From Heterodontus francisci (taxonomy: Eukaryota): a DNA stretch of 64,000 nt. The notes below the pieces were generated by a model. It worked only from the letters and a program-made list of their open reading frames with translations. It did not search any database and had not been told where the DNA came from. Location: the NCBI RefSeq assembly GCF_036365525.1, contig NC_090394.1:49660198-49724197 (forward strand), given 5' to 3'. This document shows, piece by piece, positions 1-64,000 of the stretch. A program made the position numbers and the translations under genes. Position 1 is the stretch's first letter. Each line of letters opens with the position of its first letter.

Positions 1-902
1 TTTCGGGTCAGAAGATTGCTACAGAAAGTAAAAAAATCGATTTGTTCTTAAAATAAAAGTTTGTGATGGATGGTAGGCTCTGTCCTGGGTGATATTCGTA
101 AATAATTCTGTATTATACACTAAGAAAATTAAATAGTTGTGAAAAAATTCAAATATTAAAAAAATAAATTTGCCCATTCAAACTTCCTATGATTGAGGAG
201 GTTTAGCCTTCAGAAGCCTCCGTTCAGTTAGGGTCTCAGCTTTGCCTTCAGCTCCTTTTCCACAGGTTGCATCATTCATCTTGGCTTTGGATTCGAACAT
301 TGTTCTGGCTTTCATGCATGGCTTACCTAACTACCCTTCATTATCCTTCTGAATTGTGTATTTACAAGTTGTCAGGCCTTTGTGCGTGCGTATCATCAAT
401 GCCAGTCACACCAATGTTAATTAAGAAACTATAAAATATATGCAATGGTTGTCACACAGTTTCTGTGGGCAGCACAATCCTTCATCCCATTCACAAAAGT
501 CAGATACTGAATTACTACAACCCACTAACACATACTATTCTTCGGCAATGAAGTGCATGGATGTGGACAGCATTATAGGCACATACCACTTTATGCAAAT
601 GAAGCCAACTCATTGGGTCTATATCAGTCCGAAACAATTGATTCAATTAGAAAAAAAATATACAGGGGCAGTGTGCAGTTTTCTTTATAACAATCTTCCC
701 CGAAAGAACAAGTCATGGAACTTTAATGGGTACAGATGAGGAGGACCATTCAGCCCAATTGTCCTAGAGCCTACTTCACTACATGAGCTTCACTCTCAGT
801 TTATGACGTCGCGGGCTGGACTGAATTACTGCCCTACATATTCCATTCCAGAGTTATTGTTTCATATCTACACTGAAAAATAATGTGATGTAATTTTTAG
901 AG

Positions 903-1199
903 ATATAGCACTGAAACAGGCTCTTCAGCCCACCGAGTCTGTGCCGACCAACAACCATCCATTTATACTAATCCTACATTAATCCCATATTCTCCTACCA
1001 CTTACCTACACTAGGGGCAATTTACAATGGCCAATTTACCCATCAACCTGCAAGTCTTTGGCTGTGGGAGGAAACCAGAGCACCCAGCGGAAACCCACGC
1101 AGTCACAAGGAGAACTTGCAAACTCCGCACAGGCAGTATCCAGAACTGAACCCGGGTCGCTGGAGCTGTGAGGCTGCGGTGCTAACCACTGCGCCGCCC
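903..1199 (-). mobile_element. tRNA-derived V-SINE (HE1-like)
   Basis: The reverse complement has a tRNA-like head (GGGCGGCGCAGTGGTTAGCACC...GGGTTCAG), a V-domain-like GTGGGTTTCCGCTGGGTGCTCTGGTTTCCTCCCAC segment and a CR1-like tail. It is highly similar to the copy at 14987-15338. Confidence 0.85.
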
Positions 1200-1310
1200 G
1201 AAAAGAAAATTAATGTTCCTAAACGTAGAATAATCTTTCAACTAACTGAATATCATGTACCATTTTTACACATAACCTGCTTTCAACTGAAACAGATCAT
1301 ATACATACAT

Positions 1311-2247
1311 TGTTATGAAGATGCTTCTATATTCTTTAAGTATTTATTTGAAGACTCATATTTAAATTGTGGAGAGGGATTCATTGGAAGGCTGAAGATT
1401 TCATAAATGCTGGGCTTTGTTTTGTTGTTGACAGTTCACTGAAAGGTCATTGAGATGTGTTTGAAAACAACCTTTGCTGGAAATCGTGCTTTAAACACAA
1501 TAAACAACAGAAAACTTGGTGACTTGGGGAAGATGTTTACAGAGAAGCCACATGTCAAGCTTTATAGAAGTCCGGAGGTTGACTTTCTGTTGTGGTTTCA
1601 CTTCTGAGATATTGTTTTGGTTCAGTTGGGGTGTGAACTGTTTTGAAGACAGTTGGTGTTTTGCCTGTCAAGGAAAAAGAAACCACACAGCTCACCTCTT
1701 TCTCTACCTTTTTGAAGAAACCCTGCAAAGATCCAATGTGGGAGAACTAAAATCCCTGGTACTGCATCTCTCCTGAGAAGCTGGAAAAACCTGCCAGATT
1801 AATTCTCAATGCCGGCTGAAAAGAACTACGTTAGACAAGATCCCAGTGACTCGTCTCCGTATACTTCCTTCCATATCTTCTCGTTTTTCTTCAAGAATTA
1901 GCAAGTATTTGGCCAAAGTAATTTCTTGTCATTTTTTTGTAACAGACCTCTGCAGAGAGAATTTCTGTATTTTTTCTGTGTGTGAGTAGGGAATTTAAAA
2001 AGGGGACTTTCATATTTCAACCTGTGTGTTAATGCTTTGCTTCGTTACTGGATAAGTCTTGTTTGATAATTATTAAACAACAGAATTATCAGTTTAAGAA
2101 ACCTGGTTGGTGCATTTCATTCTGGGATAAAGAGTAGAGTATATGATTGACCGAATTGGTAATTGGGTAAACATTTTTAAAATATATGTAGGGATTTGCA
2201 GAGAAGTGGGACGAGAAAAGACAGTGCTCTCCTCCCACCTCGTAACA
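1311..2247. mobile_element. Solo LTR (Gypsy/ERV-like) with 4-bp TSD
   Basis: Begins TGTTATGA and ends TCGTAACA (TG...CA, 8-bp imperfect inverted termini). ACAT flanks it at 1307-1310 and 2248-2251. No long ORF. Confidence 0.75.
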
Positions 2248-2267
2248 ACATGTACTTCTGAAATTAC

Positions 2268-2405
2268 CTGTGTTGCTGTCCAGTTCCACTATCATGTTCT
2301 TATTTGTGAACAGTCTCCTCTGGCATGATGGTTTGCATGTCAACTGGCACAAAATCCTTTTTGGTTTGCACTGTAAACTTTTAATAGCAGAAAGTGATGT
2401 GTGTC
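2268..2405 (-). CDS. ECI1: ECI1-like coding exon 2 (rest of mitochondrial presequence and start of mature crotonase-fold protein)
   Basis: Acceptor ttttgtgtttcag| and donor CAG|gtaatt; 138 nt, phase 1-1. Encodes (G)HTSLSAIKSLQCKPKRILCQLTCKPSCQRRLFTNKNMIVELDSNT(G): a basic, acid-poor presequence followed by a segment resembling vertebrate ECI1 RRFGSQRVLVEPDAGAG (recalled). Phase matches exon 1. Confidence 0.72.
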
Positions 2406-2859
2406 CTGAAACACAAAAGTTTTGCAACTTTTAAATGCTCGGGGAATGATAGCACCTGATCACAACAGTTTTTCATTCATTGTAAGTCAATTTAGGTAAC
2501 ATCAAAATGTTTACAACTCTTAAAAGTTGAAATCTTAAGATATTTTGTTGCAATAGCAACCCAAAACCAGCTTCCAAATAACAACCAATGACAAACCCTG
2601 ATAATAGACAGTGGCACTGTTCCCAATTATGAACCAAATAATAATTCCTAATAAAACCCCAGGATAAATCTAGGAAGAAACCAGCAAGAAGTCCCAGTAA
2701 CTACCAGTAACAAGCCCCCAAAACAAATCCTTGATAGTAAACCCCTAATAATACATTCCAAACCCGAATTCTAATGGAAGCAATATACTGGTGGAGAGGA
2801 TAAATAGAACAATGGGGTAGATTTAAAATAGATTGGTTGGAAGGACATTTAAAGAGCAG

Positions 2860-4210
2860 GAAACAAGGAGTACAGACGTGTGCCACATAGCAAACTTACT
2901 GAAAGTAGGTATTTTACAGCAGAATAAGAACAAACTGAAGAAAAAAAGGGAGATCAAGAGGAATGGGAACTTAAGGGTAGACTGCATCAAGGAGTGGAGG
3001 TTAAGCGTCTTAAAATACAAATGCCAAGGAACATTCAGAATAAACCAGATGATCTGAGCTCCATATATGACAGAATTATATTACAAGTATTAAAGTTGTG
3101 GTTAAATAAGGATAATGAATGGTGGCAATCTCAAAAGACATAAATTAATGCATAAGAACGATGAGAATAGGCCAGAGGCAATGTTGCATTTTATACAAAA
3201 CAAATGAAAAGGTAAATAATTAAATCTGGACTCAGTATGGACAAGTTAAAGGTGTTATGGACTGAGATAAGGAACCAGAATAAGCTAGTTGTTGGGATCT
3301 GTGCCAGTCACTAAGTCTGGTTGAGGCTACAGATACTGAACCATGCAAAAAGGATTAGGGAGGTCTGTCTGAGCATCATTATGATTGGGGGAATTTTAAG
3401 ATACCAGAAATGAAGAAGAATGGGGAGATTAGAAATAAAAAGAGTTATTTGGTGGTGTGGAAGAGACCATGCTTCAAAACAATGTCAGAAAACCTGGTGC
3501 ATTTAAGGGGAAGCTACATAAACACAAGGGAGAAAGAAATAGGTTATCCTAATAGGGTTAGATGAAGCAGGGTGGGAGAACACTTGTGTTGAGCATAAAG
3601 ACTGACTTGGACAGGTTGGGCTGAATAGCAGGTTTCTGTGCTGTACATTCTATGTAATTCCTTGAGCTAACTGAGCTTGTGGATCAAGGGAACTCTGTGA
3701 ACAGGTTAGATTTCAGCAAAGCTATGAAGTATGCATGAGTATGTGAAGAATATAAAGTAGAAATGCATGGGATAGTTGGGTAGATATTGAAGTGGATTGG
3801 TATAGTCTGCAACAAGTGAGTCCAAGAAACTGTTATATGGCAGGAGGTGGTTAGTGTATTACCTATGTCTTTATTATCCAAGTTGTATATCAATTACTTG
3901 GAGTCAGGAATAGAGGCAAAACTTTCTACATTTTACTTTCCTGATGACACCAAAGTGGATGAGGGTGGGGATTGCAAAGAATCAAGAGTGGGTAGATCAG
4001 GTGCAGGGAGTCCTAAATAGGTTGAGAAGCTGGGCTGAGAAATGACAAATAGAACTCAATGGTGACAAATGCAAAGTTGGGGAGGGAGAGAAAAGAATAA
4101 GGCAAAAAGCCATAAACCTAACCGTCTTAGCCTACAGGATAAAATCAGGAAAAAACATTAGGGACATTTGTGGACATACTGAAACCAACTGCAGTAAATG
4201 AAGCAACTCG
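2860..4210 (+). mobile_element. Highly degraded CR1-type LINE remnants
   Basis: Fragments of RT-region DNA (gatttcagcaaagc, cctgatgacaccaaagt, ctgggctgagaaatgacaaatagaactcaat) with many stops. Confidence 0.5.
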
Positions 4211-4335
4211 GATATTAGATTGTACAGCACAGAACAGAACACAGATGAGAGGATGTACTGGCAGTGAATTGTGTATTATTGGTGCGCAGTGACTGGGACA
4301 ATGGCAGTGAGTGGTGAGCAGGGTATTGGTACTGT

Positions 4336-4613
4336 GTGGTGATTGGTAGAAGGATTAGATGGGACATGAGGAAAAACTTTTTGACCCAGAGGGTGGTGGG
4401 TGTCTGGAATTCACTGCCAGGAACAGTGGTGGAGGCAGAAACCCTCAATTCTTTTAAAAGGTACCTGGACATGCATCTGAAGTGTTGTAACCTGCAAGGC
4501 TATGGACCAGGTGCTGAAAGGTGGGATTAAATTGGGCAGCTAGTTTTTTTCGGCTGACGGCACACAACAGGCTAAATGGCCTCCTTCTGTGCCGTACGTT
4601 TTCTATGGTTCTA
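4336..4613 (+). mobile_element. CR1 LINE 3' fragment
   Basis: Encodes the CR1 C-terminal motif RKNFLTQRVVGVWNSLP and ends in a (TTCTATGG)n tail. TGGTACT occurs on both sides. Confidence 0.85.
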
Positions 4614-4721
4614 TGGTACTTAACACTGAATACTGGCAGTGAGCGCAGTTCTAGCAGTAGGCAGGGTGCAGGTGATGTATCGGCACTGTACAGGCGCTAA
4701 GTCGGGTTGCAGGAGCTGAGC

Positions 4722-6140
4722 TGGCAGTGGGAGGGGTGCAGGCACCGGACTGGCAGTGAGAGGGGTGCAGGCACCGGACTGGCAGTGAGAGGGGTGCAGG
4801 CACCGGACTGGCAGTGAGAGGGGTGCAGGCACCGGACTGGCAGTGAGAGGGGTGCAGGCACTGGACTGGCAATGAGAGGGGTGCAGGCACTGGACTGGCA
4901 GTGAGAGGGGTGCAGGCACCGGACTGGCAGTGAGAGGGGTGCAGGCACTGGACTGGCAATGAGAGGGGTGCAGGCACTGGACTGGCAGTGAGAGGGGTAC
5001 CAGCACTGGACTGGCAGTGAGCAGGGTACAAGCACTGGACTGGCAATCAATGGGGTATAGGCACTGGACTGGCAGTGTGCCAGGTACAGGCACTGGACTG
5101 GCAGTCAATGGGGTATAGGCACTGGACTGGCAGTGAGCAGGGTACAGGCACTGGACTGGCAGTCAATGGGGTATAGGCACTGGACTGGCAGTGAGCAGGG
5201 TACAGGCACTGGACTGGCAGTCAATTGGGTACAGGCGCTGGCCTGGCAGTGAGCAGGGTACAGGCGCTGGACTGGTAGTGAGCCGGGTACAGGCACTGGA
5301 CTGGCAGTCAATTGGGTACAGGCGCTGGCCTGGCAGTGAGCGGGGTACAGGCACTGGACTGGCAGTGAGCAGGGTACAGGCACTGGACTGGCAGTCAATG
5401 GGGTACAGGCACTGGCCTGGCAGTGAGCGGGGTACAGGCACTGGACTGGCAGTCAATGGGGTACAGGCGCTGGACTGGCAGTGAGCGGGGTACAGGCACT
5501 GGACTGGCAGACAATGGGGTACAGGCGCTGGCCTGGCAGTGAGCAGGGTACAGGCGCTGGCCTGGCAGTGAGCAGGGTACAGGCACTGGACTGGCAGTCA
5601 ATGGGGTACAGGCGCTGGACTGGCAGTCAATGGGGTACAGGCACTGGCCTGGCAGTCAACGGGGTACAGGCGCTGGCCTGGCAGTGAGCAGGGTACAGGC
5701 ACTGGACTGGCAGTCAATGGGGTACAGGCGCTGGACTGGCAGTGAGCAGGGTACAGGCGCTGGACTGGCAGTGAGCGGGGTACAGGCGCTGGACTGGCAG
5801 TGAGCGGGGTACAGGCGCTGGACTGGCAGTGAGCGGGGTACTGGCGCTGGACTGGCAGTGAGCGGGGTACAGGCGCTGGACTGGCAGTCAATGGGGTACA
5901 GGCACTGGACTGGCAGTCAACGGGGTACAGGCACTGGCCTGGCAGTGAGCAGGGTACAGGCACTGGACTGGCAGTCAATGGGGTACAGGCGCTGGACTGG
6001 CAGTGAGCGGGGTACAGGCGCTGGACTGGCAGTGAGCGGGGTACAGGCGCTGGACTGGCAGTGAGCGGGGTACAGGCGCTGGACTGTCAGTCAATGGGGT
6101 ACAGGCGCTGGCCTGGCAGTGAGCGGGGTACAGGCGCTGT
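4722..6140. repeat. 29-bp minisatellite, about 49 copies, in ECI1 intron 1
   Basis: Unit GGCAGTGAGAGGGGTGCAGGCACCGGACT drifts to GGCAGTGAGCGGGGTACAGGCGCTGGACT, with GGCAGTCAATGGGGTA variants. It explains the repetitive ORFs at 4620-6064. Confidence 0.97.
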
Positions 6141-6316
6141 AGCGAAGCTAGGCTGGCGGTGAGCTTTGTAGAACGTATCTGAAATCCTAGATTCTTTACT
6201 GTGAGCTATATGTTTGGGCCGCAGATAAGTTCGGTCTTACTTAGAGCAGTGAGCACCAACCCCGCTCCTGCAGTTCCCATCCCACTTACGGCAGCTGAAT
6301 ATTTAATATAACAGAC

Positions 6317-6347
6317 CTGAACAAACCGCCCTCAGCAACGCCGCCAT
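6317..6347 (-). CDS. ECI1: ECI1-like coding exon 1 (MAALLRAVCS-G)
   Basis: agaATGGCGGCG start in a CpG-rich context; 31 nt; donor CAG|gtctgt in phase 1 joins exon 2 to make GGA. The N-terminus looks like a mitochondrial targeting peptide. Confidence 0.65.
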
Positions 6348-6455
6348 TCTCCGCCAGGAACCGGAAGCGGCAAGCCGCCTACAGCGCCGCCAGTCGGGGT
6401 ATGTCGGTATGACAGCCTAGCAGGCAGCAGTGGCTTTGCAGCCAGAGGAGGGTGT
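6335..6455 (-). promoter_or_regulatory. CpG-rich housekeeping promoter of the ECI1-like gene
   Basis: Local CpG cluster, ETS/GABP-type ACCGGAAG at about 6360-6367, and a YY1-like AATGGCGG overlapping the start codon. Confidence 0.55.
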
Positions 6456-6466
6456 GAGTGCTGGCA

Positions 6467-8627
6467 GAAAAACAAAAAATGCTGGAAATATTCAGCAGGT
6501 CTGGCAGCATCTGTAGAGAGAGAAGCAAAGTTAATGTTTCAGATCAGTGACCCTTCATCAGAACTGACAAATATTAGAAATGTAAAAGGTTATAAGCAAG
6601 TAAAGCGGGGATGGGGAAAGAGATAACAAAGGAGAAGGTGTAGATAGAACAAAGTCACAGAATAACTGACCAAAAGGTCATGGAGCAAAGGCAACCTGTA
6701 TGTTAATGGTGTGATGAAAGGCAAAGTGTTAGTACAGAGAGGGTGTGAATTGACAGTAAAGCACAAAGAACTCCAAGCACAAACATGAAAAAAAAAATTT
6801 AAAAGACAGTGAGTAGGCACAGTAGAAACAAACTAAACACACTAAAAAAACTAAAATAAAATAACCAAAGAAAAAAGAAAAAAATAACAAAACATAAAAA
6901 GGGGGGAGGTGTGGAGGTGGGGGTGGGGGTGGGGGGCCGTCATGCTCTGAAATTATTGAATTCAATGTTAAGTCCAGCAGGCTGTAGCGTACCTAATCGG
7001 TAAATGTGGTGCTGTTCCTCGAGCTTGCCTTGATGTTTGCTGGAACACTGCAGTAATCCCAGGACACAGATGTGAGCAGGAGGGAGGGGGGGCGGGGGGG
7101 AGGGGTGTTGAAATGGGCAGCAACCGGAAGCTCGGAATCATGCATATGGACCAAGCTGAGGTGTTCCGCAAAGCGGTCACCCAATCTGCGTTTGGTCTCC
7201 CCAATGTAGAGGAGACCACATTGTGAGCAGCGAATACAATTTAGTAAATTGAAAGAAGTACAAGTAAATCGCTGCTTCACCTGAAAGGAGTGTTTAGGCC
7301 TTGGATAGTGAGGGGGAAATGAGGTGGTGGCGGTAATGGAGGAGGGGACGAGGGTGTCGCAGAGGGAACGATCCCTTCGGAATGCTGACAGAGGAGAGGA
7401 GGGGAAGATGCATTTGGTAGTGGCATCACACTGGAGGTGGCGGAAGTGGCGGAGGATGATCCTTTGGATGTGGAGGCTGGTGTGGAAAGTGAGGACAAGG
7501 GGAACCCTGTCGCGGTTCTGAGAGGGAGGGGAAGGGGTGAGGGTAGAGGTGCGGGAAATGGGCTGGATACAGTTGAGGGCCCTGTTAACCACAGTGGGGG
7601 GGAATCCTCGGTTGAGGAAAAAGGAAGACATATCAGAAGCACTGTCGTGGAAGGTGGCATCATCAGAGCAGATGCATTAGAGACGGCAAAACTGGGAGAA
7701 TGGAATGGAGTCCTTACAGGAGGCAGGGTGTGAAGAAGTATAGTCGAGGTAGCTGCGGGAGTCACTGGGCTTATAATGGATATTACTTGAAGGAAGTGAG
7801 TGGAGTTGAAGGAGAAGTTGTTCAATGTGAGAACAAGTTCAGTCAGGCGGAGGAGGGTGGTGGTGGATGGGGACTGGTTGGGCCTCTGTTGAAGGAAGAA
7901 GCGGAGAGCCCTCAAACCGTCCTGGTGGGGGATGGAGGTGTAGAGAGATTGGATGTCCCTAGTGAAGAGGAGGCGGTTAGGGCCAGGAAACTGGAAATTG
8001 TCAAAATGACGGAGGGCGTCAGAAGAGTCACGGATGTAGGTGGGAAGAGACTGGACCAAGGGAGAAAGGATAGAGTCAAGATAGGAAGAAATAAGTTTAG
8101 GGGGGCAGGAACAGGCTGAAGCAATGGGTCTACCGGCTCAGTCCTGTTTGTGGATTTTGGGAAGGAGGTAGAAGCGGGCTGTCTGGGGTTGAGGGACTAT
8201 GAGGTTGGAAGCTGTAGAGGGAAGATCTCCAGAGGAGATAAGGTCAGTGACAGTCCTGTGGACAGTCGCTTGATGTTCGGTGGTGGGGTAATGGTCCAGG
8301 GGGATGTAGGAAGAAGTGTCTGAGAGTTGGTGCTGAGCCTCTGCAAGGTAGAGGTCGGTATGCCAGACAACAACAGCACCACCTTTATCTGCAGGCTTGA
8401 TGACAATGTCGGGGTTAGACCTGAGAGAACGGAGTGCGGCAAGTTCAGAGGGAGACAGGCTAGAGTGAGTGAGGGGGGGGGGCAGAGAAATTGAGACAGC
8501 TGATGTCTCGCCAACAGTTTTCAATGAAAAACTCAGGAGCGGGTAGGAGGCCAGAGGGAGGGGTCAAGGTAGAGGGAGAATTCTGGAGACGGGTGAATGG
8601 GTCCCCTGGTTGGGGGAAGGGCGGGAC
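6467..8627 (-). mobile_element. Penelope-like element (Neptune-type), left arm of inverted pair, 5'-truncated with internal deletions
   Basis: Minus-strand ORFs contain IKPADKGGAVVV, FYLLPKIHK, DIQSLYTSIPH (PLE RT) and CIRCSQCGLLYIGETKRRLGDRFAEH (GIY-YIG endonuclease). The RT core is deleted near 7785. Confidence 0.92.
6529..6565 (-). ncRNA. Minimal type I hammerhead ribozyme motif in PLE end
   Basis: AGTT-CTGATGA-A-GGGTCACTGATCT-GAAA-CATT-AACT: stem I AGTT/AACT with conserved core boxes. The stem III palindrome is broken (CATT). Confidence 0.6.
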
Positions 8628-8629
8628 AT

Positions 8630-10855
8630 CGACCCACCACCGAACATCAAGCTACTGTCCACAGGACTGTCACAGACCTCATCTCCTCTGGAGATCTTCC
8701 CTCTACAGCTTCCAACCTCATAGTCCCACAACCCCGGACAGCCCACTTCTACCTCCTTCCCAAAATCCACAAACAGGACTGTTCCAGCAGACCCATTGTT
8801 TCAGCCTGTTCCTACCCCACTGAACTTATTTCTTCCTATCTTGACTCTATCTTTCCTCCCCTGGTCCAGTCTCTTCCCACCTACATCCGTGACTCTTTTG
8901 ATGCCCTATGTCATTTTGACAATTTCCAGTTTCCTGGCCCTGACCACCTCTTCTTCAGTATGGACGTCCAATCTCTCTACATCTCCATCCCCACGAGGAT
9001 GGTTTGAGGGCTCTCCACTTCTTTCTTGAAGAGAGGCCCAACCAGTCCCCATCCACCACCACCCTCCTCCGCCTGGCTGAACGTTCTCACATTGAACAAC
9101 TTATCCTTCAACTCCACTCACTTCCTTCAAGTAAAAGGTGTTGCTATGGGTACCTGCATGGGTCCTAGTTATGCCTGTCTTTTTGTGGGATATGTTGAAT
9201 ATTTCTTGTTCCAGTCCTACTCAGGCCCCCTCCCATAACTCTTTTTCCGGTACATTGATGACAGTATCGGTGCCATTTCCTGCTCCTGCCCCGAACTGGA
9301 AAACTTTATCAACTTTGCTTCCAATTTCCACCCTTCTCTCACCTTCACACGGTCCATCTCTGACACTTCCCTTCCCTTCCTCGACTTCTCTGTCTCCATC
9401 TCTGGGGATAGGCTGTCTACTAATATTCATTATAAGCCCACCGACTCCCACAGCTACCTCGACTACACTTCTTCACACCCTGCCTCCTGTAAGGACTCCA
9501 TTCCATTCTCCCAGTTTCTCCGTCTCTGACGCATCTGCTCTGATGATGCCCCCTTCCACGACAGTGCTTCTGATATGTCTTCCTTTTTCCTCAACTGAGG
9601 ATTCCCCACGACTGTGGTTGGCAGGGCCCTCAACTGTGTCCAGCCCATTTCCCGCACCTCTACCCTCACCCTTTCCCCTCCCTCCCAGAACCGCGACAGG
9701 GTTCCCCATTGCCCTCACTTTCCACCCCACCAGCCTCCACATCCAAAGGATCATCCTCCGCCACTTCCGCCACCTCCAGTGTGATGCCACTACCAAACGC
9801 AGCTTCCCCTCCCTTCCCTTCCTCAGCATTCTGAAGGGATTGTTCCCTCTGTGACACCCTCGTCCCCTCCTCCATTACCCCCACCACCTCGTCCCCTTCC
9901 CATGGCACCTTCCCCTGCAATTGCAGGAGGTGTAATACCTGCCCATTTACCTCCTCTCTCCTCACTATCCCAGGCCCCAAACACTCCTTTCAGGTGAAGC
10001 AGCGATTTACTTGTACGTCTTTCAATTTACTAAACTGTATTCGCTGCTCACAATGTGGTCTCCTCTACATTGGGGAGACCAAATGCAGATTGGGTGACCG
10101 CTTTGCGGAACACCTCCGCTCAGTCCGTAAGCATGACCCGAGCTTCCGGTTGCTGGCCATTTCAACACCCCCCCTGCCCCTGCTCTCATGCTCACATCTC
10201 TGTCCTGGGATTGCTGCAGTGTTCCAGTGAGCATCAAGGCAAGCTCGAGGAACAGCATCTCATTTACCGATTAGGCATGCTACAGCCTGCCGGACAGAAC
10301 ATTGAATTCAATAATTTCAGAGCATGACGTGCCCCCCTCCCCCCTTTATATCTTTAGTTATTTTTTCTTTTTTCTTTTTTATTTGGTAATTTGTTTTGGT
10401 CTTTTTTATTTGGTTATTTTATTGTAGGTTTATTAGTGTGTTTAGTTTGTTACTACTGTGCCTACCCACTGTTTCTGTTTTTTGAAAAAAAAATTTAATG
10501 TTTGTGCTTGGAGTGCTTTGTGCTTTACAGTCTATTCACACCATTTCTGTACTAATGCTTTGTCTTTCACCATACCATTAACATACGGTTTGCCTTTGCT
10601 ACATGACTTTCTGGTCAGTTATTCTCTGTGACCTTGTCCTATCAACACCTCTTTTGTTACCTCTTGCCCTCCCCCGCTTTACTTGCTTAAAACCTTTTAC
10701 ATTTCTAATATTTGTCAGCTCTGATGAAGGGTCACTGATCTGAAACGTTAACTCTGCTTCTCTCTCCACAGATGCTGCCAGACCTGTTGAGTATTTCCAG
10801 CATTCTTGTTTTTATTTCAGATTTCCAGCATCTGCAGTATTTTTCTTTTATTATA
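8630..10855 (+). mobile_element. Penelope-like element (Neptune-type), right arm of inverted pair
   Basis: Contains FYLLPKIHK, MDVQSLY, GVAMGTCMGPSYA, FRYIDD (9243-9260), a Cys-rich linker and the GIY-YIG motif LYIGETK. Frameshifted. Ends in a pLTR-like 3' end. TSD TGAGTGCTGGCA at 6455-6466 and 10856-10867. Confidence 0.92.
10717..10753 (+). ncRNA. Minimal type I hammerhead ribozyme motif in PLE end
   Basis: AGCT-CTGATGA-A-GGGTCACTGATCT-GAAA-CGTT-AACT: CUGAUGA and GAAA core boxes with palindromic AACGTT, as in PLE-associated minimal hammerheads. Confidence 0.7.
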
Positions 10856-11479
10856 TGAGTGCTGGCAATTGGGTTATTATTACAGTACTATAGTACTGTT
10901 AAAGACTATATCCTTTATCTGTTAATGGCAGTATATTTCCAAGTACTATTCACACAAGCACCCACTGACTCTATTCAGCTCCAAGTGGATGCAAATCCAC
11001 AGTTCTTTCACTTTGGACTTTATCTTACAGTTTATTTTATTGGTAGAATTATAGACAGCCTCATTGCTTTCTGATTGATTGATCAGCGACAAATGAAATT
11101 ACATAACTTGAGGGGAAAATTGCATGACAGATGCGGGTATGAAGAGCAATGATTGGGAAATTGGAGCATCAGTGGTAGCGAAAAGCTATGGACGCCATGC
11201 TCCCAATTTGAGCAGGTGTAACAGAGAATTGTTCATCTGGGACCTTGCAGCAGGACCACGATAATCATCCGATGATCCACAGCGGTGTTAACTTTATAGA
11301 AAATTTAAATGATGGGCAAAACTCTGTCTGCTGTCATGATATGCTCCAGAGTTCCCATGAGCAATCTCAGATGTGGATCAACTAGCAGTAAAAGTGGTTA
11401 TCTCACAATAATTAATTGTGTTTCTATAGTGCTCCTGACATGCAGTGAAATGTCTTTAAAAAATTTTACATTAAGAACA

Positions 11480-12420
11480 AAACAGAAGGGGAAGGGGGAA
11501 AATGCGTTTGGTAGTTAGGATGGGCGAAACAAAGGTATGGTTGAAAAAAAGACCACATTGAGGAGGTTTTTGAAAGCAGGGAGGTTGGTTGAGCATATCA
11601 GTTACGGAGATTGAGATCAGTGGTGCTTAAAGAAGGTGGAAGCAGGGAGGCTGGCTTATACAGTGTTAGAGACATTGAGATGTTGAATGAGTGGATGAGA
11701 GTTTCGTGGTTGGGGAGACACATCAGCCAATGTTACAGGAGTGGAAGAATAAATCTTGGTAATAGAGCAGATGTGATTCTGATGAAAGGTCACAAACTGA
11801 AACGTTAACTCTGTTTTTCTCTCCACGGATGCCGCCCAACCTACTGAGTACTTTCAGCATTTTCTGTTTTTTATTTCACATTTCCAGCATCCGCTGTATT
11901 TTGCTTTTGTTGAAGTTGGTTTTTAAGGTAGCTAGAATTAGGCATGGAATTGCAGAGGGATGAAGCAGAAGCATGAATAAACAGTCAACAACTGTAGAGT
12001 GGAGAATTAGGGAGAAGGAGAAATCCAGTGTTAGAGTAGCAGGCGATGTGTTACCAGACATAAGGCAGGATGAAATCACAAGGTGCAGTGGGGTGAGTCT
12101 GTACAGGGATTTGAAAGTGAGGTCTTAATTTTGAAGTCAACTTGGTGAGGCATAGAGAGGGAGTGGTACTAGGAGAGAATTGGGAGGTGATAAGAATTAG
12201 AGACTTAGTACAAATGAGCATATCAGCTGCAGAGATTTGAATCAGTGATGCTTGAAATGGTGGAAGCAGAGAGGCTGGCTAATGGAGTATTGGTGACATT
12301 GAGATGTTGGATTAGGGTTTCATGCGTGGAGAGGCACACCAGCTAATGTTACAGGAGTGGGAGAAGAAATCTTAGTAACAGAGCAGATGTGGTAAGGAAC
12401 CTGAGCTGAGATTGGGCAGA
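11480..12420 (-). mobile_element. Degraded L2-type LINE fragment with a local duplication and a PLE-end insertion
   Basis: Purine-rich L2-like sequence. About 185 bp at 11591-11774 is repeated at 12217-12391. Confidence 0.45.
11775..11908 (+). mobile_element. Solo PLE end with hammerhead motif
   Basis: CTGATGA (11779)...GAAACGTTAACT followed by the same 3' tail as 10750-10850. Confidence 0.75.
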
Positions 12421-12997
12421 CAACAAGATTCCACCACCACTACCCATCCTCCCCCTTCACCCGCTCTCCACACCTGCCCAAATCAGTTTGAGACCACAGG
12501 GGCGGTCACAAAGACAGCCATTGGAGGGAATAGAACATCAGTAAATGTACTGTAAGAGCAATCTTCTAAGGTTGTAATTAAATCAAACCACACTCTTGGA
12601 ATAGCAGACTGTGCTTTACCTCGCCTCTAACTTTTCTTTACTAGGTTCCTGAATTGGAAGTTATTACTTTCGTTAACATTGGCAATCCTAACATTGACTA
12701 ACACAAAATTTACCTGAATGAATATGTGTGTGTATGTGTGTGTCGACATACATACCTCCATTACCTTAACATTCTAGTCATTATTCATGTATGAGCCCTA
12801 ACAGTGAATGTCAGTAAGCTATTGACATGCTGATTCTGCTATTCAAAGTTTGTTTATGTGCGTTTCATTGGATAGCAATAAGAAGCATTATTTCTTTCCT
12901 CACTTAAGGTGCTGAGACCCCCATTACAGCACAGATCAAAGATCAAACTTGGGATTTTCTTGGTCAATACAGTTCAATAAATCAGTGAATAAACTTA

Positions 12998-13485
12998 CAT
13001 AGAGTTTACAGTACAGTAAAAGGCCATTCAGCCCAACTAGTCTGTGCCAATGTTTATGTTCTGCATGAGCCTCCTTCCACCCTACTTCATCTAACCCTCT
13101 TAGCATATCCTTCTATTTTTTTCTCCCTCTTGGCCTTGTATATCTTACCATCAAATGCCTCCAGGCTATTCACCTCCACTACTCCATGTGGTAGCAAGTT
13201 CCACATTCTAACCACCATTCTCTGGGTAAAGAAGATGCTCCTAAATTTCTTTTGGATTCATTAGTGACTATCATATTTATGACCATGAATTTTGTACTCC
13301 CGTCTCAGTGAAAACATCTTCTCAAGTTTACCCTATCAAACCACTTAATAGTCTTAAAGACATGTATTACGTCACCTCTCAGCCTTCTTGTTTCTGGAGC
13401 CGAGCCCCAGACTGTTCAATTTTTCCTGATAGTTATAAACTCTCAATATAATTCTTATAAATATTTTTGCATCTTCTCCGGTGCC
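12998..13485 (-). mobile_element. CR1 LINE 3' fragment
   Basis: catagagtttacagtacag tail and attctaaccacc..ctgggtaaagaag (reverse of the FTQRVV motif). Confidence 0.7.
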
Positions 13486-14575
13486 TGCCACCAGTCTGAA
13501 TGAATACCTTTACTGGAGTGAAAACAGAAACGGAGTTAGTGTTTCAGGTCGTTAACTTCTTGTTGACCTGACAAAAAAGTCATACACCTGAAGCATTAAT
13601 TCTGTATTTTCTTTATTTTCTGTTTTTATTTTTATTTCTGATTTCCAGCGTCCACAGTATTTTGTTTTTACTTTTATAAAGTGCCTTTAGGCGTAGTAAA
13701 ATGTCCCAAGGCTGTTTACTTCAAAGCCTCAGTTTTTATCAAAAGATTGGATATTTATACCTTGTAACATGTCAAAAGAACTAATAATCACACCTACGCA
13801 CTCAGATGTGTTGTTTGGAGAATTTCCCAGCAAGGAATCTATGCATTAGTGTAATTGCTGCCCTCCCATCCCAAAACATTTGAGTTTCTTCACTTTTCTA
13901 AAGATTTTCGAACAAAACAGAGATTGAACTCTCAGGTAAGTGATGATTTCTACACAGGCAATACTTGTGATCTTGATTTATTTGTGGATGGTTAGAAAAG
14001 AAAAATTGTTTATCAAGAATGAATTTCTTTTTTAATCATGTGCCTGTTTATTTCTGCAGAAAATTAAGTTAAAAAATCTATTTTATATATAACTTGGAAA
14101 CCGTATAAATTAACGTTTGAGTGTTTTATAAGTAAATTGTTCTCTGTTAAGACTTCAAACTCAAGAAAAATCACTAATAATCCACTAATGGGTAAATTTC
14201 TACCCATATGTTCTTGACATATGCTATGAATGCATATTGGAAAGTTGCACATCCCTAGCTTGTGATTTTCCAACCATTAACTTTAGGGATCAGAAAAATC
14301 ATCCTTAAAAGTTTTAAGGCAGGAAGGTATGAATAGGAACCTCTGATGATAATAGTAAAGTACTTGAGGCAAGAAACAGGCTGAAGACAGGCTGATGGGA
14401 ATGTGGTAGGAGGGTCCCAATTTCCTGGATCCCATTACCAGGTTATCAGATCCTGCCTTCCCCAATACTACCAGATTTAATGAACCCCAAGACTGCTACT
14501 TCAATATTCTGAAACCCCCTTCAGTCTTCCTTGACACCATGATCTCTTTCTCTAGACTTACCCTCCACCTTTAGA

Positions 14576-15425
14576 TTTTTCTTTATTCGTTCATGGGACG
14601 TGAGCATCACTGGGAATGCCAACATTTGTTGCTTATCCCTAATTGCCCTTGAGAAGGTGGTGGTGAGCTGCAATATAGTTCCAAGTCAGATTGGTATGTG
14701 ACTTGCAGGGGTAATTGCAGTTGGTGGTGTTCCATACATCTGCTGCCCTTGTCCTTCTAGGTGGTAGAGTTTGTGGGTCTGAAAGATGCAGTCGAAGGAA
14801 TCATGGTGGGTTGCTGCAGTGCATCTTGTAGATGGTACCATATAGATGCTGCCATGCTGCTGGAGAGAGTGAATGTTGAAGATGGTGGATGGGGTACCAA
14901 TCAAGTGGGCTGCTATGCCCTGGAAGGTGTCGAACCTCTTGAGTGTTGTTGGAGCTGCACTCATCCAGGCAAATGGAAAGTATTCAGGGCGGCACAGTGG
15001 CGCAGTGGTTAGCACCGCAGCCTCACAGCTCCAGCGACTCGGGTTCAATTCTGGGTACTGCCTGTGTGGAGTTTGCAAGTTCTCCCAGTGTCTGCGTGGG
15101 TTTCCTCCGGGTGCTCCGGTTTCCTCCCACAAGCCAAAAGACTTGCAGGTTGATAGGTAAATTGACCATTATAAATTGCCCCTAGTATAGGCAGGTGGTA
15201 GGGAAATGTAGGAACATGTGGTAGGAACATTGGATTAGTGTAGGATTAGTATAAATGGGTGGTTGATGGTCGGCACAGACTCGGTGGGCCGAAGGGCCTG
15301 TTTCAGTGCTGTATCTCTAAACTAAACTAAACTAAACTATTCCATCATACTCCTGACTTGTGCCTTGTAGTTGGTGGGCAGACTTTGTGGAGTCAGGAGG
15401 TGAGTTACTCGATGCAGGTTTTACC
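14576..15425 (-). mobile_element. Zenon-like CR1-clade LINE 3' fragment interrupted by a SINE
   Basis: Reverse-complement match to 36400-36965 (AWMSAAPTTLK, 3' end ...CCCATGAACGAATAAAG). Confidence 0.8.
14987..15338 (+). mobile_element. Full-length tRNA-derived V-SINE (HE1-like)
   Basis: A box TGGCGCAGTGG, B box GGTTCAATTC, V-domain, CR1-like tail and (CTAAA)n end. A short TATTC duplication lies at the junctions. Confidence 0.9.
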
Positions 15426-16144
15426 CTCAGCTCTTTATTCATCCATGGCATTCATTATTGGCTAGTTTGTTCTTTTTTTAACAGAATATATTTCTGCTGG
15501 TCTCTTGATCACCACTTTATATATTTCAATTGCAGTTCTATCTCTTTTTCTGTCATTTTCATCCTGTTTACCTTCCTTGATTCCATTCTCATCCCCTCAA
15601 AATTAACTTTTTTCCAATCTATTTCTTCTGGCTTGACCAATCATTATTTTAAACTGTATTATGTTCTGATTGCTATTGCCTAGATGTTCCCCCTATGCTA
15701 ACTTCTCTTATTTATTCTGGTTCATTTGCCATTTCTAAACCCAGCTGTGATTCCTCTCTTGTTGGGCTTTTTACAATCCTGAACACACTTTAAGAATTCC
15801 ATTTCCTTTTCCCCTTTCCCTATCTCTTCTTGACAGTTTATTTGAGGATAGTTGTCATCTTCCATGATTGTTATTCTATGACTTTTGCTCATTTCACAGA
15901 TTCACCTACATAATTCTTCCCCATCTTCCCTCCCACTATTAAGTGTTCTGTAGTATACCCCTTTTAATGTTGTCAATCCCTTCCTATCATTTGTCTCAAC
16001 CCATATTGATTCTGCCTCTATCTTAATATTACTTGCATCCCTTTTTTCTACTGCCATTGTTGTCTCTAATTAGTACAGCTACCCCACCCCCTGCTTCCTT
16101 CCCTATCCTTTCTAAATACATTATATACTGCAATATTTAACTTT

Positions 16145-16412
16145 AAAAACACAAGAACGCAAGAATAGGAGCGGGAGTAGACTATATGCCTGCTGCACCA
16201 TTCAAAAAGATCATGGCTGATCTGATCTTGGTCTCAACTCCACTTTCCTGCCTGTTCCCCATAACCCTTGACTCCCCTATAATTCAAAAATCTGTCTATC
16301 TCAGTCTTGAATATATTCATTGATTCAGCCAACACAGCTCCTTGGGGTAGAGAATTCCAAAGATTCAGAAGCCTCTGAGAAAAGAAATTCCTCCTTACCT
16401 CCACCTTAAATG
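16145..16412 (-). mobile_element. CR1 LINE 3' fragment
   Basis: aagaacgcaagaataggagc tail and agaattccaaagattc..ctgagaaaagaaattcctcc. Confidence 0.7.
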
Positions 16413-16430
16413 GATAATTAAGCTATGTTT

Positions 16431-18806
16431 GAGATTGAAACCAGTCTGTATTTCTCTTCGCACTTTTGCCGTAGGTGGTCAAAGCTGAGTCATAGATGGT
16501 GTCTATGATGTGGGCCCACTTGGTCTCAGCATCCCCTGTGGGAGTGTTTTGAAGGGCTGTTACAAGTGAATTTAGAAATTTTTGTAACAGCTGTGGATGA
16601 GAAATTCTGCTCGTGTTGATGTGCGGGTGGCCCTTCTGCTTGGAATGATGCAACTTCTTTGGTCTGAGTCTAACCTTGCTGCACATCAGGGAGTGGTCGG
16701 TGTCGCAGTCCGCACTGTGGAAGCTGCGTGTGATTTGAACACTGTTTAAGGAGGCTCGCCTTGTGACGATGGGGTCTAGCTGGTGCCAACGACACGATCT
16801 TGGGTGCCTCCATGAAACCTGGTGACAGAGTTTAGCGTGAAAGATCGCCCCCCTCAAATCTAAATCAGGCGACATAATCACTGACCAATGCAAACAAATG
16901 GACCGCTGGGTTGAGCACTACCTAGAACTGTACTCCAGGGAGAATGTTGTTACTGAGACTGCCCTCAATGCAGCCCAGCCTCTACCAGTCATGGATGAGC
17001 TGGACATATAGCCAATAACATCGGAACTCAGTGATGCCATTGATTCTCTAGCCAGCGGAAAAGCCCCTGGGAAGGACAGCATTACCCCTGAAATAATCAA
17101 GAGTGCCAAGCCTGCTATACTCTCAGCACTACATGAACTGCTATGCCTGTGCTGGGACGAGGGAGCAGTACCTCAGGACATGCTCGATGCCAATATCATC
17201 ACCCTCTATAAAAACAAAGGTGACTGCGGTGACTGCAACAACTACCGTGGAATCTCCCTGCTCAGCATAGTGGGGAAAGTCTTTGCTTGAGTCGCTCTAA
17301 ACAGGCTCCAGAAGCTGGCCGAGTGCGTCGACCCTGAGGCACAGTGTGGCTTTCATGCAGAGAGATCGACCATTGACATGCTATTCTCCCTTCGTCAGAT
17401 ACAGGAGAAATGCCGTGAACAACAGATGCCCCTCTACATTGCTTTCATTGATCTCACCAAAGCCTTTGACCTTGTCAGCAGATGTGGTCTCTTCAGACTA
17501 CTAGAAAAGATTGGATGTCCACCAAAGCTACTAAGTATCATCACCTCATTCCATGACAATATGAAAGACACAATTCAACATGGCAGCTCCTCATCAGACC
17601 CCTTTCTTATCCTGAGTGGCGTGAAACAGGGCTGTGTTCTCGCGCCCACACTTTTTGAGATTTTCGTCTCCCTGCTGCTTTCACATGCGTTCAAGTCTTC
17701 TGAAGAAGGAATTTTCCTCCACACAAGATCAGGGGGCAGGTTGTTCAACCTTGCCCGTCTAAGAGCGAAGTCCAAAGTACGGAAAGTCCTCATCAGGGAA
17801 CTCCTCTTTGCTGACGATGCTGCTTTAACATCTCACACTGAAGAGTGTCTGCAGAGTCTCATCGACAGGTTTGCAGCTGCCTGCAATGAATTTGGCCTAA
17901 CCATCAGCCTCAAGAAAACAAACATCATGGGCAGGACATCAGAAATGCTCCATCCATCAATATTGGCGACCACGCTCTGGAAGTGGTTCAAGGGTTCACC
18001 TACCTAGGCTCAACTATCACCAGTAACCTGTCTCTAGATACAGAAATCAACAAGCGCATGGGAAAGGCTTCCACTGCTATGTCCAGACTGGCCAAGAGAG
18101 TGTGGGAAAATGGTGCACTGACACGGAACACAAAAGTCCAAGTGTATCAAGCCTGTATCCTCAGTACCTTGCTCTATGGCAGCGAGGCCTTGACAACGTA
18201 TGTCAGCCAAGAGCGACGTCTCAATTCATTCCATCTTCGCTGCCTCCGGAGAATACTTGGCATCAGGTGGCAGTACCGTATCTCCAACACAGAAGTCCTC
18301 GAGGCGGCCAACATCCCCAGCTTATACACACTACTGAGTCAGCGGCGCTTGAGATGGCTTGGCCATGTGAGCCGCATGGAAGATGGCAGGATCCCCAAAG
18401 ACACATTGTACAGCGAGCTCGCCACTGGTATCAGACCCACTGGCCGTCCATGTCTCCGCTTTAAAGACGTCTGCAAACGCGACATGAAGTCCTGTGACAT
18501 TGATCACAAGTCTTGGGAGTCAGCTGCCAGCGTTCGCCGGAGCTGGCGGGCAACCATAAAGGCGGGGCTAAAGTGTGGCGAGTGGAAGAGACTTAGCAGT
18601 TGGCAGGAAAAAAGACAAAAGTGCAAGGGGAGAGCCAACTGTGTAACAGCCCCGACAAACAAATTTTTCTGCAGCACCTGTGGAAGAGCCTGTCACTCTA
18701 GTATTGGCCTTTATAGCCACTCCAGGCGCTGCTCCACACACCACTGACCACCTCCAGGCGCTTACCCATTGTCTCTCGAGATAAGGAGGCCAAAGAAGAA
18801 GAAGAG
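16431..18806 (+). mobile_element. RTE-clade LINE, 5'-truncated, with inverted 5' segment (16431-16840 on minus)
   Basis: RT motifs FIDLTKAFD, GVKQGCVLAP and LFADD; C-terminal CSTC...H...C finger; (GAA)n tail. The endonuclease-end segment SADCDTDHSL is on the opposite strand. TSD AAGCTATGTTT at 16420-16430 and 18807-18817. Confidence 0.93.
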
Positions 18807-19095
18807 AAGCTATGTTTCAGTTAGCACCACAACATCTGGCTCCTGACTACAAATTTTTTGCCTCCAGTTCCCCCATTTTATTCAGATGCTGTACAGTCAA
18901 TTTAATTTGATTGTATTAATTGTTCCCTTCACTTTATTCTTAAGTCATTTTATGCTGATATTCTATAATTGTATCTGTTTCCTGACCAGCAATGTTACCT
19001 TTATTCTTTCCCCTGGTCTGACCTTTACTTTCATCTCCTATTTCTTTTTCTTTAGCTTTTGTTATTTTCACTAGACACCACCACCCTCCCCTCCC

Positions 19096-19126
<31 letters not shown>

Positions 19127-20067
19127 ACTAATATGAAGTTCTATTCACAGCCCTATTTATCCATTCCGCTAGGACATTGGCAAATTCAATAATTATTATT
19201 CTTGGCTAAAAGGTGGAGCAGTGGAAGTGTAATAGCAGAAGACTTTAAAGTAAGTCTGAGTATTGAAATAAGTGCAGATGACAATTGTTCTATTATTTTC
19301 ACAAGTGTACTTTACACCAATCTGAATGTCTGGTCAAGTAGTTCATTGAAAAATCATACTTTTTTCAGACTTGGCTACATCCGCAATAGGCACGAAAAGC
19401 GAATTTGAGAGGATCAAATGCAGGAAACTTCGGTTGAAAGATAAAACTAGCCTGGAATGTGTCGTGGTTTTTCACCATTTGGCTTACAGGTGTTATGGGC
19501 CTTTATGAAATGTGTATTCTGCAGCTAATGTGAAAATGTTGCTTCAACTGTTACTTATCTCCCAGCTCCTCTGTTAGCTTTGGAGATTAATTGATCGAGT
19601 CTATTTATCCTAAATCATTCAACACATTGCGAATCAAGGAAAACTCAAATGACAATGAGCTGCAGAATATAGAAAGAACTCCAAATGCTGGAAATCTTTC
19701 ATAGAATGCCGAATGGTGAACACCCAAAACATCATAACCTGCCTTTATTTTTGCAGACGCTGACTTAACTGTGTACTTCCAGTATTTTCTGGTTTTACTA
19801 TACAATCTGCAGACATTGCTTGGTACACCTGGAAAACTATTCAGGCACAGCAGACCAAGTTGTAACACATTACTCCAAATTCATTGGAACTCACCGCTCA
19901 TTGCCGAATTCCACTGTAAACAGTTGGAAACTATTTAAATGCATTTGGAAAATATAGTCTGCAAACCTCATCTTTTTAGCTGACTGCCTTTATTTCCATT
20001 TCCCTGTAACAGAAGCCGGAGGGGAGATGAAGCCATCAATCATGTTAAACGATGTGCGGCTGCCAAA

Positions 20068-20073
20068 TATAAA
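20068..20073 (+). promoter_or_regulatory. Candidate TATA box of PTX4
   Basis: TATAAA 96 nt upstream of the PTX4 ATG. An AG acceptor-like site at about 20108 means an upstream non-coding exon cannot be excluded. Confidence 0.4.
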
Positions 20074-20163
20074 GCAAACCCCCACACATCACCATAGTTC
20101 ATTTTCAGGTTTTGTCACCAGCATTCATTGAAAGGAATACAACGAGCTATCAGACTGTTAAAA

Positions 20164-20301
20164 ATGGGTTTCAGCAAAAAATTTAATTGGATTTTCATAA
20201 TGTGGGTTTGTTGCAACCTGCACGTCACCTGCTCACAACACGCTGAAAGTGTGAAGCAAAGGAAACCTTTTTTTGAACGGCTTAGACGGCTGGAGGAACA
20301 G
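20164..20301 (+). CDS. PTX4: Pentraxin-4 exon 1 (signal peptide)
   Basis: MGFSKKFNWIFIMWVCCNLHVTCSQ...RKPFFERLRRLEEQ, where RKPFFERLRRLEEQ is a PTX4 hallmark; donor CAG|gtgggt, phase 0. Confidence 0.93.
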
Positions 20302-20669
20302 GTGGGTCTGGGCAGCACATTTGGCTGCAGACTTTGTAGTGAATGTAACTTCTTTTGCTCAGCAAGTCTGTTGTATAGAGTTCCTCTGGGGGAGAATTGT
20401 TCAGGTCGCTGTGCACGTAGATGATGATAAATGCATTCATTCAGATTTCCTCCTGTCGATAGTTTGATCAGAGCAATTCTCCCCTTACTGTAATAAATGG
20501 GAATGAGTAAAGAGAGATTTACTTTCTCAGGGCCGTGATGTTACTGGATTTCAGCCATAGGCTGATCAATTGGTGCAAGAAACGTTTTTTCTATCACCTT
20601 TATTTAGTTTAGTGTAGTGTTTGATGAAACTTGCTTTAATGTGCATCGTCTCCAATTTTATTACCACAG

Positions 20670-21261
20670 TTTCGGCGATTTCAAGAACTTAGCTTGACAC
20701 GATTACAAATAATTTCTGAGAACTTCAATATTTCTTCGAACGTGGACAGTCGGCTTCAGTTACTAACAGGACAATACAATAACATCACGGCCACAATACA
20801 CAGATTCCATACTGCGACAGAAAATGACATCAGGAGCTTAAAATCATGGATGAAAAAATTGCAGAAGAAAACCAAAAAAACTGATCTGAAGATGTCGACC
20901 TTGGAGAAAATCCTCAATGAGCGAAGCAAGCAAATGTCAAAAGACAAGGAGAAGCAGAGCTCGATCATGTCCAACCTGACAGGAAAAGTAGAAGTTCAGA
21001 GGAATGAAATCAATTCCTTGGCTGCGGGCAGGAACAAGCTGCAAAAGGAAATGGCGAGCATTCAGGATGAGGTTAAGGGCCAAGGCATTAAAATAGCAAA
21101 GTTTGAGGAGCAGATGAAAAGTGCCTTGCAGAACGACGCTCTCTTGGCGAAGCCCAGCTCAGTTCAGTCTGCAGCCGCTACAGAGCCGCTTGTGCACCGC
21201 CCAAAACCCCTCAACCAGGCACCGCGGGCAAAGCAACAAGTCTCCAAAAAAGAAGGGTCAA
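20670..21261 (+). CDS. PTX4: Pentraxin-4 exon 2 (coiled-coil N-terminal domain)
   Basis: Acceptor ttaccacag|; FRRFQELSLTRLQIISENFNISSNVD...LKSWMKKLQKK; donor CAA|gtatgt in phase 1 gives Ile-Cys at the exon 3 junction. Confidence 0.88.
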
Positions 21262-22941
21262 GTATGTCAGAATTCCAACAGCAATCTGACAGGGGTAGAA
21301 AGTTGAGAAAGCTATTCAAAATTTACAAGGCAGAATTTGACTTAAGCAGAAACTAACCACCCTGTATTGAAACTTTAGCCTCCCTGTTTCCTCCTTTATA
21401 TCATTTCTGACCCTTTCTTAAAATGTAGACGTCCGCCTGAATTAGTCTAAAATAATTCCACCCCGTAAAATCGAAGTGCTCAAAGGTAACAAAGCATCTT
21501 GCTATAATTCTGTCCCTGTTAAAGCTGCATCGCGCTGGAATACCTTTTTAAAATTTAAATTAGGATTTAAAAGACTGCAAGGGAATGTGACACAAAAATG
21601 AGGGGGAAGACTTTTTAAAAAATCAACATAACTCTCATTTACAAAGGCAGCGAGCAAAGCGATACTTGCATGGGAGCATAGCGGCGCTGTGCTTTGTGTA
21701 TTCCGGGATATTTCATGTATGCAGCATTGCAAAGATTGGATGTTTCATGAAAACTAATAACTTAGTGCTGACTCTTCAGTACTCTCCTCCATCCCAACAA
21801 TATGTCTCAACTCCATCCCCAGAATAGCAGCCCTCTTCAGAAACTGGAGCCTGCAGAATGACAAAAGGTCAGAGGTCCGGAGCATGTGGTTGCTAAATTA
21901 CTTTCATGGGGTATTTAGGTTAACATGCTATAAATGCAGAAGGACGTATATTAATATCGTTGAACCATTTATGATCAATGGCTAGTCGACAGAGAAGTAA
22001 GACATTTCAGCAGGAATAAGTGTGAAGTCATGAAATTTGGTTTGCTTATTCAATGAATAGTAAAGAGATTGAAAAATTTGGTGAATAGGTTATTAAAATC
22101 ATAGGTTCAGCGTTCACAGGGGTGAAAAAAAGCAAATGAAATTTTGCAACATATACCCAAGTGGGTGATTTCGAAGTAAGAGGCAATGTTGATCTTGGTG
22201 ATGCCACATCTGGAAGTGTTGTGTTCAATTTTGCTCTCTGTATTAGAGAAAAAATATAGGGAGTCTAAACAAGAGCTACAATGCCAATTCCAGAATTTAG
22301 AGAGCTGAATTAGGAGGAAATGTTGTCTACACTGGGACGTTTGTCCCCAGAGAAGAAAAGAATGAGAAGGGACTTGGTGAGATCATGAAGATTTTAGCAA
22401 GTTTTGTCGAGTTTGAATTCAGGAAAATTCTTCTGTCTCTCACAGAATTACAAGATTAGGGGACAATTTAAAAGGGTGAGAATAGAAAATAAGAAATGTA
22501 TGCAACTTTTGTTATGGAGAGTGATAGTATTTCAGAACAAAATAGCAGTGGTAGTCGAAGAGAAAACACAGGTAGGCTTGAAAAAAAGGAATTATATAGA
22601 AATTAAAACACAGAAGCAGGACACTTGATTCAACCTGTATGCAATGATGTTTATTCTCCACACGAGGAGTAGTCCTAATCCCATGTGCTTGCTCTATTCC
22701 CAGATCTCTTTATTTCCCTTTCCTTCAACCACCTCTAAAAACTGTTCTCAACTGTTGACATGGCCTCTGCTTAAAATATCAATTCCAGTAGTGTGTTCAA
22801 TAACTGTACAAACCTCAGTGTAAAAACGTTTGGGAAAGCTATTAGTCCTTAAATTATTGAAAAATATAGGTTCCAAATGCCGTATAAATGGGATGACTCA
22901 GAATGTACAAAGCACAACAATGCATGCTAAGGACTCTTGTT

Positions 22942-24428
22942 CATAGAAACATAGAAAATAGGAGCAGGAGTAGGCCATTCGGCCCTTCGAGCCTGCTCCG
23001 CCATTCATTATGATCATGGCTGATCATCCAACTCAGTCGCCTATTCCCACTTTCGCCTCATACCCTTTGATCCCTTTGGACCCAAGAGCTATATCTAACT
23101 CCTTCTTGAAAACATACAATGTTTTGGTCTCAACTGCTTTCTGTGGTAGCGAATTTCACAGGCTCACCACTCTCTGGGTAAAGAAATTTCTCCTCATCTC
23201 AGTCCTGAAAGCTTTACCCCATATCCTTAGACTATGATCCCTGGTTCTGGACTCCCCCACCATCAAACCTTCTTGCATCTACCCTGCCAAATTCTGTTAG
23301 AATTTTATAGGTTTCTATGAGATCCTCCCCTCACTCTTCTGAACTCCAGCGAATATAATCCTAACCGACTCAATTTCTCCTCATACGTCAGTCCCACCAT
23401 CCCAGGAATCAGTCTGGTAAATCTTCACTGCACTCCCTCTATAGCAAGAACATCCTTCCTCAGATAAGGAGACCAAAACTGCACACAATATTCCAGGTGT
23501 AGCCTCACCAAGGCCCTGTATAATTGCAGCAAGACATCCCTGCTCCTGTACTCGAATCGTCTCGCTATGAAGGCCAACATACCTTGATAGGTTGATAGGT
23601 AAATTGGCCATTGTAAATTGCCCCTAGTGTAGGTAGGTGGTAGGGAATATGGGATTACTGTAGGGTTAGTATAAATGGGTGGTTGTTGGTCGGCACAGAC
23701 TCGGTGGGCTGAAGGGCCTGTTTCAGTGCTTTATCTCTAAAAAAAAGATTTAAATACCATTTGCTTTTTTTACTGCCTGTTGCACCTGCATGCTTATCTT
23801 CAGTGACTGGTGTACGAGAACACCCAGGTCTAGCTGCATATTCCCCTCTCTCAATTTATAGCCGTTCAGATAATACTCTACCTTCCTGTTTCAGCTACAA
23901 AGTGGATAACCTCACATTTAGCCACATTGTACTGCATCTGTCATGAGTCATCTGTCCATTTGCCCACTCACTCAACTTGTCCAAATCACCCTGCCTGCCA
24001 TTCGGAAAAAGACCCATTTATCCCTACTCGTTGTTTCCTGTCCGCCAACCAATTTTCTATCCATCGCAATACACTACCCCTAATCCCATGCGCTTTAATT
24101 TTACATGCTAATCTCTTATGTGGGATTTTGTCGAAAGCCTTCTGAAAGTCCAAATAAACTACATCCACTGGCTCCCCCTCATCAACTCTACTAGTTACAT
24201 CCTCGAAGAATTCTAGTAGATTTGTCAAGCATGATTTCCCTTTCGGAAATCCATGCTGACTCTGCCCGATTCTACCACTGTTCTCTAAGTGCTCTGCTAC
24301 AAAATCTTTGATCATGGACTCTAGAATTTTCCCCACTGCCGACGTCAGGCTGACTGGTCTATAATTCCCTGCTTTCTCTCTACCTCCCTTTTTAAATAGT
24401 GGGGTTACATTAGCTACCCTCCAGTCAT
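22942..24428 (-). mobile_element. CR1 LINE, 5'-truncated and internally deleted
   Basis: NYRPVSLTS, QHGF, YLDFQKAFDK motifs; (CATAGAAA)n tail at 22942. Confidence 0.9.
23586..23745 (+). mobile_element. 5'-truncated HE1-like SINE nested in CR1
   Basis: Matches the 3' half of 14987-15338. ATACC occurs on both sides. Confidence 0.8.
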
Positions 24429-26804
24429 AGAATAGGTACAGCATAGAACGAGGCCACTCAGCCTGTCATGTCCATGCTGGCTCTCTGCAAGAGTAACTCA
24501 GCTAGTCCCACTCTCCCGCTCTTTCCCCATAGCCCTGCGAATTGTTTTTCTTCAGATCCTTATTCAGTTCCCTGTTGCATAATTTTATTTCCACAATTGA
24601 CATATATATCTGGAACTGATACTCTAGAGGAATAAAAAACAACAACTTGCATGTATATAGCTCCTTTAACATAGTCAATGTCCCATGACACTTTACAAAA
24701 ACAAACTTATTTATAAACCTACTGTTTTATATTTCTTAGAAGGCAGAGTTTTGACATTTTAACAGTAATGCAAGGCAGTTTTGGGTGTGCACTGATACTC
24801 TAATGGTAATATATCGAGGTGTCAGAGTCAGCCAGGAAATAACCGTACACAGGTCTGTATAGCTTCAGCCTGATGCAAAGTGGCCCAGACAATCCTGGGA
24901 ACCTTTAAAGGTTTGTATGATATTTTATTTTATGCTATGAAAGTTTGTATACTCCCACTTTTCTTTCCTAATGTTACAAATTGGCTAGCTGATATGCAGA
25001 GCTCTATAAATGTGGCAAACATTCATGCATGCATGGATCTTTTGTCACCGCCTCATCTAGGGAGATATGAAGATAATACTATAACTTGGATCTCCTGACC
25101 ATATACTGCACAAAACAAAATACTGGTCTGAGACTGGCGGCTACAGTGCAACTGCAGCCTAAGTTGATTTCAGAATTTTTGGCGAAGTCAAAGTACTTTA
25201 CACTGAACATCTTGCAACAGATTGTCATGCAATTGAAAGATTAACATTTTACAATAGTGTACATAGATAGCACTGAAATAAACAGTTAAACCAAAATTTC
25301 ATACTTAGTGAATACAGTTTACAAAGAAAAATGTTAGATTGCCAAAAAACAAAAATAAACCTTTTCTTTAACATTAGACTTTATTGCAAAAGTATCATTT
25401 TATATGGGATGCTGAATGCATATGGATAAATTAGATTTAATAGATCTTTATTTCTAAGAATGTATGCAATAATAGAAAAAATTAATGGTTTGAATCTACA
25501 TTGGTGTAGATGATGTCTACTAATATAGATTTTTCTGGCAATTAAGAGTCTCTGAAATTACTTCCGAAATTAAGGTCATATATGCTAGGCATTTTGTTTA
25601 TCAGAGAATCATAAAAAGAGAAATTTCATATAGCACAGGCCGAGGCCATTTTGGTTTCTGGCCATGATAGCTCTTCAGCTGGAACTATCTATTCTAATCT
25701 CATTTCCCTGTCCTTTCCTCATAAGTTTTTCTTTATATTCTTCCTTTACAAATACTTATCCACTTCTTTTAAAAATTGTCTTATTTTCTCTGTCTGAATA
25801 GTCAAGTGATAAAGCTTTCAGAGTATAATAACCCTCCGTGTGAAAACATTTCTCCGAGATTTCTCCTTCTTTCTTCCACTGATAATCCCAAGTCTATGCC
25901 CTTGTTACTGATTCACCAACTAAAGGAAACAAACTTTCACTATCTACCCTCTCAAAACCTTTCATAATTTTAGAGCATGTATTACATGCCGCTTAATCTT
26001 CTCTACTGGGATGGAGTGCATACTGATTAAGCAAAGACTCCTTGATGCGTTTTAGAAGATCTTTCCCATTTTGTACACAAAATGTTGTCTTATCCCATTT
26101 TTCTTCAGGAACCTACATTAAAGTCCCCAATTCTAACAACTCTGTTACTATTGCAAACCTTCAACCTGCCTACAAATCTTATTCTCAATTACTTTCCCCC
26201 TATTTGGTGCTCTATAGTGTACTCCCAGTCTGGTAACACATCCCTTACTATTTACTAACTCAGAAGGTTGACTTTCCCTGAGCAACACCAGCATCAATAA
26301 AACCTTTTTTTATGCTTGTAATTGTGTTCTTAATTAATAAAAATACCCACTTTCCTCCTTTAGCTATCCTGAAAATGTAAGTTTATATTTATATTAAATG
26401 TACATTTAGTTTCAAGTTTGACCCATTTATCGCAGAGTTCCTGTGTAGTTGCTTAAATTAAGGAATTTAATGTCTTCAAAACTCATTGTGTCTTCTTCTT
26501 ACTTCATAGGAGGAAGGATTTAGTTTAACTTTCTGCAGGGTCCAGGAAAGCCCACAATCTGTTTTATGCTTAATATTTGCATTTATTATAGGTTATGTAA
26601 ATACTTCCATTGCCTCATAATTGTTGATAATATTTGGTACCATGGACGACAAACTCTGACATACAAAGCTAATATTTGGTGCCAAGGTACTACATATGAG
26701 GTCTGAAAGTAGGGATCAATTAACATTAATCACATGATGAACAAATACATTACTGTAGTTCGTAATACTCATATTTGATTATTCATTTGTTTCTCTTGTT
26801 GCAG

Positions 26805-27442
26805 TCTGCAATGTGAAATCAATGATGCACTTTCCCAATTCCTCCACTGAGAACTATGCAAACTTTGGCAAAGGATTTTCATCTGGGCTATTTGAAATGA
26901 CCATATGCTCTTGGCTCAGTACCAAGTCAAATTATTTGGGAACTATGTTGTCGTATGCAACAGAAGATAATGACAACAAATTGGTACTGTATGGCAGAAA
27001 TACAAGCAAACAAACCACCATACATTTTGTAATTGGAGATCCAGCATTCAGGGAACTTCCTGTGATACCACTCTTAGATGGCCAGTGGCATCATATTTGC
27101 ATCATCTGGTCTTCCTTTGAGGGTAAGTACTGGTATTATATAGATAGACGCCTGGCAGCAGCTGGTTCCAAATTCCAAAAAGGCTATGAGATTCCAGCTG
27201 GTGGAACACTTATAATAGGTCAGGAACAAGATAATATGGGAGGAGGCTTTGATGACACCGAGTCCTTTGTGGGGAACTTGGCTGGATTCACAATTTGGAA
27301 CCGTGCTTTGTCTCCTGGAGAAATTTCAGGCATCACCACAGGAAAGTCATTACCTGGAGGCAGAGTTTTAACGTTCAGTGATGTTTCCACTCTTAATGGT
27401 GCTGTTCGACATCTTAATTGTACATGCCTAGAACACTGTTAG
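26805..27442 (+). CDS. PTX4: Pentraxin-4 exon 3 (pentraxin domain)
   Basis: Acceptor ttctcttgttgcag|; LSYATEDNDNKLVL, DGQWHHICIIWSS (HxCxxWxS), LIIGQEQD, CTCLEHC*. The exons total 1368 nt (455 aa plus stop). Confidence 0.96.
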
Positions 27443-27755
27443 TGAAAAAAAAAACACATTGGATAGGGACTCATTAAACTGTATGTTGTATTGAGTATGG
27501 CGATTCTGGTCATATTTTTTGGCAATTGCTGCATTTGCTATATAGCAATTCAGAGCTGTAGTATTCGTGCCTCAGCAATCTGCTTTAAAACTCAAGATCA
27601 CTTTCATACTTTGAGAAATCAACCAGTAATATTTGGCTAAACTTCCTGATTATAGTAGGACTGTAAGCAAGCGATATAAAGAAAATCTTTGGGGAGATTT
27701 ATGGAATACATCTAAATAAGGTCAATGCATTTCTAATAATCTTTATAGAACATAA

Positions 27756-27761
27756 AATAAA
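27756..27761 (+). terminator. Candidate PTX4 polyadenylation signal
   Basis: AATAAA about 315 nt after the stop, before the repeat block. Confidence 0.45.
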
Positions 27762-27984
27762 AATATTTATAAGACCAAGTACAAGGATACTGCAATTTTT
27801 AAGACTCAAATGTTCTCACAGAATCTACTTTTGTATAACACACATAATTCACTTCCTCCATCATTGGCATACCATAGCTGCAGAGTGTACTATCTACAAG
27901 ATACACTGCAGCCACTCACCACAGCTTCTTTGAAAGCATCTCCCAAACCAGTGACCTCTACCACCTAGAAGGGCAAGGACAGCA

Positions 27985-30900
27985 AGTGGTAGGGAAACTA
28001 TTGGAAAAAATTATGAGGGACAGGATTAATCTCCATTCGGAGAGGCAGGGATTAATCAGGGATAGTCAGCATGGCTTTGTCAGGGGGAGATCGTGTCTAA
28101 CAAACTAGATAGAATTTTTCTAGGAGGTGACTAGATGTGTAGATGAGGGTAAGGCAGTTGGTGTAGTCGACATGGACTTTAGTAAGGCATTTGATAAGGT
28201 CCCGCAAGGGAGATTGGTTAAGAAGGTAAGAGCCCATGGGACCCAGGGCAATTTGGCAAATTGGATCCAAAATTGGCTTAGTGGCAGGAGGCAGAGGGTG
28301 ATGGTCAAGGGTTGTTTTTGCGAGTGGAAGCCTGTGACCAGTGGTATATTGCAGAGATTGGTGCTGGGACCTTTGTTGTTTGCAGTGTACATTAATGATT
28401 TAGGTGTGAATATAGAAGGTATGATCAGTAAGTTCGCAGATGACACGAAAATTGGTAGTGTCGTAAATAGTGAGGAGGAAAGCTTTAGATTACAGGACGA
28501 TACAGGTGGGCTGGTAAGATGGGCGGAGCTGTGGCATAGAACATAGAACAGTACAGCACAGTACAGGCCCTTCGGCCCACGATGTTGTGATGAACCTTTA
28601 ACCGACTCTAAGATCAAACTACCTACATATCATTCATTCTACTATCATCCATGTACCTATCCAAGAGTCGCTTAAATGTCCCGAATGTATCTGCTTCTAC
28701 TACCACCGCTGGCAGTGCATTCCACGCACCCACCGCTCTCTGTGTAAAGAACCTACCTCTGACATCTCCCCGAAATCTTCCTCCAATCACCTTAAAATTA
28801 TGCCCCCTGGTGGTAGCCCTTTCTGCCCTGGGAAAAAGTCTCTGGCTATCCACTCTATCTATGCCTCTCATCATCTTGTACCCCTCTATCAAGTCATCCT
28901 TCTCATCCTTCTTCGTTCCAATGAGAAAAGCCCTAGCTCCCTCAACATTTCTTCGTAAGACATGCCCTCCAGTCCAGGCAGCATCCTGGTAAATCTCCTC
29001 TGCACCCTCTCTAAAACTTCCACATCCTTCCTATAATGAGGTGACCAGAACTGAACACAATATTCCAAGTGTGATCTAACCAGGGCTTTATAGAGCTGCA
29101 GCATAACCTCGCGGCTCTTAAACTCAATCCCCCTGTTAATGAAAGCCAACACACCATACGACTTCTTAACAACCCTATCAACTTGGGTGGCAGCTTTGAG
29201 TGATCTATGGACGTGGACCCCAAGATCCCTCTGTTCCTCCACACTACCAAGAATCCTGTCTTTAAGCCTGTATTCTGCATTCAAATTCGACCTTCCAAAA
29301 TGAATCACTTCACACTTTTCCAGGCTGAACTCCATCTGCCACTTCTCAGCCCAGCTCTGCATCCTGTCAATGTCCCGTTGTAACCTACAACAGCCTTCCA
29401 CACTATCCACAACTTCAGCAACCTTCGTGTCATCGGCAAACTTGCTAACCCAGCCTTCCACTTCCTCATCCAAGTCACTTATAAAAATCACAAAGAGCAG
29501 AGGTTCCAGAACAGATCCCTGCGGAACACCACTGGTCACCGAGCTCCATGCTGAATACTTTCCATCTACTACCACCCTCTGTCTTCTATGGGCCAGCCAA
29601 TTCTATATCCAGACTGCCCACTTTCCCTGTATCCCATGCCTCCTTACTTTCTGAATGAGCCTACCATGGGGAACCTTATCAAACACCTTGCTAAAATCCA
29701 TATACACCACATCCACTGCTCTTCCTTCATCAATGTGTTTTGTCACATCTTCAAAGAATTCAATAAGGCTTGTGAGGCATGACCTGCCCCTCACAAAGCC
29801 ATGCTGACTATGCTTTTCCAAATAATCATAAATCCTGTCTCTCAGAATCCTCTCCAATAATTTGCCCACTACCGACGTAAGACTGACTGGTCTATAATTC
29901 CCAGGGTTATCCCTATTCCCTTTCTTGAACAGGGGAATAATATTTGCCACCCTCCAATCATCTGGTACGACTCCAGTGGACAGTGAGGATGCAAAGATCA
30001 TCGCCAAAGGTGCGGCAATCTCTTCCCTCGCTTCCCGTAATATCCTTGGGTATATCCCGTCTGGCCCCGGGGACTTATCTGTCCTCATGCCTTTCAAAAT
30101 TTCCAGCACATCCTCCCTCTTAACATCAACCTGTTCGAGCATATCAGCCTGTTTCACGCTGTCCTCACAAACGACCAGGTCCCTCTCACTAGTGAATACT
30201 GAAGCAAAGTATTCATTTAGGACCTCCTCCGACTCCAGGCACAAGTTCCCTCCACTATCCCTGATCGGCCCTACCCTCACTCTGGCCATCCTCTTGTTCC
30301 TCACATAAGTGTAGAACATCTTGGGATTTTCCTTAATCCTACCCGCCAAGACTTTTTCATGTCCCCTTCTAGTTCTCCTAAGTCCATTCTTCAGTTCCTT
30401 CCTGGCTACCTTGTAACCCTCTAGAACCCTGTCTGATCCTTGCTTCCTCAACCTTAAGTAAGCTTCCTTCTTCCTCTTGACTGGCTGTTCCACATCTCTT
30501 GTCATCCAAGGTTCCTTCACCCTACCATCCCTTCCTTGCCTCATCGGGACAAACCTATCCAGCAGTCGCAGCAAGTGCTCCCTAAACAACCTCCACATTT
30601 CTGTCGTGCATTTCCCTGAGAACATCTGTTCCCAATTTATGCTCCCCAGTTCCTGCCTAATAGCATTGTAATTCCCCCTTCCCCAATTAAATATTTTCCC
30701 ATCCCGTCTGCTCCTGTCCCTCTCCATGACTATAGTAAAGGTCAGGGAGTTGTGATCACTATCACCGAAATGCTCTCCCACCGAGAGATCTGCCACCTGG
30801 CCTGGTTTGTTGCCAAGCACTAAATCCAACATAGTCTCCCCTCTAGTTGGCCTATCTACATATGGAGTCAGGAAACCTTCCTGGACACACCTGACAAAAA

Positions 30901-33455
30901 CTGCTCCATCCAAACTATTTGCACTAAGGAGGTTCCAATCAATATTAGGGAAGTTGAAGTCACCCATGACAACAACCCTGTTACTTCTGCACCCTTCCAA
31001 AATCTGCCTCCCAATCTGTTCCTCCGTGTCTCTGTTGCTATTGGGGGGTCTATAGAAAACTCCCAATAAAGTGACTGCTCCTTTCCTGTTTCTGACTTCC
31101 ACCCATAATGACTCAGGAGGCAAACCCTCCTTGACGACCTCCCTTTCTGCAGCTGTGATACTATCCCTGATTAGCAATGCCACTCCCCCACCTCTTTTAC
31201 CTCCCTCCCTATTCCTTTTGAAACATCTAAACCCTGGAACATCCAACATCCATTCCTGCCCCTGTGATATCCAAGTCTCCATAATGGCCACAACATCGTA
31301 GCTCCAAGTACTGATCCATGCTCTAAGTTCATCACCCTTATTCCTGACACTTCTTGCGTTAAAATAGATGCACTTCAACCCATCATACTGGCTGCAACTT
31401 TGTCGTGTCAGCTGTCTAACCTTCCTCACAGACTCTCTGCACTCTGTATCTGCCTGTTCAACAGCTACCCCATCCACTGATCCGTAGCTCCGGTTCCCAT
31501 CACCCTGCCAAACTAGTTTAAACCCTCCCGAAGAGCTCTAGCAAACCTCCCGCCCAGGATATTGGTGCCCCTCCAGTTCAGATGCAACCTGTCCTTCTTG
31601 TACAGGTCCCACTTTCCCCAGAAGGTATCCCAATGATCCACATCTGAAGCCCTCCCTCCTACACCAGCTCTGTAGCCACGTGTTCAGCTGCACTCCCTCT
31701 CTGTTTCTAGCCTCACTAGCACGTGGCACCGGTAGCAATCCTGAGATTACTATTCTGCTCGTCCTGCCTTTTAGCTTCCAACCTAACTCCCGATATTCGC
31801 TTTTCAGGTCCTCATCCCTTTTCCTAGCTATGTCATTGGTACCGATGTGTACCACGACTTCTGGCTGCTCCCCCTCCCCCTTAAGAATCCTGTAGACTCG
31901 ATCCGAGACATCCCTGACCCTGGCACCCGGGAGGCAACATACCATCCGGGAGTCTCGTTCGCGACCACAGAATCTCCTGTCTGTTCCTCTAACCAATGAA
32001 TCTCCTATCACTATCGCTCTCCTATTCTCCCCCCCTTCCCTTCTGAGCCGCAGAGCCAGGCTCAGTGCCAGAGACCTGGCCGCTGTGGCATTCCCCTGGT
32101 AGGTCGTCCCCCGCAACCGAATCCAAAACGGTATACTTATTATTGAGGGGAACGGCCACAGGGGATCCCTGCACTGTGCGCCTATTCCCTTTCCTTCCCC
32201 TGACGGTCACCCAGCTACCTTTATCCTGTGACTTAGGTGTCATTACTTCCCTATAACTGCTCTCTATCACCCCCTCAGCCTCCCGCATGATCCGAAGTTC
32301 ATCCAGCTCCAGTTCCCTAACGCGGTCTGTGAGGAGCTAGAGTTGGATGCACTTCTCACAGGTGAAGTCAGCAGGGACACAAGTGGTGACCCTTACCTCC
32401 CACATCCTGCAAGAGGAACATGCAACTGCCCTAGCTTCCATCCTCTCTGCTCTAAATTGACAACAGTGAATAAAAGCAAATAAAGGAAAACCTTACCATA
32501 CCAAACCCTCCACACAAGAGTCCTTTTTTTTTGGTTAGAGGAGGAGGATGGGTGGCAGACACTACCCGTGTAGTGTTTCGGGTTTAGCCACTGCCTGAAT
32601 ATATAAGTTCACTTACACAGCAGTCCCCGTGGCAAATGGAATTTAATCCTAAGAAGTGTGAGCTGATGCATTTTGGGAGGACTAGCAAGGCAAGGGAATA
32701 TTCAATGGATGACAGGACCCTAGGAAGTACAGAAGGTCAGAAGGACCTTGGTGTACTTGTCCATAGATCACTGAAGGCAGCAGCACAGGTAGATAAGATG
32801 GTTAGGAAGGCATATGGGATACTTGCCTTTATTAGCCGAGGCAGAGAATATAAGAGCAGGGAGGTTATGATGGAGCTGTATAAAACGTTAGTTAGTCCAC
32901 AACTGGAGTACTGTGTACAGTTCTGGTCACCACACGATCGGAAGGATGTGATTACACTGGAGAGGGTGCAGAGGAGATTCACCAGGATGTTGCCTGGGCT
33001 GGAGCATTCCAGCTATGAAGAGAGACTGAAAAGGCTAGGGTTGTTTTCCTTAGAGCAGAGAAGGCTGAGGGGGGGACCTGACTGAGGTACACAAGACTAT
33101 GAGGGGCATTGATAGGATAGATAGGAAGAAACATTTTCCCTTAGCGGAGAGATCAATAACCAGGGGGCATAGATTTAAGCTAAGGGGCAGGAAGTTTAGA
33201 GGGGATTTGAGGAAAAATGTTTTCACCCAGAGGGTGGTTGGAATCTGGAACACACTGCCTGAAGGGGTGGTAGAGGCAGGAACCCTCACAACATTTAAGA
33301 AGTATGTAGATGTGCACATGAAACGCCGTAGCATACAAGGCTACGGGCCAACTGCTGGAAAATGGGATTAGAATAGTTAGGTGCTTGATGGCTGGCACAG
33401 ACATGATAGGCTGAAGGGCCTGTTTCTGTGCTGTATAGCTCTATGACTCTGTGTC
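27985..33455 (+). mobile_element. CR1 LINE (host), split at 28536/32629
   Basis: The RT frame ...FADDTK...VRWAELW resumes as QMEFNPKKC after the insert; 3' tail (CTATGACT)n near 33440. Confidence 0.9.
28537..32628 (-). mobile_element. Near-full-length CR1 LINE: ORF1 (zinc finger and SGNH esterase) and ORF2 (APE endonuclease and RT), disrupted
   Basis: ORF1 IVIGDSLVRG...VVVHIGTND; ORF2 YFNARS, MGDFN, SDH, YMDFSK, FADD. TSD GTGGCA at 28531-28536 and 32629-32634. Confidence 0.95.
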
Positions 33456-34044
33456 TCTAACTGCATGGGAATACCACCACCTGCAAACCACACACCATCC
33501 TGACCTGGAAATAAATCATCATTTCTTCATCGTCGCTAGGTCAAAATCCTGGAACTCCTTAGCTAACAGCATTGTGGGTGTACCTACACCACGTGGACTG
33601 CAGCGCTTCAAGTAGACAGCTTACCAACACCTTCTCAAGTTCAATTAGGAATGGGCAGTAAACGCTGACCTTGTCAGTAACACCTACATCTTGTGAATGA
33701 ATAGAAAAAAATTATAAACTTAAGTTGTATCATACTAATTTGAATACTGATAATTACATTTAGACATGTACTTTAGGGCTTCCTTTTATGATCTATAGTT
33801 TCCTGTGAAGTGAATTCTTACTGAAATGATGTACTGATCTTGTTTGTCTCTTCTATTTTTGTACAATGTTTTACTCATAAAGTGATTTGATATCAAACAA
33901 CTGCGACCTGTGTCAATGTTTTTTATTACAAGGAGCATTCAGGCCAGATTAAAATGCTCGATATTGGATTGCACCCTAAAGACAGCTAAGTCAAAAAGCT
34001 CCTGAAGGTTATAGTACATGAATCATTGAAGGAGCATGACCATC

Positions 34045-36968
34045 ATCCTGAGGCCATTGCGACTCCAGACCCACAGCAATCTGGTTGACTCTTACATGCC
34101 TTCTGAAATGGCCTAGCAAGCCACTCAGTTGTATTTAACCACTACAAAGTCTATAAAAAGGAATGAAACCGGATGGACCACCCGGCATCGAACTAGGCAC
34201 CGGAAATGACAACGGCAAACCCAGCCCTGTCGCCCCTGCAAAGTCCTCCTTACTAACACCTGGGGGCTTGTGCCAAAGTTGGGAGAGCTGTCCCACAGAC
34301 TAGTCAAGCAACAGCCTGACATAGTCATACTCATGGAATCATACCTTACAGACAATGTCTCAGACACTGCCATCACCATCCCCGGGTATGTCCTGTCCCA
34401 CCGGCAGGACAGACCCACCAGAGGTGGTGGCACAGTGGTATACAGTAGGGATGGAGTTGCCCTGGGAGTCCTCAACATTGACTCTGGACCCCATGAAGTC
34501 TCATGGCATCAGTTCAAACAGGGACAAGGAAACCTCCTGCTGATTACCACCCTCAGCTGATGAGTCAGTACTCCTCCATGTTGAACAGCACTTGGAGGAA
34601 GCATGAGGGTGGCAAGGGCACAAAATGTACTCTGGGCGGTGGACTTCAATGTCCATCACCAAGAGTGGCTCGGTAGCACCACTACTGACCGAGCTGGCCG
34701 AGTACTAAAGGACATAGCTGCTAGACTGGGTATGCGGCAGGTGGTGAGAGAACCAACAAGAGGGAAAAACATACTTGACCTCATCCTCACCAATCTGCCT
34801 GCTGCAGATGCATCTGTCAATGATAGTATTGGTAGGAGTGACCACCGCACAGTCCTTGTGGAGACGAAGTACCGCCTTCACATTGAGGATACCCTCCATC
34901 GTGTTGTGTGGCACTACCACCGTGCTAAATGGGATAGATTTTGAACAGAACTAGCAATGCAAAACTGGGCATCCATGAAGTGCTGTGGGCCATCAGCAGC
35001 AGCAGAATTGTACTCAACCACAATCTGTAACCTCATGGCCCGGCATATCCCCCACTCTACCATTACTATCAAGCCAGGGGACCAACCCTGGTTCGATGAA
35101 GAGTGCAGGAGGGCATGCCAGGAGCAGCACCAGCCATACCTCAAAATGAGGTGTCAACCTGGTGAAGCTACAACACAGGACTATCTGCGTGCCAAACTGC
35201 GTAAGCAGCATGCTTTAAACAACTAAACAATTAAACAACTAACTGGAGGAGGTGGCTCCACAAATATCCCCATCCTCAATGATGGGGGAGCCCAGCACAT
35301 CAGTGCGAAAGATAAGGCTGAAGCATTTGCAACAATCTTCAGCCAGAAGTACTGAATTGATGATCCATCTCGGCCTCCTCCTGAAGTCCCCAGCATCACA
35401 GATGCCAGACGTCAGCCAATTCGATTCACTCCATGTGATATCAAGAAACGACTGAAGGCACTGGATACTGCAAAAGCTATGGGCCCTGACAACGTTCCGG
35501 CAATAGTACTGAAGACCTGTGCTCCAGAACTTGCCGCACCCCTCGCCAAGGTGTTGCAGTACAACTACAACATTGGCATCTACCTGGCAATGTGGAAAAT
35601 TGTATGTCCTGTACACAAAAAGCAGGCCAATTACCGCCCCTTCAGCTTAGTCTCAATCATCAGTAAAGTGATGGAAGGTGTCATCAACAGTGCTATCAAG
35701 CGGCACTTGCTTAGCAATAACCTGCTCAGTGATGCTCAGTTTGGGTTCCGCCAGGGCCACTCAGCTCCTGACCTCATTGGTTCAAACCTGGACAAAAGAG
35801 CTGAACTCAAGAGGTGAGGTGAGAGTGATTGCCCTTGACATCAAGGCAGCATTTGAATGAGTATGGCATCAAGGAGCCCTAGCAAAACTGAGGTCAATGG
35901 GAATCAGGGGGAAAACCCTACGCTGGCTGGAAACTTACCTAGCGCAAAGGAAGATGGTTGTGGTTGTTGGAGGTCAATCATCTCAGCTCCAGGACATCAC
36001 TGCAGGGGTTCCTCAGGGTAGTGTCCTAGGCCCAACCATCTTCAGCTGTTTCATCAATGACCTTCCTTCAAACATAAGGTCAGAAGTGGGGATGTTCGCT
36101 GATGATTGCACAATGTTCAGCACCATTCATGACTCCTCAGATATTGAAGCAGTCTGTGTAGAAATGCAGCAAGACTTGAACAATATCCAGGCTTGGGCTG
36201 ATAAGTGGCAAGTAACATTCGCGCCACACAAGTGCCAGGCAATGACCATCTCCAACAAGAGAGAATCTAACCATCTGCCCTTGACATTCAATGGCATTAC
36301 CATTGTTCAATCCCCCACTATCAACATCCTAGGGGCTACCATTGACCAGAAACTGAACTGGAGTAGCCATATAAATACTGTGGCTACAACAGCAGGTCAG
36401 AGGCTAGGAATCCTGTGGCGAGTAACTCACCTCCTGACTCCACAAAGCCTGTCCACCATCTACAAGGCACAAGTCAGGAGTGTGATGGAATACTCTCCAC
36501 TTGCCTGGATGGGTGCAGCTCCAACAACACTCAAGAAGCTCGACACCATCCAGGACAAAGCAGCCTGCTTGATTGGCACCCCATCTACAAACATTCACTC
36601 CCTGCACCACCGACGCACAGTGGCAGCAGTGTGTACCATCTACAAGATGCACTGCAGCAATGCATTAAGGCTCCTTAGACAGCACCTTCCAAACCCATGA
36701 CCTCTACCAACTAGAAGGGCAAGGGCAGCAAATGCATGGGAACACCACCAGCTGCAAATTCCCCTCCAAGTCACACACCATCCTGACTTGGAACTATATC
36801 GCCGTTCCTTCACTGTCGCTGGGTCAAAATCCTGAAACTCCCTTCCTAACAGCACTGTGTATGCATCTACCCCACATAGACTGCAGCGGTTCAAGGGCAA
36901 TTAGGGATGGGCAATAAATGCTGGCCTGGCCGAGTACGCCCACATCCCATGAATGATTAAAAAAAAAA
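34045..36968 (+). mobile_element. CR1-clade (Zenon-like) LINE, nearly complete ORF2, frameshifted
   Basis: APE motifs PDIVILMES, DFNVHH, SDH; RT motifs ALDIKAAF, GVPQGSVLGP, MFADD, YKAQVRSVMEYS; A-rich end. The subfamily name is inferred from recalled motifs. Confidence 0.88.
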
Positions 36969-37240
36969 TTCAATAACACAATGATCCATTGCTTAATCTT
37001 TGAAAATCTACTGTGGTTCATCAAACTATATATTATATATATAGTTAAGTCATTTAAATATTGTATCTCAGTAACATACTAATAATCAGGCCAATAAAAA
37101 TCTTCACCATGATTCAGTTTGAATGAAAGAGACAAATTCAAAATTCATGAATAAATTACAGTGATGACTGCAGGAAAATTGTCATTAGCAAAATGTGACT
37201 AATATATTGAGTACCATACTTGTTTCTATTTACCTCAAAT

Positions 37241-37486
37241 TCTTCTTCTTTGGCCTCCTTGTCTCGAGAGACAATGGGTAAGCGCCTGGAGGCGGTCAGT
37301 GGTTTGTGAAGCAGCGTCTGGAGTGACTATAAAGTCCAATTCTCGAGTGACAGACTCTTCCACAGGTGCTGCAGATAAAATTGGTTGCCGGGGCTGTTAC
37401 ACAGTTGGCTCTCGCCTTGCACTTCTGTCTTTTTTCCTGCCAACTGCTAAGTCTCTTCGACTTGCCACACTTTAGCCCCACTTTTA
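37241..37486 (-). mobile_element. RTE LINE 3' fragment
   Basis: Same family as 18550-18806 (FICSTCGRVCHSRIGLYSH) with a (GAA)n tail. TSD TACCTCAAAT at 37231-37240 and 37487-37496. Confidence 0.9.
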
Positions 37487-38084
37487 TACCTCAAATACAC
37501 CACTGATAAAGCAGCTGGGACTATACTGACAGACAGAGACAAGCTGCAAGAGACGATGGATTTGCAGGAGCATTGCTGGTGTATCACTCAAAACACAACA
37601 CTTGTATTCTCTGGAATTTTATCAGACATCTTACCTTTCGCAACAGAAGCATGTACAGAAACATGAAAGTTATTGATACTTAGTGTTTCTATTGTCAGTT
37701 ATTATACATGTAAATACCATTTTCAACAGCGGGGAATGTGCATAAACATGTCAGTAGCAACATTGAAGATGTACTGTACCAGATGAGGTGGTCAACACAA
37801 TCCAACTCGTGAGTCTTAACAAGGCAGAAAAAGCAGCTGGAGAAGGTATTAAATAGTTTTGTACATATATTTGTTTTGAACATGGATTTTTTAAAATTCA
37901 ACGTGCCAGACAAAGAAGCTAAATTAGATATTTGCAGATGGTCCTGAAACTTCATCTGGGGACAGTAGAACTCTGGCACTTGTGAAGAAAGCAGCAGACT
38001 TATGGCTCAATCCTCTACCGCCCTTAAAGGTTGCAATACATTTCCTGTCCACTTAACTTTATTAATTTTCTTATTTTTCAACAC

Positions 38085-38780
38085 AATAAACATGCATTTA
38101 CATAGCATTTCTACCACAGCAAACATCCAAAATTGCTTCATTAAGGGACAATCAGCCACAAATGGATGCCAAAAACAGAAACATCAGGAGAAGTTAGCAA
38201 AATCTTGCTCGAAGAAGTAAGGTTGGAGAAGGATCTTCAAGGCTAGAGAGGTGAAAGTTTTTCTGGAGGCAATTCCAGATGTTTGAAGGCATGGTTACCA
38301 ATGATGGCTGGGGTGGGGGGGGGGGGGGGGTGCGGGAGAGGGTAAATGTGGGACGAAGGCAGAGTCAGAGGAATGGCATTGGGATGTTTGCATTGTAGGG
38401 CTGCAGTAGCTTATATAGATATATAGGGAGGAGTGAAATCATGAAATGATTTGAACATGAGATTAATCAGGGGAGTTGTGCCACTGTGTGCACGTCAGCA
38501 AGGACAGGGGTAATGGGTGAGCAGGATCTAGTGAGGGATAGGATACATGGAGCAGAGTTCTGGATGGGCTGAAGTTTACATATAGTGGAGAATGCAGGAC
38601 CAGCCAGGAGAGCATTGGAATAATGAAGTCTGGGGGTAACAAAGGCATTGATGAAGGTTTCAGTGGCAGGTGGGCTGAGCCAGGGCTGAAGGCAGGTGGT
38701 CTTTGTGATGGGGAGGATAAGGGGTAGGAAGCTGATCTCATGGTTGAATAAGATTCAGTGATTATAAACAGTATGGTTGT
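38085..38780 (-). mobile_element. L2-type LINE 3' fragment
   Basis: catgcatttacatagcattt tail and the reverse of L2 C-terminal coding DNA (gcattggaataatgaagtctgggggtaacaaaggcat). Confidence 0.6.
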
Positions 38781-38794
38781 GTGATAGTTAAGGA

Positions 38795-39085
38795 AGTACC
38801 ACACTGTTAGAGGTGCTGCCTTTCAGATGAGACATTAAACGGAGGCTCCTTCTGTCATCTCAGATATGCGTAGAAGATTCCGTGCAAAAACCAAAGAAGA
38901 ACCAATATCACTAAAATAGATTAAGTGGTCATTCATCTCATTGCCATGGGGCCTTGCTGTGTGCAAAGTGGCTTCTATATTTTCCTTCGTTACAAGAGTA
39001 AGTATATTTAAACCACGATGCAGTACTTTGGGACATCCTGAGATTATAAAAGGGTGCCATATGATTGCAAGGTTTTTTCTTTTAT
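38795..39085 (+). mobile_element. DeuSINE fragment
   Basis: Deu-domain-like GAGGTGCTGCCTTTCAGATGAGACATTAAACGGAGGCTCC. Confidence 0.65.
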
Positions 39086-40326
39086 TGTAATGCTGTTGAA
39101 AAAATAGCTTTGTAATAATGAAATTTTACTGTACAAACACCTCATAACCTTTCTCTAGAATCCCATGGAAGCACAATTACATCCAGCAGGAGAGCTCTAA
39201 CCTCAAAACGTTGAGGCCTGATAACAATTTACTTCGGTAGTCTTAAAGAATTTTAATAATAAAGGCTGATCTCTTTGTCTGATTATTTGTTTGTGTTGTT
39301 ATACTGGTAAGTTGTTCATGGGATTGGATGATGATACTTTCTCCCCATGGGCATTTTTAGGAAAACATATTATCTTTGAATACATTCTCAAAATTGGATT
39401 CAATCTCCATGATTATATTTTGATCCTTAAATGTTAAACAGTGTAATTAATTTTAAGCAAAGTCGCACCTTTCACAATATATAATAAAGTGAATGTAAGT
39501 GTTCAGAACTGCTCCATATTTGTGTCTTCGGCAAATAATCTTTAAATTATTCGGTTCTTATACATTAGTATATGCAATCTGAAAATGCTAACAAGTGTAA
39601 AAGAAGAACTGAAGATATACTTACAGGTTGTTTTTTTATTTTAAATTTACAAAACTATATTTTTCCTGTCTTCGTACTTGCATACTACAAACCATTTCTT
39701 CATGGAAGGACAGGCAAGCAATCTGTTTCCAATCTTGATCCAGTCACTAGGCGGAGTTCCTACTTCTCTCCTCTCTGAGTCTCCCTTTCTTCTTCTAGGG
39801 AAGCAAATAGCCTTCACTCGCCAAATATGCAAGATTTATCTGAGCCCAGTCTTCATGTCACACTCCATTACAGAAATTTTAAAGCAGATGATTTAAATAC
39901 ATACAACTGTAAATGCCCTCGGCGTTGTTTGAAGACATTCAGATTCAACAAGTAACTGTGGTCAAAATTTTGGAATTTGTATTGATATAATTAATAATTT
40001 CATGACATAATGACATTTATGTGCCTCTATTCTACCTGAAAGAATAGTACCACCGATTGCATCCTAAAGAATTCAGGTAAAATGTGCTCAGTGAATATTT
40101 CATGTGGTTAAAGCAAAATGGGAAAGTAATATTACACTACTCATCAATATTGTGGCAAAAGATTATATCAATTAATTATTGAGTGGAAAAAGGCAATGCA
40201 ATTCACATTTAAAACTGCAGATTCTGAAATACATGAATTTCCCATCTTATTTAACATCAATAGTACCAAGTGTTGATGTAAATCAAATCAGTTTATATTG
40301 ACAAGGTAGTACATATTATGGTTTGT

Positions 40327-40467
40327 CAGTTCCGAAGAAGGGTCACTGACCTGAAACGTTAACTCTGCTTCTCTTTCCACAGATGCTGCCAGACCTGCTG
40401 AGTGATTCCAGCATTTCTTGTTTTTGTTTCAGATTTCCAGCATCCGCAGTATTTTGCTTTTATATTA
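40327..40467 (+). mobile_element. 141-bp hammerhead-bearing PLE-end mini-element with 16-bp TSD
   Basis: AGTT-CCGAAGA-A-GGGTCACTGACCT-GAAA-CGTT-AACT plus tail. ACATATTATGGTTTGT at 40311-40326 and 40468-40483. Confidence 0.85.
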
Positions 40468-41402
40468 ACATATTATGGTTTGTATTCTTTAATTTAGAAC
40501 AGATATTTTTACATGATTGCATTCTAGCAGATACTGGACTGGCATAATTCCATCAGGATCCATGGCAAAACACATTCAAGAAGTTGGTCTTACAACTAAG
40601 ATTATGTTGTCCTGCTTACGCCACACCAGAGGGGCAGCATCAGTGATGCTTTTAATAGCAGTGCAAGTGGGCAGTTGTGGTCACATTGTCTGCTCACAAT
40701 GCTACCTACTGAAGGTAAAGATGGATCAGAGCCGATAGACTTAAGTGTATATCGAGAGATCTGCTCACAAGTCTCTGACTCAGGAGTGAAAGCGACCGAG
40801 GATGGTTTTAGACATCATTTCAGTTCTTGTCTCTCTACTTATAGTAGTGGGCATTGACTTTCTCACAAGATTTCTAATATTTTTTTAAAATTAGCTTTTA
40901 GATCTTACCAGTTTCGGAAAGTTTTTTTTGCACACCTGTTTCTTTTCTGATTCTCCTGACTTACTGCCACTCTCTCCAGAATAGTGATTTTCTGTTAGTA
41001 GTGCAGATAGGTTAATAGTTTTTTGATATTTTGTCAGGTTTTTAATGTGACTCATCAAGCTTGTTGCCAATCCCTCTCACCTTCAGTAGCTCCCATGGGT
41101 CTTATTGCAACTCCTACCAGCCTTGAATTTTCTCTGTTTACCACACCAGCTGCCTTGTTGTTGCCATTCTCCCTTGTCACTGAACCTGCTGCATCCCAGG
41201 AATCAAAAGCTATTTATTACATGGGTTGGGGGTCACACATGCATAAGCAGTGGAGGGTGGAGTATTTATTCTTATCAAATTCAATTTTAATTATCACTCA
41301 GGCTGCTGGTGAAATTGCCAGTAATTGAAGAAAACTGACAGGATAGTAAGATATTTTTGGTCATTCCAAGCTAAAAGGCTGTGAGGTAGGCCTTCTGGAA
41401 TA

Positions 41403-41870
41403 GGGGGCCGGAATTTGCTATCAAAATAATGGTGAGGCTAGTGGTGCTCACCGTTATTTATGTGTAAATGATACAGCAGGTTCAGACGAGGAGCAGATGT
41501 ATAGTTAAATGTAAATATTCAAAAGTGGCTGTCCAGCCTGCCCTGCTCCCTAGTTACCTTCACAAAAATGGCATTTCCCTGTTTGCCTCACCATTGACAT
41601 GCATTGAATGCCATGAGGTTACTGTATTTGTGCAATAGATACGAATGAAATCCACCCCAGATATTTAGGGCTAGTAATTAGTAGTTAAAGAATGTGATAA
41701 TTGTTAGTTACTGTCAATAAACCTCTCTGGCATTGAAAATTATCTATTACAAGTGCTGAATCTCATTAATTCAGGTTTTGGATTTCTCGGAAAGATTTTA
41801 AAAATGTCAAATTTTAAATTCATTGTTTTCTCATTTTTCTTTCCGTCTCTTTTTTCTTTCTCAATGCAAC
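41403..41870. mobile_element. Partial non-autonomous DNA transposon (Harbinger-like family, as 58400-59099)
   Basis: Starts GGGGCCGGAATTTGC...ATAATGGTGAGGCT, similar to the 58400 copy. Confidence 0.5.
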
Positions 41871-42509
41871 AAAATTCATTTCCTTTAAGCACAATTAGAT
41901 GCAGGATCATTTCCAAGATTAAATTAGATAGCAGAAAGATTCCATTGCAATATTTACATTTGTCTAGATCTGGGCATTTTTGGATGTTCAGTTACATGGT
42001 TAAACAATGAGAGGTTTGTACTCATACAAGACCCAGTAATTATGAATAAATATGTTATGCAACCACACAGGGGAAAAAAATTTGGGGGAGATGAATGATT
42101 AGACGACATGATAACAGCAAAATATTAAGATTACTTTCAAGTGATATCCCTCAAGCTATTTCACATTTACAATTGTATACTTGAACATAATTGTATAATC
42201 AGCATTTCTCAAGGCATTGTACGTTCCAGTTTCTGGTAAAGTTCTAAATTCTGGTGCATTCTACACAATTCTAGATAACAATTTGGTATAAGTCCCACCT
42301 TCTTCACTTTGCCTGGCCTTACTTGATAAGGGACTGAATAAAATAACTTCCACTATAATATGGCATGAATAACTTCCAATATGCATTTCAGAACTAAGCT
42401 GGTAAAAGTGAAGCTTTTTTTTTGGAATATGCTGTCATAATAAAAACAGATAATGCTGGAAATACTCAGCAGGTCAGGCAGCATCTGTGGAGAGAAAAAC
42501 AGAGTTACC

Positions 42510-43090
42510 GGGCTGAATTCTATAAGCCCGCTACTGAAATCCTTGGCGGGCAAAGTCGCACGCCAAACAGCTTCCGCGATTCCAAGCATGGCGGCTCATT
42601 TAAATAGCCGGGGCCGACCGCCCCCCTGATCACGTGGAGGGCACAAGCTTTCCGACCCTGGCAATGGCATCAGCTGCCGGTGTGCAGGCGCTGACACCAT
42701 TTTTAAAGTGCTGTTAGCTCTACTGGCAATTTAAATATTTAAAGAAAGATTAAATGAAATTAAATAAATACATCTCTTTTGCCCCTCTCCCATCACTCCA
42801 TAACAATTAAATCAATTATCTGCCCTTCCCCCCCAAAACACTTACCTTTACCATCTGACCTTCCCTGCCCCAATTGCACGAACTTTAAACTATAATCCTT
42901 CCCATTATCCCCTACACCAATGACATTAATTTGACCCTGCTCCCTGCGCACCACCCCCCACACTAAGAAACTTACCTCCAACTCCACACCCACCAGTTTT
43001 GCGCTTTGTTTCCCTGGATGGGGATCTGAGGGCGTGGCAGTGCCAGCCGCCGGGGTGAAGATTGTAGCGGGACATCAGGAGGTGATGGCA
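42510..43090. mobile_element. GC-rich non-autonomous DNA transposon fragment (GGGCTGAATT terminus)
   Basis: Same terminal sequence as the 50580 and 63212 elements. It abuts a minus-strand PLE end at 42437-42507. Confidence 0.5.
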
Positions 43091-43189
43091 ATGTTAGACG
43101 TAGTGGACTTTTGTTGCTAGTTTGTTGGGATGAATGATGATGAGCAATGGAGAGTTGGGGAATGAGATGTCACTGTTTCGAGTTCAGGA

Positions 43190-43290
43190 GGAAAACGCAA
43201 TGGGCGGAGTGTGACGAACCAGCGGACTCGCCGTAGAGTGATCACGGGACCGGGATGCGTGTCTCTTGACAACAACAGGGGACCGGCAAG
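43190..43290 (+). promoter_or_regulatory. CLCN7 CpG-rich proximal promoter / 5' UTR
   Basis: CpG cluster, GC box GGGCGGAG at 43202 and CLEAR-like TCACGGGAC at 43242-43250. Confidence 0.55.
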
Positions 43291-43413
43291 ATGGCGAATG
43301 TGATCAAGAAAGTTTCTTGGTCGAGTAAGGATGATGAGGCTGGCCCCGGAGAGAATACCCCGTTACTGAATGGCTCGTCCAGCGCCTCTCAGTCCTCGGG
43401 GCTGTCCCAGCAG
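43291..43413 (+). CDS. CLCN7: H+/Cl- exchanger ClC-7 exon 1
   Basis: aagATGG start; MANVIKKVSWSSKDDEAGPGENTPLLNGSSSASQSSGLSQQ matches the ClC-7 N-terminus MANVSKKVSWS...TPLLNG; donor CAG|gtaaga, phase 0. Confidence 0.93.
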
Positions 43414-43959
43414 GTAAGAACCCGGCAGCTGTGACCTCAGCCGCTCCCATTGTTTGGACCCAACACACGGCGCCTGTTACCATCAACAGCCTGGTATTTA
43501 TGGAACCTTCACGGCTGGTTAAAAGCACAGTTTCGCAATTAGCAGTAAAAACACATAACAAAAGATCTTCAAGATTTCTCGCCTTTGGCGCTGGATCCGT
43601 TTAGTTTTAAAGCCGCCTTTCTGTCTTTTAAACACGCGTTTAGCAGCAATCAAGAGTTTCTGCAATAGTTGTGAAACTGTTTTGTCTGAGAGGTGAAAGT
43701 TGGTGCTGGTGGGCTAGTCGAACTTTTTTTTAAAAAGTATTTCTCTATTTAGATGAGGTTTGAAACTTTTTTTTGAAGCATTTCACTGTTAGGTTTTAAG
43801 TGATGACCTGTCATTTAAAAGAGCGAGTATGTCGGCGTAGATGCTGTAATCACTTAATTCTCTATCAGGCTGTGATCTGATCACTGGATTCTGATATTGT
43901 TTGTAAACTGTTAACAGTAACCTTTAAACTCAGATCAGATTACATGATGGTAAAAAGTG

Positions 43960-45101
43960 CTGAACTCCAGCGGTGAGGTGAGCATTTGACCGAGTATGGC
44001 ATCAAGGAGCCCTCGCAAAACTGGAGTCAATGGGAATTGTTGGGGGGAACTCGCTACTGGTTGGAGTCATACCTAGCGCAAAGAAAGATAGTTATGGTTG
44101 TTTGAGGTTAATCATCTTAGCTCCAGGGCATCACTGCAGGAGTTCCTCAGGGTAGTGTCCTAGGCCCAACCATCTTCAGCTGCTTCATCAATGACCTTCC
44201 TTCAATCATAAGGTCAGAAGTGGGGATGTTGGCTGATGATTGCACAATGTTCAACATCATTTGCGATTCCTCAGATACTGTAGAAATGTAGTAAGACCTG
44301 GACAATATCCAGGCTTGGGCTGATAAGTGACAAGTAACATTCATGCCACACAAGTGCCAGGCAATGACCATCTCCAGCAAGACAGAATCTAACCATCTCC
44401 CCTTGACATTACGATTGCTGAATCTCCCACGATGAACATTCTGGGGGGTTACCATTGACCAGAAACTGAAGTGGAGTAGCTATATAAATACTGTGGCTAC
44501 AAGAACAGGTCAGAGGCCAGGGATCCTGTGATGAGTAACTCACCTCCTCTCCCAAAGCCTGTCCACCATTGACAAGGCACAAGTCAAGAGTGTGATGGAA
44601 TATTCTCCACTTGCCTGGATGGGTGCAGCACCAACAACAGTCAAGAAACTCAACACCATCCAGTACAAAGCAGCCCGCTTGATTGGCACCCCATCCACAA
44701 ACATTCATTCCTTCCACCACCAACGCACAGAGGCCGCAGTGTGTACCATCTACAAGATGCATTGCAGCAATGCACCAAGGCTCCTTGGACTGCACCTTCC
44801 AAACCCTCAACCTCTACCACCTAGAAGGAGAAGGGCAGCAAATGCATGGGAACACCACCACCTGCAAGTTCCCCTCCTAGCCACACACCGTCCTGACTTG
44901 GAACTATATCACTGTTCCTTTACCGTCGCTGGGTCAAAATCCTGGAACTCCCTAACAGCACTGTTGGTGTAGCTACCCGACGTGGACTGCTGCGTTTCAA
45001 GAAGGCAGCTCATCGCCACCTTCTCAAGGGCAATTAGGGTTGGGCAATAAATTCTGACCTAGCCAGCGATGCCCACATCCCATGACGAATAATAAAAAAA
45101 A
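43960..45101 (+). mobile_element. Zenon-like LINE 3' half
   Basis: Colinear with 35805-36965. Confidence 0.85.
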
Positions 45102-45854
45102 CATGAATGGATCTTGAGTAGTTTGGAAAATGTCACTTGTGCTCAGATCGACTGAAATCATCATGAAAAATTTTAATTGCCCTGCTTTTTTATGTCATTA
45201 AACCATCAAATGGATGTTGTGGACACGATGTTGGAAGTCTCACGTCAGCGTTCAGACAGCCGCTGTCTTTCTTTGAGTAAGGCGCTTTAATGTCTCCCTG
45301 TATCTAACTTGTTTTCACAAACCCTATCATCTCATGTTTAATGGACAATTCTTGAGCAAGTGCTCTGCTTGGAAGAGTTGAATTCCTTGCAAGCCAATAG
45401 CATCCAAAAAAGACCTGCATATCATAGTTGTTTGGTTGCTGGCAGCTTTGGTGTGTGATTTCTGGACTGCTTCAGAACTTTACAGCTGAAATATTTTGCT
45501 CTCATACAAGGAAAGAGGATCAGGGCTAATTCTGTAGATTCTGCAGCTAATGCCAACAACAATACAATTAATGCAGGATTGTATATGTCTCTTTGCAGCT
45601 TAATTTTAATTTATGATCCCTCAAGCTGCATTCTCTTGTTCCAGGATGTCAAGATTAACTGGTAGTCAGCCCACACGTTATAGCTGTAGTCTTGAGAGAT
45701 GCATAGAGTAGATTTGGATTACAGGTCTGCTGCTGTGTCTTGCCTCATCTCTGTGACTACTTTCCTCATCGACATCGTCTTTGGACAATTTAGATTCAAA
45801 AGTATATGAGTCTACCATTGGTTTTATAGCATGTAAATGGTTGAATGTTTTAAA

Positions 45855-46545
45855 CACACCATCCTCACTTGGAACTATCTTGCTGTTCCTTCACTGTCAC
45901 TGGGCCAAAATCCTGGAACTCCCTCCCTAACATCACTATGGGTGTACCTACACCACGTGGACTGCAGCGCTTCAAGAAGACAGCTTACCAACACCTGCTC
46001 AAGGGATCATAGAATTTGGTCTGTTGAGCCGGCTCCGCCATTCAAACAGATCATGGCTGATGATCTACCTCTATGCTATTTTTCCCCACTATCCCCATAT
46101 CCCTTGATGCCATTAGTTTCAGAAATATAGCAATTTCTGTATTGGACATGCTCAATAATTGAGCTTCCACAGCCCGCTGAGGTAGAGGATTCCACAGAAC
46201 ATATCAGTGAAAGTTTGAGACCATAAAATAATGTAGGACAGATGGTGGCCATTTGGTCCATTGTCCCTCTACAGGCTGAAAGAGTTATCCAATTAGTTCC
46301 ACTCCCCAGTAACAAAATCTAACAATCTCAAATTTAAAGTGATTATTTCAGCTAACATCTACCACAAAAAAACAGAAGATATGTTCTCCAATAATTTAAA
46401 ATCTGAGATTAATAAGTTTTTACAAGCCAAGGATACTAAGGTATATGAAGTCAAGATGGGTAAATGGAGTTAAGATACCTCTCAGTCCTGATCTCAGAAT
46501 GGTAGAACAAGTTTGAGGGGCTGAAGGGCCTCCTACTGTTCCTAT
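45855..46545. mobile_element. Cluster of short LINE 3' fragments (Zenon-like +, CR1 -, CR1 +)
   Basis: 45855-46003 matches 36775-36900; CR1-type tails at 46005-46200 and 46390-46545. Confidence 0.6.
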
Positions 46546-47329
46546 GCTAATATATTAATGTGCAGAAATTGGGTGGGGCAGGGGGGGATGGTGGAGAGGA
46601 GACATAATTCCTAGCTCTTGTCTTTTTGCTATAACTTCACTACTCTTCCTTCTGAACACATTATGTTGGTGTCGGCTGCCACAATGAGCACCTTGAACAG
46701 AGAAAGGCCAACTGTATAAATGGATTATTCATTTAGGCAGAGGCTAGATGACTTAAAATCTGAGATTACTCTGAAGTGGCAACTTGTTTCTAAAGCCAAA
46801 GATTGTTGAGATTTGCAGCAGAAGCTAGTTGAGCTGCAATGTTTGAATGCGCCTTACATCGAGAGATTTCATTATATAAGCAGCAGGAGATGCTGTGATC
46901 TGGCAACGCAGTTTTTGGGTAGGCATGGGATTAGTGCTGGAGTTGTGCACTTGGAATAGACTGGTTATCATATAGTTACGTACAGTTACATATAGTCTAC
47001 AGCACAGAAACAGGCCAGTTGGTCCAACTGGTCTACATTGGCATTTATGAATCATTCGATTTTAGAAACTTAAGTATGGAAGGAGGCCATTTGGTCTGTC
47101 GTGTTCGTGCTGGCTTTTTGAAGGAGTAGTTCTGCTTCGTCTTGTGTGCCTGCCTGTGCATGCAGCTCACCAACCTTATTAGTTACAGTATGGGCATTGA
47201 TGCACACATAATTTGATACCTCCTTCAACACATTTGTTATTTTCCTTAATCTGGTCCCTGCAATTTTTGGGATATTTCTAATTTTACTGCTGTTTATATC
47301 TGTCTTGTGATCTTATTTCTGCACATATC

Positions 47330-47730
47330 AGCCATGGCCCGGTTGATAGCACTCTTGCCTCTTGAGTTGCAAGGACCTATTCCAGGATTTAAGCACAGAA
47401 ATCAAGGCTGACATTCCAGTACAGTAATGAGGGAGCGCTGTACTGTCAGAGGTGCCGTATTTCGGATGAGACGTTAAACAGAGGTCCCATCGGCCCCCTC
47501 AGTTGGATCCCATGGCATTATTTCGAAGAAGAGCAGGGGAGTTATTTAACCCTCAATGAACATCACAAAAACAGATAATCTGGTCATTAGTGCATTACTG
47601 TTTGTGGACAAATTGGCTGCTGCATTTCCTACATTACAACAGTGACTACACTTCACATACTTCATTCACTATAAAGCACTTTGAGATGTTTGGTGGTTAT
47701 GAAAAGTGCTGTATAAATGCAAGACTTTTT
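47330..47730 (+). mobile_element. DeuSINE (SacSINE1-like)
   Basis: tRNA-like head, Deu domain GAGGTGCCGTATTTCGGATGAGACGTTAAACAGAGGTCCC and L2-like tail GCTGTATAAATGCAAG. Confidence 0.8.
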
Positions 47731-48604
47731 GCTCCTCTCAGCTATTTTCTGCTTCCCCTACTCCACACAAGTCCCTCTCAATCCTCCTCTTGTAACTCCG
47801 TCAACATATCCCTCTATTCCTTTCTCCTTCATGTGCTTATATATTTTCCCTTAAATGTAAGATAAAATTGTGGGGCTTTATGCCCCCTACTAAGGTAGGA
47901 CCAGACTTGGCAGCAAAGCTTTTTTGTGAATTGACTTTATTGGGATAAAGGTAAGGACAAGTTTTCAGATAAACTATAGTCACAAACTCAGGCAGTGATT
48001 AACAGTCTAATACAGATACTACTCGTATTAGAAACTGGAAAGCTGGAGTGTACGACTAGTTGCTCTTGCAGCTTTTTGATCTTTAAGCTCTCACTCTCTT
48101 GCTCTTGTCTCTGCCGTTCAAAAATTTCTCTCAGTTGTACAGAAACATGGACAAGATATCTTTTATCCTGACTGCTTTCCAATTAACCTTCCCGTTCCCC
48201 AATCATGTTTAGCTTTGTGTTTAAAAGATGCCTTTCTTAACCAACCAAGAAGCATTCTTTCTTTGTTGTTAACTGTTCCGATTTACATAAGTAATGCCTT
48301 TGTGTTGACTAATATATTCCATGCTTTTACATTCTGAGGTTCCTTATCTACATTTTGTTCTCTCAGAAGCTGTTTTCACTGTCTGCTGTCAAGGTCTCAC
48401 CATTTTACTGCATGTAAGCATTTTAAAATTTCACAATCCCCCAGAATCCCTCTACTTTGAAATCTTGTCTATACTGTGCCCTATTTCCTAAGTTTTTCCA
48501 CTTTACCATTCTACGAAGAAGGATTCTAATAAAGCTAAATGTTAGTTTATAATGTCAGTTGTTCGTTTATAATAGTTAGATTTTAACAATTAGTTTTCTG
48601 GTTA

Positions 48605-49260
48605 TTAACCTCAATGCTATTTACCTCAACAACTCCTTGTGGTAGCACATGCCACATTTTTACCACTCTTTGGGTAAAGGCTTTTCTTCTGAAATCCCTT
48701 TTGGATTTGACCATCTTGCATTTATGGATTAAGTTTTGGACTCTCCCACAAATGGAAACATTTTCTCTGCCTATCAATCAAACCCTTTCATAATCTCAAC
48801 AGACCTCTATCAGGTCACACCTCAGCCCTCACTTTTCTAGAGAAAAGCCTCTTCAGCTTTTTCTGATAAGTATATCCTTTCGGTTCTGTTATCATACTTC
48901 TGAATATTTTTTGCACCTCTGTGCCTTTCTATCCTTTCTACAATATAGAGGCCAGAACTGTCCACCATACTCCAAATGTAGCCTAACCATGGTGCTATGC
49001 AAGTCTAACATAACTACTCTGCTTTTCAATTCTATCACTTGAAATTAACTGCAGTGCTTGGTTCCTTTTTTTATGGCCATATTGACCTGCATTGCTCCTT
49101 TTAGTGATCTGTACCCCTAGATTTGTTTGATCCTGTACCCTATTTAGACTCTTATTTGCCAAGCAGTATGTAGCTGCTTTATTCTTCCTGCCAAAACGCA
49201 CAACCTCACGTGTCTAATTTTGTCTTTTATTTGCCAATTGCACATCCATTCTGGAAGAAC
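48605..49260 (-). mobile_element. Old CR1 LINE fragment
   Basis: AFTQRVVKMW and RFGRKNK motifs in minus-strand ORFs. Confidence 0.7.
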
Positions 49261-49765
49261 ACGGAAGCCCTTTCGAACCGTTAAATGTCTCTGGATAACA
49301 CTGATAATGATGTGAAATGAATGGATCTCTGGAATGTGGTATATCAGGCGATCAAGCAGACCTTTGGATTCATGTCTAGATGTCAACAAAATTGGTTTAA
49401 TGAGAATAGCGAATACAGCTGACTTCTGCATGAAAGGAACAGGAGAGTGCATCAAAATCTACCTGCTGATCCCAGTTCAATGACTGAGATGGCTGCCTCT
49501 AGAAACCTTTGTCTCAAAGTGCAGATCAGATGGCACCAAATACAAGACTGATGTTGGAAAGCTAATGTAGCTGAGTTGCAGGGATATGGCGACAGGCATC
49601 ACATGAGATAGGTATACATAGAATTATAGTACACAACATAATGTGATGGTACCAGTAAAGAGCAAAGATAATGGATCGCAGATAATGAATTGACAGGTAA
49701 TATATTAGCAATGGGTGCGCAACCCTACATTGTCCAGTTCTGAAGAAGCATTGAATCACATTCTG

Positions 49766-52034
49766 CATGTTGGATGTTTACTAATACATCTTTAGATGTG
49801 TGAGTTTTTTAAAAAAATCATTATTTTTTCTGGTTAAATATTGAACTATTAACGGTATTGTTCTTAAAGTATTTGCGTTCCTGTTTATTTTAGTTGAGTA
49901 ATGAGCAACTTGACATCTAATGAGTGACCTATTCAAAGCTGATTTGCTACTAAATGAAATAAACGTTGGAGAGCATACATTCTGTAGAACTCTTTATCAT
50001 TATGTGAAGTAGAGGCTTCCATGAGGTCTATGAAGAATGGCAAGGTAACAGGACCATTGTTCTCTTTAAAATTTAATTGTCATGTACTGCCAGCTTTTCA
50101 GCATGCGGTCCCTTTAAAATTCTTTTGCGTGGCCATGCACGTGTGCTATTTATCAAGGATCAAAGCTTGTGTGGTACCTTCCAGGCTGCTGTTCAGTCCT
50201 GCACTGTGTAGTTTAGCGGGAACATTGACTAAGACCAAATAGCATTCCTTGACAGATTTACAAGATTGGATGTAGAGCTTGTGCTGAGTACTTGCCCAAG
50301 TTGTTCTGCCTAATCTGGAGAGAAGGTTGCACAGGACCTAAAGGATACAACCAGATATGTAAAAACAGAGGAGAGAAGTCTGATTGGAATAACTGTTGGG
50401 GCATCTTACTTTTATTGTCGGTGGCATGGTTGAGACTGATTTTTCTCGATCACCTGTTTAATATAGTGGACAGGAGGCTTCTGGAATCACAATATGGCTA
50501 GCCTAGGATCTACGAAAAGAGAAAATACAAGTTGAGATTTTTGTCATGTACTCTCTGCCTATTGCAGAAAGGGAGCTAAGGGGCTGAATTTAACGCCGCC
50601 CCAGCGGGTCGGAGAGTGGCATGGGGGTGGCATAAAATTGAGCAGCAGGCTCCGGGAGGCCTAACCACCACACTTCTGCATCCGGACAAGTTTATGACGT
50701 TGGGCAGGGGCTGGGAAAACGGCCTGCCCGCCCGAGGCCAATTAAGGCCCTTAAGTGGCTGTTAAATGGCCATTTAAGGGCCCTCACCAGCCTCCACGGA
50801 TATTTCACCCTTGCCAAGCGGGCGTGCTGGGGACATGAAAGACCACCCAGCGATAGCTGTCGCCCTTTCCATGCCCGGGGTGGGGGGGTGCATGGCAGTT
50901 GGGCACAGGGTGCCCGATTGAGGGCTGCCCCCGCCTCCCAACCCAACCCACCCCCGGGACCCAAGACGCACCCCCCCTCCCCCCAAATGACCACTCCAGC
51001 CTCACCAAGGAAGGACAGATCCCCCAGTGAGGCATGCCACTACTTACCTTCCCTCCTCGATCCATGGCGTCGGCTGGGCTGCAGTCCCAGCAGTGGCCAC
51101 CACTCCCCGACTTTCACATCAGTGGCGATATCTGGTCCGCCTAAGGTAAAATCTAGCCCAATGAGTTAAATGGCTAATACTGAAAGAACAGAAGAATATT
51201 CAGCATTGGTGGGTTGGTGAAAAGACAAGATCCATGTACAACAAAAGCATGAAAAGCAGAGAAAGAGAAAAATACCTAAAAACTGTGTGTATAACAGAAA
51301 TGAACTTTAAATAAAAATACAAATGAATCGTGGGTCAACCAAGGAAGCAAAGGATGGGTTCATACTAAGTGCCCACAAGTCTTCCTGTGCTCTGATGAAG
51401 GATTGCCAACCTGAATATCTACCTACCTTCCCTCTTTCCAGATACTGAGACCCCCCACTCCACATTGCAAGTACCTATTACTGTAAAGAGAATGGAAGGT
51501 TTATTTGAGACCTGAAGTTTTAAACTCTTATTAAGAGCAATGTGCCTAGTAAAAACATGAGCTATCATTCTTGAAGTTTGTGTTGAAATTCATTTGTACA
51601 GTGTGGGAAACCAAAGACTGAGAGGTGAAGGAGGAGTTCATGTTAAGCTGCAGGCAGGTCAACTGAAATCTATTTGCTGTTAACTTAGTTCTGTGAATCT
51701 TGTTTATCAAACTTGATTTGCATTTTTCAACCTATTATGGTATTTTGCTTTGGAGATCAAGTGTATGTGGGATCTCCTGCTGTTTCCAGCCCATGACATA
51801 ATGATAAAGAGTTCTACAGAATGTATGCTTTCCAATGTTTATTTCATTTAGTAGCAAGTAGCAAATCAGCTTTGAATAGGTCACTCATTAGATGCCAAGT
51901 TGCTCATTACTCAACTAAAATAAAGAGGAATGCACATACTTTAAGAACAATACAATTAATAGCTCAATAACCAGCAAAAATAATGTTTTTTAAAAAATGC
52001 AAACATTTAAATATGTATTAATAAATTCACCATG
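49766..52034. repeat. Long inverted repeat (arms 49766-50005 and 51796-52034)
   Basis: The arms are reverse complements, e.g. gagcatacattctgtagaactctttatcattatgt / acataatgataaagagttctacagaatgtatgctt. Confidence 0.9.
50580..51159. mobile_element. GC-rich MITE-like element (Harbinger-like termini)
   Basis: Imperfect TIRs GGGCTGAATTT ... AAAATCTAGCCC; internal similarity to 63212-63662. Confidence 0.6.
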
Positions 52035-52234
52035 AGGATATGGTGTTCCCCATTCCATTGAAATGTTATTGGTTCAATTAAGCACTGAGTACCACATATC
52101 TTTACGTTTTTTGGATGTTGGCGAATCAGCGCTGGTAATGTGGGGAGGAAGAATGTAAACACTGGACACACTACCATGATATTACCAAACAGCCCTGGTG
52201 TTCATGGAGGGGGAAAAGAAGCTTCAGTTAACAA

Positions 52235-52937
52235 CTTAGAATTGGCGGGCTTTTGATGGTGAACTGTGAACATTCACCGTCATTGCCCCTCTGAATCTGA
52301 CTGCAACCTCAGGATTTAGCGCAAGTGTAGACTAACATGGAAATCCTGAAGTTGCGTTCTATCATTCACTGCTCTGCCACAGGCTGTGTCAAGGACACCC
52401 GCCCAGAGCCGGCAAGCAGTGAAATCAATTGATCTGCTGAGAACTTTTCCTCTTCTGCTTTTAAATTGCTGTTTGATACCCCATCAAAATTTAAGCTTGT
52501 TCAGTGAAATGTTAAGGGGTTTTTAAACGGCGATCTGAGTAATAACTATGCTGAACAACCGATCTGGCCCTGAAAAAATAGTGGAATATTGTTACATTTC
52601 TCCATTATGATTAATTGCTGAAGTTTGCTGAGTTCGTGATGTTTCAGCTTTGACCTTAACCCCATGTGTATGTCCCAAACTTTATTTTGCTCTCTCTGCA
52701 AAATTTTTAAATAGTGATTTTATTAGTGTTTTTCATTTCCTGGTAGGCTGTATGTGAGAATTCTTTAATGTGATTGGCTGCTTGGACAGCTTGATGACTG
52801 AGAATCCCCACTTAATGCTATAGCCAATTGCACATCGAGAGAGACAAAGATCTCGCCACAAAGATCAATGGATCTCTTAGTGAGGCTTTTTTCAAGGTGA
52901 GTACCCTTGCTTTGCCATAGACGGCAAACTCTGGGCC
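52235..52937. mobile_element. Non-autonomous DNA transposon related to 58400-59099
   Basis: Ends GCAAACTCTGGGCC and shares internal motifs (gattggctgctt, ggaaatc). Confidence 0.5.
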
Positions 52938-54359
52938 ATTATGTTGATGGGGTAAGATGAAGTAAGGTGGGAGGAGGTTCGTGTGGAGTGTGGACACCAT
53001 CATGGATCTATTGGCCTGAATGGCTTGTTACTGTGCTCTAAATTCTGTGTAATGAGCTAGCCTAACTTGTAACAATTAGTGGCACATTAGGTGAAATGAC
53101 ACTAATGATGGGAATCTTACGGTTTTGGACACCAGATAATCATAACAAATTGTCTTTTACTTCTTTAACAGCGCTGAAAAATACAGAAAGGGTACCATAA
53201 CCTCATTCTAGAGAACACAATGACTTTAACGTGCTATCTCATTGAACATGTTCTGACTATACTGGAGCTTTTATATATTACTTGTTTAAGGAACCGTCTT
53301 TGAATAGTAATCACATAATGTCTGGACAGTAGTCTGAATATTGTGTTACCAGATTGGAATATTGTCTCCTTTATTCCATACGAAGACTATTTGATTTAAT
53401 ATCCTCTTCCAGACTGTAAGTTCTGTTAGATCCTGAGGACCCAATAATAAAAGAAGTGAGTCCCTGTTTGGCTCATGATATTTCCAGAAGTTGCTGCTAT
53501 TTTCTTGTACTGGAACAACTGAACTTGATATGGAGTGATTAGTCCATTAAAGGTATAACTGGCATTGCTTGGGGGTAATTATGCTGTAACTACAATTTGC
53601 ACTTGTGTTTTTGAGCAAGCTGATATTTCTGTCCATTTACAGTTAAAACATTGACAGGTCAAGTGAGTTAGACAATTTTGAGGAAATGTGTAAATTTGTG
53701 GTTGGAACTTTCAGAATTCTGTTAACAAGAATCAAACTGACTGCATTAGACCCTATCTGCTTCTATTCTGAATCTGTCTAGAAGAGCTATAGTAAGCTTG
53801 TGTGTGAACTAGGTCATACAAATGTCATTTGCAGTCTAGATCCTTTTCTCATTTTGCAAATATATTTGCTGAAATTGTAGATGAATTTACTTACCGGTTA
53901 AAGAAAATTGCTTTAAAACAATAATGTTTCCATTGGGATCAAAGAAAATATTAGTTATAAAAAAAGAGGCTCATAGTAGATCTTATAATGAGGCTGCACC
54001 AAAGTCCCAGGTGCAGCATATACTGTGAACCCTCAAGGGTTTTAACTAAAGCGTCCTGACCGAGCTTCTTTAAAGGATTGGGTAAGGAATATTCTTATCA
54101 AGATGTAGGCATGTTTTTGATGCAAAGGAAGACCAGATTACATACAAATCTAGTGTTCAGCCGAGTGCCTGAGGGAATGCACATCCCAGCAGGAAATTGC
54201 GAAGAAAATATGATTGCGAAAGTGTCTGCTGATTGTGGTAATTCAGTTAACTTCAGCTGGGCGAGTTTGGTTCCCATGAGCTAGATATGGCAAAAAAAGG
54301 TATGGTTCTGAATCCTTATCTTGTGGGTTTAGTCAAACATGTAGATCTAGATGTAGATG

Positions 54360-54463
54360 TAGTTCCGAAGAAGGGTCACTGACCCGAAACGTTAACTCTG
54401 CTTCTCTTTCCACAGATGCTGCCAGACCTGCTGAGTGAATCCAGCATTTCTTGTGTTTGTGTT
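54360..54463 (+). mobile_element. ~100-bp hammerhead-bearing PLE-end mini-element
   Basis: AGTT-CCGAAGA-A-GGGTC-ACT-GACCC-GAAA-CGTT-AACT with a perfect stem II. GATGTAGAT at 54350-54358 and 54464-54472. Confidence 0.8.
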
Positions 54464-54894
54464 GATGTAGATCTATAAACTGCTTTTATGCACCAGGATG
54501 TAGACAGAAGCAAACTCCCCACATTAATTGCATAATTAAGACAGAAGAGAGATTGGATTACATTTTTAGGATTCATGCTGCAGCCTGACAAACATGCACA
54601 AGCATAGCCAATATAACACAGCATTTTGTCACAATACGTGGGCTCCTCAGAGTAGGTGTAAGAACTTTAATTGTTGATTGATTCACTGCATCTTTGATTC
54701 CGATTTTCAATTACTGCTTTCATACTGACAAGTTTATTTTGATGGAAAATTCTAAGCAAATAAGACTAACAAGTTACATAAGCATTTTGGAAATAATCAC
54801 TTGGATGTCTTGGTGCTGAACATGTGTTGCAGTAGTTTCCTGGTGCATGTTTAACTCCATCATTTGCAAAGTTCAGTATCAGTTGAATAAGAAT

Positions 54895-55340
54895 GAAGAA
54901 AAAAAGCATTACTATAGCACCTTTCAAGATCATGGGACATCTCAAAGCGCTTCACAGCCAATGAAGTCTTTTTGAAGTGTAATCACTGTTGTGAAACACA
55001 ACAGCCAATTTACACATTGCAAGCTTCCACAAACAGCAATGTGATAATGACCAGATAATCTGTTTTCTGTGATGTTGATTGAGGGATAAATATTGGCCAG
55101 GACATTGGAGTAACTCCCCTTGATTTTCAGAACAGTGCCATGGCATCTTACACATCCACCTGAGAGGGCAGACAGGGCCTTAGTTTAGCATCTCATCCGA
55201 AAGACGGCACTTCAAACAGTCTAGCACTCCCTCAGTGCTGCACTGGAGTGTCAGCCTTGATTTTTGTGCTCAAGTCTTGGCCTGGGACTTGAACCCGCTA
55301 CCTTGTGACTTGGAGGAGAGTACGACCAACTGAGCCATGC
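54895..55340 (-). mobile_element. DeuSINE (SacSINE1-like)
   Basis: Reverse complement of the 47330-47730 family (catctcatccgaaagacggcac; gggacttgaaccc B box). Confidence 0.8.
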
Positions 55341-56342
55341 AACAGACGGACATGGGCTGCCATTTTCTTCTCTTCTCACTTTTTCACCTTTGTGTTACTT
55401 GCAATGTAATTGGCAGTAGTAAATTCACATGGCGCTCATTTATGGCTTTAAGTGAAGATAAGATTGCGTTCAGCTGTGATGTTCTCTACATCTGGATAAT
55501 CTATTGGTATTTGTTGACAACTCTTGTGTGAATAATTTCCCTTTGGGGAGGGTACCACAGAGCATCTGTGGAATGTATGCATTTAGGTTGAGAAGGGTAA
55601 AAAAAAATTACAGGGGTAAGTAACTGAATATAGGAAAATATTAAGATGATTGTGTATATGTGTAATATAGACAAAGTCTGTAATACCTCTTTGCAGGAAG
55701 GGAGGGGAAAGCTGAACTTGGTAACGAAAGACCAGTTAGTCTAATGTCATTGCAGGCATTTTATCAAAATCCATAATTTGAAATCAAATTAGTGAGCATT
55801 TAGAGATGCATGTGATAGGAACAGGTGTATGACATTCAGCCCCTTGAGCCTGTTCCTCCATTCAGTTAAATTATGGCTAATCTATATGTTTCAACTCCAG
55901 TTACTCACTTTTGCTTCATATCAATTACCCCTCTAAATTTTCTTTTGTGTGCGGCCTTTAAATTTGTTCACATGGCCGCTCATGTGCAGTAGTTTAAAAA
56001 GGCAAGCTTGTGAGTGACCTGCACAGTACATTCAGGATTGCTGCATGGCCGCGCATGCATGCAGCACAGAAAGAACATTGCTCTATATTCCTTGATACCT
56101 TCAGAGAATAAAACTATATCCATCTCAGTCTTGAAAATTTCAATAGTCCCAGCATCAACAGCATTTGGGAAAGTGTTTCATATTTTCACGACCGTTTGTG
56201 TGAAAGTGATTTCTGATTTTACTCCTCAAAGGCCTGTTGTAATTTTGAGATTGTGCCCTTTATGCAGGATCCCCCAGCTGAGGAAATGGTTTCTCTGTAT
56301 CTACCCTATAAAATTCTGTATCATTTTAAAGACCTTGCTTAG

Positions 56343-56670
56343 TAAAGGCCTGCTATCTGACGGGACCTGACGACATGTGTCGGGTCCAGCTTTTGGGCTC
56401 GAGCTGAGTCCTCCGGTCGGACACACACTGTACTCCACAGACTCTGAGTCTGCGCAGTGAGCGTCTCTATGGCATCATCGCCCTCCTGCTGCAGCAGTGC
56501 AGCTTTCTTCCATTCCATCCATACAAAAGTGGTAAGTACAGTGAGTGCACTATGGTCGGGTCGGGCGTGGGGAAAATTGGAAGGACTCTGGCCGGGTTGA
56601 GCTCGCTTCTGATGTGGTTCTGTTGGGTTCGGGTCGGGGGTTTTTTTTTCCAGACCTGAGCAGGCCTTTA
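56343..56670. mobile_element. hAT-type MITE
   Basis: Perfect 12-bp TIR TAAAGGCCTGCT/AGCAGGCCTTTA, 8-bp TSD TTGCTTAG/TCGCTTAG, subterminal TCGGG repeats. Confidence 0.82.
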
Positions 56671-56851
56671 TCGCTTAGATCATCCATAAACCTTCTAAAC
56701 CCAAGAGAATGCAAACCATGATTTTGCAGCCTGTTCTCAAAATTTAACATTTTAAGCCGCAGCGTCATTCTAGTTCATCTGCATTGCACCCCCTCCAAGT
56801 CCATGTCACCTTTCATGAGGTTTGGCGCGAAACTGAATCCATTACTCCAGA

Positions 56852-56972
56852 CAAAATCAACATACTGTGTTTGCTGGAAATCTGAAATAAAACCACAAAA
56901 TGTTGGAAATACTCAGGTCTGGCAGCATCTGTGGAGAGAGAAACAAGTTTCAGGTCGCTGCCCTTTCATGAG
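56852..56972 (-). mobile_element. PLE-end mini-element with degenerate hammerhead motif
   Basis: TSD TACTCCAGA at 56843-56851 and 56973-56981; core reads CTCATGA...GAAAC on the minus strand. Confidence 0.75.
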
Positions 56973-56999
56973 TACTCCAGATGTGGTCTAAGCAAAATT

Positions 57000-58146
57000 C
57001 TACCCTCACCCCTTCCCTTCCCTCCCAGAACCGTGACAGGGTTCCCCTTGTCCTCACTTTCCACCCCATCAGCCTCCATATCCAAAGGATCATCCTCTGC
57101 CATTTCCGCCACCTCCAGCGTGATGCCACGACCAAACGCATCTTCCCCTCCCTTCCCCTGTCAGCATTCCGAAGGGATCGTTCCCTCCGCGATACCCTGG
57201 TCCACTCCTCCATTACCCCCACCACCTCGTCTCCATCCCATGGCACCTTCCCCTGCAATCGCAGGAGGTGTAATACCTGCCCATTTACCTCCTCTCTCTT
57301 CACTATCCCAGGCCCCAAACACTCCTTTCAGGTGAAGCAGCGATTTACTTGTACCTCTTTCAATGTAGTATACTGTATTCGCTGCTCACAATGTGGTCTC
57401 CTCTACATTGAGGAGACCAAACGCAGACTGGGTGACCGCTTTGCAGAATACCTCCGCTCAGTCCGCAAGCAGGACCCTGAGCTTCTGGTTGCTTGCCATT
57501 TCAGCACTCGCCCCTGCTCTCATGCTCACATCTCTATCCTGGGCTTGCTGCAGTGTTCCAGTGAACATCAACGCAAGCTCGAGGAACAGCATCTCATTTT
57601 CCGATTAGGCACACTACAGCCTTCCGGACTGAACATTGAGTTCAATAATTTCAGAGCATGACGGGCCCCTCATTTTACTTTTATTTTTAGTTATTTTTCT
57701 TTTTTCTTCCTTTTTTTTACATTTTTTACAATTTTTTTTCTTTTGTTTATTTCATTTCATTGTAGTTTGTTCAGTTTGCTTACCCACTGTTTTTTTTCAT
57801 GTTTGTACTTGCTGCTGTTCAATCTTCAGTTCGTTAACATCTTATCTGTACTAATGCTTTGTCTTTCAACACACCATTAACATATTGTTTGCCTTTGCTC
57901 CATGACCTCTTGGTCAGCTATGTGGCCTTGTCCAATCTACACCTCCTTTGTTATCTCTTGCCCCACCCCCGGCTCACTTGCTTATAATCTTTGACATTTC
58001 TAATATTTGCTAGTTCCGAAGAAGGGTCACTGACCTGAAACGTTAACTCTGCTCTTTCCACAGATGCTGCCAGACCTGCTGAGTGGTTCCAGCATTTCTT
58101 GTTTTTATTTCAGATTTCCAGCATCTGCAGTATTTTGCTTTTATAT
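57000..58146 (+). mobile_element. Penelope-like element 3' portion with open GIY-YIG frame and hammerhead motif (58012-58048)
   Basis: ORF 56981-57661: GTFPCNRRRCNTC, NVVYCIRCSQCGLLYIEETKRRL, GLN. AAAATT flanks both ends. Confidence 0.9.
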
Positions 58147-58399
58147 AAAATTTTATATGAACATTTTGTATAACTTCATCTCTTTTGTATTCCAACCTCT
58201 TTGAAATAAAGGCAAACATTCCATTAGCCTTTCTACTTACTTTTTGTATGCATGCATTAGCTTTTAGTAAACTGTGCACATGAACAGTTCCACAGTTCCA
58301 GTCTCTCAAGATTGAGAACATATTTTGATTTGTCTTTCTTGGATCTGACGTGGCTGACCCCACATTGATTGTCATCTGCCATAGTTTCACCCACTTAAT

Positions 58400-59099
58400 G
58401 GCCCAGATTTTTCTGTTGATATAATGGTGAGGCTCTCAGTGCTCAATGTTATTAAAGAGTAAACAGGACAGCAACTTTTGGCATTCACATGTGTGTTGTT
58501 AAACGTGGAAATCAGGAATTTGCCCTGCTCCTCCACAAACTTGCTACACCAATACCTTGCCAAGGGATTCGGCAATCAAACATATGAAGGGAGTTGCGGT
58601 ACTTAGCCACTTGATGACCACTAGCCAAAGTTGGGTCTTACCCATTCAGGTGTAAATGAATTTTTAATGGAGTGGTAAATGTTAAAGACTACCAAACAAT
58701 CTCTGGCACTGAACATTTGCTTTTACAACTGTGAAGTTTCATTCTTTCAAATTTTAATTATTTTGGAGATTCATTTTTTTTTTTAACTTTGTCTCTTTTA
58801 TTTCTCAATCCCATTTTTGTTCCCTTTATTTCACTTTCTGTACATGATTTTACATTGAATTAAATATTCTAACTTACACTTGCTAGTTTATATTTGTGTC
58901 TTCGTAAGCATTCTTCAATCTGGTTGGTTGCTTTTCCTGTTCGCACAGGTCTCAGATAACCTGGAGAGGGTGCCACCCTGTATCGGACTCCTGATGACCG
59001 TAAGTTGCTGCATAACAGTCCACAAAATGTTTGTGGGAAGCTGTAAGCGTAATGAACGGCGAGCATCTTCCGTTCACCGCTGACTGCAGAATCTTGGCC
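58400..59099. mobile_element. Non-autonomous DNA transposon, PIF/Harbinger-like
   Basis: Imperfect TIRs GGCCCAGATTTT / AGAATCTTGGCC with 3-bp TSD AAT at 58397-58399 and 59100-59102. Confidence 0.65.
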
Positions 59100-59127
59100 A
59101 ATTTGTCTACTTTTTAACTTTTTTTTT

Positions 59128-60674
59128 TAGAACATTACAGCGCAGTACAGGCCCTTCGGCCCTCGATGTTGCGCCGACCTGTGAAACCATCTGACCTACA
59201 CTATTCCATTTTCATCCATATGTCTATCCAATGACCACTTAAATGCCCTTAAAGTTGGCGAATCTACTACTGCTGCAGGCAGGGCATTCCACGCCCTTAC
59301 TACTCTCTGAGTAAAGAAACTACCTCTGACATCTGTCCTATATCTATCACCCCTCAACTTGAAGCTATGTCCCCTCGTGTTTGCCATCACCATCCGAGGA
59401 AAAAGACGCTCACTATCCACCCTATCTAACCCTCTGATTATCTTATATGCCTCTATTAAGTCACCTCTCCTCCTCCTTCTCTCCAACGAAAACAACCTCA
59501 AGTCCCTCAGCCTTTCCTCGTAAGACCTTCTCTCCATACCAGGCAACATCCTAGTAAATCTCCTCTGCACCCTTTCCATAGCTTCCACATCCTTCCTATA
59601 ATGCGGTGACCAGAACTGCACGCAATACTCCAGGTGCGGTCTCACCAGAGTTTTGTACAGCTGCAGCATGACCTCGTGGCTCCGAAACTCGATCCCCCTA
59701 CTAATAAAAGCTAACACACCATATGCCTTCTTAACAGCCCTATTAACCTGGGTAGCAACCTTCAGGGATTTATGCACCTGGACACCAAGATCTCTCTGTT
59801 CATCTACACTACCAAGAATCTTCCCATTAGCCCAGTACTCTGCATTCCTGTTACTCCTTCCAAAGTGAATCACCTCACACTTTTCCGCATTAAACTCCAT
59901 TTGCCATCTCTCAGCCCAGCTCTGCAGCCTATCTATGTCCCTCTGTACCCTACAACATCCTTCGGCACTATCCACAACTCCACCGACCTTAGTGTCATCC
60001 GCAACTTTACTAACCCACCCTTCTACACCCTCTTCCAGGTCATTTATAAAAATGACAAACAGCAGTGGCCCCAAAACAGATCCTTGCAGTACACCACTAG
60101 TAACTAAACTCCAGGATGAACATTTGCCATCAACCACCACCCTCTGTCTTCTTTCAGCTAGCCAATTTCTGATCCAAAGCTCTAAATCGCCTTCAACCCC
60201 ATACTTCCGTATTTTCTGCAATAGCCTACCGTGGGGACCCTTATCAAACGCCTTACTGAAATCCATATACACCACATCCACTGCTTTACCCTCATCCACC
60301 TGTTTGGTCACCTTCTCGAAAAACTCAATAAGGTTTGTGAGGCACGACCTACCCGTCACAAAACCGTGCTGACTATCTCTAATGAACTTATTCTTTTCAA
60401 GATGATTATAAATCCTGTCTCTTATAACCTTTTCCAACATTTTACCCACAACCGAAGTAAGGCTCACAGGTCTATAATTACCAGGGCTGTCTCTACTCCC
60501 CTTCTTGAACAAGGGGACAACATTTGCTATCCTCCAGTCTTCCGGCACTATTCCTGTCGACAATGACGACATAAAGATCAAGGACAAAGGCTCTGCAATC
60601 TCCTCCCTAGCTTCCCAGAGAATCCTAGGATAAATCCCATCTGGCCCAGGGGACTTATCTATTTTCACACTTTC
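59128..60674 (-). mobile_element. Young 5'-truncated CR1 LINE with uninterrupted 490-aa RT/C-terminal frame
   Basis: ORF 59196-60668: NYRPVSLTS, QHGF, YMDFSKAFD, QGSVLGP, VADD, FFTQRVV. Confidence 0.95.
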
Positions 60675-61358
60675 TGCTCCAAACTACTTACTATGCCTCC
60701 TAACTTAGTATCATCTGCAAAGTTGGATATATTTCATCTAATATGGTAAAAAGCTGTGACTCCAGTGGAGCTATTTTAAAAAAAAAAGTTTGAAAAATGT
60801 AATGGCTCTTGTGAAGAAGGGATGAACTTCCATTGATGAAAGGAATGCTGGAGATGTACTGTAAAAGGATTTAGTGTTAATAAATTTTTATAGGGCAATT
60901 GCTGAAGTGACTCACAGGTAGCTGTTAGAAAATTTCAAGTGTCTGATAAAGGAAGAGAGGTAGCAATATGGATAGAAATGAGTGAAGGATTGGCCTGTTG
61001 AGGCAGAGAGAATGGTGCACAGCTAATCAGTGAAATATGATCCAACCTCTTGAATTATTGAAGTCAAGAAGAACATTGCTCACAGCCAATTCCTGAACTT
61101 TTGTTAAATCAAGGTTCACTTTCTTGAGGCAGGCATATTTTCAGGTAAGAGTTATATAATAGGATGGCCAATCTTGTAAAGCACAAGAGGCAGAAAAAGA
61201 AATTATATGTTCATAGAGCTGTAATTTTGTGTTCACATCAAAAATGTCTGATTTCCATTGACTTTTGAAATTGCGCCAGTGTTACTAACTCATTTAATTT
61301 GTGTTGAAATCATATGCATCTGCTAAAATGATTTTGATTTTTTTTTTTACTGCTGTAG

Positions 61359-61433
61359 TTTTCCCAACCCAACTTTTTCCGTATCGAAAGGCTGATCACG
61401 GTGACTTTAGATGATGATACTGCACAGGACCAG
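61359..61433 (+). CDS. CLCN7: ClC-7 exon 2
   Basis: Poly-T tract...ctgtag| FSQPNFFRIERLITVTLDDDTAQDQ |gtaatt; 75 nt, phase 0-0; resembles LFRVGHMSSVELDDE of ClC-7. Confidence 0.8.
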
Positions 61434-62046
61434 GTAATTACTTTATAAACTTTTTTGTGTGCATCTGAGAATTGTTGCAACTTTGCATATATGTAGTAAT
61501 ATAGCATTTGCAGTGAATTTTTAATACTGCATAAGGGATTTTCATGGTTCTTAATTATTTTTTGATTACACTTTTCATTTTCAAGAAGTTTCAGACTATT
61601 TTTCATTTGGATAATGGGAACTATGTGTAGCATTGTTCCAATAGCACTTGCGCAGACCTTTTTATTTCCCGAATGCTTCGTCAACTTCTAATCATTGGAC
61701 ACTAGAGCTTGGCACATGGTCTGCATGTCTGGTGTTTCAAGAGTGCAAATTGTGGGAAATGTAGTTTGGGCCATGTTTTCCTCATTTGCATGGAATCATT
61801 GTTCATTCGCCCACATATGAATAGGGTCTGTTTGCCTCAACTGACCTGGCCACTCAAAAATGATGGGGAGAGAAACACATTCCTGAGTAACTTTCTGCCG
61901 CCTGCTGGCCTACATGCATTGAAAAATTGGTTATGGGTGGTGAGAAACCTAGGTCATAGTCACTGCTCTCTTTCTTTTTGTAATGTAGGTGGTAAACTTT
62001 AAACAAAACATTGCACTCTGTACTAAAAAGTGCTTTTCTCCCTTAG

Positions 62047-62118
62047 GATGGAGATCCATCTACTTATGTTTCCAAGGAAATTCCACATAATGAAAATCTT
62101 CTTTCACTTAAGTATGAG
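62047..62118 (+). CDS. CLCN7: ClC-7 exon 3
   Basis: cttttctcccttag| DGDPSTYVSKEIPHNENLLSLKYE |gtaatt; 72 nt; matches KEIPHNEKLLSLKYE of ClC-7. Confidence 0.93.
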
Positions 62119-63211
62119 GTAATTGACACTATTGATCTTTTTACGTAAATCCATTCACATTGTATGTATTGAGTTAGCTCGGTGACAGTAATAAAAGGGT
62201 TAATCCTTACTCTGGCATACCTCCATCTACCGCAGGAATAAACCCAAATTGATGGTTGGGAAAATCACAAGGACTTGTACTCTTTAAGATGTTTTGATGC
62301 TGATTCTGTGCCATCCACATAACACTTCTTGCTTGGACTGCAGAAGAACCAGCTCCATCACTTTCCCCCCCACAACGGAGGCAGAGCGCATATTACACAG
62401 TTAATAGCTTTGTATCAGTGTGCTTTTAAATATCACCCAGGGCGTATCTCCTGTGTAATGTGGTTGAAGCTTCCCTTCAAAGAATGAAGAAAATTCAAAG
62501 TAGGTAATTATCTTGGGTTTTAGAGATCACAAATTATTCAAGCTTTGTCCTTAAGACACATGTCTACTAAGTTCCTTGACTTGCAAGTTCCAGATATCTA
62601 TTCTTCATTCTGCATTATTACACATTGCAGGAGTGTCTCCGAGCTTGATATGCTCTGAGGAAAGTGTGCACTTTCTAAATTCTGCATATTCCTTAAAACC
62701 AAAGAGACATGCCAAATTAATACACACTTAGGAAGGGAAGACCCTTGTGTATAAATTCTCATATCTTTTGAAGAATGATCTGCCAAAGTTAAATCTAGAT
62801 AATGATTTTTAATCAATTTGTGATATTCGCTTTCTATGACAAACTTGCAGATACTCATTTGAATTTGAGATATGCTCAGGAAGAAGCAGTGGGATCACTT
62901 TATGTTCTTCCCTGAACGATGGTAATATAGGGTGTACTCCAGCATCCATTTGACTTCCCAATTAGTTTCTGGTTCACTATAGATTTTCATGAGTGTGCTC
63001 AGCGCATGGTCTTCCCAAAATCTATTAAGTTAAATTATGCTCAAGGAGGCAGTGCATATAATTGGAAGAATATTTAAAAAATATATAATATAGGTTCTTT
63101 AATATCAAGTAGAACTTGACATAGTGTCTAAATCTTTTACGAAAATACATTAGCTAGTGAGGACAGGAGTAAGAAAAAAATAATGGCAGTAAGGGGCAAT
63201 ACAAATTACTA

Positions 63212-63662
63212 AGGCCAGAATTTTATGCCCCCCCCACCCCCCGCCTAACCCTGGAATGAGCTAAGAGGGGAGCTGGGGTGCATAAAATAGGGTGGGATGG
63301 CAAGGGGTGTCGTGCTTGTTGCTGCCGGTATTTACTCCTTTTCTTCCCCGCCCCATGCTGATTGGACAGGGTGAGCCTCAACCCCACTTGGCTATTCTTC
63401 AGCCTCCATCGCTGCTGGGTCTGGGAGCCTGTTGCAGTCGCAGCAGTGGCCACCGTTCCCAGTGATCTTGCTGGGACTGATGAGCTGCCAGTTCTCTGGC
63501 CGACAGCTTAGAGGTGGGATATCCTGCCTGAGGGGGCAGAAGCCACAATGTCCGGCAATTAATTGCCTTTGCCAGGCAGAATAGTGTCATGGCTTCCAGG
63601 GCCGGCAGAGATGGGCTCACCACCAACTTTCCAGCCAGTGGGCTCTCGCTAAATCCCTGCCA
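63212..63662. mobile_element. GC-rich MITE-like element
   Basis: Starts AGGCCAGAATTTTATGCCCCCC; similar to 50580-51159 (gcataaaat, agcagtggccacc). Confidence 0.55.
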
Positions 63663-64000
63663 AAGATTTAAGGGTTCACAAATGAAAGGAAAATGTACAT
63701 TCAATCTGTGAATTTTTTCAAGGCTGTTGCCTCCTGTTGGTATTTGAATTGCATTTACAAACTTGCACCACATTTTTACATTGGTGTGTACTGTAACAGC
63801 ATAATATTTCAGCAAATATTTGTGCTTTGTATCACCATATACTCTTATCAATGATAGTCAGCCTGAAGATCCTGGGTCAGAAAGTGTTCTTTTAATTTAA
63901 GGTTTATAAACTTTTGGTGACATTTATCCAAAAAGTAAAAAAAAAAATGGCCACTGCTTCAGGCTATCATTGACAAGAATATATAATAATATGGACTTTT

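What the first reader, a model, noticed from the sequence alone, without database searches (positions are those of the whole stretch)
6455..10867. 4.4-kb head-to-head Penelope inverted repeat inserted in one event just upstream of the ECI1 start codon
Seen: two 5'-truncated PLE copies joined head to head (6467-8627 minus, 8630-10855 plus), each with its hammerhead-bearing 3' end pointing outward. One 12-bp TSD, TGAGTGCTGGCA, encloses the whole unit. The arms pair over about 1.8-2.2 kb around a loop of about 340 bp. The insertion sits about 110 bp upstream of the ECI1 ATG, at the edge of its CpG promoter. Known: PLEs often form inverted arrangements. Inference: both target strands primed reverse transcription from a PLE 3' end, displacing the upstream ECI1 promoter by 4.4 kb. 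Divergent promoter transcription would produce a long dsRNA hairpin, a possible endo-siRNA or ADAR substrate.
Basis: partly seen in the sequence, partly recalled or inferred. Interest (0 to 1): 0.7.

Follow-up and report, generated by a model that had tools for sequence, protein, structure and literature searches.

The report
Ordinary back-to-back Penelope insertion beside ECI1
Two broken copies of a very common Penelope-like jumping gene sit back to back inside one 12-base target duplication 107 bases upstream of the ECI1 start codon; the layout is already published and common in this genome, it likely arose in one event in which both cut DNA strands primed a copy, and no effect on ECI1 is shown.

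Summary
The structure is real and ordinary. Two 5'-truncated Penelope-like copies (6467-8620 minus, about 8631-10855 plus) are 90% identical over 1,810 columns and lie inside one 12-bp duplication, 107 bp upstream of the ECI1 ATG. Only the right arm has the ~40-nt tail. The layout (inverted copy, one-sided tail, duplication) is published, and 20 of 78 other family loci have an inverted 5' copy. All 15 pairs with two classifiable ends have exactly one tail. Both arms carry a variant found in 11 of 19,288 pattern matches, so this was one event. The tail sits on the 5'-shorter arm, which rules out simple fold-back copying and favours priming from both target strands. One oddity: the arms differ at linked 3'-UTR markers. 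This likely reflects later gene conversion, possibly a second RNA. Promoter displacement is not supported: the CpG-rich stretch and the ETS/YY1 motifs stay on the gene side. The dsRNA hairpin is untested, and a transcript would meet an AATAAA 390 nt in. The scan has reported this layout, and the two-start-site reading, many times elsewhere in this genome.

The parts
6455..6466 (+). left copy of target-site duplication TGAGTGCTGGCA
6467..8620 (-). left arm: 5'-truncated Penelope-like copy, tail-less 3' end, internal deletions of 289 bp (at 7785/7786, 3-nt TAA microhomology) and ~62 bp (near 7318), frames broken
6532..6561 (-). minimal hammerhead-like core of left arm; G-to-A change in the palindromic AACGTT
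   Evidence: motif type from PMC4209133 passages
8288..8632 (.). unpaired loop: extra 5' part of the left arm plus junction
8621..8630 (.). central junction filler, 6-10 bases not matching family copies
8631..10855 (+). right arm: 5'-truncated copy with RT remnants, GIY-YIG remnant (9835-10227) and tailed 3' end
10721..10750 (+). minimal hammerhead-like core of right arm
10814..10855 (+). ~40-nt tail present on this arm only
10856..10867 (+). right copy of target-site duplication
6317..6347 (-). ECI1 first coding exon (ATG at 6347)
   Evidence: gene identity
2268..2405 (-). ECI1 exon 2, in frame with exon 1
6140..6454 (.). CpG-rich stretch (observed/expected 0.77), likely the ECI1 promoter; ETS-like CCGGAAG at 6361, YY1-like motif at the ATG
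   Evidence: motif names recalled

Best explanation
This is one dead insertion of an abundant endonuclease-bearing Penelope-like element, likely made when both strands of a staggered 12-14-base cut primed reverse transcription at the element's two start sites, likely on the same RNA. One strand would start at the outer site (tailed right arm) and the other at the inner site (tail-less left arm). The two cDNAs stopped at different points and were joined head to head with a few filler bases. Since then each arm has drifted about 4% from the family, and a 3'-UTR block of one arm was likely overwritten by another copy. The unit sits at the outer edge of the ECI1 CpG stretch and is likely tolerated.
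For: Shown: one duplication around both arms. Tail on one arm only, as in 15 of 15 classifiable pairs, against 27 tailed and 22 short ends among non-inverted loci, p=3e-5. Of 10 further pairs from pattern hits, 8 are one-tailed, 1 is unclear and 1 is two-tailed without a duplication. The tail is on the 5'-shorter arm in 8 of the 15 pairs, this one included, which a plain fold-back copy cannot give; L153 has non-overlapping arms, the tail alone inverted. Both arms carry a variant with 11 matches genome-wide, against 14,702 and 4,575 for the common forms. The arms are equally old: 18 of 502 and 21 of 499 differences from the majority of 70 copies. The four youngest pairs agree at 138 of 138 diagnostic sites; older pairs disagree at 56 of 468. 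Published: Anolis PAc cuts and extends both strands and starts at two sites separated by the tail (PMC11167929). Inferred: strand-to-site assignment, a single RNA, later conversion, tolerance.
Against: The arms differ at 9 of 46 linked diagnostic sites (p=0.002 for one template with recurrent mutation). These include a 2-nt and a 3-nt indel that match existing haplotypes, so one RNA alone does not explain them. The rise of discordance with age is weak (Spearman 0.42, p=0.054, 22 pairs; 0.46, p=0.037 without L138), and young pairs have little power if one source dominated. The rare shared variant could also come from arm-to-arm conversion. This junction has filler, whereas 11 of 21 surveyed junctions have a 1-3-nt overlap. 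No empty site was seen, and no listed contig crosses the centre.
Confidence: 0.7

Rival explanations
1. One event, two templates: a dimeric particle carries two RNAs (or two units of a tandem transcript), each target strand primes on its own, and the enzyme switches between them, so the arms were mosaic from birth.
For: Linked 3'-UTR differences including two indels. Excess discordance also in L146 and L140. Haplotype blocks are shuffled across the family. The protein is predicted to be a dimer (PMC11167929).
Against: 0 of 138 discordant sites in the four youngest pairs. L200 arms are 522 of 523 identical. The arms here share a variant found in 0.06% of matches.
Confidence: 0.18
2. Fold-back self-priming: one cDNA or antisense template snaps back and copies itself, and the endonuclease later trims the tail from one end.
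For: Proposed for rotifer elements with palindromic junctions (PMC3846280 Discussion). Tail ascribed to endonuclease resolution (PMC8557442). It explains shared variants.
Against: The left arm has 340 nt the right lacks, and the right has a tail the left lacks, so neither is a copy of the other. The tail is on the 5'-shorter arm in 8 of 15 pairs. There is no palindrome at this junction.
Confidence: 0.08
3. Two independent insertions side by side, or an assembly artefact.
For: The family is dense; the pair at 56853-58144 in this window is such a chance neighbour. No listed contig crosses the centre.
Against: Shared duplication, one-sided tail, shared rare variant and equal age. The arms are only 90% alike, so they are not a mirrored assembly. 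The outer junctions are present in read contigs.
Confidence: 0.04

Closest known systems
Insertion units of endonuclease-bearing Penelope-like elements with inverted 5'-truncated copy, one-sided 30-40-bp tail and target duplication (Pen2a_Av and others, PMC3846280; PMC8557442 Fig. 2; passages read)
   Same: Head-to-head inverted copy next to the 5' end, one duplication around the unit, tail at one end only.
   Different: Both arms are long (2.2 kb) rather than pLTR-sized; duplication 12 bp here (mostly 13-16 in this family) against 8-10; filler, not a palindrome, at the centre.
Poseidon element PAc of Anolis carolinensis (PMC11167929; parts 1-2 of 4 read)
   Same: RT followed by GIY-YIG, hammerhead near the end, two end types separated by a tail.
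   Different: The parts read do not explain inverted units; the target here is GC-rich, while PAc prefers AT-rich ATT sites; clade placement not tested.
L1 twin priming (recalled, not read)
   Same: Both target strands prime; cDNAs join head to head, often by 1-3-nt overlap.
   Different: L1 arms do not overlap and only one carries the 3' end; here both arms copy the same 1.8 kb and both reach the 3' region.

Membership tests
EN+ Penelope-like element | single ORF with RT followed by C-terminal GIY-YIG endonuclease | tested here: met
   Near-intact family copy L158: RVT_1 E 8e-6, then GIY-YIG E 0.007. Window right arm: GIY-YIG E 0.063. All are below Pfam's curated cut-offs, so the evidence is weak but in the right order.
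EN+ Penelope-like element | partial tandems forming pLTRs | tested here: met
   An upstream 3'-end copy abuts the unit start in L096, L098, L113, L125, L135, L142, L151, L158, L169, L172; absent from this truncated unit.
EN+ Penelope-like element | inverted 5'-truncated copy at the 5' end, with target duplication | tested here: met
   This locus; 20 of 78 other loci inverted; duplication score >=10 in 11 of 21 units, 0 of 100 controls.
EN+ Penelope-like element | 30-40-bp tail at one end only | tested here: met
   10814-10855; 15 of 15 classifiable pairs.
EN+ Penelope-like element | minimal hammerhead motif in the terminal repeat | tested here: inconclusive
   Core pattern present in both arms; no Rfam hit; lowest-energy folds are not hammerheads; activity not testable.
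Penelope/Poseidon clade | RT phylogeny and CCHH motif | not tested
   No reference sequences or RT tree; no solved relative by sequence.
L1-type twin-priming inversion | non-overlapping arms, 3' end on one side only | tested here: not met
   Arms overlap over 1,810 columns.
endogenous dsRNA locus (siRNA or ADAR substrate) | one transcript spanning both arms; editing or small RNAs | not testable with these tools
   Only pairing potential was computed: 92-94% of columns pair with G-U allowed, 20 perfect runs of >=21 nt.

The most novel reading that the evidence does not exclude
Long-armed head-to-head units record two templates in one Penelope insertion: a dimeric particle carries two RNAs and recombines them by template switching, as retroviruses do, which would also explain why the family is a patchwork of haplotype blocks. 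At this locus a donor-like GTGAGT overlapping the left duplication could additionally place the whole repeat in the first intron of a divergent transcript, giving a 1.8-kb dsRNA (about 0.1 on its own).
Probability: 0.18. Interest if true: 0.6.

Novelty: already known. Interest (0 to 1): 0.2.

Why it matters
As a locus it matters little: a dead, probably fixed insertion in a published layout. As data, long-armed pairs let one ask from sequence alone whether Penelope inverted repeats are copied from one RNA or two, a step the papers read here call undefined. The counts favour two start sites on one RNA plus later conversion. An effect on ECI1, a fatty-acid oxidation gene, would matter but is not shown.

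Tried and rejected
Empty site: the run search listed holders from one sample only and no related species. No RNA holder listed. No listed contig crosses the centre or the whole unit, which proves nothing. Rfam: no hit. Pfam on window fragments: no RT hit. PDB by sequence: no relative of the RT. The 9 other carriers of the rare variant are not sibling copies (12-29% from the arms, six of them near-duplicates of each other), so they could not show which arm matches the source. Sliding-window divergence showed no clear conversion tract (the script stopped on an index error after printing this). Tiny inverted tails at the 5' ends of non-inverted loci: one 11-nt match only. The look-alike pair at 56853-58144 was rejected as a second example: both ends tailed, no shared duplication. 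One search gave no further pairs that I used. Dropped from the survey: L170 (anchor off position) and L144 (duplicate of L133); 6 of 20 inverted loci had an end that could not be classed. Survey loci were picked for likeness to the arms and are long copies, so 20 of 78 is not a genome-wide rate. Paper searches found no count of tail asymmetry or arm concordance; subscription papers are not covered, and the supplements of the four papers, which I did not open, may hold such data. Searches gave nothing used.

Full report
Observation. The 12-mer TGAGTGCTGGCA occurs twice in the window, at 6455-6466 and 10856-10867. Between the two lie two opposed copies of one element, 1,630 of 1,810 aligned columns identical. 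The left arm has about 340 nt more at its 5' end and lacks 289 bp and about 62 bp inside; the right arm has about 40 nt more at its 3' end. Against family copies the left arm stops at about 8620 and the right begins at about 8631, with 6-10 filler bases. The gene to the left is ECI1, with its ATG 107 bp from the duplication and exons 1 and 2 in frame. Contigs from the same sample cross the left junction in two haplotypes and the right junction. These runs may be the source of the assembly, and no listed piece crosses the centre.

Identity. A near-intact family copy gives RVT_1 (E 8e-6) followed by GIY-YIG (E 0.007), both under the curated cut-offs. Both arms are broken by stops and frameshifts. 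Each has a CTGATGA...GAAA core near its 3' end of the minimal type described for these elements (PMC4209133, passages); Rfam finds nothing. One 23-nt pattern of the family has 14,702 exact matches in this 6.0-Gb genome.

How common. I fetched 80 loci picked for likeness to the arms and dropped one for a misplaced anchor and one duplicate. Of 78, 20 have an inverted copy against the 5' end. Of the 21 units including this one, 11 have a flanking duplication scoring 10 or more, against 0 of 100 mismatched flank pairs. Family 3' ends fall in two classes about 38 nt apart: 27 tailed, 22 short and 9 other among non-inverted loci. All 15 inverted units with two classifiable ends have one of each (p=3e-5). 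Ten more pairs from pattern hits gave 8 one-tailed, 1 unclear and 1 two-tailed without a duplication. This is the published layout (PMC8557442 and PMC3846280, passages).

One event. Besides the duplication and the tail rule, both arms carry a variant with 11 matches in the genome, against 14,702 and 4,575 for the common forms. They are equally diverged from the family majority: 18 of 502 and 21 of 499 sites, against 3.3 +/- 0.8% for 70 other copies that were selected for likeness.

Mechanism. Neither arm can be a fold-back copy of the other, since each has sequence the other lacks. Across the 15 pairs the tail is on the 5'-longer arm in 7 and on the shorter in 8, and in L153 the inverted arm is the tail alone, not overlapping the other arm. 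Eleven of 21 junctions overlap by 1-3 nt. The Anolis element nicks and extends both strands in vitro and starts at two sites separated by the tail (PMC11167929, parts 1-2 of 4). I infer that each target strand primed at a different site, likely on one RNA, the second enzyme displacing the first cDNA. An earlier scan note reached the same reading; I saw it after making my counts, and it is not independent evidence.

Against a single RNA. The arms differ at 9 of 46 linked markers (random copies 34%; p=0.002 for recurrent mutation). In the last 240 nt they differ by a 2-nt indel, a 3-nt indel and three further substitutions that each match existing haplotypes. The four youngest pairs show 0 of 138 discordant sites and older pairs 56 of 468, with a weak trend (Spearman 0.42, p=0.054; site sets and divergence measures differ slightly). 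Later conversion fits better than two RNAs, but two RNAs are not excluded.

ECI1. The CpG-rich stretch (observed/expected 0.77, 6140-6454), an ETS-like CCGGAAG and a YY1-like motif (names recalled) lie on the gene side. The first 200 bp of the far flank hold no CpG, and no 300-bp CpG-rich bin follows until 18218. A weak-context CCAAT just beyond the right duplication (10872) would have been about 120 bp from the ATG before the insertion, so one upstream element may have moved. The start site is unmapped.

dsRNA. The arms could pair at 92-94% of columns with G-U allowed, with 20 perfect runs of 21 nt or more. A divergent transcript would have to read more than 2.5 kb and meets AATAAA at 6855; early termination of such transcripts is recalled knowledge. 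A donor-like GTGAGT at 6454 overlaps the left duplication (chance 0.41 per kb per strand), and a long-pentraxin gene follows on the plus strand with an acceptor-like site near 20012. This is a lead only.

Verdict. Real, one event, already known in kind; interest 0.2.

Noticed in passing
window 6451-6459 (+) and 19990-20012 (+): Donor-like GGT|GTGAGT overlapping the left duplication, and an acceptor-like site upstream of the pentraxin gene's first coding exon; a divergent first exon is possible (chance 0.41 per kb).
   Followed up: partly
window about 20165-27440 (+): Long-pentraxin gene, divergent from ECI1: short first exon, coiled-coil exon, pentraxin exon (Pfam E 2e-31); PTX4-like by recalled gene structure.
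   Followed up: partly
window 6328: One contig of run X4 (depth 3.8) has a 9-nt in-frame insertion in ECI1 exon 1 plus two substitutions nearby: a second allele or an error.
   Followed up: no
window 4587-6140: 29-bp minisatellite of about 50 copies in ECI1 intron 1, directly behind the CpG stretch.
   Followed up: no
window 56853-58144: Looks head-to-head but is two insertions: both tailed, no shared duplication, and the short piece has its own TACTCCAGA duplication.
   Followed up: yes
window 49839-51969: Element with 113-bp inverted ends (94%) and no long ORF; possibly a non-autonomous DNA transposon.
   Followed up: partly
L201:4262-4484: A young perfect Penelope palindrome with a 14-bp duplication, nested in the 3' end of an older head-to-head unit.
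   Followed up: partly
L095-L174: Family copies are patchworks of haplotype blocks at 81 diagnostic sites, pointing to frequent recombination or template switching.
   Followed up: partly
L179-L183, L185: Six near-duplicate old copies, five on one contig, share the rare variant; probably segmental duplication.
   Followed up: no
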